Below are positions 1-64,000 of a DNA stretch of 64,000 bases, piece by piece. This DNA is from an uncultured bacterium (GTDB lineage Bacteria > Chlamydiota > Chlamydiia > Chlamydiales > CAYWQB01). The stretch lies in NCBI GenBank assembly GCA_964460785.1, contig CAYWQB010000001.1:515234-579233 (forward strand), read 5' to 3'. Below the pieces are notes generated by a model that was not told the DNA's origin, searched no databases, and worked only from the letters and a program-made list of their open reading frames with translations. The position numbers and the translations under genes were made by a program. Every line of letters begins with the position of its first letter. Positions within the stretch are counted from its first letter, which is position 1.

Positions 1-9427: not shown

Positions 9428-10170
9428 GGCTTACACGTTACCTTTTTGCGATTCTTTCTATCTTTGGTGCCTGGCAACTTTTATCTTTCTGGGTAGGCAA
9501 TGAGATTTTTCCAAGCCCTTGGGCAACTCTCCAAGCCTTTACCCAGCAGCTTCCTGTCCGCCTAGCAAAAGATATGTTGGTCAGTACCTATCGTGTGACA
9601 CTTGGACTTGGTATTGCTATTTGTATTGCACACCCATTGGGCCTTATTTCTGGTAGAGAGAGATGCCTAGACCAATATCTGACTCCCATCATCCAGGTAT
9701 TATATCCCATTCCTAAAATTATTTTTCTCCCGATTATCTTTATTCTGCTTGGGATTGGAGACTTAGCTAAAATTTCTCTAATCGCTTTGAAAGCTGGTTT
9801 TCAAATTCTTGTGATTAGCCATGATTATTCCAAGGGGCTGAGCCAAACATACTTTGATTCTATGCGAACACTAGGAGGAGGGAAGCGCCATTTTTACTTC
9901 CACATTTTGTGGCCTAGCAGCTTACCTTCCTTATTTACTGCGATACGCATCAACTTAGGAACAGCTCTTTCGATTCTTTTCATTAGTGAGAGCTATGCAA
10001 CGCAGTATGGAATTGGAGCCTACATCATGGATGCTTTTGGGCGCTTCAACACCCTACAGATGCTTGCTGGCACCTTTGGGATGGCCATACTTGGAGTCAG
10101 TATGTTCTTTATGGTTAATTTACTAGAGAAGGTTTTTTGCCCCTGGCATCACCTAGCTAAAGAAAATTAG
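9424..10170 (+). CDS. ABC transporter permease (NitT/TauT family, BPD_transp_1 type)
   Basis: 248 aa and about 6 TM segments. There is an ATGA start/stop overlap with the ATPase gene. Confidence 0.8.
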   Translation: MRLTRYLFAILSIFGAWQLLSFWVGNEIFPSPWATLQAFTQQLPVRLAKDMLVSTYRVTLGLGIAICIAHPLGLISGRERCLDQYLTPIIQVLYPIPKIIFLPIIFILLGIGDLAKISLIALKAGFQILVISHDYSKGLSQTYFDSMRTLGGGKRHFYFHILWPSSLPSLFTAIRINLGTALSILFISESYATQYGIGAYIMDAFGRFNTLQMLAGTFGMAILGVSMFFMVNLLEKVFCPWHHLAKEN

Positions 10171-10202
10171 TCCGGCTATTTTATAGAATCTTCCTCCCCT
10201 CG

Positions 10203-10232
10203 TTGACGCTCAGATCGGGAACATGTTATGCT
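10203..10232 (+). promoter_or_regulatory. candidate sigma70-type promoter for valS
   Basis: TTGACG at 10203-10208, then TTATGC (17-nt spacer) or TATGCT (18-nt spacer) at 10226-10232. This lies about 35 nt upstream of the valS ATG. Confidence 0.3.
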
Positions 10233-10265
10233 GCTAGCTAAACCTAAAAAATTGATGAGATAGAA

Positions 10266-13121
10266 ATGCAAGAAATGGACAAGACCTACGCCCCTCAACA
10301 GGTTGATGAAAAGTGGTATACACTTTGGGAAGAGAAGGGGTACTTCCATGCTGACCCTGAATCTGAACGTCCCCCCTTTTCTATCTCGCTACCTCCTCCC
10401 AATGTGACGGGCTCGCTACACATGGGCCACGCCTTTCAACAAACACTCTCTGATGTTCTCATTCGCTACAAACGCATGAATCAGTTCGAAGCAATGTGGC
10501 TTCCTGGCACAGACCATGCGGGGATTGCAACCCAGACTGTGGTTGAAAAGCACTTAATGAAAACTGAAGGCAAAAAACGCAAAGACTATGAAAGAGAAGA
10601 GTTTCTTTCTCATGTGTGGCAATGGAAGGAAGAAAAACAAGATCGGATTCTAAGCCAGCTGCGCAAATTAGGGTCATCTCTTGACTGGGAGCGATTAAGC
10701 TTCACGATGGATGAGCCAAGAGCCAAGGCGGTTAAAAAGCTTTTCAAGCGCATGTTTGATGAGGGCCTGATCTATCAAGGTGACTACCTGGTGAACTGGG
10801 ACCCTGTGACGCAGACTGCAATTGCAGATGATGAGGTGGAGTATGAAGATCAAGAGACTTTCCTTTGGCACTTCCGTTACCGCCTAAAAAATGATCCTTC
10901 TCAATCTTTAGAGGTCGCAACAACTCGACCCGAAACGATTCTGGGAGATACAGCAGTTGCTGTTTCCCCCAAGGACCCTCGCTTTAAGGGTCTCATTGGG
11001 CAAGAGGTTCTCCATCCTGTTACTGATCAAGCCATCCCTATTGTTGCCGATCCATTTGTAGATCCTGAATTTGGCACCGGAGTGGTCAAAATCACCCCAG
11101 CCCATGACCCAAATGACTACCAAGTCGGAGAACGCTGTGGGCTTCCTTTTATCAATATTATGACTCCAGATGGTCATATCAATGAAAATGGAGGCTCTTA
11201 CCAAGGCCTTACGATGCTTGAAGCTAGAGAAGCTATTGTGAAAGATCTAGGGCAAAAGGGCTTATTTGTAAAAAAGGAGCCCTACCACCACCGCGTTGGG
11301 CTTGCAGATCGTTCACGCGCTGTCATCGAGCCATATATTTCCAAACAATGGTTTGTGAAAATGGGGCCATTTAAAGAGCGTTTGCGAGAGCTTGTAGAAT
11401 CTGGTGAAGTACAAATCACGCCGAAAAGCTGGAAGCAAACCTACTTTCACTGGATTGATAACTTAAGAGACTGGTGCATCAGCCGGCAGTTATGGTGGGG
11501 GCACCGCATCCCTATCTGGTATAATAAGCAAGATCCAAGTCAAATGATCTGCTACGATGGTGAGGGACTTCCTCCTGAAGTTGAAAAAGACCCATCCGCT
11601 TGGGAGCAAGATGAAGATGTTCTAGACACCTGGTTTTCTTCTGGTCTGTGGCCCTTTAGCACTCTTGGGTGGCCTGAGCAAAATGCAAGCTTAGAAAAGT
11701 TTTTTCCTAACAGTGTGCTGATCACTGGTCACGATATTCTATTCTTTTGGGTCGCTCGCATGATGATGATGAGTGACTACGCTTTTGGGAAACCTCCCTT
11801 TAAACAAGTCTTCCTCCACGGGATTATCTTTGGTAAGTCATACTGGCAAACAGATAGTGAGGGACATACTAAGTATCTCTCCCCTAAAGAAACCCTCCCT
11901 TATGAACTTGGAGAAAAGCCAGTTCCTAAAGGAGTTCAGTCTCGATGGGAAAAAATGTCGAAGACAAAAGGGAATGTCATTGACCCTCTTGAACTGATTG
12001 AAGACTACGGAACGGATGCTGTGCGCATGGCTCTCTGCGCCTCTTGCTCTCACCTCCCACAAATCGACCTCGATCGACGGCGCTTTGAAGACTACAAAAA
12101 CTTTACGAATAAAGTTTGGAATGGCGCCCGTTTTGTCATGATGAGTTTAAAGGGAGATGAACGTTCTCCAGAGCTCTCTCGTTTAACTGCTGAAGAGTTA
12201 GCTCAAGGCATTGATTCAGAGCGATTGCAGCTTGAAGATTACTGGATCCTATCCTCTCTTAACCGCACAATTGAAGATGTTCGAGAGAGGCTCGAAACTT
12301 TTCAGTTTGATCAAGCGACCTCTGCTGCATACTCCTTTTTCTGGAAAAACTTTTGTGCCTATTACGTAGAGATCTCTAAACCTTACCTCTTCTTAAAACA
12401 AGGGTCTCCAGAGCAAAGAAAAAATAAGCAGCGTATCCTAGCCACAGTACTTCTATCTTCGATGCGCTTGTTGCATCCTATGGCTCCTTTCATTACAGAA
12501 GAGATCTTTTCTATCTTACAGCAGTTTTTCAAGGGGTTATCCGCTTCTACCACAGACCCCTATACGAAAGAGTTAGATAAAGCCTTAGCTTCTCCTTCCT
12601 GTATGGTGGCCCCTTATCCAGTGCCTATTGATCAGGATAACCATAAGTTTGAAAAAGCAGATAAAGTCTTTGGTCTTATTGAACGTGTTGTCTATAGCAT
12701 CCGCAATATTCGTGGAGAAATGAAAATCTCTCCAGGTGAACGCACTGATCTTTACGTTGTTGCGGACCAAGGTTCCGAGCTACAGGAAAGCATCAAAAGC
12801 AATGAAGTCATCCTTCATGCTCTAACACGCATTGGCACGATTCACTATGTACATGAGCTCCCTGAAAATGAGTCTGGAAGCACAGCTGCAATTCGTGATG
12901 TCACTCTTTTCTTACCTATTCCTGCGCATTTGCTAGAAAAAGAAAAACTACGCCTAGAGAAAGAAAAAGAGCGCTTGCAAGCAAACTTTGAAAAAATCTC
13001 AAAGCAACTTGAGAACCCACAGTTTGTGGAGAGAGCGCCTCAGCACCTAGTTGAAAAGCAGCGTTCTATTATGAATAAAACGCTCATGGAACTTAAAGCC
13101 ATTGAAGATAAGCTGAACTAA
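10266..13121 (+). CDS. valS: valyl-tRNA synthetase
   Basis: 951 aa with HIGH-type SLHMGHAF, KMSKS-type EKMSKTKGN and a C-terminal coiled coil. Confidence 0.97.
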   Translation: MQEMDKTYAPQQVDEKWYTLWEEKGYFHADPESERPPFSISLPPPNVTGSLHMGHAFQQTLSDVLIRYKRMNQFEAMWLPGTDHAGIATQTVVEKHLMKTEGKKRKDYEREEFLSHVWQWKEEKQDRILSQLRKLGSSLDWERLSFTMDEPRAKAVKKLFKRMFDEGLIYQGDYLVNWDPVTQTAIADDEVEYEDQETFLWHFRYRLKNDPSQSLEVATTRPETILGDTAVAVSPKDPRFKGLIGQEVLHPVTDQAIPIVADPFVDPEFGTGVVKITPAHDPNDYQVGERCGLPFINIMTPDGHINENGGSYQGLTMLEAREAIVKDLGQKGLFVKKEPYHHRVGLADRSRAVIEPYISKQWFVKMGPFKERLRELVESGEVQITPKSWKQTYFHWIDNLRDWCISRQLWWGHRIPIWYNKQDPSQMICYDGEGLPPEVEKDPSAWEQDEDVLDTWFSSGLWPFSTLGWPEQNASLEKFFPNSVLITGHDILFFWVARMMMMSDYAFGKPPFKQVFLHGIIFGKSYWQTDSEGHTKYLSPKETLPYELGEKPVPKGVQSRWEKMSKTKGNVIDPLELIEDYGTDAVRMALCASCSHLPQIDLDRRRFEDYKNFTNKVWNGARFVMMSLKGDERSPELSRLTAEELAQGIDSERLQLEDYWILSSLNRTIEDVRERLETFQFDQATSAAYSFFWKNFCAYYVEISKPYLFLKQGSPEQRKNKQRILATVLLSSMRLLHPMAPFITEEIFSILQQFFKGLSASTTDPYTKELDKALASPSCMVAPYPVPIDQDNHKFEKADKVFGLIERVVYSIRNIRGEMKISPGERTDLYVVADQGSELQESIKSNEVILHALTRIGTIHYVHELPENESGSTAAIRDVTLFLPIPAHLLEKEKLRLEKEKERLQANFEKISKQLENPQFVERAPQHLVEKQRSIMNKTLMELKAIEDKLN

Positions 13122-13131
13122 GCAGGCTTGC

Positions 13132-14445
13132 TTATGTTCGTTTATGGATCATGCTTAGCTCTGTTTTAACCTCTTTTGCTAGCACAAGCAGTGCTAGCAA
13201 ATTGGGAAGGGCCATCAACCCATTTGCTATATCAGCATAGAGCCAAACAAAATCGATAGAGCATAGCGCTCCTACAACAAGGAGCATGCAAAATAAAAGC
13301 CGATAAGGCTTGATGGCGCGGCTCCCGAATAAATAGAGCAAGCATCGTTCTCCATAAAAAGCCCACCCTAAAGCTGTAGAATACCCAAACATCAGCAATG
13401 CGATGCCAACAACCCAGCCTCCGAAAAAGAGCTTCTTTTCAAAAGCTGCAATCGTCAAACAAGCACCTTTTAAAGACTCTGACTCAAGCGCTCCTGTTAG
13501 GAGGATCACAAGCCCTGTGATTGTACAAACAAGGCAAGTAGAAAGAAATGTCCCTGCCATTGAGACTATCCCCTGATAGGCAGGAAGGGGAACTTTTGCT
13601 TCAGCACTTGCAATCGGTGCACTCCCTAATCCCGCTTCACTAGAAAAAATTCCTCTAGCAATACCGGAACGCAGAGCAAGCATAATTGTACCGCCCAGGG
13701 CTCCTCCTGCAGCAGCTTTTGGGGAAAATGCCTCAGAAAAAATTAAGCCAAATGCAGAAGGGATATCACGCCAGTAAAAAAGAACGACAGATAAGCCCGC
13801 TGCACAATACACGGCTCCCATAATGGGAACACAGAAAGAAGCTACTTTTCCTATACGCTTCACACCTCCAATCAATACTACCCCTACAGCTAGAGCCAAA
13901 GCGATACCTGAAAAAAGCGGAGGTACTTGAAATAGCTTTTGCATTCCATCTGCAACAGAATGCGCTTGTACAAAGTTTCCAAGACCTAATGAAGAAGCCA
14001 AGCAAAAAACTGCAAATAAGCCTCCAAAGAAACGCCATTTCAAAGCATGAGTAATGTAAAACATGGGCCCGCCCGCTACAGAACCATCACCATAATGCAT
14101 GCGATAGCGGAGGCTTAGGGTATTCTCTGCAAAGCTTGTAGCCATTCCTAGAACACCAACTACCCACATCCAAAAAAGAGCTCCTACTCCTCCTGTAGTC
14201 ATAGCAGTGGCTACACCAGCAATATTCCCTACCCCTACAATGCCTGCCATAGCAGTCATCAGTGCTTGCACAGGACTCAAGCTACCTTCTGAAGAGCTTT
14301 TTGGTGTCTTAAATAGGAAGTGCAAGCAAGTTTTAAGGTGACAAAACTGCACGCCCTTCAGGTAAATAGTATAAAAAAGAGCCACACCTACAATTAAGGC
14401 TAAAGTGACTGGGCTCCAAACAACTTGGTGAATAGCGGTTAGCAT
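13132..14445 (-). CDS. alanine/glycine:cation symporter (AGCS family), distal copy
   Basis: 437 aa and polytopic, with GGVGALFWMW and SEAGLGSAPIA motifs typical of sodium:alanine symporters. Confidence 0.9.
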   Translation of the reverse strand: MLTAIHQVVWSPVTLALIVGVALFYTIYLKGVQFCHLKTCLHFLFKTPKSSSEGSLSPVQALMTAMAGIVGVGNIAGVATAMTTGGVGALFWMWVVGVLGMATSFAENTLSLRYRMHYGDGSVAGGPMFYITHALKWRFFGGLFAVFCLASSLGLGNFVQAHSVADGMQKLFQVPPLFSGIALALAVGVVLIGGVKRIGKVASFCVPIMGAVYCAAGLSVVLFYWRDIPSAFGLIFSEAFSPKAAAGGALGGTIMLALRSGIARGIFSSEAGLGSAPIASAEAKVPLPAYQGIVSMAGTFLSTCLVCTITGLVILLTGALESESLKGACLTIAAFEKKLFFGGWVVGIALLMFGYSTALGWAFYGERCLLYLFGSRAIKPYRLLFCMLLVVGALCSIDFVWLYADIANGLMALPNLLALLVLAKEVKTELSMIHKRT

Positions 14446-15797
14446 ACTTTATTCCGCTGTCCAAAGTATTTTTTTGCTTCTTTGATCACTACAGGAGAGA
14501 GAAATAGGATACCAATCAAGTTAGGAAAAGCCATCATCCCATTCACAATATCAGCAATTAACCAAACCATATCCAAGCTCAAAATAGCGCCTGGGATGAT
14601 TAAAAGAGTAAATAGTGCACGATAAAAGACAATCACCTTTACGCCAAACAAGTACTCAATACACTCTTCCCCATAGTAGGCCCAGCCCAATATCGTGGAG
14701 TATCCAAATAAGGCCACTCCAATGGTCACCAGAACTCCTCCATAGGGGATGGCTCGATTGAATGCTTCGATTGTCAAGCTACAACCACTTAGCACGCACC
14801 CTGTAGCATTTGCATCGCCTAGAACTCCCGTCACAGCAATTGCTAAACCAGTAATTGTACAAACAATCATCGTAGCAAGAAAAGGAGCGGTCATCGCAAT
14901 GCAAGCTTGCCGTACGGGTTCATGTGTTTTAGCAGCGGCTGCTGCAATTGGAGCTGTACCTAACCCTACTTCATTAGAGAAGATCCCTCTTGAAACCCCC
15001 ATTTGTACAGCAAGTAAAAAGCTGGATCCTGCAAAGCCTCCAACAGCAGCCTGGCCGCTAAATGCACTTTTCACAATCAAAGCAAGAGCGGCAGGGATTT
15101 GCTCGATATGAAGAATAATGACGATCAGGCCAGCTAAAAAATAAAATAGGCTCATCAAGGGAACGAAAAAACCTGTGAACTTACCGATTCTTCGGATACC
15201 TCCTAGAAGAACCACGCCTGCTAAGGCACATAGAATCACACCTGATACAATCGGAGAAAAGCCAAAGGAGGTTTCTAGAGACTCAGCAATCGAGTATGAT
15301 TGTACAAGGTTACCTGTCCCAATTGCAGCGATTGCAGCGAAAGAAGCAAAGAGAACAGCAAGCCACTTCCATCCCAGCCCTCGTTCAATATAGTACATTG
15401 GCCCACCAGCCATACGGCCTCGGCAATCCTTGAGGCGATACTTCACAGCTAAGCACGACTCGCTAAAGCTAGTTGCCATGCCAAACAGAGCTGTTAACCA
15501 CATCCAAAATAGGCTGCCGATTCCGCCTGCAGCGATTGCTGTAGCCACTCCACCAATACTCCCAATGCCAATAATACCAGCAAGGGCTGTCGTTAAAGCC
15601 TGAAAGGGAGTGATATCTCCCGGTTCACTCTGCTTATCTTTCGTGAAGACTAAGCGAAAAGCATAGATAAGTTTGGTAAATTGCACACCGCGCAAGCGAA
15701 ATGTCAAATAAAACCCGGTTCCCACTAACAAGCAGAGAAGCACTGGGCTCCAGACTAAAGAACGAATATAATCAAGAGATTGAGGACAAGCCATCAC
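14439..15797 (-). CDS. alanine/glycine:cation symporter (AGCS family), proximal copy
   Basis: 452 aa and paralogous to the downstream gene (GGIGSLFWMW, NEVGLGTAPIA). The track start is GTG 15797; the in-frame ATG at 15794 is an equally plausible start. Confidence 0.9.
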   Translation of the reverse strand: MMACPQSLDYIRSLVWSPVLLCLLVGTGFYLTFRLRGVQFTKLIYAFRLVFTKDKQSEPGDITPFQALTTALAGIIGIGSIGGVATAIAAGGIGSLFWMWLTALFGMATSFSESCLAVKYRLKDCRGRMAGGPMYYIERGLGWKWLAVLFASFAAIAAIGTGNLVQSYSIAESLETSFGFSPIVSGVILCALAGVVLLGGIRRIGKFTGFFVPLMSLFYFLAGLIVIILHIEQIPAALALIVKSAFSGQAAVGGFAGSSFLLAVQMGVSRGIFSNEVGLGTAPIAAAAAKTHEPVRQACIAMTAPFLATMIVCTITGLAIAVTGVLGDANATGCVLSGCSLTIEAFNRAIPYGGVLVTIGVALFGYSTILGWAYYGEECIEYLFGVKVIVFYRALFTLLIIPGAILSLDMVWLIADIVNGMMAFPNLIGILFLSPVVIKEAKKYFGQRNKVC

Positions 15798-16068
15798 AAC
15801 CAGTCATTTTTCTTCTAAAGGTCGTGTGACCTTAGCAAAAAATGTCTTAAGCTCAAAGGTTTTCTCTTACAGCCTTAATAAAAGGATGTTCACCCAAAAA
15901 GAAAGCAAGCAAAACTGTTATCACACTATAACAGTACAAGAAGTACACCTGTTAATAGGCAGAAGTTAAGGACTGGATTGATTGGGTTGATTTGTATTTT
16001 TCTCCCTCTATCAAACGTCCTACTCTACAATAAATGAGTTCAAATACCTAATTATTAAGATTTCTTAA

Positions 16069-16096
16069 TTGCTAATTAATATTAAATTAATATAAA
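16069..16096 (+). promoter_or_regulatory. candidate sigma70-type promoter for ORF 16132
   Basis: TTGCTA (16069-16074), a 16-nt AT-rich spacer, then TATAAA (16091-16096). Confidence 0.4.
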
Positions 16097-16098
16097 AT

Positions 16099-16126
16099 AG
16101 TTCCTTTTCCGAAAAACAAAGGAACT
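16099..16126 (+). promoter_or_regulatory. hairpin whose 3' arm contains the Shine-Dalgarno of ORF 16132
   Basis: AGTTCCTTT (16099-16107) is the perfect reverse complement of AAAGGAACT (16118-16126), with a 10-nt loop. The AGGA of the 3' arm lies 6-10 nt upstream of ATG 16132. Confidence 0.3.
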
Positions 16127-16131
16127 TTATC

Positions 16132-16911
16132 ATGTCTATTCAAGAATGTAACTCTAATCAAAGCCAATTTTTCTGCTTATTTAATAACTTAGAAGAAGCC
16201 TCTGCTCGCGAAGTAGAAGAGCGTATCATTAGCGCCTCTCAACTCATCAATGATGCAGAATTCCAAGCTAGTCAGAAGTCTTACTATCCAACAGTCGATC
16301 ACACCACTCAGCAACTAAAAAGCGCGATTGACTGCCTAAATACTGTTTACCAACAAAAAGTTCATACTTCTGCAGAAAAGCAGTCAAGTTTGCACTTTAT
16401 TTCTGCAGGCAATGCGTTTCAATCTGCAGCACAAGCGAATAAAAAGCTTACTATCAACGACCTAAGAAATCTGCCCTACAAATCTGGTAACCTTGCAAGT
16501 AAGCTGGCAAAGGTCGCTGCTGTGAAAGCTGCAGTTCCTAACTGGAAGGCTGAAATCTATGAAGATCATACAATTAAAGTTCGTGGTTTCACACTATATA
16601 GCATCCGTATGGTCAATGAAAATGGAGACCATGTAAATGGTAAACACTCTGCCACCTATAGCTATACTTCTGACAAAAAAGGCTTAGAGGCTGAGTTAAG
16701 TCAGACAGAGAAAGAGCTAAAAGACAAGTATCTTTCTGAGTGTGATAAGATGGTTGAGCAATTAACGAACCCTCCTAAACCTCCAGTCCTTAAAAAGCAG
16801 CCAGCTAAGGAAAGCGAGAAGAAGGCAAATACAGCTAGCTCTAGCTTTTGGGAAACAATCCAAAAGCCATTTAAAGCTGTAGCAAACTGGTTTCGCTCTT
16901 GGTTTTCTTAA
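16132..16911 (+). CDS. hypothetical protein, no recognisable domain
   Basis: 259-aa ORF with its own promoter-like sequence and SD, and a strong terminator just downstream. It has no signal peptide or TM segment, and its C-terminus is Lys/Pro-rich. Confidence 0.55.
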   Translation: MSIQECNSNQSQFFCLFNNLEEASAREVEERIISASQLINDAEFQASQKSYYPTVDHTTQQLKSAIDCLNTVYQQKVHTSAEKQSSLHFISAGNAFQSAAQANKKLTINDLRNLPYKSGNLASKLAKVAAVKAAVPNWKAEIYEDHTIKVRGFTLYSIRMVNENGDHVNGKHSATYSYTSDKKGLEAELSQTEKELKDKYLSECDKMVEQLTNPPKPPVLKKQPAKESEKKANTASSSFWETIQKPFKAVANWFRSWFS

Positions 16912-16937
16912 TATAAGTCTTTCATCATTGAAGGCAT

Positions 16938-16977
16938 AAAAAAGCCTCTGGAGCGATTCGCTCCAGAGGCTTTTTTT
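16938..16977. terminator. bidirectional rho-independent terminator between convergent genes
   Basis: A perfect 12-bp stem, GCCTCTGGAGCG (16944-16955) paired with CGCTCCAGAGGC (16959-16970). It is flanked by A6 (16938-16943) and T7 (16971-16977). Confidence 0.8.
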
Positions 16978-17001
16978 ATGATATGTGAAGAGAAGAAATC
17001 T

Positions 17002-18285
17002 TTAGAAAAGAACCCCTTGCAAAAAGTAGCAAGCAAATCCCACGACATAAGCAACAATCGCAATTGGAGTTACCTTCTTTAGGTACCAGCCAAAGCTCAC
17101 AGACTCCATTCCCATATAGGCAATACCTGCGGCAGATCCAATCACCGTGATACTTCCTCCAGTCCCTGCACAAAATGCAATAAGCTCCCAAAACGAGTGA
17201 TTTGGAGGGTAAGCTGCAAGATCATACATTCCCATGATTGCTGCAACAAGAGGTACATTATCAAGGAAGGAAGAAATAGCCCCTAAGCTAAAAGCAAGAA
17301 GAGAGCTGGAAGGAAGCCATGCAGCAAGTTTTTCTGCAAAAAGAGCTAAGACCCCTGCACTTTCTAGCGCACTAACTGCGAGAAGAATCCCTAGAAAAAA
17401 GATAACTGTCGAAAAGTCTACGCGGGCCAGGGCTCGACATGCACGGTATTTCTGTCGTTTGTCATCTTTGCTATGTAAGATATCGACAATCACCCATAAC
17501 GCTCCTAATCCAATAAATACATTAATGAAAGGGGGCAGCCCTAGTAGGGATTTCAATACAGGCACACAAAGAAGAGCAGATATGCCCAAAAAGGTCACTA
17601 ACTTCCCATAAGGAACAGGCTTCTCTTCTTCTTTTTGCCAAGACTCTTGTGTTTGTCCTTTAAACATCCAGGAGGTTAAGCCCAAACATGCCAATAGCGT
17701 CATTAAGCTTGGGATAAAGAGATGGCTCATTAGAGGCATCGTTTCTAACTGTCCCCCAATCCATAGCATCGTTGTAGTTACATCCCCAATAGGAGTCCAT
17801 GCTCCCCCTGCATTTGCAGCGATCACTGCAATAGCACCAAAAATCAGGCGATCTTCCTTCTTATTTAACAGCTTTTTCAAGAGGGTCACAATAATAATGG
17901 TGGTGGTCAGGTTGTCGAGTATGGCGGATAAAAAGAAGGATAAAAACCCAACGATCCACAGCATGGAGACCTTAGACCTTGCGCTAACTAGGTTTGTGAC
18001 CATTGAAAACCCTTGATGAATTTCAATGACTTCTACAATAGCCATGGCTCCAATCAGGAAAAATACGACTTGACTGGTCGCAAAAATATGCTCTCCCAAA
18101 ATATGGGTCTTCTGATCAATTGGTAAGCTGGAAAACCCAAAATAGAGAGCCCAAAGAAGGGTTCCCCCAATAAGAGCTGCTGCAGCTTTATTAATCTTCA
18201 TCACATGTTCAAAAAGGATTAAGAAATAAGCTAATGAAAAAACCCCTATTAGAAGGGTGAAGCTAACCGGAATGTACTGAATCAT
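17002..18285 (-). CDS. nhaD: NhaD/ArsB-family Na+/H+ antiporter
   Basis: 427 aa and about 11-12 TM segments, with blocks AILDNLTTT and AANAGGAWTPIGDVTTTMLW typical of NhaD-type antiporters. Confidence 0.8.
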   Translation of the reverse strand: MIQYIPVSFTLLIGVFSLAYFLILFEHVMKINKAAAALIGGTLLWALYFGFSSLPIDQKTHILGEHIFATSQVVFFLIGAMAIVEVIEIHQGFSMVTNLVSARSKVSMLWIVGFLSFFLSAILDNLTTTIIIVTLLKKLLNKKEDRLIFGAIAVIAANAGGAWTPIGDVTTTMLWIGGQLETMPLMSHLFIPSLMTLLACLGLTSWMFKGQTQESWQKEEEKPVPYGKLVTFLGISALLCVPVLKSLLGLPPFINVFIGLGALWVIVDILHSKDDKRQKYRACRALARVDFSTVIFFLGILLAVSALESAGVLALFAEKLAAWLPSSSLLAFSLGAISSFLDNVPLVAAIMGMYDLAAYPPNHSFWELIAFCAGTGGSITVIGSAAGIAYMGMESVSFGWYLKKVTPIAIVAYVVGFACYFLQGVLF

Positions 18286-18458
18286 GAAATAATGAAATAT
18301 TTTATTTTTTAAATTTTAGAGAAAGATTTTACCTTTGAAAGTCTTTTAAATCAATGAAGCTCAATTTAATAAAAAACTATTTTAACACATCTCTCCATTG
18401 TTTTTAACAATAAAACAACATAAATTTTGCAATTCTCCAGTAAATAGAAGGCTAAAGA

Positions 18459-19049
18459 ATGACTCGAATCTCAAGCAAAGCTGCAAAATCACCTAAATCC
18501 CCTCCAAAAAGTCCAGAAAAGCCAACTCAGAAAGGCAAGAAAAAAGCAAAAGCCCACCAAATTGCTTCAAAAGCGATCAATCAATCCTCTCTGGCATCTT
18601 CTTCTAAAGTCATAAAAGCGGAACAATCCAAACTCACAGCTAAAGAAAGTAAACTCTTTAATGTGTATGCACAGGTATTCAAAGATCTCTCTTTAAAGGC
18701 TAAGAGTTTAGGCATCTTGGCAAAAGCCCGGGTCCTTGCCTCTGCAATAAGTAGTGGGCTTTCTCTCTCTTCTTATACAGATGCTTGGGGCGATCTGCTG
18801 CAGGCTGAAAATGGAGACCGTCAAGAGGATCTGCCCATTGAGGGAAGCACTGTCGAAAAGCAAAAGCAGGAAGCTTGGAAAAATGCCAAAGGCAAGTCCA
18901 AAGTAGAAGCCCAAAAATCTTTTATCAAACAGTATGAAACAGTCTGCTCTAGTGATGACTCTCGGAAAGGAGCTATTGCCATATGCCAAGCTATAGGCCT
19001 AGACTTAGAACAGACAGAGGAAAAGTATAAAAAGCAGTTTAAGGTCTAA
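18459..19049 (+). CDS. hypothetical protein with a Lys/Ser/Pro-rich (SPKK-like) N-terminus
   Basis: 196 aa. The N-terminus reads SSKAAKSPKSPPKSPEKPTQKGKKKAKAH. GAAGG lies 7 nt upstream of the ATG. I recognise no domain. Confidence 0.55.
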   Translation: MTRISSKAAKSPKSPPKSPEKPTQKGKKKAKAHQIASKAINQSSLASSSKVIKAEQSKLTAKESKLFNVYAQVFKDLSLKAKSLGILAKARVLASAISSGLSLSSYTDAWGDLLQAENGDRQEDLPIEGSTVEKQKQEAWKNAKGKSKVEAQKSFIKQYETVCSSDDSRKGAIAICQAIGLDLEQTEEKYKKQFKV

Positions 19050-19051
19050 AC

Positions 19052-20623
19052 CTACCGGCTAACATTTAGGAGCTGCTCTAAAAGTGGCTCCTGAGTGCTG
19101 GTATGGGGAGTTTCTAAAAACTTTCCTTGTACAGAGCCTCCTAGCCCCTTACTGGAATGATGCACTTGCACCCAAAAAGAATCCTTTAGGTCATCCCCTT
19201 CTGCAACATGTTGCAGACGAATTTTATGCTCCTGGGACCATAGTAAAACCAACTTCCGGACATCTCTCACAAAAAACATACACAAAGGAACTAGCTCACC
19301 TAGTCCTTTTTGCCCTTTCAACTGCACCTGCAAAAGGCTTGCTTGAGCAAGTAGAAGCTTAAGCCGCTCCTCCATAGAGTTTTTCTCATTTTTGAGAGAC
19401 TTGACTTTTTGTAAATCTAGTAAAAGTTGATCAGCCAGCAATAGAAGTTCTATTGCTGGCTCTTGGCTTTCGACTTGCAAATAGTTTTCTAGCCAAAAAG
19501 ATAGAAAATCTTGATAGCGCCTTCCCTGCCATTGAGACTGGCCTGCAGCCCAGAGAACTCCTCGAAAATATGAACACTTTCTAGGGAGGAAGCGAGTCAT
19601 CAATATAGGCCCTATGGAGCTTTTCCTTTCTAAAAGAGAGGTCATTTCCTGATGAAGGCTCAGCATAGGGGTTGGCCATAACCCTTCCCCCCAATTGACC
19701 CCTCCTGTATTCAGTAAAATTGTCATAGGCAGCCTAGACTCTCGCTTTAGCACGGAAAGAAAAGGATTTGTTTGGGTAGAAACTTGATCGCCTCTGCCAA
19801 TATAAGGAGCAACAACCAAAGAAAGGTTTTGGGGTGCATAGTCTATCAGCTCTTCAGACCACTCTAAAGCACGATTTGCATCATATAATTGATGAAGATC
19901 GAGGTGAAAAAGGACCTTTTTATGACCTGCTGCTTGGCTCCAGACATCCATTTGTTGCAAAAGACGATCTTGAAAAGGGGTCCGCTCATCAAAAGTCAGA
20001 GCCATTTTTGCAAAAACTAAGATCCCATCGAGCTCTTGAAAAGAGGACTCTAAATCCTCTTTTAATGCTTGAGACCTGCTTTGCAAGTCTTTCATTGAGG
20101 GAGGCTCATCTAGAGAAGGGGTAACGAGTGCATATAAGTGAATCCCATACGCTTTTAATCGACTGAGAAAGGTTTTCACTTTGGCATGGTTTGTAGTGCC
20201 TATAGGGTTTTTCCAAGGATCCCCAAGAATCAAACCATTTAGCCCCATTCCTAAGAGGGTGAGCGCATAGCGATCCGCCATTGTGGTGATTTCATCATGA
20301 GATTGCTCATCAAATGATGGAAGGCTTATCCCTCCTGAAGAAGCTGCATACTCCTCGCCAAAAAGCCACAGAGGGCGCAGAGAAAACTTGGGCTTTTGCT
20401 CTCCTTGGATAAGCAATTTGCCTGCTGAGCGATCTACTACAGATAGCTGCAAAGCTGCTTCAGCTAAAGCTTGACTATCTCTTGCCTCTACGTAATAAAC
20501 ATCTTTTTCTGTTGAAACAGAGTACTGTATGGAAGAGTTAACGAATTGCGCATTGAGCTTTGAAACAAACTTGCCTCGATTAAATCCAGCTTGTAAAAGC
20601 GCTTTTTCCCAAATCTGATTCAT
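19052..20623 (-). CDS. conserved-looking hypothetical protein (possibly a glycoside-hydrolase-like barrel; unassigned)
   Basis: Long uninterrupted ORF. I placed the start at ATG 20623 (MNQIWEK), which is preceded by GTGAGGG. The track start at 20656 is a TTG only 20 nt from the divergent gene. Confidence 0.6.
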   Translation of the reverse strand: MNQIWEKALLQAGFNRGKFVSKLNAQFVNSSIQYSVSTEKDVYYVEARDSQALAEAALQLSVVDRSAGKLLIQGEQKPKFSLRPLWLFGEEYAASSGGISLPSFDEQSHDEITTMADRYALTLLGMGLNGLILGDPWKNPIGTTNHAKVKTFLSRLKAYGIHLYALVTPSLDEPPSMKDLQSRSQALKEDLESSFQELDGILVFAKMALTFDERTPFQDRLLQQMDVWSQAAGHKKVLFHLDLHQLYDANRALEWSEELIDYAPQNLSLVVAPYIGRGDQVSTQTNPFLSVLKRESRLPMTILLNTGGVNWGEGLWPTPMLSLHQEMTSLLERKSSIGPILMTRFLPRKCSYFRGVLWAAGQSQWQGRRYQDFLSFWLENYLQVESQEPAIELLLLADQLLLDLQKVKSLKNEKNSMEERLKLLLAQASLLQVQLKGQKGLGELVPLCMFFVRDVRKLVLLWSQEHKIRLQHVAEGDDLKDSFWVQVHHSSKGLGGSVQGKFLETPHTSTQEPLLEQLLNVSR

Positions 20624-20676
20624 AGTACCCTCACTTTTCAAAGAAGTCTGTCGCAACCACTGGTAATTTTCAAATA

Positions 20677-21138
20677 ATGCAACATTTGATTTTTCTTTTC
20701 TTACTTTTCCTCACAACTTTGACAGGGTGTCAACAGCGCATGCTTGATGTCTCTACGCTATTTTTTTCTTATCAGGATCTAGCTAGTACACATGCCATCA
20801 CTCCTGATCCGCTTAAGGTTGATACAGACCTCCCCCGAGAAGAGGTAATTCTATACTGGAATATTCCTGCACACCTCTTCCAGTCCGAAGAAGTAAAAGC
20901 CAGCTTAGACTTACGCTTTGGCAACCGCCAGGAAAAAACCATTACTATCCCCATTTCAGAAAGAAGGGACCATTACACTTATCGCATGTCTGGAAGCTTT
21001 CTAAAGAAAGTTGACTACCTTGTAACCTATAAGGCAGAGCTCTACACTGCTTCAGGGAAGCTTCTCGCCACCTATGCGCATCCACTATGGGTAGACCGCT
21101 TGACAATACAGGAACAGGAAGTAGACTCTTCGCCTTAA
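20677..21138 (+). CDS. small lipoprotein, function unknown
   Basis: 153 aa with a signal peptide plus lipobox (LTTLTGC). Confidence 0.6.
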
Positions 21139-22514
21139 ATCATCTGCTTAGGATCCACATACTGAGTAAATTCTTCTTCTGAAAGCAAACCTAAAGATAA
21201 AGCGGCTTCCTTTAAGCTGATTCGCTCATTGTATGCCTTTTTAGCAATCATGCTGGCTTTATCGTAGCCAATCTTTTTATTCAGAGCTGTGACTAACATT
21301 AAAGAATTGTTCAGTAGAGATTCTGTGCGCTCGACATCAACTGTGAGGCCTTGCAAGCAGCGCTCAGTAAAACTTGCTGCAGCATCTGCTAAAAGATGAA
21401 TCGACTGAAGCAGGTTATAAATAATCACTGGCTTGAAAACATTGAGCTCAAAGTTTCCCTGGCTTGCGGCAAAAGCAATTGTTGTATCATTGCCCATTAC
21501 TTGCGCACAAACCATGGTAAGAGCTTCGCATTGAGTGGGGTTTACTTTCCCAGGCATAATGGATGAGCCAGGTTCATTCGCCGGTAGGACAAGCTCTCCT
21601 ATTCCACAGCGAGGGCCTGACCCCAAAAAGCGAATGTCTTGAGCAATTTTAAAAAGAGCACAAGCCAGTCCCTTCAGAGCTCCACTTAGTAAGGCACACC
21701 CATCATGAGCGGCAATCATGGAAAACTTATTCTCAGCTTCAGTCACAGGAAAGGAGACTAAAGAAGAGAGGACTTCTGCCGTGCGCTTTCCAAAGTTTTG
21801 TGGAGTATTTATTCCCGTCCCTACAGCTGTACCTCCAAGGGGAATCGCAGCTAGTCGTTCTTCTTGGATCTGCACAGAGCGCAAAGCTTCTTCTACTTGG
21901 GCAATATATCCCGAAAAGACCTGCCCAAAAGTCAGAGGTGTTGCATCCATTAGATGCGTTCGCCCAATTTTAATAATGGAAGCAAATTCTTTTTTCTTTG
22001 TTTTTAAAACTTCTAAGAACTGCTGAATCTTCGGATAAAAATCGTTCTGCATTGCACGGCGCACAGAAAGGTGCATGGCAGCAGGAAAGCTATCATTTGA
22101 TGATTGGGAGGCGTTGACATCATCGTTGGGGTGCACAGGCTGCTTAGAGCCTTTTTTCCCACCCATGATTTCTATTGCTCGATTTGCAATCACCTCATTT
22201 ACATTCATATTGGTCTGTGTACCGGACCCTGTCTGCCAAACAGCAAGAGGAAAATGTTCATTCAAAGACCCTGAGAGGATCTCATCTGCTGCCTGTTTGA
22301 TTGCTTCGAGCTTTGTAGGATCTAATGCTCCCATCTCGACATTGACAATGGCACACGCTTTTTTTATCAGCGCATAGCTTTCTACAACTTCTAAAGGCAT
22401 CTTTTCAGAACCTATCGGGAAGTTCATTAGGGAGCGCTGTGTCTGTGCTCCCCAATAGACTGCATCATCAACGGCTACTTCACCAAGAGAGTCCTTTTCG
22501 ATCCGTACGCCCAT
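21135..22514 (-). CDS. fumC: class II fumarate hydratase
   Basis: Signature [16 protein letters not shown]. The start is at ATG 22514 ([13 protein letters not shown]), preceded by AAGGAG that overlaps the atpK stop codon. Confidence 0.95.
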
Positions 22515-22524
22515 GAGCAGCTCC

Positions 22525-22947
22525 TTACATAATGAGTAAAGCAAATACGAAAGCAAATAGAGCAAAAGACTCTACAATACCAATCGCAGCAAAGCATTTA
22601 CCAAATACATCAGGCTGTTTCGCAGAAGCTTGAATACCTGAAGCAGCACATCGTCCTTGGTAAATAGCAGATGCCATAATTGCCAAGCCACATGCTAAGC
22701 CAATCCCTACCCCTGACATAGCAGACAGAGTGCCGGCTTTAATGCTTTTACTCATCAAAAGCATGAGAATAAATCCATAGATAGATTGTGACGAAGGAGC
22801 AGCACTCATACCAATGAATTTACCATGCCCCTCATCTACTCGACTCATTGCTCCATGTGAAGCCATGCCAGCGATCCCACAACCAATTGAGCTACCCAAG
22901 CAACTCAACCCCAGCGCTAGTGCTGGTCCGACCATACTAAAATCCAT
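22525..22947 (-). CDS. atpK: V-type ATPase proteolipid subunit K
   Basis: 140 aa with four hydrophobic helices and a conserved Glu in the last helix (GIVESFALF). AGGAG lies 8 nt upstream. Confidence 0.85.
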
Positions 22948-22966
22948 AATGGAAACTCCTTGTTAA

Positions 22967-24895
22967 CTATGATCCTTTCGGCACCTTCAATAGCTGAAGA
23001 GGACGGAATTCCTTTCCTCCTCCCTCAAATGAATAGTGGTACCACTCGAGAAAATTTAATCGTAAACCGTGCAAAACACCACTCATGACATTGAGAGTGA
23101 TATTGACAAGGTGACCCACAAGTATAATGAGCCAACCAACTGAGAGGCCTGCAGCCATCCCCATATCATTAAATGTGCTGCTCATAATCCCCCCAGCAAG
23201 TCCTAGAGCATAAAGCCGTAAGTAGGACAGCACATCTGCAAAAACCTGTATGATATTTGTAATCTCTGTCACTCCCTCAAGCCGCTTTTGCACAATTGCA
23301 AGAACAACTGCGAGGCCAATACCTCCATAAAGCAGAAGCTCTCCAATGTGGGCTCCCCCTGCCTTGGGTATCCCCAAAGCAAAGTGTAGCATGGAGCTTG
23401 CATCTAAAATAGCAACAGGGAAAAAAAGGTAGGCCCCCACCATGAACAGAGCCCAGCCGGCATTGGCCCAAGACCGCAACAGATAGCGCAAAAGCCCTAG
23501 AATGACATGCAAAGTCCCTATCAGTACAGAGAACTCCAACATAATATTATCAGTAAATTTATCCAGCATGACGAACTGCTCTTGGCCATCGACAACTGCT
23601 TTTGCTTTTTCTAAAACAGCCTTAGGAGCATGCACACCCTTAATAGAAGGAAAGTGTTCAACCCAGTACTGATATACATCATCCTGATGATCCATATGAT
23701 AAGCTATTTTCTTTTCAGCAAGCCACTGTGTCAGAGAGATATCTCGTACAGGGTTGTGAATACCTATATCAATCCCAAAGAAAGAAGTTGTCAGTACTCC
23801 CCAAATCATGCAAGAGATCCCTAGCATTCCTAGCAGTTTCACCATCCGCTGCCCTGTTCCTGCTAAGGAAGGAAAGCGCCACTTCAGCAAACAAGCCAGC
23901 AAAAAGAAAATCATGCCGTACCCTGCATCTCCCACAATAATAGCGAAGAAGAGTGCAAAAGCCCATAAAACCCACCCTGAAGGATCTCTATCTCCAAATG
24001 ATGGAGTATCATAAACACCGATCACATCCTGACCAATCCGAGCAAATCCCCTATTTTCTAGGTAAGTGGGTGGCCGATCCCTGTCATCGACTCGAACAGG
24101 CTCATAACTGACAGCATACCGAGAGGCTGCAGCTTCTAGGTCTTTTAAGCGATTTCTAGGAACCCACCCTTCAACAGCAAAAATTTGTCCTCCGACAAGT
24201 CCCTCTGTCATGTTTTGTACACTATCTAAGTTATGTGCATTGAGCAGGTGGATATAGTAGTCATCGACGACTTTGCGACAGCTAGCAAAGCTACGCAGTT
24301 CATTAGAAATCTCTTTTAAGCGTACTTTTACTTCTCGAGCGCGTGCTTTTAACTTCCCTATAGGGGTTTCAATAAAAAGCTCTATTACCCCTGGGTAACT
24401 TTCTTTCTCTGGGCTAATGGAGATGAAGTAATCTAATGACCCTTCTCGCTTAACTGGAATCAGCTCAGGGTACTTTTTACATAGCTCTTCAAAGCGATCT
24501 TTTGCCTTGCTCACAAAAAACTGAACAGAGCGTCCACTTGTTTCTTCAATCCACTGCAAGTCATCGATAGAAAAATCTCCAAAGGGAGCAACTCGAGCCT
24601 CTTCAAGACGGATATAGCGCTCTTCTTCCTGCAATTTTTCTTGCTCTGCTTGTAAAGAGAGAACTTCTGATACAACTTTCTCTGGACTCTGTAATTCTTT
24701 CTGCGGGAGAGGCTGCAACTTATGCAAAAGGTGAGCTACACGGTATACATCTTGCACTTCACGAGGAGCTCGGGATAATGTCTTTTCTCCCCGATTAATA
24801 AACTCCACCACTCCTGCTTTTTGACAGGCAGAAAAAAATGCTTCCTGCTGTTCTTTCGCCCCAACAAAAAGCAGCTTTTGGACATCAATGCGCAT
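22967..24895 (-). CDS. atpI: V-type ATPase subunit I (membrane a-type subunit)
   Basis: 642 aa with a cytoplasmic N-terminal half and a polytopic C-terminal half containing LSYLRLYALGLAG. Confidence 0.9.
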   Translation of the reverse strand: MRIDVQKLLFVGAKEQQEAFFSACQKAGVVEFINRGEKTLSRAPREVQDVYRVAHLLHKLQPLPQKELQSPEKVVSEVLSLQAEQEKLQEEERYIRLEEARVAPFGDFSIDDLQWIEETSGRSVQFFVSKAKDRFEELCKKYPELIPVKREGSLDYFISISPEKESYPGVIELFIETPIGKLKARAREVKVRLKEISNELRSFASCRKVVDDYYIHLLNAHNLDSVQNMTEGLVGGQIFAVEGWVPRNRLKDLEAAASRYAVSYEPVRVDDRDRPPTYLENRGFARIGQDVIGVYDTPSFGDRDPSGWVLWAFALFFAIIVGDAGYGMIFFLLACLLKWRFPSLAGTGQRMVKLLGMLGISCMIWGVLTTSFFGIDIGIHNPVRDISLTQWLAEKKIAYHMDHQDDVYQYWVEHFPSIKGVHAPKAVLEKAKAVVDGQEQFVMLDKFTDNIMLEFSVLIGTLHVILGLLRYLLRSWANAGWALFMVGAYLFFPVAILDASSMLHFALGIPKAGGAHIGELLLYGGIGLAVVLAIVQKRLEGVTEITNIIQVFADVLSYLRLYALGLAGGIMSSTFNDMGMAAGLSVGWLIILVGHLVNITLNVMSGVLHGLRLNFLEWYHYSFEGGGKEFRPLQLLKVPKGS

Positions 24896-25508
24896 GCTGT
24901 TCCGCCTTTTTTGTTAGGATCTTTCGCTTTGCTGCCTTAGCTTGCGCTACTGCTGCAAGCTCTTGATCGCCCAGGAAAATTTTGATCCTTTTAATATTCT
25001 TTTTTGCTCTAGGAATTAGAACTTTTTCAAAGAGATTTACACGAATAGAGACATCTCTTAGTTCTTTTTCCAAAGCCGCCTTTTTCTCTTCAGCGATGGT
25101 AACTTTTGCTTTTGAGGTAACCAGTTGACGAATGCCAGCAACCACTGCATCTAGCCAACTAGGTGTTGCAAATAGGGAGTACTCTAAAGGAGAAAACTCG
25201 ACTCTTCTTAGCTCTGGGACATCCACTCCTGCAATATTCTCATAGTCCCGCACAACCTGCTGAACGTTTGCTACATTTTCAATATTCAGGCCAATATGCA
25301 AGCTTGTTAGCAGTTTGCTGTATGCGTTGACATGCTTTTTCTCTTCATCCAAAGCTCTCTTTAAAGAGTCTATCTCCAGCTTTACTTCCACAACTTGTGT
25401 TTGTAGCATCGCTTTTTTTAGCTGAAGAGTCGGCAAATAGCGATTGAGCTGGTTAAGAGAGACTTGCTGCTCTCTTAAAGAGTTCTTGGTGAGCTTTACT
25501 TCTGCCAC
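24885..25508 (-). CDS. atpD: V-type ATPase subunit D
   Basis: 207 aa, coiled-coil rich, starting MAEVKLTKNSLREQQ. It has a GTG start with AGGAG 7 nt upstream. Confidence 0.9.
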   Translation of the reverse strand: MAEVKLTKNSLREQQVSLNQLNRYLPTLQLKKAMLQTQVVEVKLEIDSLKRALDEEKKHVNAYSKLLTSLHIGLNIENVANVQQVVRDYENIAGVDVPELRRVEFSPLEYSLFATPSWLDAVVAGIRQLVTSKAKVTIAEEKKAALEKELRDVSIRVNLFEKVLIPRAKKNIKRIKIFLGDQELAAVAQAKAAKRKILTKKAEQHAH

Positions 25509-25512
25509 AGGG

Positions 25513-26823
25513 CTACTCCTTGTGCCAATATTTCTCTGTCAGGCTCTTTTTAATCCCCACCTCCTCTGACTCAAAACAACCGCCTAAAATCTTCCATCCC
25601 ATGTCTAGAGCTTCTTCTATTGTATAGTTCACCTCTAGATTCATCATCTCTGCTTCAAACAGGTCTGAGTATTTGAGGAGCTTTTGGTCCCACTTGGATA
25701 GCTTAAAGCCCATGCCTTGACGCTCTCGAGCTTTTTTTGATTCGGCATACAGGCGAATCATTGCGTTGGCTAAATCTCCATGATCTTCTCGTGTTACCTT
25801 CCCGATTACCATCTGCTTGAGGCGAGAAAGAGAGCCAAAGGGATCAATACGTCCGCCGTGCAAGTAGAACTGCCCTTCTGTAATATACCCGGTATTATCG
25901 GGAATCGGATGGGTAACATCTCCCCCTGGCATGGTGGTAGCAGCAATCACTGTGATTGATCCAGCCCCTGCAATATCCACAGCTTTTTCATAACGAGCTG
26001 CCAGATCAGAGTAAAGAGACCCTGGGTAACCTCTATTGGAGGGTACCTGGTCCATCGTAATTGCAATTTCTTTTAGGGAGTCTGCGAAGGCCGTCATGTC
26101 TGTCATAAGGACCAAAACATTTTTCCCTTCTACGGCGAAGTTTTCTGCACAAGCAAGAGCCATATCGGGAACGAGCATACACTCTACAGCAGGGTCTACT
26201 GCACGATGAATAAACATAACTGTTTTATTCATCGATCCAGATTGCTCTGCATTATCAATGAATGCTTGGTAGTCTGCATAGGTCAATCCCATCCCTGCAA
26301 TCACGACAACATCAGCATCTGTTTGGTTTGCAATACGCATAAGTAAGGGGTTATAGGGCTCTCCGGCAATAGAAAATACTGGAATCTTCTGCGACTTAAC
26401 CAAGCAGTTGAACACATCAATCATAGGGATGTTGGTGCGAACCATGTCTCTTGGAACAATACGGCGTGCAGGATTAAAGGAAGGGCGACCAATATCAACG
26501 GCCTTTCCAACCACTTCAGGGCCATTATCAATGGGAGTGCCATCACCGCGCAAACAGCGCCCTAGAAGCTGTGAGCCATAAGTAGCCTGCATTTGCTTAC
26601 CCAAAAAGGTTACCTTATCCCCTGTAGAGATCCCTCGGGTCTGGCTGAATACCTGAAGAGTCACTAAGTCATGATCCAAGCTCAGTACAGATGCATATGT
26701 TGAGCGCCCATCACTCATATCGATACGGGCAAGCTCTCCTAAAGAGACCCCTTCTGCACGTACAGAGACGAGGCTTCCTCTAATATCTTCTATTCTTTCA
26801 TATACCATTTTCATATGCGACAA
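25513..26823 (-). CDS. atpB: V-type ATPase subunit B
   Basis: 436 aa with typical B-subunit blocks ([17 protein letters not shown]-like, ITEGQFYL). The track start is TTG 26823; ATG 26814 is an alternative. Confidence 0.95.
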
Positions 26824-26830
26824 CCTCTAT

Positions 26831-28606
26831 CTATCCCTGGGAAGCCCTAGCTATTTTCCCTTCAATGGAGTTCCAAGCTTTTTGGTACTCATTCGACTCG
26901 AAAGGAAGAAAGTTTAGGTTTTTAATTTCGTTTTGCAGGTTGATAAAATAGACCCTCGCTTCATCATGTGAAGAGAAGGCAAATTCTGTACGAAAAATAC
27001 GATCAACAAGTGAAAAAAGAGGCTTTTGTCTTTCTAAAGGACAGTAGGCATCTTCTTTATCGAAAGCATTTTGCTGTAAGTAAGCGAAGTCATAAAGTTC
27101 CGCTTTAAGATAGGTAATTAAGTCTTCTATCGCGGTTCCTTCTTCACCAACAACTTCCATCCTCTTTCCAATTTCATCACCAAGACGAAGCATTTGTGAG
27201 GCGCGACGCACCATTTCCCCCCACCCTTCGACATCGTGCTCTAGCTCTTTTGCACAAAGTCCTACATACTTTGACCAAGACTGCAGTGTATCGATTGCTG
27301 GATAGCGGCGTGCATCTGAGCGCGCTCGAGAAAGACCATGAAACGCTCCTACGACCGCAAGTGTCGACTGAGTCACAGGTTCTTCGAAGTTACCACCTGC
27401 AGGAGAGACAGACCCTCCAATTGTTACGGAGCCTTGAGAGCCATCTTTCAACTGGAGACATCCTGCGCGCTCATAAAAGGCTGCAATACGTGAAGCCAGG
27501 TACGCAGGGAAGGCTTCCTCTCCTGGAATTTCTTCCAAGCGGCCAGACATTTCTCTCAAAGCCTGAGCCCAACGAGACGTTGAGTCTGCTAGAAGTAGGA
27601 TATCTAGACCCATTTGCCGGTAATATTCAGCAAGGGTGATCCCCATGTAAATGGAAGCTTCTCGGGCAGCGACGGGCATAGAGGAGGTATTACAAATGAT
27701 TGCGGTGCGGTTCATTAGCGTTTCGCCAGTGTGGGGGTCTTCAAGCTCTGGGAACTCCTGAAGAATCTCCACAACTTCTCCTGCCCGCTCGCCACAAGCA
27801 ACAACAATCACAACATCTACAGCTGAGTACTTGGACAGATGATGCTGAATCACAGTTTTTCCTGCTCCAAAAGGCCCAGGCGTACAAAATGTCCCTCCCT
27901 TAACGACAGGTACTTGGGTGTCAATCACACGCAGCCCGGTATCCATCATTTTTGAGCCTCGCACACGCTCACCACACATCAAACCGCTCTTTACAGGCCA
28001 TGTTTGAACCATTGTAAAGGAGTGCTCTTTTCCAGACTCATCGGTTGCTTTTGCTACGACTGTATCGACAGTATAATCCCCTGGCTCAATCGTCCAGGTC
28101 AATGTATAGCGCCCATAAAGCTTAAATGGCACCATCACTCGGTGTGTGAAGCGCCCTTCTGGAGTTGTGCCTAGAGAGTCTCCTCTTTCTAAGACATCTC
28201 CAACAGATGCAGTGGGAGAGTAAGCCCATTTCTTTTTACGATCTAGAGGCTTTAGATAAAGCCCGCGTGGTAAGAAAACCCCTGAAGCTTCTGCAACTTC
28301 TTCCAAGGGGTTTTGCAAACCATCTACCACACTTGAAAGGACACCAGGCCCTAGTTCTGCCTCTAACAGTTCATTGGTGAAGCTCACATGAGCTCCAACA
28401 GAGACTTCTCGGGTATCTTCATATACCTGGATCTTTACGAAGTCTCCAGCGACTTCGATAACTTCACTTTTTAGAGCCACATCACCCACATGTACGTAGG
28501 CAACTTCTCCTTGCTTCACAGTCCCCTCGTACTGCACTTGCAACAGGTTCCCAAATGCTCGCTTCACCGAGCCTTTTGCGTGAGCAGTTTCTGCTACCGT
28601 GGTCAT
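26831..28606 (-). CDS. atpA: V-type ATPase catalytic subunit A
   Basis: 591 aa with Walker A GPFGAGKTV and the blocks ADSTSRWAQALREMSGRLEE and PGEEAFPAYL. Confidence 0.95.
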   Translation of the reverse strand: MTTVAETAHAKGSVKRAFGNLLQVQYEGTVKQGEVAYVHVGDVALKSEVIEVAGDFVKIQVYEDTREVSVGAHVSFTNELLEAELGPGVLSSVVDGLQNPLEEVAEASGVFLPRGLYLKPLDRKKKWAYSPTASVGDVLERGDSLGTTPEGRFTHRVMVPFKLYGRYTLTWTIEPGDYTVDTVVAKATDESGKEHSFTMVQTWPVKSGLMCGERVRGSKMMDTGLRVIDTQVPVVKGGTFCTPGPFGAGKTVIQHHLSKYSAVDVVIVVACGERAGEVVEILQEFPELEDPHTGETLMNRTAIICNTSSMPVAAREASIYMGITLAEYYRQMGLDILLLADSTSRWAQALREMSGRLEEIPGEEAFPAYLASRIAAFYERAGCLQLKDGSQGSVTIGGSVSPAGGNFEEPVTQSTLAVVGAFHGLSRARSDARRYPAIDTLQSWSKYVGLCAKELEHDVEGWGEMVRRASQMLRLGDEIGKRMEVVGEEGTAIEDLITYLKAELYDFAYLQQNAFDKEDAYCPLERQKPLFSLVDRIFRTEFAFSSHDEARVYFINLQNEIKNLNFLPFESNEYQKAWNSIEGKIARASQG

Positions 28607-29382
28607 GCTTCTTCCTTCAAGATATCTTCTACTAATTCTTTACTTTTGGATGCATCCAAAGCGAACCAACGCTCTAGAGCCCCAAGCTTTAATCCATAAG
28701 CTAATACATACTCTGTGGAGAAGACTTTTGTCTCCATAGCCTCTGATAAATAGTCCCACTCAAATGCCAAAACTCCCTTAGCAAGTTCTAAAGGAGAGGT
28801 CTCCTCTTCACTAAATAGGCGTTTTAAAGGCTCAAATTCTAGGGGGGGCTCATAACTTTGAGCATCTTTTTGAGCTAAGATTTGTGCAACAATAGGGTCA
28901 CTAGGGTCTTCATAGCGCAACTCTGGCTCTACAGGAACCCCGATGCGCTTCGCGCGCAGTGCGGTGATCACAAGCCGCAAGCTTCGAGCAAAGTGAAGAT
29001 ACGCAGCCACAAACCCATCTTGCTGCTGGCTTTCAACTACAAAATATTGCGCTAGCAAAGAGGGATAGTGCTTGATTCGATCTTCGACTTCATCATGAGA
29101 GTCTAAAAAGCTTAAAACATATTCTGGGAATCCCGTTTTATCCTGTAAATGTGCTTCTAGCTCTACCTTTGAATACAGACCTCGATCATCCCATGGTGTT
29201 CCCACATAGAGCGAACGGATATTTTCCAAGTCTGTAAGGTGCATCAGCGTTTTCAGTTGCTGCCACTCCTTGGCAGGCAAGTTTTCCTTACACATAAGAG
29301 AAAACTCTTGAAAGGAGAGTTGAGGAGCCTCCTGACGTTTCAGAGGAGGCAGGGCTGATACGAGATAAAATAAACTAGCCAT
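28603..29382 (-). CDS. V-ATPase-operon protein of unknown function (I recall this family as DUF2764; possible subunit C/d analog)
   Basis: 259 aa located between atpE and atpA, with a 4-nt overlap to atpA. As I recall, chlamydial and Bacteroidota V-ATPase operons have a hypothetical gene at the same position. Confidence 0.6.
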   Translation of the reverse strand: MASLFYLVSALPPLKRQEAPQLSFQEFSLMCKENLPAKEWQQLKTLMHLTDLENIRSLYVGTPWDDRGLYSKVELEAHLQDKTGFPEYVLSFLDSHDEVEDRIKHYPSLLAQYFVVESQQQDGFVAAYLHFARSLRLVITALRAKRIGVPVEPELRYEDPSDPIVAQILAQKDAQSYEPPLEFEPLKRLFSEEETSPLELAKGVLAFEWDYLSEAMETKVFSTEYVLAYGLKLGALERWFALDASKSKELVEDILKEEA

Positions 29383-29386
29383 ATGC

Positions 29387-30001
29387 TTAGGAAAAAAACA
29401 GGTCTCTAAAATCTTTGCGAACGTAACTTCCCAGCAGCTGAGCTACTGTCTGATCAGACATATCAAGGGTGAGATACTCATCTTTTAAAATCAGTTTAAA
29501 GCCACCCTTTAAAGGTTGAGACTCCATTTTGATTCTTTGTAAAGCTTCTTGCCCAATCTCTTCTGCAAGCTTCTTACTATCAACACATTGAGGAATAATC
29601 AGCTCTAGCGATGCTCCCATGCCTTGCTTTTCAATGGCTGCAACTAAGCTTGTCACGAGTTTTGCAAGGCTCGGCTCATCACACAAAGCATTTGCGACCT
29701 TCTCCCCCAACAACTTTTGAAACAAGTTGGTTTCAATCTCTTGTCGGAGAGCTTCTTGCGCCTGCTTTGCGGCCTGATTCATATTGCTCTGAAGAATCTC
29801 TTTGTCTTTTTTTGCTTGCTTTCGAGCTTGCTCCACAATCTCTGCCGCTTGCTGCTTGGCATCAGAGACAATTTTTTCTGCGCTTTTTTCTGCTTCAGCA
29901 ATTAAGCGATCAGCCTCTTCTCTTGCAGGCTCTAATGTATCTCGCTTAATCAGGTCACAGATTTCCTGAATCTTGTTTTTACTACTCTTTAGATCATTCA
30001 T
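29387..30001 (-). CDS. atpE: V-type ATPase subunit E
   Basis: 204 aa with a long charged N-terminal helix (AEAEKSAEKIVSDAKQQAAEIVEQARKQAKKDKE). It is the first gene of the operon. Confidence 0.8.
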   Translation of the reverse strand: MNDLKSSKNKIQEICDLIKRDTLEPAREEADRLIAEAEKSAEKIVSDAKQQAAEIVEQARKQAKKDKEILQSNMNQAAKQAQEALRQEIETNLFQKLLGEKVANALCDEPSLAKLVTSLVAAIEKQGMGASLELIIPQCVDSKKLAEEIGQEALQRIKMESQPLKGGFKLILKDEYLTLDMSDQTVAQLLGSYVRKDFRDLFFS

Positions 30002-30283
30002 AAGCCACTTACTCTGTTTGCTCTACATTCCCCTCGCGAGAGGCTAGGACCTTAACCCATGGCGGGTTAACTTTCCATGAGAAAAAATTTCTCACCTACC
30101 ACCTGTCGTAGCCAGGTTTTCCTAAACCCCATTTTCTTTCAATGTTTTAATTGATTCTTGGGCTGCATAAAAAGAGCTTGCGGTCAGAAGTAACAGAGAA
30201 TAAATGACCATAGAAAAAATATCGAACTTCGTTCAAAATGTAGATAAGCTATTTGTAATTTAGAACTTTTTCAGGGAGAGGTT

Positions 30284-31240
30284 ATGAGCAAACTTGACCA
30301 GCTCAAAGAGATGACCACAGTTGTGGCAGATACCGGAGAAATTAATGCGATCAAGCAATACACTCCAACCGATGCAACAACAAACCCTTCTCTCATCTAT
30401 GCAGCCACACAACTACCTGACTACCAGTCACTTATAGAAGAAGCCTTAACCTACGGTAGAAAAAAAGGCGCAACAGCCGAAGAGCGCCTTGATCATACCA
30501 TGGACAAGCTAACGACAAACTTTGGCACAGAAATCCTAAAGATTGTTCCTGGCCGCGTATCAACCGAAGTCGATGCTCGCCTTTCTTTTGATACAGAAGC
30601 TAGTATTGAAAAAGCAAAAACTCTCATTGGGCTTTATGAGCAAAATGGTATTGATCGTAAGCGCATTCTCATTAAGCTTGCCTCTACTTGGGAAGGCGTT
30701 GAAGCTGCACGTGCTCTAGAGCAAGAGGGCATTCATTGTAACATGACTCTTATGTTCTGCCTTCCCCAAGCCATTGCCTGTGCAGAAGCAAAAGCTACTC
30801 TCATCTCTCCTTTTGTTGGCCGTATCTTAGATTGGCACAAAAAAGCTGAAGGGATCGAAGGGTACCCTCCAGAGAAAGATCCAGGGGTACTTTCTGTTCA
30901 TAAAATTTACAACTACCTAAAGAAGTTTGGCTATCCAATCCAAGTGATGGGAGCTTCCTTCCGTAATGCGGATGAAATCTTACAACTTGCTGGTTGTGAC
31001 CTCTTAACAATCAGCCCCAAACTACTTCAAGAGCTGAGCACCTCTGAAGGAGAAGTTGAAAGAAAACTAGATCCAAAGCTGGCTCAACAAAGCTCGATTG
31101 AAAAGATGGATATTGATGAGCAAGCTTTCCGCTACTTACTGAATGACGATGCGATGGCAACTGAAAAGCTTGCAGAGGGCATTCGCAAGTTTGCTCATGA
31201 CCTAATCAAGCTGGAAAGCTCTATCCGCCAAAAGCTGTAA
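30284..31240 (+). CDS. tal: transaldolase (TalB type)
   Basis: 318 aa. All active-site positions are present at E. coli TalB spacing: D in VADTGE, TNPS, E in STEVD, K in [12 protein letters not shown] and T in CNMT, S and R in ISPFVGR, and S and R in GASFRN. Confidence 0.95.
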
Positions 31241-31250
31241 TTTCTCATGC

Positions 31251-31273
31251 ATTGGGGGCATTTTGCCCCCAAT
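31251..31273 (+). terminator. stem-loop 11 nt after the tal stop (putative terminator or processing hairpin)
   Basis: ATTGGGGGC (31251-31259) pairs perfectly with GCCCCCAAT (31265-31273) around a 5-nt loop. The trailing sequence is T-rich but is not a clean U-tract. Confidence 0.4.
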
Positions 31274-31346
31274 CATATCTTTATTCTTGACATTTCTTAC
31301 GAACTTTCTTATCTCCCGAGCTAAGGGAATAGACTGCAGGTGGCTC

Positions 31347-32243
31347 GTGGAACAGAACTTATGGACACAACTCAAAGAGATCACTAGTGTTGCTTTAGAC
31401 TCTTTCAACCCTCAGGATTACCACTTTTTTACTCCTGAGCATGGGACTTGCAATCCTTCGATTGTGCGGCAATATATGATCCATGCAAACCATCATTTAG
31501 CATCCTCTGGAACGGCAGAGCTTGCTCTTGTGCATGGAGCAGAGGCGATCTTTAAGGAACTCCATGGCAAGCTCGCTATTCAGCTCAATCCTTTTTTTGC
31601 TCATAGTCAAACGCAAATGACCTGCAATGCTAAGCATTTACTCCATCTTTTTGGAGAAGCGGGCATTGAATCAGAACGAGTGATTCTTAAAATTCCAGGC
31701 ACATGGGAAGGCATATTAGCTGCAAAAGAGCTTGAAGAAGAAGGCATTACAACAATGCTTACAGCCGTCTTTACCGCTACACAAGCAATGACAGCAATGG
31801 AAAAAGGGATCTCTTATATTGCTCCTTGGGTTTCAGCCATTCAATCTATTCAAAGTAAAGATTCGCTTCCTTTAAGCCATAAAGGGGTCGAGTTAACTCT
31901 TAATCTCCACCAAGAGTTCAAGCAAAAGCAGGCGAAGACTCGCATCCTTGCAGCGGGCTTAAAGACGATTGAAGAAGCATTTTCTGTAGCAAGTATTGAT
32001 GCTTTAACGATTAAGCCTCGCTTAGCCCTTGAGTTACAAGCAACCCATGAAGTGCCCACACTATATAGAAGTTTTGACTTAAACCTTTGTGATGCGGTGA
32101 CAACAAAGAGAGCATTTGAAAGCCAAATCAAGCAAGAAGGCTCTGCATTAGAGTACCTTGAACAATCCCTCAACCAATTCCGGTTGTCATGGATGGCGAT
32201 TAAACAGCTAGCCTCACAAGGAAGCAGCCTAGCCCTTACTTGA
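31347..32243 (+). CDS. divergent transaldolase-like paralog (possible pseudoenzyme)
   Basis: It aligns without gaps to tal across the core (LKEITSVALDS, CNPSIV, VILKIPGTWEG). I moved the start to GTG 31347, preceded by AGGTGG. The track TTG start at 31263 lies inside the tal hairpin and adds 28 non-homologous residues. Confidence 0.75.
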   Translation: MEQNLWTQLKEITSVALDSFNPQDYHFFTPEHGTCNPSIVRQYMIHANHHLASSGTAELALVHGAEAIFKELHGKLAIQLNPFFAHSQTQMTCNAKHLLHLFGEAGIESERVILKIPGTWEGILAAKELEEEGITTMLTAVFTATQAMTAMEKGISYIAPWVSAIQSIQSKDSLPLSHKGVELTLNLHQEFKQKQAKTRILAAGLKTIEEAFSVASIDALTIKPRLALELQATHEVPTLYRSFDLNLCDAVTTKRAFESQIKQEGSALEYLEQSLNQFRLSWMAIKQLASQGSSLALT

Positions 32244-35200
32244 TTTTTTCGGTGCGAACCTCTCTTGCAACTCTTCTAGGTACACATAGACACAGGGTGT
32301 GATAAAGAGAGTGACGAGCTGACTAATAATCAACCCCCCAACGATCCCTATCCCTAAAGGCATTTCTGCGGACCCACTGGCTCCCATACCAACTGCAATA
32401 GGCACTGCTCCCATTCCTGCGGCAATCGTAGTCATTAAAATAGGGCGAAAGCGCTCTAGGCACGCCTTCTTCACAGCGTCTATTGCATGCAGACCTTCTC
32501 GAATATGCTGATTGGCAAAATCGACAATAATAATCCCATTCTTTAAGACAATTCCTAAAACAACAAATATAGCAATATAGCTGTAAAGAGATAGTTCCTG
32601 GTGCATGACCCACAAAGTGAAGAGTGTCCCAAATAAGACTCCAGGAAGAGTGGACAAAATGGTGATGGGGTGAATAAAGCTTTCATAAAGGATGGTCAAA
32701 ATGACATACACCACAAAAATTGCTAGAGCAAGCAAGATTGCTAGCCTTGTCAATACTTGATCAAAGACTTGAGCCTGCCCTTTAAAGCTAGCAAGGAGCC
32801 CTTTTTCTTTCACTTCTGGGTCAGCTATTTTCTCAAGAGCGCTCATAGCTTCACTTAAGCTATGCCCTTTGGCCACATCAAAACTCAAGGTCACAGAGGT
32901 TAATTTACCCGTCTGAAAAACAGCGGTAGGAGCTGCTTCCATATGAGTTGTGACTAAGCTCTTCAAGGGAACCATGACATTTTTCCCTTCTTCTGGAGAT
33001 ACAGAAGAGCGAATATGAAGGTAGTTTAATGCTTCCACGTACTTGCGAAACGGATCATCGAGAGAGAAGACCACTTTTTGTAAATCTGAGGGTGTATTGT
33101 ATGTATTAATTTGCCCTTCAGCAAAAGCTAAGCCAATTGTCTTAGCCATCTCTTCAGCTGTAATTCCATAAAAACCAGCAAGCTGGCGATTAAAAGTAAT
33201 ATTCATTTTTGGCTTGGTAATCTGAACATTTGAAGAGACCTGAACAAACCTAGAATCTTTTTTCATCGCAGAAAGGATCTCTGCGGCTCCTGTATAGAGC
33301 TTATTAGGATTTCCTAAGGTAGATAGGGTATACTGATACTTCGCAGAGCTAGACTGAGGGCTTGTATTCAAGTTCAGAGGAACAAGCTGTGTATAAAGAG
33401 GCATAAACCCAACAATACCTGTCGCTTTTTCGCGAAGGAGATCAATTACTTCTGAAGTGGTTGGGCGGGGCTCCTTATCACTTAAGTGGATAAAAAACTT
33501 TGTCTCATTTGCTGGCATGAAAGAAAGGTTCGCACCAGAAATCACACGATCCACATAGGGGAGTTCTTTAGCAAGTGCATTTGCGTGATCTTGTGCCTTA
33601 GCTACACGTCCTGGACCGGTTCCTGGCTGTGCAACGCCTATCCCTAAAATAGCCCCTGTATCCCCTGCTGGCAAAAAGTTTTTGGGCAAAGCTTGATAGA
33701 TAAACAAACTACACACCAAGCTAAGAATACCAAGAGCAATAACCTTCATTCGGTGATGAAGAGAGTAATCTAGTAGTGGCGAGTAAAACTTGACCACTTT
33801 AGCCATCACAGCTTTAGATGCTTTTTCCACCTTAGATTCCTCTACGTGCTTGACAAAACGAGAGCAAAGCATAGGAATTAAAGTCACAGCAATAACCCCA
33901 GAAAGAGCAACGGTCAAAACAACAATCATTGCAAACTCCAAAAAGAGCTTACCCATCACTCCCGGCAAGAATGCAAGAGGAAGAAACACCGCTATAAGAG
34001 AAGCGCTCATGGAAATCACTGTAGAGACCACTTCATGAGACCCATCGATAGCTGCTTGAAATGGCTTTTTTCCCTTCTCAATATGACGGAAGATATTTTC
34101 CAGCATGACAATAGCATCATCCACAAGGAAGCCTATAATCAGCACATAGCCAAGCAGGGTGAGGATGTTCACAGAAAATCCAAAGAGCAGCATAAAAATT
34201 GCTGAACCGATGATGGAAAAAGGTAAAGCAAGCACTGGAATGATTGTTGCAGAAGCTCGCCCTAAAAAGAGGAAGACGACCACTACAACAAGAACGAATG
34301 CGATTAAAAGAGTATCACGGACATCTTCTACAGATTTTATAATTGATCCCTTTTGGCTATATACAGTTTCCAACTGAATAGAAGGGGGGAGCTCTTTTTC
34401 AATTTTTGGGAAAAGAGACTCAATACTATCAATCACAGCAACAGTATTGGCTCCAGGCTGCTTATGAATGGCTAAAACGACGGATGAAGAGGATTTGCCC
34501 CCTCTGTGCCAATTTGTGATGGAAAAATTTTCATGGCGCTTTCCTGTATACACACGCCCGATATCGCGCAGGTAAATAGGCTTAGCTCCATGCTGCCCTA
34601 CAATAACCTCCTCATAATCCTCAGCCTTTTTAATTTGCCCTTGTGAAGCCAGCTCATAAGACTTATCGTCCGTATAAACCCTTCCCCCTGGAAATGTTGT
34701 TGAAGATCTACGGAGTTGCTCGGCAACTTCTGTAATATTCAGGTTTCTTTGCGCTAACTTTCTAGGGTCCACTTTTATGCGGATTGCCTGATCTGTCCCA
34801 AAATATGCAATATCCCCTACTCCTGCGAGGATACTGATATTATCCCCTAATAGAGTCTCCGCATAGTTATATAAATCGGTCTCTGTTTGTGTTTGTGAAT
34901 TAATAGCCAGGTACATAATGGGTTGATCGGATGGATTATATACCTGGAAGCTTGGAGGCTGAGGCATATCTTGGGGCAGGTGTGCCAAAGCTGCAGAAAT
35001 TGCCTTTTGAGTATCTGCCTCTGCTTCTGCAATCGGCTTATCCAAATCGAAGGAAAGGACAGCAATAGAAAGGCCAGAGATATTCATCGTCTCAGAACTT
35101 GTAATCCCTGGGATGCCTAAAAATTCTGTTTGCAAGGGCAAGGAAACATTCTCTGCCATATCCTCTGGAGTAAAGCCTGGGTAGGAAGCTTGAACCTGTA

Positions 35201-35333
35201 TCACAGGCACCTGCACATTTGGCAAGTCACTCACAGGCAACTTAAAAAGACAGATTACCCCAAAGACAATAACAGCAATCGCTAAAATTCCCGTCATTGC
35301 TGGGCGTCGAATACAGATCTTGCTTAGCGACAT
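32229..35333 (-). CDS. RND efflux transporter, AcrB/HAE1-like inner-membrane pump
   Basis: 1034 aa with a 12-TM architecture and two large periplasmic loops. The N-terminus (ICIRRPAMTGILAIAVIVFG) is typical. Confidence 0.95.
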   Translation of the reverse strand: MSLSKICIRRPAMTGILAIAVIVFGVICLFKLPVSDLPNVQVPVIQVQASYPGFTPEDMAENVSLPLQTEFLGIPGITSSETMNISGLSIAVLSFDLDKPIAEAEADTQKAISAALAHLPQDMPQPPSFQVYNPSDQPIMYLAINSQTQTETDLYNYAETLLGDNISILAGVGDIAYFGTDQAIRIKVDPRKLAQRNLNITEVAEQLRRSSTTFPGGRVYTDDKSYELASQGQIKKAEDYEEVIVGQHGAKPIYLRDIGRVYTGKRHENFSITNWHRGGKSSSSVVLAIHKQPGANTVAVIDSIESLFPKIEKELPPSIQLETVYSQKGSIIKSVEDVRDTLLIAFVLVVVVVFLFLGRASATIIPVLALPFSIIGSAIFMLLFGFSVNILTLLGYVLIIGFLVDDAIVMLENIFRHIEKGKKPFQAAIDGSHEVVSTVISMSASLIAVFLPLAFLPGVMGKLFLEFAMIVVLTVALSGVIAVTLIPMLCSRFVKHVEESKVEKASKAVMAKVVKFYSPLLDYSLHHRMKVIALGILSLVCSLFIYQALPKNFLPAGDTGAILGIGVAQPGTGPGRVAKAQDHANALAKELPYVDRVISGANLSFMPANETKFFIHLSDKEPRPTTSEVIDLLREKATGIVGFMPLYTQLVPLNLNTSPQSSSAKYQYTLSTLGNPNKLYTGAAEILSAMKKDSRFVQVSSNVQITKPKMNITFNRQLAGFYGITAEEMAKTIGLAFAEGQINTYNTPSDLQKVVFSLDDPFRKYVEALNYLHIRSSVSPEEGKNVMVPLKSLVTTHMEAAPTAVFQTGKLTSVTLSFDVAKGHSLSEAMSALEKIADPEVKEKGLLASFKGQAQVFDQVLTRLAILLALAIFVVYVILTILYESFIHPITILSTLPGVLFGTLFTLWVMHQELSLYSYIAIFVVLGIVLKNGIIIVDFANQHIREGLHAIDAVKKACLERFRPILMTTIAAGMGAVPIAVGMGASGSAEMPLGIGIVGGLIISQLVTLFITPCVYVYLEELQERFAPKKSSKG

Positions 35334-35342
35334 ACAAGGCTC

Positions 35343-36428
35343 CTAATAGGTAACTTTTGCTCCTGGATAAAGCCTTAATTGTCCATCTGTTACAATGGTA
35401 TCCCCAGCTTCAACCCCTTTTGTAATGACATAATCACTACCAAACCTTTGACCTACTTCCACAGGTCGCACTTCCACTTCATGCTGCGCATTAGCAATAT
35501 AGACATATTGCCCCTTACTGTTAATTTGCAGAGCTTCTTGAGGCACAAGCACAGCTTGCTTAATTGTTTTCAGGTTCAAAACAACCTCAAGGTACTCCCC
35601 TGGCCATAAAAGCTTATCCGTATTTTCCACACGAGCCTCAAGCTCAATGGTACCAGACAGTGTATCGACAGCATTTTGCAAACTATTCAGCACGCCTTGA
35701 ATCTTTTCCCCAGCTAGGGTCTGTACTTCAACCGTCAGTCCTTCTTGCTTTGCTTGCTCAGCATAATGCCGAACAACACTTAAGTCATTTTGAGAAAGAG
35801 TAAACTTCACATGCATGGGAGAAAGCATATTCAGAGCAATTAAAGGGGTACTTGTCTCTGTGATGACATTCCCCTCATCATATTCGGAAATCCCTAGAAT
35901 GCCATCCATAGGGGCATGGATATAGCAGTACTCTAGTTCCAACTGCGCTTTCTCTTTTGTAGCTTGTGCTTCTTTTAGTTGAGCTTGTAGTTCTTTCAGC
36001 TTACTTTCTGTTTTATGGAAAGTATCTTGAGACACAATATCATCCCCAACTAACCGTTGGTAACGGCCTAGAAGCCCTTCCTGATAGCTAACTTCCGCCT
36101 GTATCTCTTCTACATCAGCTTCTGCCTTACGTAGCTCTGCTTCATATGGTCTAGGGTCGATCTCATACAAAAGCTCTCCCTGACTCACAGACTGTCCATC
36201 TTTTACATAGGTCTTAATGATTTTCCCTGTCACCTGCGAGTAAATCTGTACATGCTTGTAGGATGACGCATACCCCACGCCATGCACATAAAAGGGGACA
36301 TCTTCAGCCTTAGCTTGCTGGACTTTAACAGAGACAGCCGGAGACTCTGTATGAGGGCTGCTTTTTTCACTACACGCACCTAGCACTAGGCCCAAGCCTA
36401 AAATAGTCATCGCCAATTTATGACTCAT
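35343..36428 (-). CDS. RND efflux periplasmic adaptor (membrane fusion protein), lipoprotein
   Basis: 361 aa with lipobox LGAC, coiled-coil hairpin and barrel segments. It has a 4-nt overlap with the upstream OMP gene. Confidence 0.9.
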   Translation of the reverse strand: MSHKLAMTILGLGLVLGACSEKSSPHTESPAVSVKVQQAKAEDVPFYVHGVGYASSYKHVQIYSQVTGKIIKTYVKDGQSVSQGELLYEIDPRPYEAELRKAEADVEEIQAEVSYQEGLLGRYQRLVGDDIVSQDTFHKTESKLKELQAQLKEAQATKEKAQLELEYCYIHAPMDGILGISEYDEGNVITETSTPLIALNMLSPMHVKFTLSQNDLSVVRHYAEQAKQEGLTVEVQTLAGEKIQGVLNSLQNAVDTLSGTIELEARVENTDKLLWPGEYLEVVLNLKTIKQAVLVPQEALQINSKGQYVYIANAQHEVEVRPVEVGQRFGSDYVITKGVEAGDTIVTDGQLRLYPGAKVTY

Positions 36429-37834
36429 AAATGTTCCCCTATAGGTTTCCCTGTGTAAAAGCTAAGGTTAGCAAGAGCCATGAAATACCCTTTGCGAGCC
36501 CCTGTCCATTGTTTACGTGCTGAAGCAAGCGAATTTTGTGCAGTTAACACATCAATCACACTACTCAATCCACCAGAAAATTTTTCCATGGCTATATTGA
36601 ATGCTTCATTAGCAGACTCTAAGTATTCTGCTGTCAGAGCATACTCTCTTGAAGCTTGCTGAACGTCTTCCCAAGCACTTGCCACCTCTTGAGAAAGCAT
36701 GACTTCTTTAGCACGCAACTTTGAGCGCGCATGTAGTACCTTCTGCTTTGCAGCTTCTACTTGAAAAAAGCGCTTAAACCCTTCAAAAATATCATAGGAA
36801 ATTGCAACTTGTCCTGTCACTTCATAGCTGGGACTGGGCCCTCGAGAGTAGTAGGGTTTGTCATAACTTGCCGTTAGGGAGAGTGTTGGAAAAAACTCCG
36901 CTCTATACTCTGACACAGAGGCTTTTTCTCCTATGATAGCACTTTGTAAAGCTAAGAGATCAGGTCTAGCTTGTAAGGCATCCTCTGCAAGTTGCTTCAC
37001 TGAATAGTCAGTGAGATCTATTTTTTCAGGAAAGATTGCTGCGACTTCAAGGCGCTCCTCAACCGGCACTCCGATGCTCATTTTCAGCTTATTCAGGTTT
37101 TTCTTTTGAGTATTCTGTTCTTCACTAAGACGGATTTTTGCACTTAAGTAGTTCGAGCGAGCTTGTAAATAGTCAGAGCGATCTAATACGCCCGCATCTT
37201 GCCTAGCTTGTGCAACCTCTACAAGCCGTTCCAAGTCTTCTACATTTTTTTCCTCATTCACAACATCTTGTTGGCTACCAACAGTGCTCCAGTAGTGAGT
37301 TGTTACCTCTTGCTCAACCTCTTGAAGTAAGCGGTTGTAGTTCAAGCTTTCGACTTCGAAGCTCTCATGCGCACGACGTACTTTTGCAGATCGCTTGCCA
37401 AAATCATAGATTGTGTAATTGACCTCAGCCTGAGGAGTAAAAGAGCTAATTTCTGTGGTTTGGATATGATTTGGCGAAGTGATCGAACTTTGTCGCGACC
37501 GCTCTGCTGATGCAGAAACACTTATGCTAGGGAAGTAATCAGCTCGAGCTTCTTGAATTAAGCTTTTCTGGTACGCTGAGCTATAATAGCTTGCACGAAT
37601 CTTAGGGTTTTCATGCATCGCATAGTCGACTAGTTTCTTTAGACTCACAGGCCCTTCTGGCAGAGGCTTCCGTACGACATCTTGCTGCTTAAAAGTATCA
37701 GGATCGTGCCATGGCTTCCCTACCTCCTGATTAGGAGCCACTTCTTCCTGCAAAACCTTTTGACTTTGGCAGCCATAGCCCAAAAGGAATGTGCCTATCA
37801 CTAATAGAAAACTCGACCGAAACATAAAATCCAT
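36425..37834 (-). CDS. outer-membrane efflux protein (TolC/NodT-type lipoprotein)
   Basis: 469 aa with lipobox GYGC and the two-repeat OEP pattern. It is the first gene of the OMP-MFP-RND operon. Confidence 0.85.
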   Translation of the reverse strand: MDFMFRSSFLLVIGTFLLGYGCQSQKVLQEEVAPNQEVGKPWHDPDTFKQQDVVRKPLPEGPVSLKKLVDYAMHENPKIRASYYSSAYQKSLIQEARADYFPSISVSASAERSRQSSITSPNHIQTTEISSFTPQAEVNYTIYDFGKRSAKVRRAHESFEVESLNYNRLLQEVEQEVTTHYWSTVGSQQDVVNEEKNVEDLERLVEVAQARQDAGVLDRSDYLQARSNYLSAKIRLSEEQNTQKKNLNKLKMSIGVPVEERLEVAAIFPEKIDLTDYSVKQLAEDALQARPDLLALQSAIIGEKASVSEYRAEFFPTLSLTASYDKPYYSRGPSPSYEVTGQVAISYDIFEGFKRFFQVEAAKQKVLHARSKLRAKEVMLSQEVASAWEDVQQASREYALTAEYLESANEAFNIAMEKFSGGLSSVIDVLTAQNSLASARKQWTGARKGYFMALANLSFYTGKPIGEHL

Positions 37835-37865
37835 CTGCTCTTTTCCAGTTTGTGATAGCAGAGAA

Positions 37866-37875
37866 TTTTTTTTTT
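37866..37875. repeat. T10 homopolymer (A10 on the coding strand) 32-41 nt upstream of the efflux operon start codon
   Basis: Read directly from the sequence: gagaa tttttttttt acata. Confidence 0.9.
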
Positions 37876-37895
37876 ACATAGTCCGAACTAAAGAG

Positions 37896-37930
37896 AAAAA
37901 AAAAGCCTGCACTCGAAAAAGTGCAGGCTT
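37896..37930 (-). terminator. rho-independent terminator of rpoC
   Basis: On the minus strand, AAGCCTGCAC (complement of 37921-37930) pairs with GTGCAGGCTT (complement of 37903-37912) around an 8-nt loop. A U7 tract follows (complement of 37896-37902). The stem starts 31 nt after the rpoC stop. Confidence 0.8.
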
Positions 37931-37960
37931 ATACGAAACCAGAGATTCTTTGCTTAAGGT

Positions 37961-40900
37961 CTAATCATCAAACTGGAAAGCAAGCTCTTCTTCACGCTCA
38001 GTGTTGACAAACTTGTTTACACGCTTGTGATAAACGAACCCGGTACCTCCAGGCACAATATGCCCAGCGATCACGTTTTCTTTAAAACCATTCAAGAAGT
38101 CTTCTTTTCCTTCACATGCAGCATCTGTCAAGACACGTGTTGTATCCTGGAAGGAAGCTGCTGACATAAAGGACTTTGTTCCTAGAGAGGCCTTGGTAAT
38201 CCCTAAGAGAACAGGAGCTGCCTGTGCAGGCTTACCCCCCTCTTCCATTACCTTCTTATTCTCAGCATGGAAGTCTCTCTTATCCACCTCTTCTCCATAA
38301 AGAAGGATGGTATCACCTGGGTCTGAAACGCGAACCTTTTGTAGCATCTGGCGCACGATAATCTCAATATGCTTATCGTTAATGTCTACCCCCTGAAGGC
38401 GGTAAACTTCTTGCACCTGGCTAACAAGGTAACGCTGCAGCTCACGCACACCGCTGATATCTAGGATCTCCTGTGGCACGACAAGACCATCTGTTAGGGC
38501 TTGTCCTTTGATGACACGATCTCCCTTTTGGACAATCAAGTGCTTGGTCAAAGGAATCAGGTGCTCCTCTTCCATCTTGGACACTTCATCACAGACCACA
38601 ACAATGCGCTTGTTCTTCTGCACGCCTTTGAAATCAACAATACCATCGATTTTTGCAATCTCAGCAGCTTCTTTTGGCTTTCTCGCTTCAAAAAGCTCGG
38701 CAACTCGAGGAAGACCCCCGGTAATATCCTTTGTTTTGATTGCAGAGCGTGGTAGACGAGCAAGGAGACTACCAGCACGGACTTTGTCACCTTCCTTAAC
38801 AGAGATGATCGCTCCTGATGGAATAGCATAAGCTCCAACAAGCTCTGTGCATCCCTTATCAGCGTAGATCATAATCTGAGGATGGAGTTCTCCGCGGTGT
38901 TGCTTAACTACAAGTTCCGACTGCCCTGTCTGCTTATTTGTATCAAACTCTGTAGAAATTCCTTCTACTAGATCTTCATACTTCACATAACCAGGCTTTT
39001 CACAAATAATCGGAATGTTGTGTTGCTCAGCTTCACCAACCTCTGTGCCTTTTTTGACCTCTGCCCCATCAGAAATGAAGATACGAGTTCCGACTTCAAG
39101 TCCGAATGACTGCATTGGTTCAATAGACTTGTTCGCAAGAAGCTTCTTGTACTCATCAAGAGGACGTTTTTCGTCCCGTACAATATGGAGGATGCCATTT
39201 TTATTTAGTGCAACCCACTGCCCTTCTTGGTTCTGAACAGTACGAACATCTTGGTAAACCAAGATTCCATCATGCTCAGCAATCAATTGCGGCTCAAGAG
39301 ATGCAGAAGCAACCCCTCCAAGGTGGAAGGTATCCATTGTCAACTGTGTTCCAGGCTCACCAATTGACTGTGCAGCGATAATTCCAACAGCTTCACCTTG
39401 GCTAACTTCTCTTCCTGTAGCTAGGTTGAGGCCATAACACTTTGCACAGACTCCACGATAGCTTTCACAAGTAGTAACCGAACGGATTTTTACTGTTTCG
39501 ATACCAGCATCATCAATCAACTCTGCTTGATCCCAGTTCAGAACATCTCCAGACTTCGCTAGCAGTTTATTGCTATCTCCAGGCTGATAGGTGTCTTCAA
39601 CAACAGTTCGGCCGTAGATACGATCCTTCAAAGCAAGAACTTCTTCTTGTCCCTGTTTGATGCTCGCCATCTCAATGCCGTTGATCGTTCCACAGTCTTC
39701 TTCTGTAATGATGACATCTTGTGCGACATCAACAAGACGACGAGTCAAGTAACCGGAGTCCGCTGTTTTAAGAGCTGTATCGGCAAGACCTTTACGCGCA
39801 CCGTGAGAAGAGATGAAGTACTGCATCACCGTTAGACCTTCTCGGAAGTTAGACGTAATAGGAGATTCAATAATATCCCCTGAAGGTCGAGCCATCAGAC
39901 CTCTCAAGGCACCTAGCTGACGCACCTGGCTCTTGTTTCCTCGAGCTCCTGAGTCTAGCATTAGGTACAGTGGGTTTAGGTCACCATCTGTTGTGTCCAT
40001 CAGCTTCTGGAAAAGATCTTCGCCAATAAGGTCTCCAATCTCTGTCCAAATGCTAATAGTTTTGGATTCACGCTCACCATCTGTGATAATTCCGTCCTCA
40101 TACTGCTGACGAACCTTTTCAACACGCTCATGCCCTTCTTCAAGGAACTTTTCCTTGCATTGTGGAATGACGATATCACAAACCCCCATAGAGGAAGCGG
40201 CTTTCGTTGCCTGGTGGAAACCTAGATTCTTCAGATCATCCAAGAAACGAACCGTACGCTCTAGCCCTACCTTTTTGTGGCAAGCTAGAATCAACTCTTC
40301 CATCTTTCTCTTTGGTAGGCTGTAGTTTTGGAAACCAAGCTCTTTTGGAATGATGGTGTTGAAGATCACACGACCTGGCGTTGTTTCAATGATTGCGCCA
40401 TCTTCTAAACGAAGCTTAATACGCTCATGAACACGCACTCCTCGGCCAGAGTTTTCCCAACGGTTGCTCTTTGCCCAAGAAAGAGTCTCGTTTGTATAGA
40501 TAGATCCTGAAGGGCTTAGTGCAAGCAAGACTTCTTCGCGGTTAGCAAATGCTCGTACACGCTTCCCTTCCTTTTCAGGATCATAGACAGGATCATGCAT
40601 GAGGTAGTACAGGCCAAGTGTCATATCCTGGTCAGGTACAGCAACAGGCTTACCAGAAGATGGTAAGAAGATGTTGTCTGAAGCCATCATTAGCACTTTT
40701 GCTTCAATCTGCGCTTCAACTGAAAGAGGAATATGCACAGCCATTTGGTCACCATCGAAGTCGGCGTTAAAGGCCGAGCAAACAAGAGGGTGTACACGAA
40801 TCGCTTTTCCTTCAATCAAGGTTGGCTCAAACGCCTGGATCCCGAGTCTGTGCAGTGTAGGTGCACGGTTAAGGAGCACAGGGTGCTTACGGATGATGTC

Positions 40901-42169
40901 TTCTAACACATCCCATACCACAGGATCCTGCCGTTGAATCATCTTCTTGGCAGATCGAATCGTATAGACATGATTCTGTTCCTTCAATCGCTTAACGATG
41001 AAAGGCTCAAACAGTTCAAGGGCCATCTGCTTAGGCAAACCACATTGATTAAAAGCAAGGTCTGGACCTACAACAATCACAGAACGGCCAGAGTAGTCTA
41101 CCCGCTTACCAAGAAGGTTTTGACGGAAACGTCCCTGCTTACCCTTTAGCATCTCTGAAAGGGATTTCAGAGGTCTGTTGCCTGCCCCCATGACAGGATG
41201 GCCATGTCGGCCATTATCAATCAGGGCATCTACGGCCTCTTGAAGCATCCGCTTTTCATTACGTACAATGACTTCAGGTGTCTTAAGCTTTAAGATTGAG
41301 CGAAGTCGATTGTTCCTGTTAATGACACGACGGTAGAGGTCATTCAAGTCAGAAGTTGCAAAACGTCCCCCTTCCAGAGGTACTAAAGGACGTAGGTCTG
41401 GTGGAATAACAGGGACTGCACTCATTACCACCCAATCAGGACGGTTACCAGACGAAACAAATCCTTCTACAATTTTCAAGCGCTTTGCAAGCTTCATACG
41501 AGCCTGCATAGAACGTGTCTTCTTTAGCTTTTCTTTTAGATCTAAAACTAAAGAGGGCAAGTCTTCTGTTTCAAGCAGGGACTTAATAGCCTCTCCACCC
41601 ATTTGGGCTTCAAATGCTTCAGATCCCCAACGCTCTTGCTCTTCACGATACTCTTTTTCTGTAAGCAACTGCTTACGTTGCAAGTCCGTATGCCCTGGAT
41701 CTGTCACAATATAATCTTCATAATAGATTACACGTTCAAGATCTGTAGTTGCGAGCCCCAGAATATTTCCAAGGCGAGAAGGCATTGTCTTGAAAAACCA
41801 GATATGCACTACTGGAACAGCTAACTGAATGTGAGCCATACGTTCGCGGCGTACTTTAGAGAGAGTCACCTCTACTCCACAGCGGTCACAAACGATCCCT
41901 TTGTGCTTAATCTTCTTATATTTACCACAGGCACACTCCCAGTCCTTCGTTGGGCCAAAAATCTTTTCACAGAAAAGACCACCCTTTTCAGGCTTGAAGG
42001 TTCTATAGTTGATTGTTTCAGGCTTTTTGATTTCCCCGCGGGACCATTGGTCACGGATCACATCATCTGAAGCAATTTTGATGGTTAATTTATCAAAATG
42101 GGAACCATAGCGTTGAATATCGTCAAATTCCTCAACCATCGTCTCTCCTAATTCTTTCATTGTGTTCAC
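37961..42169 (-). CDS. rpoC: DNA-directed RNA polymerase subunit beta'
   Basis: 1402 aa with the catalytic NADFDGDQM motif and a zinc-binding CxC..CxxC N-terminus. Confidence 0.98.
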
Positions 42170-42178
42170 CGCCTATCC

Positions 42179-45100
42179 TTAATCCAATGTAACTTGTTCA
42201 GGACGTACATCAAGGCAAAGGCCTTGCATTTCCTTCATCAATACATTGAAGGACTCAGGAGTTCCTGCTTCAAGAGCATGTTCTCCTTTCACAATGGATT
42301 CATAGATCCTGGTGCGCCCCGATACATCATCGGATTTCACGGTCAACATCTCCTGCAAGAGGTGAGCTGCTCCGTACGCTTCAAGGGCCCAAACTTCCAT
42401 CTCTCCAAAACGCTGTCCACCCATTTGCGCTTTACCTCCAAGAGGCTGTTGAGTCACAAGTGAGTAAGGACCAATACAGCGAGCGTGAATTTTGTCTGCA
42501 ACCAAGTGACATAGCTTCAACATATAGATGTAGCCGACCACAACAGGGCTATCAAACCGCTCACCAGTGCGTCCGTCATATAGAGGGAACTTACCATCAT
42601 CTGGAAGCTCTGACTCTCGCATCATCTTCCAAATCTCTTCTTCTGGGAAGCCTTCAAAAACCGGAGCTTTGACATACACACCTTGCGTTGCAGCAGCAAT
42701 TCCTAAGTGTGTTTCAAGCAGCTGACCGATGTTCATCCGTGAAGGTACCCCAAGAGGGTTCAGAATGATCTCTACAGTCTGGCCTGATGGCAAGTATGGC
42801 ATATCTGCTTCAGGAAGGACCTTTGACACAACACCCTTGTTACCATGGCGACCCGCCATTTTATCACCCACTTGTAGCTTACGCTTAGAGGCAATGTAGA
42901 CTTTTACTTGGCGAATAACGCCTGGATCAAGGTCTGTATCTCCCTTACGTGTGAACTCCAGCTCAGATTTATACTGCATCTCTAAGTTTTGTAGACCCTT
43001 TTCAGTTTCAAGCAAAACTTCTTTTAGAGTGTTGAAGATCTCATTATTTGGCATGAGAAGGTCTTCAACCTGCTCTTCTTCTAGCTGTTGGATCTTCTCT
43101 TCGGTAAGAATTTCTCCCTCCTCAACAAGAACCTCAGCTGTACGGCGATGCATAATATTACCAGGAGCCTTCTCATTTAAGAGTAGAGCGCCAAGCTTTT
43201 CAAAGCGGTTGCCTTTAATTTCTCCCTGCTTTTCCTTGAACTCCTTCTGAAGATCCTTGATGCGCTTTGTCTCTTCGATCAGCTCATCATCGGTCTTCGA
43301 TAGTCGATCACGGCGGCTAAAGACTTTCACATCCATAACTACACCCTCTGTTCCAGGAGGCACAGTTAAAGAGGCATCTTTAACATCAGCAGCTTTTTCG
43401 CCAAAGATAGCTCGAAGTAGACGCTCTTCAGGAGAGAGTTCTGACTCCGATTTTGGCGTAATTTTTCCAACTAGGATATCGCCAGACTTAACTTCAGCTC
43501 CAATGCGAATAATTCCATCATCACCTAAGTTTGCCAAAGCTTCCTCTGAGACATTTGGAATATCTCGAGTGATTTCTTCTTTACCTAGTTTAGTATCTCG
43601 TGCAGTGAGTTCGAACTCTTCAATATAGATTGATGTATAGGTATCTTCTCTAAGCAGCTTCTCAGAAATCAAGAAGGCATCCTCAAAGTTGTACCCACAC
43701 CAAGGCATGAACGCTACAAGAACGTTTTTACCAAGAGCAACTTCACCTTTATCTGTTGAAGGTCCATCAGCTAAGACATCTCCCGCTTGAACTTCAGCAC
43801 CAACCTCACACAATGGCTTCTGGTTAATGCATGTCCCTGCATTTGAGCGAAGGAACTTTTTGAGGCGGTAGGTCTTTTTCTTTGAAAGGTTACGCTTGGA
43901 TGCTACAACAATTTTATAACCATCCACATAATCTACAACACCATTCTCTTCAGCAAGGATTACTGCACCAGAGTCACGGGCAGCACGCTTCTCAAGCCCT
44001 GTTCCAACAATTGGAGCTTCTGCTTTAAGCAGAGGGACCGCTTGGCGCTGCATGTTCGATCCCATCAATGCCCTGTTCGCATCATCATGCTCTAGGAAAG
44101 GAATCAATCCAGTGACAATCGAAATCAGCTGCTTTGGTGATACGTCCATGTGTGTAACAGTATCAGCTCGCACCTCATCAGAGTCTCCTCGATAGCGCGC
44201 CCAAACAACTTCATTAGTAAACATGTTGAACTCATCAAGCGGCGCAGAAGCCTGAGCTACGACACATCCCTCTTCTTGGTCTGCCGTCATATACTCAATT
44301 TCTTCCGTCACAACTCCATCTCTAACAATGCGATATGGAGTCTCAATGAAGCCAAACTCGTTAATCTTCGCATAAGAAGAAAGCGAGGTAATTAGACCAA
44401 TGTTTGGTCCTTCTGGAGTTTCAATCGGACAGATACGTCCATAGTGGCTCGAGTGTACGTCACGTACTTCAAAGCCAGCACGCTCTCGGTTCAACCCTCC
44501 AGGCCCAAGGGAGGAGAGACGTCGCTTATGCGTCAGCTCCGCGATTGGGTTGGTCTGATCCATAAACTGTGAAAGCTGTGAGCGACCAAAGAAATCTTTA
44601 AGAACGCCAGCTAGCCCTTTTGCGGATACAATTTTACCAGGTGTTAATGTGTCAGAAGAAAAGTCAAAGAGGTTGATTCTCTCTTTGATAATTTTCTCCA
44701 TTCTGGCCAAGCCGATACGGCACTGGTTCTGGATCAGTTCTCCCACAGAGCGAACACGACGGTTGCCAAGGTGGTCGATATCATCGATATAAGCACCTTC
44801 TTGCCCTTCTTTCAGGCGAGTTAGGTACTTAATGGCTTCAATAATATCTTCTTTCTTTAGAGTCACAGTCCTCAACTCTTCATCATCAATCGGCATACCA
44901 AGCTTGGTATTCAACTTATACCGACCGACGCGACCTAAGTTATAACGCTTAGGATCAAAGAATAAGCGCATAATAGCCGAGCGTGCATTCGAAAGAGTTG
45001 CAGGCTCACCGGGACGAATCTTGCGATAAAAATCTTTAAGAGCGGACTCATAAGAATCTGATGGGTCTTTTGCCAACATTTTAACAATTGGGCTAGACTC

Positions 45101-45943
45101 ATCTGCATTTTCAGCAATACGTACAACTTTTACGCCTGCATCAAAAATGCGCTTAAGCATTGCTGTAGTAAGCTTTTCACCAGCTTTTCCAAACTCTATG
45201 GATGTCTCTTCATCAACGACATCTTCAGCAAGGATTTTACCAACAAGCTTTTCAAAATCTTTCTCGGAGCGAATCTTTACACGACGTGTGTCAAAGAACT
45301 CTTCTAAGATATCTCCGTCTGTAGAGTAGCCAAGAGTACGAATGAAGGTTGTTGCAAGAACCTTGCGTCGTCTCTTCTTTCTATCTACATAAACATAAAT
45401 CATATCATTTGGATCAAAGGCTACTTCTAGCCAGTTTCCGCGATATGGAATAATTCTAAAGGAGTAGAGCATCACACCTTTTGGGTGCTTTTCTTGCTCA
45501 AAGCAGATACCAGGACTTCTATGAAGCTGAGAAACAACAACACGCTCTGCTCCATTGATGATAAATGTCCCATTCTCCGTCATAATGGGCAAAGTACCCA
45601 TATAGACTTCTTCTTCCTTAATACCTGTTTCATCAGTAAGGCGGAACTTCACCTTGAGGGTTACGTTGTACGTAATTCCTCTTCTGATGCACTCTTCGGG
45701 TTGATATTTAGGAACACCAAAGCTGTAGGAGATAAATTCCAGCGTGGTTTTTTCATCGTAAGACTTAATTGGAAAAATTTCTTCGAAAACTTCCTGCAGC
45801 CCCATACGTTCACGCTCATCAGGCAGAACATTTGCTTGCAAAAAACTTTCGTAGGATTTTATTTGAACCTCGATCAGGTTGGGTAAGTCGATGATCTCCC
45901 GTTTATTGTTGACCCCGATCCGCTCCGGAGACTTTTGAAGCAT
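42179..45943 (-). CDS. rpoB: DNA-directed RNA polymerase subunit beta
   Basis: 1254 aa with typical blocks ([31 protein letters not shown]). Confidence 0.98.
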
Positions 45944-46020
45944 CCAAGACTCCCTTTTGAATTAAAAATTAAACTTTACAAATTACCGCAGAGAACTCCG
46001 TTGGCACCCGCAGATACCAA

Positions 46021-46055
46021 AGGAAGGAACAAGGGAATGTCCTTTGTTCCTTCCT
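46021..46055 (-). promoter_or_regulatory. rplL-rpoB intercistronic stem-loop (attenuator or processing-site candidate)
   Basis: A 16-bp stem with one mismatch, 46021-46036 pairing with 46040-46055 around a 3-nt loop. It starts 24 nt after the rplL stop. On the minus strand it is followed by a weak U tract (TTTGGTAT). Confidence 0.45.
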
Positions 46056-46078
46056 GTATATGAAGTAGAGAGTCAGGC

Positions 46079-46474
46079 TTAAAGCCCCTTTACTTCAACT
46101 TTCGCGCCAGCTTCTTCAAATTTCTTTTTGATTTCGTCTGCTTCTGCTTGGCTTACGCTTTCTTTAAGCACTTTTGGAGTTGACTCAGCAACTTCTTTTG
46201 CTTCTTTCAAGCCTAGGCCAGAAACTTCGCGAATAACTTTAATTACTGCGATTTTCTTAGCAGCAGGCACATCTGTAAGCGAAACCTGGAACTCTGTAGA
46301 TTCTTCAGCTGGAGCTGCATCACCACCTGCAGGAGCTGCCATCATGGCAACTGGCGCTGCAGCTTGTGCTGTAACTTCCCACTTATCTTCAAGAGCCTTC
46401 TTTAGGTTGGCAAGCTCCAAAACAGACAGCTGGCTTAGCGTATCAACGATCTCTTCAATGTTTGCTGTACTCAC
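46079..46474 (-). CDS. rplL: 50S ribosomal protein L7/L12
   Basis: 131 aa with an Ala-rich hinge and the C-terminal block [20 protein letters not shown]. Confidence 0.97.
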
Positions 46475-46510
46475 GGCAAAACCTCTTTCTTTCTAATGAG
46501 CTTCAAAAAA

Positions 46511-47032
46511 TTAATTTTCTTCTTCCTTTGCACTTTTATTATCCATACAGTGCAAGATACTTGTAAGGATAGCATCCATGACAGACACAGTCTGCGCCAT
46601 TGGGGCTTCAAATAGGCCAAGAATTTGCGCTCTTAGCTCTTGCTTTCCAGGTAGTTTTGATAGAGTTTCTACCTCTTGTCCTGTCAGCTTTTGGCTATCA
46701 ACATACGCAGTTAGGACTGAAAGACTATCTTTATGCTCCTTACGGAAATCATACACAGCCTTTGCAAGTTCAATTGCATCTTCTTTAGTATGGATAACTC
46801 CAATATGCCCAGGAATCTCATCAAGAGTGAATGACATTCCTGCAGCTTCAGTCGCTTTAAGCAAAACACGCTTACGTACGACTTCTAGGTCTCCACCCTT
46901 AGAAGCGATAAGGCTTCGTAAAGCCTCAGCATCTGCAGCACTTAGTCCTTGATATTGGGCAATAAAGACAGAAGAGGCTCCTTCCACTTTATCTTGAATT
47001 TCTTTGAGTAGTAGTTTTTTTTCTGGCCTCAC
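46511..47032 (-). CDS. rplJ: 50S ribosomal protein L10
   Basis: 173 aa, located between rplA and rplL, with an L10-like N-terminus. Confidence 0.93.
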   Translation of the reverse strand: MRPEKKLLLKEIQDKVEGASSVFIAQYQGLSAADAEALRSLIASKGGDLEVVRKRVLLKATEAAGMSFTLDEIPGHIGVIHTKEDAIELAKAVYDFRKEHKDSLSVLTAYVDSQKLTGQEVETLSKLPGKQELRAQILGLFEAPMAQTVSVMDAILTSILHCMDNKSAKEEEN

Positions 47033-47047
47033 GTTCTCACCTCCTGC

Positions 47048-47746
47048 TTATAGCCCAAGTTCGTTTACCTGCACCTTGACACCAGGCCCCATAGTGGAAG
47101 CTAGTGCGAGGGAGATAATGTATTGTCCCTTGGCTCCAGGGGGCTTTGCTCTTTGCAAAGCTCGCATGTATGCCATTACATTTTCGCGAATTTGTGCAGA
47201 ATCAAATGAAAGCTTTGCAATAGCTCCATTAACTTGGGAGTTCTTGTTTAGCTTAAACTCAACCTTACCAGCTTTTAGCTCTTTTACAGCTGTAGCAACA
47301 TCAGTTGTTACAGTGCCAGCTTTTGGGTTTGGCATGAGGTTTCTTGGACCTAAAATTTTACCCAACTTACCAACTTCACGCATCATATCAGGGGTTGCAA
47401 CAACGACATCAAAGTCGGTCCAACCACCTTTTACTTTTTCTACGAGCTCTTCAAAGCCAACAAAATCTGCTCCCGCTTCTTCTGCTTCTTTTTGCTTATC
47501 GCCTTTAGCGAAAACAAGAACCTTGATGCTCTTTCCTGTACCATGTGGCAAAGATACTGTGCCTCGGACCTGCTGATCAGCTTTTCTTGGATCAAGACCC
47601 ATTTTCAGGGACACTTCCACAGATTGATCAAACTTCACGCCTGGAGCTTTTTTCAGTATCTCTATTGCTTCATCAAGAGGGCAGCTTTCGCTACTACCTG
47701 ATAGAAGCTCTTCAAATTGTTTCATTCGTTTTGTTTTGCGAGTCAT
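47048..47746 (-). CDS. rplA: 50S ribosomal protein L1
   Basis: 232 aa with the blocks [12 protein letters not shown] and [10 protein letters not shown]. Confidence 0.97.
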
Positions 47747-47763
47747 AGTCTATCAACCCTTGA

Positions 47764-48201
47764 TTAAGCCGTTTGCCTTACCACGTCGATTCCCATTGAT
47801 AGGGCCGTGCCAACAATCATTTCTTTTGCAGCATCTAGCGAACGCGCATTCATATCTTCTGCTTTTTTCTTCGCAATCTCTTCGACCTGGTCCATAGTAA
47901 TTTTCGCTACCTTGTCACGGTTTGGTCGACCAGAGCCACTCTTAAGGCTTAGAGCCTTTTTAATCATTTCAGATGCAGGCGGCTGCTTGGTTATAAATGA
48001 GAATGACTTATCCTGATAAACCGTGATTACAACAGGTAGGATATCTCCAGCGAGCTGCTGTGTACGAGCGTTAAACTCTTTACAGAAAGCCATAATATTG
48101 ACTTGTGCAGCACCTAGTGCAGGTCCGACCGGTGGAGCAGGGTTTGCTTTACCCGCTGGGATTTGTAGTTTAATAATTTTGACAACTTTCTTTTTCGCCA
48201 T
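47764..48201 (-). CDS. rplK: 50S ribosomal protein L11
   Basis: 145 aa with the block [20 protein letters not shown]. Confidence 0.97.
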
Positions 48202-48223
48202 CAGTCTTGCCTCAACTTATCCG

Positions 48224-48769
48224 TTAACTCTCGACTTCCTCTTCCACTTCTTCGACCTGCCAATACTCCAGATCATCAACTCTTGTATCTCGGCCAAAGA
48301 TGGAGACCATTACACTCAATCGTCCCCGCTCTTCGTTTGTTTCGACCACACTACCTATAAAGTTAACAAAGACCCCTTCAGAAATCTTGACCCTGTCTCC
48401 AATCTGGAAGCGATGCTTCTGCATCACAGTGTCTTTCTTCTCTTCAAGATCACCTAGGAGTTTGTGAACCTCTGCATCAGTCAAAGGCGAAGGGTGTTGG
48501 CCGCCGAGGAAGTCTATGACGCCATTTACCCCTTTTACCATATGCCAAGCTTCATCCGACATTTCCATCCGAACAAGCAAGTAACCAGGCCAGATTTTCT
48601 TTTCTCTGACGCTCTGCTTTCCCTTTTTCATCTCTGCCACTTTTTCTGTAGGCAAGAGCACTTCTTCAACATGAGATCCTAAAACCTCAGTATGACGAAG
48701 ATCTTCGATCGAACGCTTGACTTTGTCCTCATTTGCAGAAAGGACATGCACTACATACCATTTACTCAT
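48224..48769 (-). CDS. nusG: transcription termination/antitermination factor NusG
   Basis: 181 aa with an NGN start (KWYVVHV) and a KOW motif (GDRVKISEGVFVNFIGSV). Confidence 0.95.
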   Translation of the reverse strand: MSKWYVVHVLSANEDKVKRSIEDLRHTEVLGSHVEEVLLPTEKVAEMKKGKQSVREKKIWPGYLLVRMEMSDEAWHMVKGVNGVIDFLGGQHPSPLTDAEVHKLLGDLEEKKDTVMQKHRFQIGDRVKISEGVFVNFIGSVVETNEERGRLSVMVSIFGRDTRVDDLEYWQVEEVEEEVES

Positions 48770-48782
48770 CTATTCGATACTC

Positions 48783-49019
48783 CTACCCAAAGATTTGCCT
48801 AACGACAGAGTCTATGCCAAATAGGGTTCCTTGAAAAATCAAGTCTGCTAAGTAGACAGCCAGTCCCATTGCAATAGTGGAGATTAAAGTTATCTTTGTA
48901 TAAAGCTTTAGCTCTTCACTACTGGTCCATGAGACCTTTTTAAGCTCCTGTTTAACATCACCAAAAAAGGTAATGGGATTGAGTGCCGATAAGTTTTTAT
49001 CCTTACTCTCTCGCTTCAT
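48783..49019 (-). CDS. secE: preprotein translocase subunit SecE
   Basis: 78 aa with a single C-terminal TM segment. It occupies the conserved position upstream of nusG. Confidence 0.85.
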   Translation of the reverse strand: MKRESKDKNLSALNPITFFGDVKQELKKVSWTSSEELKLYTKITLISTIAMGLAVYLADLIFQGTLFGIDSVVRQIFG

Positions 49020-49054
49020 AACAGCAGCCTTTTGTTGCCTTACCTAATTTATTA

Positions 49055-49127
49055 CGAGTGCGGAGGGGTTCGAACCCCCGACCTGCGACTTTGGAGATCG
49101 CTGCTCTACCAACTGAGCTACACACCC
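49055..49127 (-). tRNA. trnW: tRNA-Trp (anticodon CCA)
   Basis: Minus-strand sequence: GGGTGTGTAGCTCAGTTGGTAGAGCAGCGATCTCCAAAGTCGCAGGTCGGGGGTTCGAACCCCTCCGCACTCG. It folds as a cloverleaf with anticodon loop CTCCAAA and T-loop GGTTCGAA. The 3' CCA is not encoded. Confidence 0.93.
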
Positions 49128-49131
49128 AGAA

Positions 49132-49157
49132 AAGCGTAGAGAATACTCTCTACGCTT
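49132..49157 (-). terminator. hairpin between tuf and tRNA-Trp (weak terminator or processing signal)
   Basis: A perfect 11-bp stem, 49132-49142 pairing with 49147-49157 around a 4-nt loop. On the minus strand only TTCT follows before the tRNA 5' end. Confidence 0.4.
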
Positions 49158-49174
49158 ATACTTTCTGCAAGTTG

Positions 49175-50359
49175 TTACTCGACAATCTCAGCAACAGTTC
49201 CTGCACCAATTGTTCGGCCACCCTCACGGATCGCAAAACGCATTCCTTGCTCCATAGCAACAGGAGCTAGAAGCTCACCAGTTACTTCCACGTTATCTCC
49301 TGGCATAACCATTTCGATACCTTCTGGAAGATCAATAGTTCCTGTCACGTCTGTTGTACGGAAGAAGAACTGAGGACGGTATCCTTTAAAGAAAGGCTTG
49401 TGACGTCCACCTTCATCCTTAGTCAAGACATAAACAGATCCCTTGAACTTAGTGTGAGGAGTAACGGATCCTGGAGCACAGATAACCATTCCACGCTGTA
49501 CAGCATCTTTATCGATTCCGCGAAGTAGCAGACCAACGTTTTCACCAGCACGCGCTTCATCTAGAGATTTGTTGAACATCTCGATTCCAGTTGCAACTGT
49601 ATCACGAGTATCACCTAGACCAACGATCTGAATTTTATCGTTAATCTTGATCATTCCTTGCTCTACACGACCAGTAACTACAGTACCACGTCCTGGGATA
49701 GAGAATACGTCCTCAATCGCTAGTAGGAAAGGCTTATCAACGTCACGCTGAGGCTCAGGAATACTTTCATCAACTGTATCCATTAGCTTCTTGATTGCGT
49801 CAACGTACTTAGGATCTCCTTCTAGAGCCTTAAGAGCTGAACCACGAATGATTGGCACATCTTTGTACCCTTTGTCTTCTAGAAGCTCTGTAAGCTCCAT
49901 TTCAACAAGCTCGATAAGCTCTTCGTCTTCTTCACCGATCATGTCGCACTTGTTTAAGAAAACGACCATGTTAGGTACACCAACCTGGTGAGCAAGAAGA
50001 ACGTGCTCTTTTGTCTGAGGCATTGCACCATCAGTCGCAGCAACAACGAGGATCGCTCCATCCATCTGCGCAGCACCAGTAATGAAGTTTTTCACGTAGT
50101 CGGCGTGTCCTGGGCAGTCGACGTGTGCGTAGTGACGCTTGTCAGTTTGGTACTCTACGTGTGAAGAGTTAATCGTAATCCCGCGAGATTTCTCTTCAGG
50201 AGTATTATCGATTGAGCTGTAGTCACGAAAGTTACCACCACCCGCTTCAGCTAGAACTTTTGTAATAGCCGCAGTTAGCGTTGTTTTACCGTGGTCAACG
50301 TGACCAATAGTACCGATATTGAGGTGAGGTTTGTTCCTTTGAAACGCTTCTTTTGCCAT
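49175..50359 (-). CDS. tuf: elongation factor Tu
   Basis: 394 aa with [18 protein letters not shown] and NKCD motifs. Confidence 0.99.
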
Positions 50360-50410
50360 TTGGCATCCTCCAAAAAAAATTGACTCTATGACATATAGGT
50401 TTGACTTACA

Positions 50411-50482
50411 TGCCCAGAATAGGAATCGAACCTACGACCGCTTGCTTACCATGCAAGTGCTCTACCTCTGAGCTATCTGGGC
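50411..50482 (-). tRNA. trnT: tRNA-Thr (anticodon GGU)
   Basis: Minus-strand sequence: GCCCAGATAGCTCAGAGGTAGAGCACTTGCATGGTAAGCAAGCGGTCGTAGGTTCGATTCCTATTCTGGGCA. The anticodon stem is CTTGC/GCAAG and the loop is ATGGTAA. Confidence 0.93.
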
Positions 50483-50578
50483 ATATTCTTTCTAATGAAT
50501 TAACATGCAGATCAAAGCCCATACACTGTAGTCACTTATCCAAATTAAATCAACTTCAAATGCTTAAAAGTTTCCCTT

Positions 50579-50797
50579 TCATCGCTGGCGGTAAATAATA
50601 CGAGCTTTTGTTAGGTCATAGGGAGACATTTCTACCGTCACGGTATCTCCTACAAGAACGCGGATATTACGCATTCTCATTTTCCCACAAAGGTGGGCGT
50701 GGACAATTCGACCATTCTCCAACTCAACTCGAAAAGTCATATTCGGGAGGAGTTCAAGAATTTTGCCCTCACATTTGATTGTATCTTCTTTGGCCAT
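50579..50797 (-). CDS. infA: translation initiation factor IF-1
   Basis: 72 aa with an S1-like fold sequence ([29 protein letters not shown]). Confidence 0.97.
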
Positions 50798-51277
50798 GGC
50801 TACTGTAAGTTAGGAAGGTAAGAAACTTACCCTTTAAATACGGGGTAAGAACGAGAAAGTAAAAGGGATACTATGAATTGCTGTCAAGACCTTTCCCTCC
50901 CCCTCAGCATTCTGAAATATTTTCTTTGGTTCTTTTCTTTTTTTTTCCTTGCAAACGTCCCTCTCTTCCAAAGGCCCCCCTGCCAAAGCCCAATTGTTGA
51001 AACCCTGTTCATAAATGTTCATATTTTTTTTCATCTTCCACTTTTTACCCCCTTTTTCTTTAGGCTTTGCGTCTCTAAAGAATCATAACCATCTAACAAC
51101 CAGTAAAATAAAATAAAACTTTACAAACAAAAAAAACCTATAGAAACCAAATAAGTGGCAAATTTATTGTTCATAACTCCTCCCTTTATAGCCGATAATA
51201 AAAAAAATGGGTTGTCTAGAAACCCAAGAGTCTCTATGAACAGAGGGCTTATTCGGATTTATTTTGGCCATAAAAAG

Positions 51278-52156
51278 ATGAGCAAAATACCCAAAAGTGT
51301 CGGTATTCATGACGGCCTGTTTCATGCCGACGAAGTCACAGCTTGCGCTCTGCTTGAAATGTTTGACTTCATTGACCGCAGTAAAATCGTACGAACAAGA
51401 GATAGCTCCAAACTTGCATCTTGTGAATTTGTCTGTGATGTAGGGGGGGAATTTGATCCCTCGCGTAAACTCTTCGACCATCATCAATCAGATTATACAG
51501 GGCCTCTTAGCAGCGCCGGGATGATTTTACAGTACCTACGAGACACAAAAGTCCTCACAAGTGAGGAATATGAGATGCTCAATGATGAGCTGATTAAAGA
51601 TGTAGATGACCATGACAATGGCCGCATTCCCCAGCCAGAAGCATCATGTACATTTTCTCAAATTATAGAAAACTTCTATCCAATTGACTATGAAGCGACT
51701 GAAGCCGAAGAAAGTCATGCCTTTTTACAAGCCTTAGACTTTGCAAAAGGGCACTTAGAAAGAGTTTGGCAGCGCTTTCACTTTCGCCTGCAAAGTCGAG
51801 ATGTGGTTGCTACTGCCATGCAAAAGGCGGACTCTTATCTCTTATTTGATAAAGCGCTCCCCTGGCAGGAAAACTTCTTTTCATTAGGAGGCGAAAGCCA
51901 CCCTGCAAGCTTCATTATCATGCCATGCAAACAGCATTGGAAACTAAGAGGGATCCCACCTGATAGTGAACATCTCCTTGAAGTACGCATCCCACTGCCT
52001 AAAGAGTGGGCTGGCCTTTTAGGCGAAGACCTTGAAAAGGTTTCAGGCATCAAGGGAGCCATTTTTTGTCACAAGGGTCGGTTTATCTCTGTTTGGAAAA
52101 CCAAAGAGGCAGCACTCAAGGCTCTTGAGTACGTCATGCAATACGCAAGCAAGTAA
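51278..52156 (+). CDS. MYG1/UPF0160 family metal-dependent hydrolase
   Basis: The blocks GIHDGLFHADEVTACALL and FDHHQ are hallmarks of the MYG1 family. I moved the start to ATG 51278; the track GTG start at 51155 adds 41 non-homologous residues. Confidence 0.75.
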   Translation: MSKIPKSVGIHDGLFHADEVTACALLEMFDFIDRSKIVRTRDSSKLASCEFVCDVGGEFDPSRKLFDHHQSDYTGPLSSAGMILQYLRDTKVLTSEEYEMLNDELIKDVDDHDNGRIPQPEASCTFSQIIENFYPIDYEATEAEESHAFLQALDFAKGHLERVWQRFHFRLQSRDVVATAMQKADSYLLFDKALPWQENFFSLGGESHPASFIIMPCKQHWKLRGIPPDSEHLLEVRIPLPKEWAGLLGEDLEKVSGIKGAIFCHKGRFISVWKTKEAALKALEYVMQYASK

Positions 52157-52161
52157 ACATT

Positions 52162-52506
52162 ATGCAGAAAGATAAAACTATTTTTGAAAAGATCGTCGCG
52201 GGCGAGCTTTCATGCGACAAAGTATTCGAGAATGAGCGCATCCTAGCCTTCCACGATATTAGCCCCCAAGCACCTGTTCATATCTTGATCATCCCCAAAA
52301 AGCATTATCAGGGACTTCACGATGTACCAAGTGGTGAAATCAGTATTGTCTCTGAAATTGCAATCGTTGCCCAACAGTTAGCTGAGCAATTTAATATTGC
52401 TGATGGCTATAGACTTTTGACAAATAATGGACAAAAAGCAGGACAAACGGTATTTCATCTGCACTTCCACCTTTTAGGGGGACGCTCTTTATCTACCTTA
52501 GGATAG
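52162..52506 (+). CDS. HIT-family (histidine triad) nucleotide hydrolase
   Basis: 114 aa with the histidine triad HLHFHLLGG. The gene starts 5 nt after the MYG1 stop. Confidence 0.9.
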   Translation: MQKDKTIFEKIVAGELSCDKVFENERILAFHDISPQAPVHILIIPKKHYQGLHDVPSGEISIVSEIAIVAQQLAEQFNIADGYRLLTNNGQKAGQTVFHLHFHLLGGRSLSTLG

Positions 52507-52510
52507 CGCC

Positions 52511-53068
52511 ATGAACTCTCCTCATATTCTGCTTATTGATGCCCAGCCCTCCTTCTTGGAAGAGGCAGAAAATCAATTGGAGTTAGAAGCTAGCCTTAAA
52601 ACTCTCTTAAAAGCAGCTTCTATACTATCTCTTCCTGTTACATACACTGAGCAAAGCCCTGCAGTCCATGGCTCGACGTTAGCAAGCTTTCTTCGTTGGC
52701 TCCCAGCTGAAACTAAGTGCTTTGAAAAAGCCTCATTTTCAGCCTGCAAAACCGAAGATTTTCTCTCTTATACCACAGCTCTTCCCGCTTCTCACTGGGT
52801 GATCTGCGGATTACATGCCCATATTTCCATTCTACAAACTGCTCGAGACTTGCTGAAAAAAGGACATAACGTAACCATCCTCAACGATGGGCTGGGAGCG
52901 CCAAGCTTTTACCAGCTATCAACAGCTATTGCCGAGATGCGAGATTTAGGCGCTCGCATAACCTGTATTGAAAGCTTGCTTTTTGAGTGGATTGAAAATG
53001 ATACGCACCCATCTTACCCTGCTATTTTGGACCTTTGCCGTCCTCGGTGCACAGCTTGCACATGCTGA
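52511..53068 (+). CDS. isochorismatase-family (cysteine-hydrolase fold) protein, YcaC-like, with Ser at the usual Cys position
   Basis: 185 aa. ILLIDAQ supplies the Asp and FEKASFSA the Lys. By-eye alignment places GLHAHISILQTA at the G..T..CV.QTA motif. Confidence 0.7.
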   Translation: MNSPHILLIDAQPSFLEEAENQLELEASLKTLLKAASILSLPVTYTEQSPAVHGSTLASFLRWLPAETKCFEKASFSACKTEDFLSYTTALPASHWVICGLHAHISILQTARDLLKKGHNVTILNDGLGAPSFYQLSTAIAEMRDLGARITCIESLLFEWIENDTHPSYPAILDLCRPRCTACTC

Positions 53069-54728
53069 CCTCAACAAGCAAACCATACGCAACCAACTTA
53101 CACTCGGTTTAGCTAGGCAAGCGGCAGATTCAGCTAAAGCTCTTTATTCTCAAAAGCCCGATGATCTAGAGGTCCAGCAACTTTATATTACCTCTTTAGC
53201 TCGCAGTGGAGCCTCCCAGCAAGCACTCCAACTATGGAAAGCCTGCTCAGCCCATAATGAAAAACCCTTCTACTCTTCTTTAGAAGAAATTTGCTGGGCA
53301 GAGCTGCATGAGGGAGCTCGTCGCTCATCAATTAAAGGTCAATACATCGCTCTATTTGGAGCTGCATCCTCGCAACAGATACGGGCTATTCCCTTACTCA
53401 AGCGCTCTTTAAAAAGCTCAAATCCTTTTTTCCGCTCTCTAGCTGCCCAACTTAGTGCTTACTTAGGAGATGCCCCTCTTCGCAAAGAGCTCTTGCACAC
53501 ATTACAAACAGAGCCCTCTTCAAACGTCCAAGCAACCATTATTGCCACTCTTGGTACATTAAAAGAAAAACAACTCTCTGGCCTCTTACACACCTACCTT
53601 AGTGAACAATATCCACTTGAGGTGCAAGAAGCTGCTGCCTTTGCTTTAGCAAATTTAACTGAAACCCTTTCTGAAAAACAACTGCAAGCCTTAGCTACAA
53701 GCTCTCATTCTGGCTTAAAGCTTGCCGCTTGCTATATTGTGCGTACGAAGGGACTATACAAAGAGCTTTCTCCGATCACTGCTTTACTTGAGGACTCCTT
53801 ACCTTATGTGCAAGAGCAAGCAGCATATACACTGGCCATGGCCCCTTCTTTACCTAAGCAAGCGACAACCTTGCTTTCCTCTCTCCTTCTGCACTCTCCC
53901 AACCTAAAAGTACAAATTACGACAGCTTTTGCACTGGCTAGGCATGGTGATCAAGAAGCGAAAACCTTTCTTCAGGAGATAATCACATCAAAGCACTCTT
54001 TAGAAGAAAAGCTTGCTGCTTTAGGAGCAATTGCATGCCTTGGCCCCCAGTCCATTGACACCATGGAAAGGTTTTTATTAGATAAAGATAGCCCTCCTTT
54101 TATTCGCCTAAACTCTGCCCTCTATCTTTTATACTGGGATGCCCCCTCCTCGTCGGCCATTCAGGAGCTTTCAGAGGCTTTAGGGAATCATTCTCTTAAG
54201 TTAGAAGAAAAATCTATGATTGCTGACTTCTTTCCCGTTTTCAAGGAAAGCGAACAAAGGCATCACCCCTTTATCCCAAACCTCCCTCTAGTGAGCGACC
54301 AGCTTTCTCGGCTGAAGCTCATAGCACTACTCGCCTACCAAGATGACCCTCTCATTATTGAAAGAATCAGCGAATACTTAGAAACTAAACAATGGGGAGT
54401 ATCTTTAACGGCTTCGACTCTTGTACTTCAAGAGCTTCCGATCCAAGCAGAGCATATCCTTCACAAACTACTAGATCACTCTAGTGCAAATATTCGCGCT
54501 CAAGTATCCATCATTCTCGCTGCAATCAATAGAGATCATACAGCCCTAGACACTCTCTATGAGAGCTTTGATGATGTAAATAACGAAACCAAGCTTGCAA
54601 TCATTGAAGCAATAGGTAACCTTGCCTCTACCCAGTCAATTCCTTTTTTGGTACAACAGTTGCAAAATCCCCTTGCTTCCATTCGACTAATGGCTGCAGG
54701 AGCTTTGCTTCGATGCATAAATGGTTAG
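52998..54728 (+). CDS. secreted HEAT-repeat (PBS-lyase type) protein
   Basis: I placed the start at ATG 52998, giving signal peptide MIRTHLTLLFWTFAVLGAQLAHA. There are many HEAT-like repeats (..VQEAAAFALANL.., ..PYVQEQAAYTLAMA.., ..ANIRAQVSIILAAI.., ..ASIRLMAAGALLRC). Confidence 0.7.
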   Translation: MIRTHLTLLFWTFAVLGAQLAHADLNKQTIRNQLTLGLARQAADSAKALYSQKPDDLEVQQLYITSLARSGASQQALQLWKACSAHNEKPFYSSLEEICWAELHEGARRSSIKGQYIALFGAASSQQIRAIPLLKRSLKSSNPFFRSLAAQLSAYLGDAPLRKELLHTLQTEPSSNVQATIIATLGTLKEKQLSGLLHTYLSEQYPLEVQEAAAFALANLTETLSEKQLQALATSSHSGLKLAACYIVRTKGLYKELSPITALLEDSLPYVQEQAAYTLAMAPSLPKQATTLLSSLLLHSPNLKVQITTAFALARHGDQEAKTFLQEIITSKHSLEEKLAALGAIACLGPQSIDTMERFLLDKDSPPFIRLNSALYLLYWDAPSSSAIQELSEALGNHSLKLEEKSMIADFFPVFKESEQRHHPFIPNLPLVSDQLSRLKLIALLAYQDDPLIIERISEYLETKQWGVSLTASTLVLQELPIQAEHILHKLLDHSSANIRAQVSIILAAINRDHTALDTLYESFDDVNNETKLAIIEAIGNLASTQSIPFLVQQLQNPLASIRLMAAGALLRCING

Positions 54729-54739
54729 AGGCATCCAAC

Positions 54740-55933
54740 ATGGATATCAGCATTACGGACAAGATTCATTCTATTCAAACCCACCTACAGAACTTGGGAA
54801 TCGATGGTTGGCTTTTTTATGACTTCTGTCGCTTGAACCCTTTAGCTTACCAAGTACTTGATATTCCAGAGAGTCTGCTTACGACCCGCCGCTTTTTCTA
54901 CTGGGTCCCCGCGAGTGGCGCTCCTATTAAGGTTGTACATCAAGTTGAGCCCTATGTCCTCAACCACCTCCCTGGAGAAACTCTTCTCTATACCCGCTGG
55001 GATGATCTTGAACGTGGATTACAAGCACACCTTCCCTCTCAGGGAAAGGTGGCTATGGAATACTCACCAAATAATATGATTCCCTATGTCTCTTTTGTAG
55101 ATGGAGGTACACTTGAATTTATTCGTAGTCTTGGCGTAGAGGTTGTCACCTCTGCTGATCTTTTGCAGTACTTCACCTCTGTGCTCAGTGATGACCAACT
55201 GAAAACACACCAGGAAGCTGCGACTATTGTAGAAAAAATTGTCGGTGAAGCTTGGGACATGATCAGTCAGTCTGTTAAACAGGGGCATGAACTAACTGAG
55301 TGGCAAGTTCAGCAGTGGATTCTCACTAAGTTTACAGAAAACAATTGTGTGACGAGTGCCTCTCCTATGTGCCTTGTCGATGAACACTCTGCAGACCCTC
55401 ATTATTTCCCTAGTGAGCAAGAGGCAAAAAAAATTACAAAAGGTAGTTATGTACTGATTGATCTGTGGTGTAAGAGGAATAGTCCTGGAGCTATTTATGC
55501 GGATATTACGCGTGTAGGTGTATGTGCGCCCTCCCCTTCTGCAAAGCAGCAAGAGCTGTTTTCTATTGTCCATGAAGCCCAAAAATCTGCGATTCAACTT
55601 ATTCGCTCTCGCCTTAGAAATAAGGACCCATTAATGGGCTGGGAAGTCGATGCATTATGCCGACAGATTATTACTGATGCAGGTTATGGAGACTACTTTA
55701 GCCATAGAACGGGCCATAGCATTGACACCCATGACCATGGCTACGGAGCACACCTTGATAATTTTGAAACACAAGATCACCGCCAAATTTTACCGGGAAG
55801 CTGCTTCTCCATCGAGCCTGGCATCTATCTCCCAGGAGAATTTGGCCTACGCTTAGAGTGTAATGTATATATTTCCCTAGATGGAGATGTGCATATTTCA
55901 GGAGGAGAACAAAAGCAGATGCTGACTATCTAG
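54740..55933 (+). CDS. M24-family Xaa-Pro peptidase (aminopeptidase P/prolidase-like)
   Basis: Metal-ligand blocks YVLIDLW, ADITR, HRTGHSID, FSIEPGIY and LRLECNV. The start is at ATG 54740 (MDISITDK). Confidence 0.85.
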   Translation: MDISITDKIHSIQTHLQNLGIDGWLFYDFCRLNPLAYQVLDIPESLLTTRRFFYWVPASGAPIKVVHQVEPYVLNHLPGETLLYTRWDDLERGLQAHLPSQGKVAMEYSPNNMIPYVSFVDGGTLEFIRSLGVEVVTSADLLQYFTSVLSDDQLKTHQEAATIVEKIVGEAWDMISQSVKQGHELTEWQVQQWILTKFTENNCVTSASPMCLVDEHSADPHYFPSEQEAKKITKGSYVLIDLWCKRNSPGAIYADITRVGVCAPSPSAKQQELFSIVHEAQKSAIQLIRSRLRNKDPLMGWEVDALCRQIITDAGYGDYFSHRTGHSIDTHDHGYGAHLDNFETQDHRQILPGSCFSIEPGIYLPGEFGLRLECNVYISLDGDVHISGGEQKQMLTI

Positions 55934-57563
55934 CAGCCTTAACAGGCTGATACTTTTTTGTTACACTGTCATAAACAAGGTTTTTTAGCTGAGCCTTTGG
56001 ATACGGAGCTGTCAGGCCAATCTCAAGAAACTCCTTCCCTCCATTTAAGTCATTCGACTTTATGTAATCGACATGCTCTGAATAGAGAGAATTTTCAATG
56101 TCGTAGCCTAAGCACTTTGCAGTGAATCTCCCCACTTCATAATGAGTGATATACTCTCTCTGAGGTAAGGCATGAAGCAAAGTCGCGGAATCTATGTTGT
56201 GGAAGACCATAAAGGGGACTTTCAAACAGCTCAACTCTTCATCCAGAAAGTTATGACCCTGCCTTCCTTTTTTCTGTACCGCTTCTCCGTGATCACTCGT
56301 AAAGATTATGCAGTACTCCGATAAATCTGGCAAAATATGCTCTACAGTCTCAACAATCTGCCTACAACTATAATCATAGTAGGCCATGGCATTATCATAG
56401 TGATCCACAACCTCATTATCAGGGAATATTGTGAACCTATCTTGCATATGCGCATAATGCTCCTTGTAAGGGCTATGCAAGTTTCTTTGGTGAAGAATTA
56501 TAAAGTTTGATTCGCCAAGGTCAATCCTGTTTAGCTTTTCCAAAAGAAGTTCTTCTGTTCCTACTGAAAAGCTTTCAGCAGAAAAATAATCTAAACTTTC
56601 CAGACCTGCATAGCAGAAAACCCTTGGCCGCTGAAGTGACAGTAGATATGTATTATATCCATTTTGCTTTGCTAACCTAATCAGGTTAGATTTGTAGTCT
56701 TTATTTTTAAATGCATGATCCCCTGGAAGCAAAGAAAGGTTAAGCAAAAATTGCATGGATGAAAATGTGGAAGGAGAGGCAGCCAACCCTTTTCTGAATA
56801 AAAAGCTTGAAGACTCTTTTTGAGAAGAAAGCCAAGGAGTTGTATCCCTTTCATAGCCATAAAGAGACATATGATCAGAGCTACAACTTTCTCCTATCAC
56901 AAGCACGACATTTTTAATTAACTTTCTCGACAGATGAGCTGTTTGCTCAGGATAGCTAACCTTTACTTGGTCAAATAAAGGAGAAGTAAAAGCTACATAT
57001 CCATTAAACAGCGAGCTCTTGAAAAAGTCATTACGTACCAAAGGACTCAGCCGTCCTTTAACTCCAAGACTCACAAAGCTAATACAGATAAGGGTTAAAA
57101 GAGCTCCATGTATAACTCGCTTCTTACTCAAAACCAAAAGAGTAGAAGCTTTCATCATGAGCTTGTAAATCGAAAACCAGCACCCAAACCAAATCAATGG
57201 CACATAATATACATCCCGCAAATATGAGATCCGAAATACCTCGCCTGGTTCAGCGATGAACTCTAAGAGATCTGCTGAACCAACAAATGTACCAAAGTAA
57301 GCCAATCCCACTAGCTGAAGTAAGGAAGGTAAAGAAAAAGCAGCTAACCAAAAAAATAGATACTTTCTTGATCCTGCTGTCATGAGGATCAATACAGGCA
57401 AAAAGTTATAGATTAGGTCTTCCGGCTTATAAAAGCGTGTTAAGAGAGGGTTATCGAAACCCAGCTTGACCCAATGAACAACTGCATCTTGAAGCTGCAT
57501 CAAAAAAGTACCAAGCATAAGAGTCAAAGCCCATAGACTGGCCTTCAAAAACATACTACGCAT
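55926..57563 (-). CDS. membrane-anchored sulfatase-fold transferase (EptA/LptA-like phosphoethanolamine transferase)
   Basis: 545 aa with about 5 N-terminal TM segments. The periplasmic domain carries VLVIGESCSSDHMSLYGYERDTTP and FTSDHGEA. Confidence 0.75.
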   Translation of the reverse strand: MRSMFLKASLWALTLMLGTFLMQLQDAVVHWVKLGFDNPLLTRFYKPEDLIYNFLPVLILMTAGSRKYLFFWLAAFSLPSLLQLVGLAYFGTFVGSADLLEFIAEPGEVFRISYLRDVYYVPLIWFGCWFSIYKLMMKASTLLVLSKKRVIHGALLTLICISFVSLGVKGRLSPLVRNDFFKSSLFNGYVAFTSPLFDQVKVSYPEQTAHLSRKLIKNVVLVIGESCSSDHMSLYGYERDTTPWLSSQKESSSFLFRKGLAASPSTFSSMQFLLNLSLLPGDHAFKNKDYKSNLIRLAKQNGYNTYLLSLQRPRVFCYAGLESLDYFSAESFSVGTEELLLEKLNRIDLGESNFIILHQRNLHSPYKEHYAHMQDRFTIFPDNEVVDHYDNAMAYYDYSCRQIVETVEHILPDLSEYCIIFTSDHGEAVQKKGRQGHNFLDEELSCLKVPFMVFHNIDSATLLHALPQREYITHYEVGRFTAKCLGYDIENSLYSEHVDYIKSNDLNGGKEFLEIGLTAPYPKAQLKNLVYDSVTKKYQPVKAAR

Positions 57564-57606
57564 TTCTTCCCTAAACTTTTACCGAGAGAAAACAATACCT
57601 TAATGC

Positions 57607-57635
57607 TTGATTTTTAAGCTAATATCTCATATAAT
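57607..57635 (+). promoter_or_regulatory. near-consensus sigma70-type promoter upstream of the TyrP-like permease
   Basis: TTGATT (57607-57612), a 17-nt spacer, then TATAAT (57630-57635). This lies about 120 nt upstream of ATG 57755. Confidence 0.55.
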
Positions 57636-57754
57636 ATTCTTTTAATTTTATTTAAAATACTCATGAGTCACTTAGCTTTTATCAAATTTCGACGGCGAAA
57701 CTCCTAATTTTCCCTATACGCTATTTTAAAAAGTTGAAAATTTCGGAGTAACTC

Positions 57755-58981
57755 ATGAACAAATCACAAGCATCTTTATGGCAGGTTCTCTCTGCCTCTT
57801 TTCTTATTGCAGGAACCTGTATTGGTGGAGGCATGCTAGCCTTACCTGTCACCTCTGGTCAGTCCGGTTTTTTACCCTCCGTTTTGATGATGGTCGTCTG
57901 TTGGGCTTACATGTGCATTACAGGACTATTAATTGCGGAAGCAAGCTTCTGGCTCAAAGATAAAAATGCACATATGTCTTCTATTTGCTCTCATTTTTAT
58001 GGGAATACGGGGAAGTTTCTTGCGTGGGCTATTTACCTATTTATCGGTTATGCTTCCCTTGTCGCTTATATCGATGGAGCTGGAAAAATTCTAACAAACA
58101 GCTTGAACCAGTGGATGCCTATCCTTGCAGATACTCCCTTCACTGGACCGATCTTGTTTTCACTCTTCTTTGGTTCCCTACTCCTTCTTGGAGGTAAGAA
58201 AGTTGAGAACATCAACTCTATATTATTTATTGGCCTATTAATTTCTTATGGCATGATCCTATTCACAGGGTTTCATGAGGTTGAACTTGACTACCTTGCT
58301 TATAGCAACTTCAGCCAAGCACATATCTCTTTTCCTATTTTACTTACGGTTTTTAGCTATCAGGCGATCGTCCCAAGCTTGCCCAACCTATTGAACCGCA
58401 ACCCTCAAGCAGTACGCAAGAGCATTGTAATTGGTACTCTGTTAGCTCTTGTTGCCTATGCAGTTTGGCAAATTATCATTCTAGGGTCTATTCCTTATGA
58501 AGGAGAACACAGCCTTACAACAGCATTTGAGCAAGCACTACCAGCAACAGAAATTTTAAGCGTCTCCCCAAAAGTTCATAAGTATTTAGCCGCCTTCTCT
58601 AGCTTTTTCTCTTTCTTTGCGATTGTTACCTCATTTTTAGGAATTGCCCTTGGGCTATATGACTTTTTAGGAGATGGCCTGAAGATCTCAAAAAAGGGTT
58701 GGGGCAGCTTTATGCTTGTCCTACTTGTTGTGATCCCTAGCTGTATCATAGCCTTATCATTTAAGCGTGTTTTTCTACTTGCAATGGACTGGACCGGAGG
58801 GTTTGGAGACTCCATCCTGAATGGGATTTTACCTGCTTTAATCGTATGGAAAGCATGTTACTTCATGAAGTTAAAATCAGGGTTACAATGGCTGAGTTCT
58901 CGCCTTACTCTAGTTTTAATCCTAGCTTTCTCGCTGATGGTGATTTTCATTGAGTGCAATAGTATCTTTAATCTCTTGTAG
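57755..58981 (+). CDS. tyrP: aromatic amino acid permease (HAAAP family, TyrP/Mtr-like)
   Basis: 408 aa and 11 TM segments. The N-terminal block FLIAGTCIGGGMLALP is typical of TyrP/Mtr/TnaB. GGAG lies 6 nt upstream. Confidence 0.85.
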   Translation: MNKSQASLWQVLSASFLIAGTCIGGGMLALPVTSGQSGFLPSVLMMVVCWAYMCITGLLIAEASFWLKDKNAHMSSICSHFYGNTGKFLAWAIYLFIGYASLVAYIDGAGKILTNSLNQWMPILADTPFTGPILFSLFFGSLLLLGGKKVENINSILFIGLLISYGMILFTGFHEVELDYLAYSNFSQAHISFPILLTVFSYQAIVPSLPNLLNRNPQAVRKSIVIGTLLALVAYAVWQIIILGSIPYEGEHSLTTAFEQALPATEILSVSPKVHKYLAAFSSFFSFFAIVTSFLGIALGLYDFLGDGLKISKKGWGSFMLVLLVVIPSCIIALSFKRVFLLAMDWTGGFGDSILNGILPALIVWKACYFMKLKSGLQWLSSRLTLVLILAFSLMVIFIECNSIFNLL

Positions 58982-60119
58982 ATAAAATTGTACGGATAGC
59001 GCTCTCTAAACTTTCTGCATCATACATGGTGTATGACTGAGTGGCAGTTTCTGCTGCCACTTGGATACACTTGATTGATGCTGGCACCCCCCTCCCCAAA
59101 GAAACCTCTCCGCTTTCTGTATAAAGCAAGTGCGTCACACACTTCTCTAGTTGAGGTAGGTCTTCTTGGAACTCTCCTAACGCTCTCTGAATTGTTGTGA
59201 TGAAATCTCCTGCATCAAGCCCCATTGTTTCCCGGTCATGATATGTGTTCAACATCAACACCTTTTGGGCAGAACTTTTAATAAGCGCTCCAGCCACCTC
59301 TCTTGGTATGAGGCAAGGGACAATACTCGTCCATAATGACCCCACTCCATATAGAATCAGATCTGCTTGCCTAATCGCTGATAGAATCGCTGGATTCACT
59401 TTAGGAAGTGCAACATTCCTTGCACCGTCTAAGTAAGCAACTTTTTTAACCCGGCTTTGTAAAGGTTGACTTCCTTCTTTCAGCACTTGGCACCCACTGC
59501 CTGGGTGAGAGATAGAGCTTTGCCCATAAAGGGTTTCTCCATTTTCAAGGATAGCAGATAGAGCAAGGGAGTGATCACAATCGAAAATGGGTAAGACTTC
59601 TGTCTCCATAGGAATGGAGACAACACTCGAGTAAATAAAAATAGGTGTTGTGAGTGATCCAAAAAAAAGTCGTGCTCCGGTAAAGAAAAAATTCCCAATA
59701 CTCCCATTGCAAAGATCAAACTGCTGATTCACTTGACAGAGGCGTTTTTCTTCAAACAGAGACAAAAAGCGGTGGACGAGCCCTCGCAAAGGAATTTTAA
59801 TTTTCTCCCATAAAGGGTGCTGTAAGCTAAGAATGACCTGCCACTCTTGCAGTGCCTTCTGGGCATCTGCTGCATCTAGCCGAAACTCTAAAAGGGACTT
59901 GAGGGCTTGATCACTTGAGGAGGTCACCTCTGACAACCTGGTAAGCGTTGAGCGAATATCTCCAATACTAGGCCCTCCGAGTACACGTGTAATCTCGCGA
60001 CTACTCCCTCCATCATCTGAAACAGGCAAAACATAGCTACTTTTTGGGAAGGCTTGGTTAAAGGACGGCAAGTAGTAATTAAATGCAGTCCCTCCCTTAA
60101 ATACGATGATCTTTGGCAT
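58968..60119 (-). CDS. YvcK/CofD-family (UPF0052) protein
   Basis: 383 aa. The blocks IIVFKGGTAFN and LPVSDDGGSSREITRVLGGPSIGDIRSTL match the GGGTG...DDGGSSG...PGDIRN signature of the 2-phospho-L-lactate transferase/YvcK fold. Confidence 0.7.
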   Translation of the reverse strand: MPKIIVFKGGTAFNYYLPSFNQAFPKSSYVLPVSDDGGSSREITRVLGGPSIGDIRSTLTRLSEVTSSSDQALKSLLEFRLDAADAQKALQEWQVILSLQHPLWEKIKIPLRGLVHRFLSLFEEKRLCQVNQQFDLCNGSIGNFFFTGARLFFGSLTTPIFIYSSVVSIPMETEVLPIFDCDHSLALSAILENGETLYGQSSISHPGSGCQVLKEGSQPLQSRVKKVAYLDGARNVALPKVNPAILSAIRQADLILYGVGSLWTSIVPCLIPREVAGALIKSSAQKVLMLNTYHDRETMGLDAGDFITTIQRALGEFQEDLPQLEKCVTHLLYTESGEVSLGRGVPASIKCIQVAAETATQSYTMYDAESLESAIRTILSTRD

Positions 60120-60207
60120 ACCTTCCCTATAGCTTTGTCACTTGAAAATTAAGAGGGTAGCAGCAAAAATGCTCCCTCATTTTTTTATAATTAAGCCAGG
60201 CGAACAT

Positions 60208-60687
60208 ATGCATCCCCTACGAGCCTTTCAAGCTTTTTTTTCATCTCTATTTGGCAAAGATCAACCTTCTAAGCTTCCTACAGAGCCTTCTCTCAAAGCT
60301 AAAAAAGATCTCAACCACTTAAGGCTCCTCTCTCTTTTGCAAGAAGAAGGTCGATTAATTGACTTTTTGCAGGAAGACCTAAGTGCCTACTCAGATGAGC
60401 AGGTAGGAAAAGCCATTCGCTCTGTTCATGAGAAGTGCAAAAAGCGCCTTGATGAACTTGTGACGATTCGTCCTATTTTTAGTGAGCAAGAGGGAGACTC
60501 TGTGAGCATTCCAGAAGATTATGATATGCAAAATATCAAGCTTGTAGGAAACCCCAAAGCAAAGCCTCCCTATCAAGGGATCTTACGTCATAAGGGGTGG
60601 AAAGCACACAAGCAATCACTTCCTGAAGTTCTTGGCTCTCACAACCCCGAAGTCATTCATCCAGCAGAAATTGAGATTGGAGGATAA
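60208..60687 (+). CDS. DUF2760-like protein
   Basis: 159 aa from ATG 60208 (the track start at 60142 is a TTG). The blocks LRLLSLLQEEGRLIDFLQEDLSAYSDEQVGKAIRSVHE and PYQGILRHKGWKA match my recollection of the DUF2760 family. Confidence 0.6.
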   Translation: MHPLRAFQAFFSSLFGKDQPSKLPTEPSLKAKKDLNHLRLLSLLQEEGRLIDFLQEDLSAYSDEQVGKAIRSVHEKCKKRLDELVTIRPIFSEQEGDSVSIPEDYDMQNIKLVGNPKAKPPYQGILRHKGWKAHKQSLPEVLGSHNPEVIHPAEIEIGG

Positions 60688-60692
60688 GCTTT

Positions 60693-64000: not shown

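Follow-up and report, generated by a model that had tools for sequence, protein, structure and literature searches.

The gene located directly after the housekeeping transaldolase gene tal1 in the window (the whole stretch of 64 kb analysed), here named tal2, probably encodes an ancient second protein of the transaldolase/FSA family, with an FSA-type site on a TalB scaffold, which has diverged in the clade that contains the window; a probability of roughly 55% is given to this reading. The residue pattern points to a maintained and re-purposed protein of aldolase type, possibly a weak catalyst, which would not be a normal transaldolase.

The tal1-tal2 region and the tal2 protein

The closest relatives of tal1 belong to Chlamydiota MAGs and show 67-73% identity. 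The frame around tal2 (Table 1) is open from a TTG at 31263 to the stop codon at 32243 and its 298 codons include no stop, whereas the other two forward frames contain 18 and 22, in agreement with the long intact reading frame after tal reported in a preliminary description of this DNA. The GTG start proposed there, after the hairpin that follows tal, also holds: the GTG at 31347, where the protein P0001 begins, agrees with the N-termini of the orthologs. Position 31251, from which the gene had been taken to run, is the start of the hairpin and not of the coding sequence.

Table 1. Features of the tal1-tal2 region, in window coordinates
Feature	Coordinates	Strand	Description
tal1	30284..31240	+	Canonical subfamily-I transaldolase, 318 aa; all TalB catalytic/phosphate residues (D N E K N T S F R S R)
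GC-rich hairpin after tal1 stop	31251..31273	+	10 bp stem with 6 G-C pairs; terminator-like, weak T tail
TCTTGACAT 9-mer	31285..31293	+	Contains the sigma-70 -35 consensus TTGACA; just after the hairpin
tal2 CDS	31347..32243	+	GTG start, 298 aa (P0001); TalB-length TAL_FSA fold; signature D-N-Q-K-M-T-A-W-A-G-K
Gln79 (CAG)	31581..31583	+	TalB Glu96 / FSA Gln59; invariant in three orthologs
Lys115 (AAA)	31689..31691	+	TalB Lys132, Schiff-base lysine; invariant
Met137 (ATG)	31755..31757	+	TalB Asn154 / FSA Leu107; Val and Ile in orthologs
Ala159-Pro160-Trp161 (GCT CCT TGG)	31821..31829	+	TalB Ser176-Pro177-Phe178 / FSA Ala129-Pro130-Tyr131
Ala164 (GCC)	31836..31838	+	TalB Arg181, phosphate ligand; Lys in orthologs
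Gly204-Leu205-Lys206 (GGC TTA AAA)	31956..31964	+	TalB Ser226-Phe227-Arg228 / FSA Ser166-Phe167-Lys168; S-F-Q and S-F-N in orthologs

The tal2 protein shows 26% identity to the neighbouring tal1 protein (BLASTP) and scores 127.9 bits against Pfam TAL_FSA (PF00923). It is under every NCBIfam cut-off: 120.7 bits against TIGR00874 (talAB), with an equivalog cut-off of 396.2 and a tal1 score of 499.1 bits, and 66.1 bits against TIGR00875 (FSA, subfamily V), with a cut-off of 245.95. The AlphaFold model has a pLDDT of 92.3 and a pTM of 0.90, and its best structural matches are TalB-type transaldolases (TalB, Francisella and human; TM 0.82-0.87), while short TAL/FSA chains give a TM of 0.55-0.61.

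A hairpin with a T-run occupies the corresponding position in both orthologous loci (L002 and L003, see below), with a different stem sequence. The 9-mer TCTTGACAT is invariant across the three aligned tal1-tal2 spacers (window, L002 and L003), occurs once in the 64 kb window, and may be the -35 box of a tal2 promoter, with a weak or unclear -10 box. A consensus promoter scan called no promoter in any of these spacers, and the long loop of the L002 hairpin caused the scan to overlook that hairpin.

Active-site residues and their recurrence

Residues were mapped in E. coli TalB numbering with the same result from three alignments: HMMER to TalB PDB chains, BLASTP to tal1, and a MAFFT alignment of 153 sequences, TalB and FSA among them. 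Four functional residues are retained, D17, N35, K132 and T156 (D18, N36, K115 and T139 of tal2), and seven out of 11 differ from TalB: E96Q, N154M, S176A, F178W, R181A, S226G and R228K. All of these except F178W, which was overlooked, had been read correctly in the preliminary description, and alignment to the TalB and FSA families places Gln, Met and Ala at 96, 154 and 181, with no Glu, Asn or Arg there. The gap-free core with exact spacing to the Schiff-base lysine, also described previously, extends only from E96 to R181; about five residues are deleted before S226, and there are about 18 fewer residues between N35 and E96.

The TalB acid/base Glu96 is Gln in tal2, Phe178 is Trp and Ser176/Asn154 are Ala and Met, and the phosphate site Arg181/Ser226/Arg228 is Ala, Gly and Lys. 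From the FSA triad Gln59-Thr109-Tyr131 with Lys85, the window copy keeps Gln, Thr and Lys and shows Trp in place of Tyr; the triad is complete in the orthologs P0002 and P0180. The hydrophobic donor pocket of FSA (Leu107, Ala129) is matched by Met137 and Ala159, and from the FSA phosphate site Arg134/Ser166/Lys168 only the Lys is kept, the other two being Ala and Gly.

In TalB, F178Y converts the transaldolase into a DHA-dependent aldolase, and the sulphate/phosphate site contains two Arg and one Ser, R181 among them, with R181E favouring an unphosphorylated acceptor; donor polarity is shifted by S176A in TalB and by A129S in FSA (PMC3962226). In FSA, the Q59-T109-Y131 triad holds the catalytic water and Tyr131 is the dominant proton shuttle (PMC13259622). 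Residue swaps at these positions interconvert the FSA/aldolase and TalB/transaldolase activities (PMC3962226, PMC13259622).

The FSA states at the positions in question are Q, L, A, Y, R, S and K in the MAFFT alignment, and the 150 nearest database representatives include 84 with an E/S/F configuration and 32 with Q/A/Y. Judged from the alignment, E96Q, the hydrophobic residue at 154, S176A and R228K are normal FSA states and part of a Q/A/Y configuration that recurs in TalB-length proteins, and the earlier statement that several catalytic residues had been lost does not stand for these four. The true losses are the phosphate anchor (R181 and S226) and the catalytic Tyr, the latter in the window copy only. 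By the same alignment, F178W is the most unusual change in tal2: position 178 is Tyr in the two orthologs (TAC and TAT), and Trp is found only in the window copy among the 150 representatives. Gln at 96 together with Trp at 178 therefore leaves the window copy without either known acid/base residue.

Orthologs, selection and other chlamydial tal2 genes

Two metagenomic contigs (L002 and L003) carry intact positional orthologs of tal2 with 41-44% identity and the Q/A/Y configuration. L002 shows the same gene order as the window: the V-ATPase operon, tal1, tal2 and then a convergent RND pump. L003 contains the C-terminus of tal1 upstream of tal2. The ortholog P0002 was found by exhaustive protein search and P0180 by profile search; a word-index protein search gave tal2 itself alone. 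No relative was found in a scan of genome contigs with the single tal2 protein, and a scan of genome and metagenome contigs with the three-ortholog alignment gave no new ortholog, only distant transaldolases of 24-46% identity and partial length. Recent horizontal transfer of tal2 was rejected: the GC content at tal2 (0.43-0.44) is equal to that of the flanks and synteny is conserved.

Selection was judged in three ways: from codon-position p-distances, against the divergence of adjacent genes, and by a relative-rate test. Identity between the window and L002 is 43% for tal2, 47% for DUF2764, 50% for an unannotated gene of the V-ATPase operon (provisionally subunit E) and 55% for RND, and the tal2 divergence is within the range of neighbouring real genes. 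The p-distances between the two tal2 genes are 0.48, 0.33 and 0.65 at the three codon positions, the second being the most conserved. Their dN is 0.61 with saturated dS, and L002 and L003 show a dN of 0.25 with a dS of at least 1.5; dS is saturated for every window-L002 gene pair, so that with three orthologs dN/dS is an upper bound only. The window copy is not accelerated relative to its Tyr-bearing orthologs in the relative-rate test. The ortholog comparison shows no frameshift, no stop and no neutral pattern, with dN well under the saturated dS, and tal2 is an intact family member kept by purifying selection. Seven donor-site residues (D, T, N, Q, K, T and A) are invariant in the three orthologs, and positions 154, 178, 181, 226 and 228 all vary; the anion-site residues are A/K/K, G/S/S and K/Q/N.

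In Simkania sp. (L061/L062) and in a Parachlamydiales MAG (L063), a 318-aa tal1 is followed directly by a Q/A/Y tal2 in the same orientation. The chlamydial tal2 proteins, all annotated as transaldolase, are those of Simkania sp. (MBS3904689.1, P0003), of a Parachlamydiales cluster (MGE0669358.1, P0026) and of Waddliaceae (MBT3394438.1, P0061). All three are TalB-length and share Q96 and A176 with the window protein, P0003 and P0026 also share the location of their genes, and P0003 shares the motif IQLNP.F after Gln96. Unlike the window protein, the three keep Tyr178 and the full R181/S226/R228 phosphate site; position 154 is Asn in P0003 and P0026, Ile in P0061 and Met in the window protein, and identity to tal1 is 37-42% in P0003 and P0026 against 26% in the window protein. 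Where adjacency was seen, the other chlamydial tal2 genes overlap or abut tal1, whereas the window clade has a spacer containing a terminator. At four other sampled Chlamydiota tal1 loci tal2 is absent, so the gene is dispensable.

In the neighbour-joining tree, the tal1 genes form a clade with 98% bootstrap that does not contain the window tal2. The tal1-tal2 pair is also found in the Simkania and Parachlamydiales genomes, and tal2 did not arise by recent copying of tal1; it was earlier called a tandem paralog, which is right as to its place beside tal1 and not as to a local duplication. The window clade falls inside the Q/Y group with 41% support, and gene position and the shared signature group it, weakly, with the chlamydial Q/A/Y tal2 genes. 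A link with fungal Q-L-A-Y-E proteins, supported at 100%, may reflect long-branch attraction and is given no weight here; pairwise scores of 90-129 bits fail to separate tal1, tal2 and the fungal group. A literature search gave no publication describing a second transaldolase in chlamydiae or a transaldolase pseudoenzyme, and no data on FSA Y131F.

Proposed function and comparison with known systems

In the favoured reading, tal2 would be an old second family member placed directly after tal1 in several environmental Chlamydiota, with a long TalB-type scaffold combined with an FSA-like Gln96/Ala176/Tyr178 configuration. As to the reaction, we infer from the mutagenesis of TalB and FSA that tal2 proteins cleave or form aldols directly, with no transfer of a dihydroxyacetone unit. 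The three-genome clade including the window would then have diverged strongly while the covalent donor half-site (Asp, Thr, Asn, Gln, Schiff-base Lys, Thr and Ala) stayed invariant, its C1 pocket probably turned hydrophobic as in FSA (Met, Val or Ile at 154, with Ala176), and its Arg/Ser/Arg phosphate anchor would have been replaced and now be free to vary. The terminator hairpin followed by the conserved TTGACA box suggests that in this clade tal2 is transcriptionally separated from tal1. As to the substrate, the clade protein may bind a small ketol donor through the lysine, with a non-phosphorylated partner. Regarding competence, the window copy, with Trp in place of the proton-shuttling Tyr, is not expected from its residues to act as a transaldolase, and any aldolase activity would probably be slow or non-canonical. 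Another residue, for example the conserved Tyr157 or His178, might serve as the base. An unlikely, more specific version is that the window-clade enzyme represents a new specificity class and the natural counterpart of TalB E96Q/F178Y in a tal1-tal2 pair, which would have lost the phosphate anchor, acquired a Trp-containing site in the window copy, and carry out Schiff-base aldol chemistry on non-phosphorylated ketols or aldehydes with an acid/base arrangement unlike that of any characterised member.

TalB-type enzymes are dimers. A catalytically dead pseudoenzyme, whose barrel serves a non-catalytic role such as ketose or ketol binding or the pairing with and modulation of tal1, is a possibility of some weight, although we consider it rather improbable. 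The gene is constrained even though the phosphate anchor is gone and the Trp at 178 is unique among the 150 representatives, and the absence of both Glu96 and Tyr178, the latter equivalent to the dominant proton shuttle Tyr131 of FSA (PMC13259622), may abolish catalysis and so favours this explanation. However, the Schiff-base lysine and the donor half-site are invariant despite 57% residue difference among orthologs, which one would not expect of a protein with no need for covalent chemistry, the two orthologs with the full FSA-type Q/T/Y triad give the clade as a whole no dead appearance, and the terminator between the two genes in the window clade argues against an obligate stoichiometric pairing with tal1. 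A decaying pseudogene, that is, a duplicated tal drifting neutrally and still open by chance, would fit the 26% identity to tal1, the scores under all NCBIfam cut-offs and the absence of tal2 from several related genomes. It is very improbable, as the preliminary description had already held, given the stop-free frame of 298 codons (18 and 22 stops in the other frames), the intact positional orthologs in two organisms with saturated synonymous sites, the conservation of second codon positions, the high-confidence model and the conserved spacer signals.

The TAL_FSA fold, the transaldolases among the best structural matches and the adjoining tal1 would agree with a second ordinary isozyme, like E. 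coli TalA/TalB, but Glu96, Asn154, Ser176, Phe178, Arg181, Ser226 and Arg228 all differ, 121 bits stand against the 396-bit cut-off of TIGR00874, and a canonical tal1 is already present, which makes this highly unlikely. Hardly more credible than a pseudogene is a transaldolase/aldolase for a differently charged sugar, such as sulfofructose (SftT/SF-TAL pathway). This would explain the remodelled anion site, with the phosphate site replaced and Lys kept at 228, and sulfofructose transaldolases exist in the superfamily (PMC7491151; PDB 8bc2, 8bc3). They are, however, of the short T. acidophilum-like type, with 41.7% identity to the T. acidophilum enzyme (PMC7491151), and match the tal2 model with a TM of only 0.57; the neighbours of tal2 are the V-ATPase operon and the RND pump, with no sulfoquinovose-pathway genes nearby, and the three orthologs differ from one another at the anion site. 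Scaffold type, gene context and this variable anion site led to the rejection of such an identity.

In this family, whether an enzyme transfers or cleaves depends on one or two residues, Glu96/Phe178 in transaldolase and Gln/Tyr in aldolase, a rule that comes mainly from mutagenesis (PMC3962226, PMC13259622). With 32 Q/A/Y proteins among the nearest 150, this exchange seems to have arisen in nature many times on the long TalB scaffold, and environmental chlamydiae maintain the exchanged form next to their housekeeping transaldolase. Should these proteins be active, they would represent naturally occurring aldolases of the DHA or hydroxyacetone type, with interest for biocatalysis, and tal2 would give obligate intracellular bacteria a further side branch of sugar metabolism. 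The window copy, conserved without the known acid/base residues, offers a clean test case between a fold that works without them and a binding protein. The database label "transaldolase" is probably wrong for all such proteins.

E. coli TalB (subfamily I) shares with tal2 the fold, the length class, the Schiff-base Lys, Asp17, Asn35 and Thr156, and differs in the seven functional residues and in the TIGR00874 score, for which tal2 is far under the equivalog cut-off. FSA shares the Schiff-base Lys, Asp, Asn and Thr, the Gln at the Glu96 site, the Lys at the R228 site, a C1 pocket formed by a hydrophobic residue and Ala (L107/A129 in FSA, M137/A159 in tal2), and the local motifs (YVAPYV and VLAASFKT in FSA, YIAPWV and ILAAGLKT in tal2). 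It differs by Tyr131, which is Trp in the window copy and Tyr in the two orthologs, by Arg134 and Ser166, which are Ala and Gly in tal2, and by its short subunit of about 220 aa against the long TalB-type scaffold of 298 aa. The engineered E. coli TalB variants F178Y, E96Q/F178Y and F178Y/R181E (PDB 3cwn, 4rz6 and 3kof) combine a tal2-like scaffold with FSA-type catalytic residues, and the E96Q/F178Y chain is the top PDB sequence match of the tal2 protein. The absence of Arg181 from tal2 has a parallel in R181E, a change obtained by selection for acceptors without phosphate (PMC3962226). These variants are laboratory constructs, about 23-24% identical to tal2 in the structure-based alignment of the model, and they keep Tyr178, Ser226, Arg228 and Asn154, where tal2 has Trp, Gly, Lys and Met.

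Gene content, relatives and origin of tal2

The gene tal2 adjoins the canonical transaldolase gene tal1 on its 3' side, and its open frame has an exact match in public proteins, P0001, of 298 aa with a GTG start at 31347, in agreement with the N-termini of the orthologs. P0001 scores 127.9 bits with Pfam TAL_FSA, and falls under the cut-off of both the transaldolase equivalog TIGR00874 (120.7 bits, cut-off 396.2) and the fructose-6-phosphate aldolase (FSA) model TIGR00875 (66 bits, cut-off 246). The tal1 protein reaches 499 bits with TIGR00874 and shows 26% identity to tal2 (BLASTP). The GC content of tal2 is that of its flanks, and an independent Logan assembly is identical to the locus over 11,167 bases. 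The AlphaFold model of tal2 shows a complete (beta/alpha)8 barrel (pLDDT 92.3, pTM 0.90), with a TM of 0.82-0.87 to TalB-type structures and 0.55-0.61 to short TAL/FSA structures.

Features of the tal1-tal2 region (window positions unless a contig is named)
Feature	Position	Strand	Remarks
V-type ATPase operon (part), divergent, upstream of tal1	26831-30001	-	subunit A, DUF2764 protein, 204-aa subunit-E-like gene
V-ATPase/tal1 interval	30002-30283		282 nt, without ORFs of 60 aa or longer
tal1, canonical transaldolase	30284-31240	+	
GC-rich hairpin after tal1 stop	31251-31273		10 bp
tal2 open frame, 3' of tal1	TTG 31263 to stop 32243	+	
TCTTGACAT	31285-31293; L002 ~9932-9940; L003 ~262-270		spacer alignment
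tal2/RND pump overlap of 3' ends	32229-32243; L002 10922-10936		15 nt, convergent
Two tRNA genes	49055-49127; 50411-50482	-	only Rfam gathering-threshold matches in the window

Among 1.84 billion representatives searched exhaustively, P0002 is the only close relative of P0001 (44% identity, E = 8e-63), all other matches showing 35% identity or less, and a profile search added P0180 (41% identity). The metagenomic contig of P0002 (L002, 42 kb) shows the gene order of the window: the V-type ATPase operon on the minus strand, tal1, tal2 and a convergent RND pump. In contig L003 the tal1 C-terminus lies upstream of P0180. P0002 and P0180 are positional orthologs of the window tal2, and at residues 96/154/176/178/181/226/228 (E. 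coli TalB numbering) they show Q-V-A-Y-K-S-Q and Q-I-A-Y-K-S-N, respectively. The pump gene (ACR_tran, 1034 aa) and tal2 overlap at their 3' ends, by the same length in the window and L002.

The next-best match, P0003, belongs to a Simkania sp. MAG, and P0026 comes from Parachlamydiales MAGs: both contain Gln, Ala and Tyr at 96/176/178 (Q/A/Y) and an intact R/S/R phosphate site, and their genes directly follow a 318-aa tal1, with either an overlap or an 11-nt gap. A Waddliaceae MAG contains a similar protein. The nearest relatives of tal1 are Chlamydiota MAG transaldolases (67-73%), in line with the chlamydia-like origin proposed in the preliminary description. Since tal2 is absent from four other Chlamydiota loci having V-ATPase and tal1, and Chlamydia species show a single copy, tal2 is considered old, patchy and dispensable. 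V-ATPase/tal1 adjacency is conserved in the inspected environmental Chlamydiota loci except L061/L062 (Simkania), L063 (Parachlamydiales) and L067. The loci L064-L067, from four other Chlamydiota genomes, have four or five small ORFs of about 70-225 aa with no Pfam match (~1900-4000 in each), which separate the V-ATPase operon from tal1.

In the NJ tree, the four tal1 proteins cluster at 98% with no tal2 among them, and the window tal2, P0002 and P0180 group at 100%; judged from these proteins, the window tal2 is not a recent copy of the adjoining tal1. Support for the Q/Y group is 41%, and pairwise scores give no discrimination for the deeper placement of the window tal2. A sizeable fungal group of TalB length, including P0007, P0008, P0016, P0030, P0044 and P0053 and with members in Paecilomyces variotii and Blastobotrys adeninivorans, shows Q96-L154-A176-Y178 with Glu/Asp at R181 and Thr/Val/Ile at R228, a predicted FSA-type active site without the phosphate anchor. 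Its Glu/Asp at R181 resembles the engineered R181E variant. In the tree, the fungal proteins join the window clade with a bootstrap value of 100%, and long-branch attraction or convergence may account for this link.

Active-site residues

Three independent alignments concur in the residue mapping: HMMER against TalB PDB chains, BLASTP against tal1, and MAFFT of the 150 nearest database representatives with E. coli TalB and FSA, whose sequences were verified against published residue numbers. The window tal2 retains D17, N35, K132 and T156 and shows E96 to Q, N154 to M, S176 to A, F178 to W, R181 to A, S226 to G and R228 to K, giving the string D-N-Q-K-M-T-A-W-A-G-K. The preliminary description listed these residues correctly, except that it missed F178 to W, and the exact spacing from the lysine that it reported holds from E96 to R181 and not outside that stretch. 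Its view that catalytic residues were lost has to be replaced, as most of them are in FSA states: the alignments indicate that Gln96, the hydrophobic residue at 154, Ala176 and Lys228 are an aldolase configuration and not erosion. Among the lysine-keeping proteins of the 150 nearest representatives, the dominant types at 96/176/178 are E/S/F (84) and Q/A/Y (32), and the window type, Q/A/W, occurs once. The window codon at 178 is TGG, two nucleotide steps from the TAC/TAT of the orthologs. The best PDB sequence match is the engineered TalB E96Q/F178Y (4rz6).

The TalB mutation F178Y makes the transaldolase a DHA-dependent aldolase with an efficiency about that of FSA; the TalB anion site contains two Arg, R181 among them, and one Ser, and R181E uses unphosphorylated glyceraldehyde better (PMC3962226). 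S176A in TalB F178Y and A129S in FSA change the preference for one or the other of two donors, DHA and hydroxyacetone, the latter being more hydrophobic (PMC3962226). The catalytic water of FSA is held by the Gln59-Thr109-Tyr131 triad, in which Tyr131 acts as the main proton shuttle; swapping triad residues between FSA and TalB interconverts their activities (PMC13259622, citing Stellmacher et al.).

Selection on tal2 and the tal1-tal2 spacer

With 43% protein identity between window and L002, tal2 is the fastest of six compared genes, yet near certainly functional ones: DUF2764 (47%), an unannotated V-ATPase-operon gene, provisionally subunit E (50%), the RND pump (55%), tal1 (71%) and V-ATPase A (77%). 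All six genes have reached saturation at the third codon position (p = 0.59-0.65). The tal2 distances at first, second and third positions are 0.48/0.33/0.65, with dN = 0.61 and dS of at least 2.6; between L002 and L003, the closer pair, tal2 is 66% identical, with 0.27/0.16/0.56, dN 0.25 and dS of at least 1.5. From the codon-position distances and a dN well under dS, tal2 is under purifying selection, which bears out the earlier claim that it is not a decaying pseudogene. Neutral sequence at such divergence would be past recognition and stop-filled. With five outgroups, Tajima relative-rate tests gave no sign of acceleration in the Trp-bearing window copy over the Tyr-bearing orthologs (P 0.2-0.9 in eight of ten; the two lowest, 0.018 and 0.064, belong to the same single outgroup).

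Among the three orthologs, more than half of the residues differ. Asp18, Thr34, Asn36, Gln79, Lys115, Thr139 and Ala159 (TalB 17, 33, 35, 96, 132, 156 and 176) are invariant in all three (7/7), whereas 154 (M/V/I), 178 (W/Y/Y), 181 (A/K/K), 226 (G/S/S) and 228 (K/Q/N) all vary (0/5 invariant). This distribution indicates preservation of the covalent donor half-site, but not of its acceptor/phosphate counterpart.

A GC-rich hairpin with a T-run comes after the tal1 stop in all three spacers (window, L002 and L003), its stem being GGGGGC/GCCCCC in the window and CCCAAGC/GCTTGGG in the other two. Directly 3' of the hairpin, TCTTGACAT, which includes the -35 consensus TTGACA, is invariant in the three spacers although synonymous sites are saturated between these genomes, and is found at a single place in the 64-kb window. 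Since the -10 region is weak and a consensus scan of the three spacers called no promoter, the claim is limited to a conserved -35-like element, possibly the -35 box of a candidate tal2 promoter. The tal1-tal2 pairs of Simkania and Parachlamydiales are contiguous instead; in the window clade tal2 seems uncoupled from tal1 transcription.

Proposed function and comparison with known families

The results show a TAL-fold protein on a long scaffold, in which FSA-type residues surround an intact Schiff-base lysine and the phosphate anchor is missing. We propose, with a probability of about 0.55, that tal2 is a re-purposed, still ligand-reactive aldolase-type protein, the pentose-phosphate function being covered by tal1 next door. 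The tal2 lineage would be aldolase-type and not transferase-type, the window clade would handle a non-phosphorylated partner, and the hydrophobic C1 pocket (Met/Val/Ile at 154 and Ala176) may favour DHA- or hydroxyacetone-like donors. Because positions 96 and 178 are Gln and Trp, the window copy is without both known acid/base residues, and for this reason it should be a poor catalyst, unless another group serves the water network.

The same two residues would also fit a true pseudoenzyme, which is rather unlikely, as the donor half-site including the Schiff-base Lys is preserved by selection. A pseudogene disagrees with a frame without stops in 298 codons (18 and 22 in the other two forward frames) and with the selection on its orthologs, and an ordinary isozyme fails on TIGR00874 score, Glu96, Phe178 and phosphate site; each of these, like a sulfosugar enzyme, is very improbable. 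Among the 150 nearest representatives, the TAL-fold proteins P0031, P0032, P0058, P0085, P0091, P0100 and P0114 show Gln or Arg at K132, miss most other catalytic residues and retain R181 and R228; they would be better pseudoenzyme candidates than the window tal2.

By position and partial signature, the window tal2 belongs with an unnamed chlamydial "tal2" group, labelled transaldolase in databases; an incomplete searchable library gave no literature on this group or on a transaldolase pseudoenzyme. For enzymologists, the group offers natural Q/A/Y proteins built on the TalB scaffold and, in chlamydiae, paired with tal1, and the Trp variant of the window copy is a curiosity. Score, Glu96, Phe178 and phosphate site set tal2 apart from the TIGR00874 transaldolases, as do length, score, Tyr131 and Arg134/Ser166 from subfamily-V FSA. 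In its predicted working, it would be closest to FSA and to the engineered TalB variants E96Q/F178Y and F178Y/R181E.
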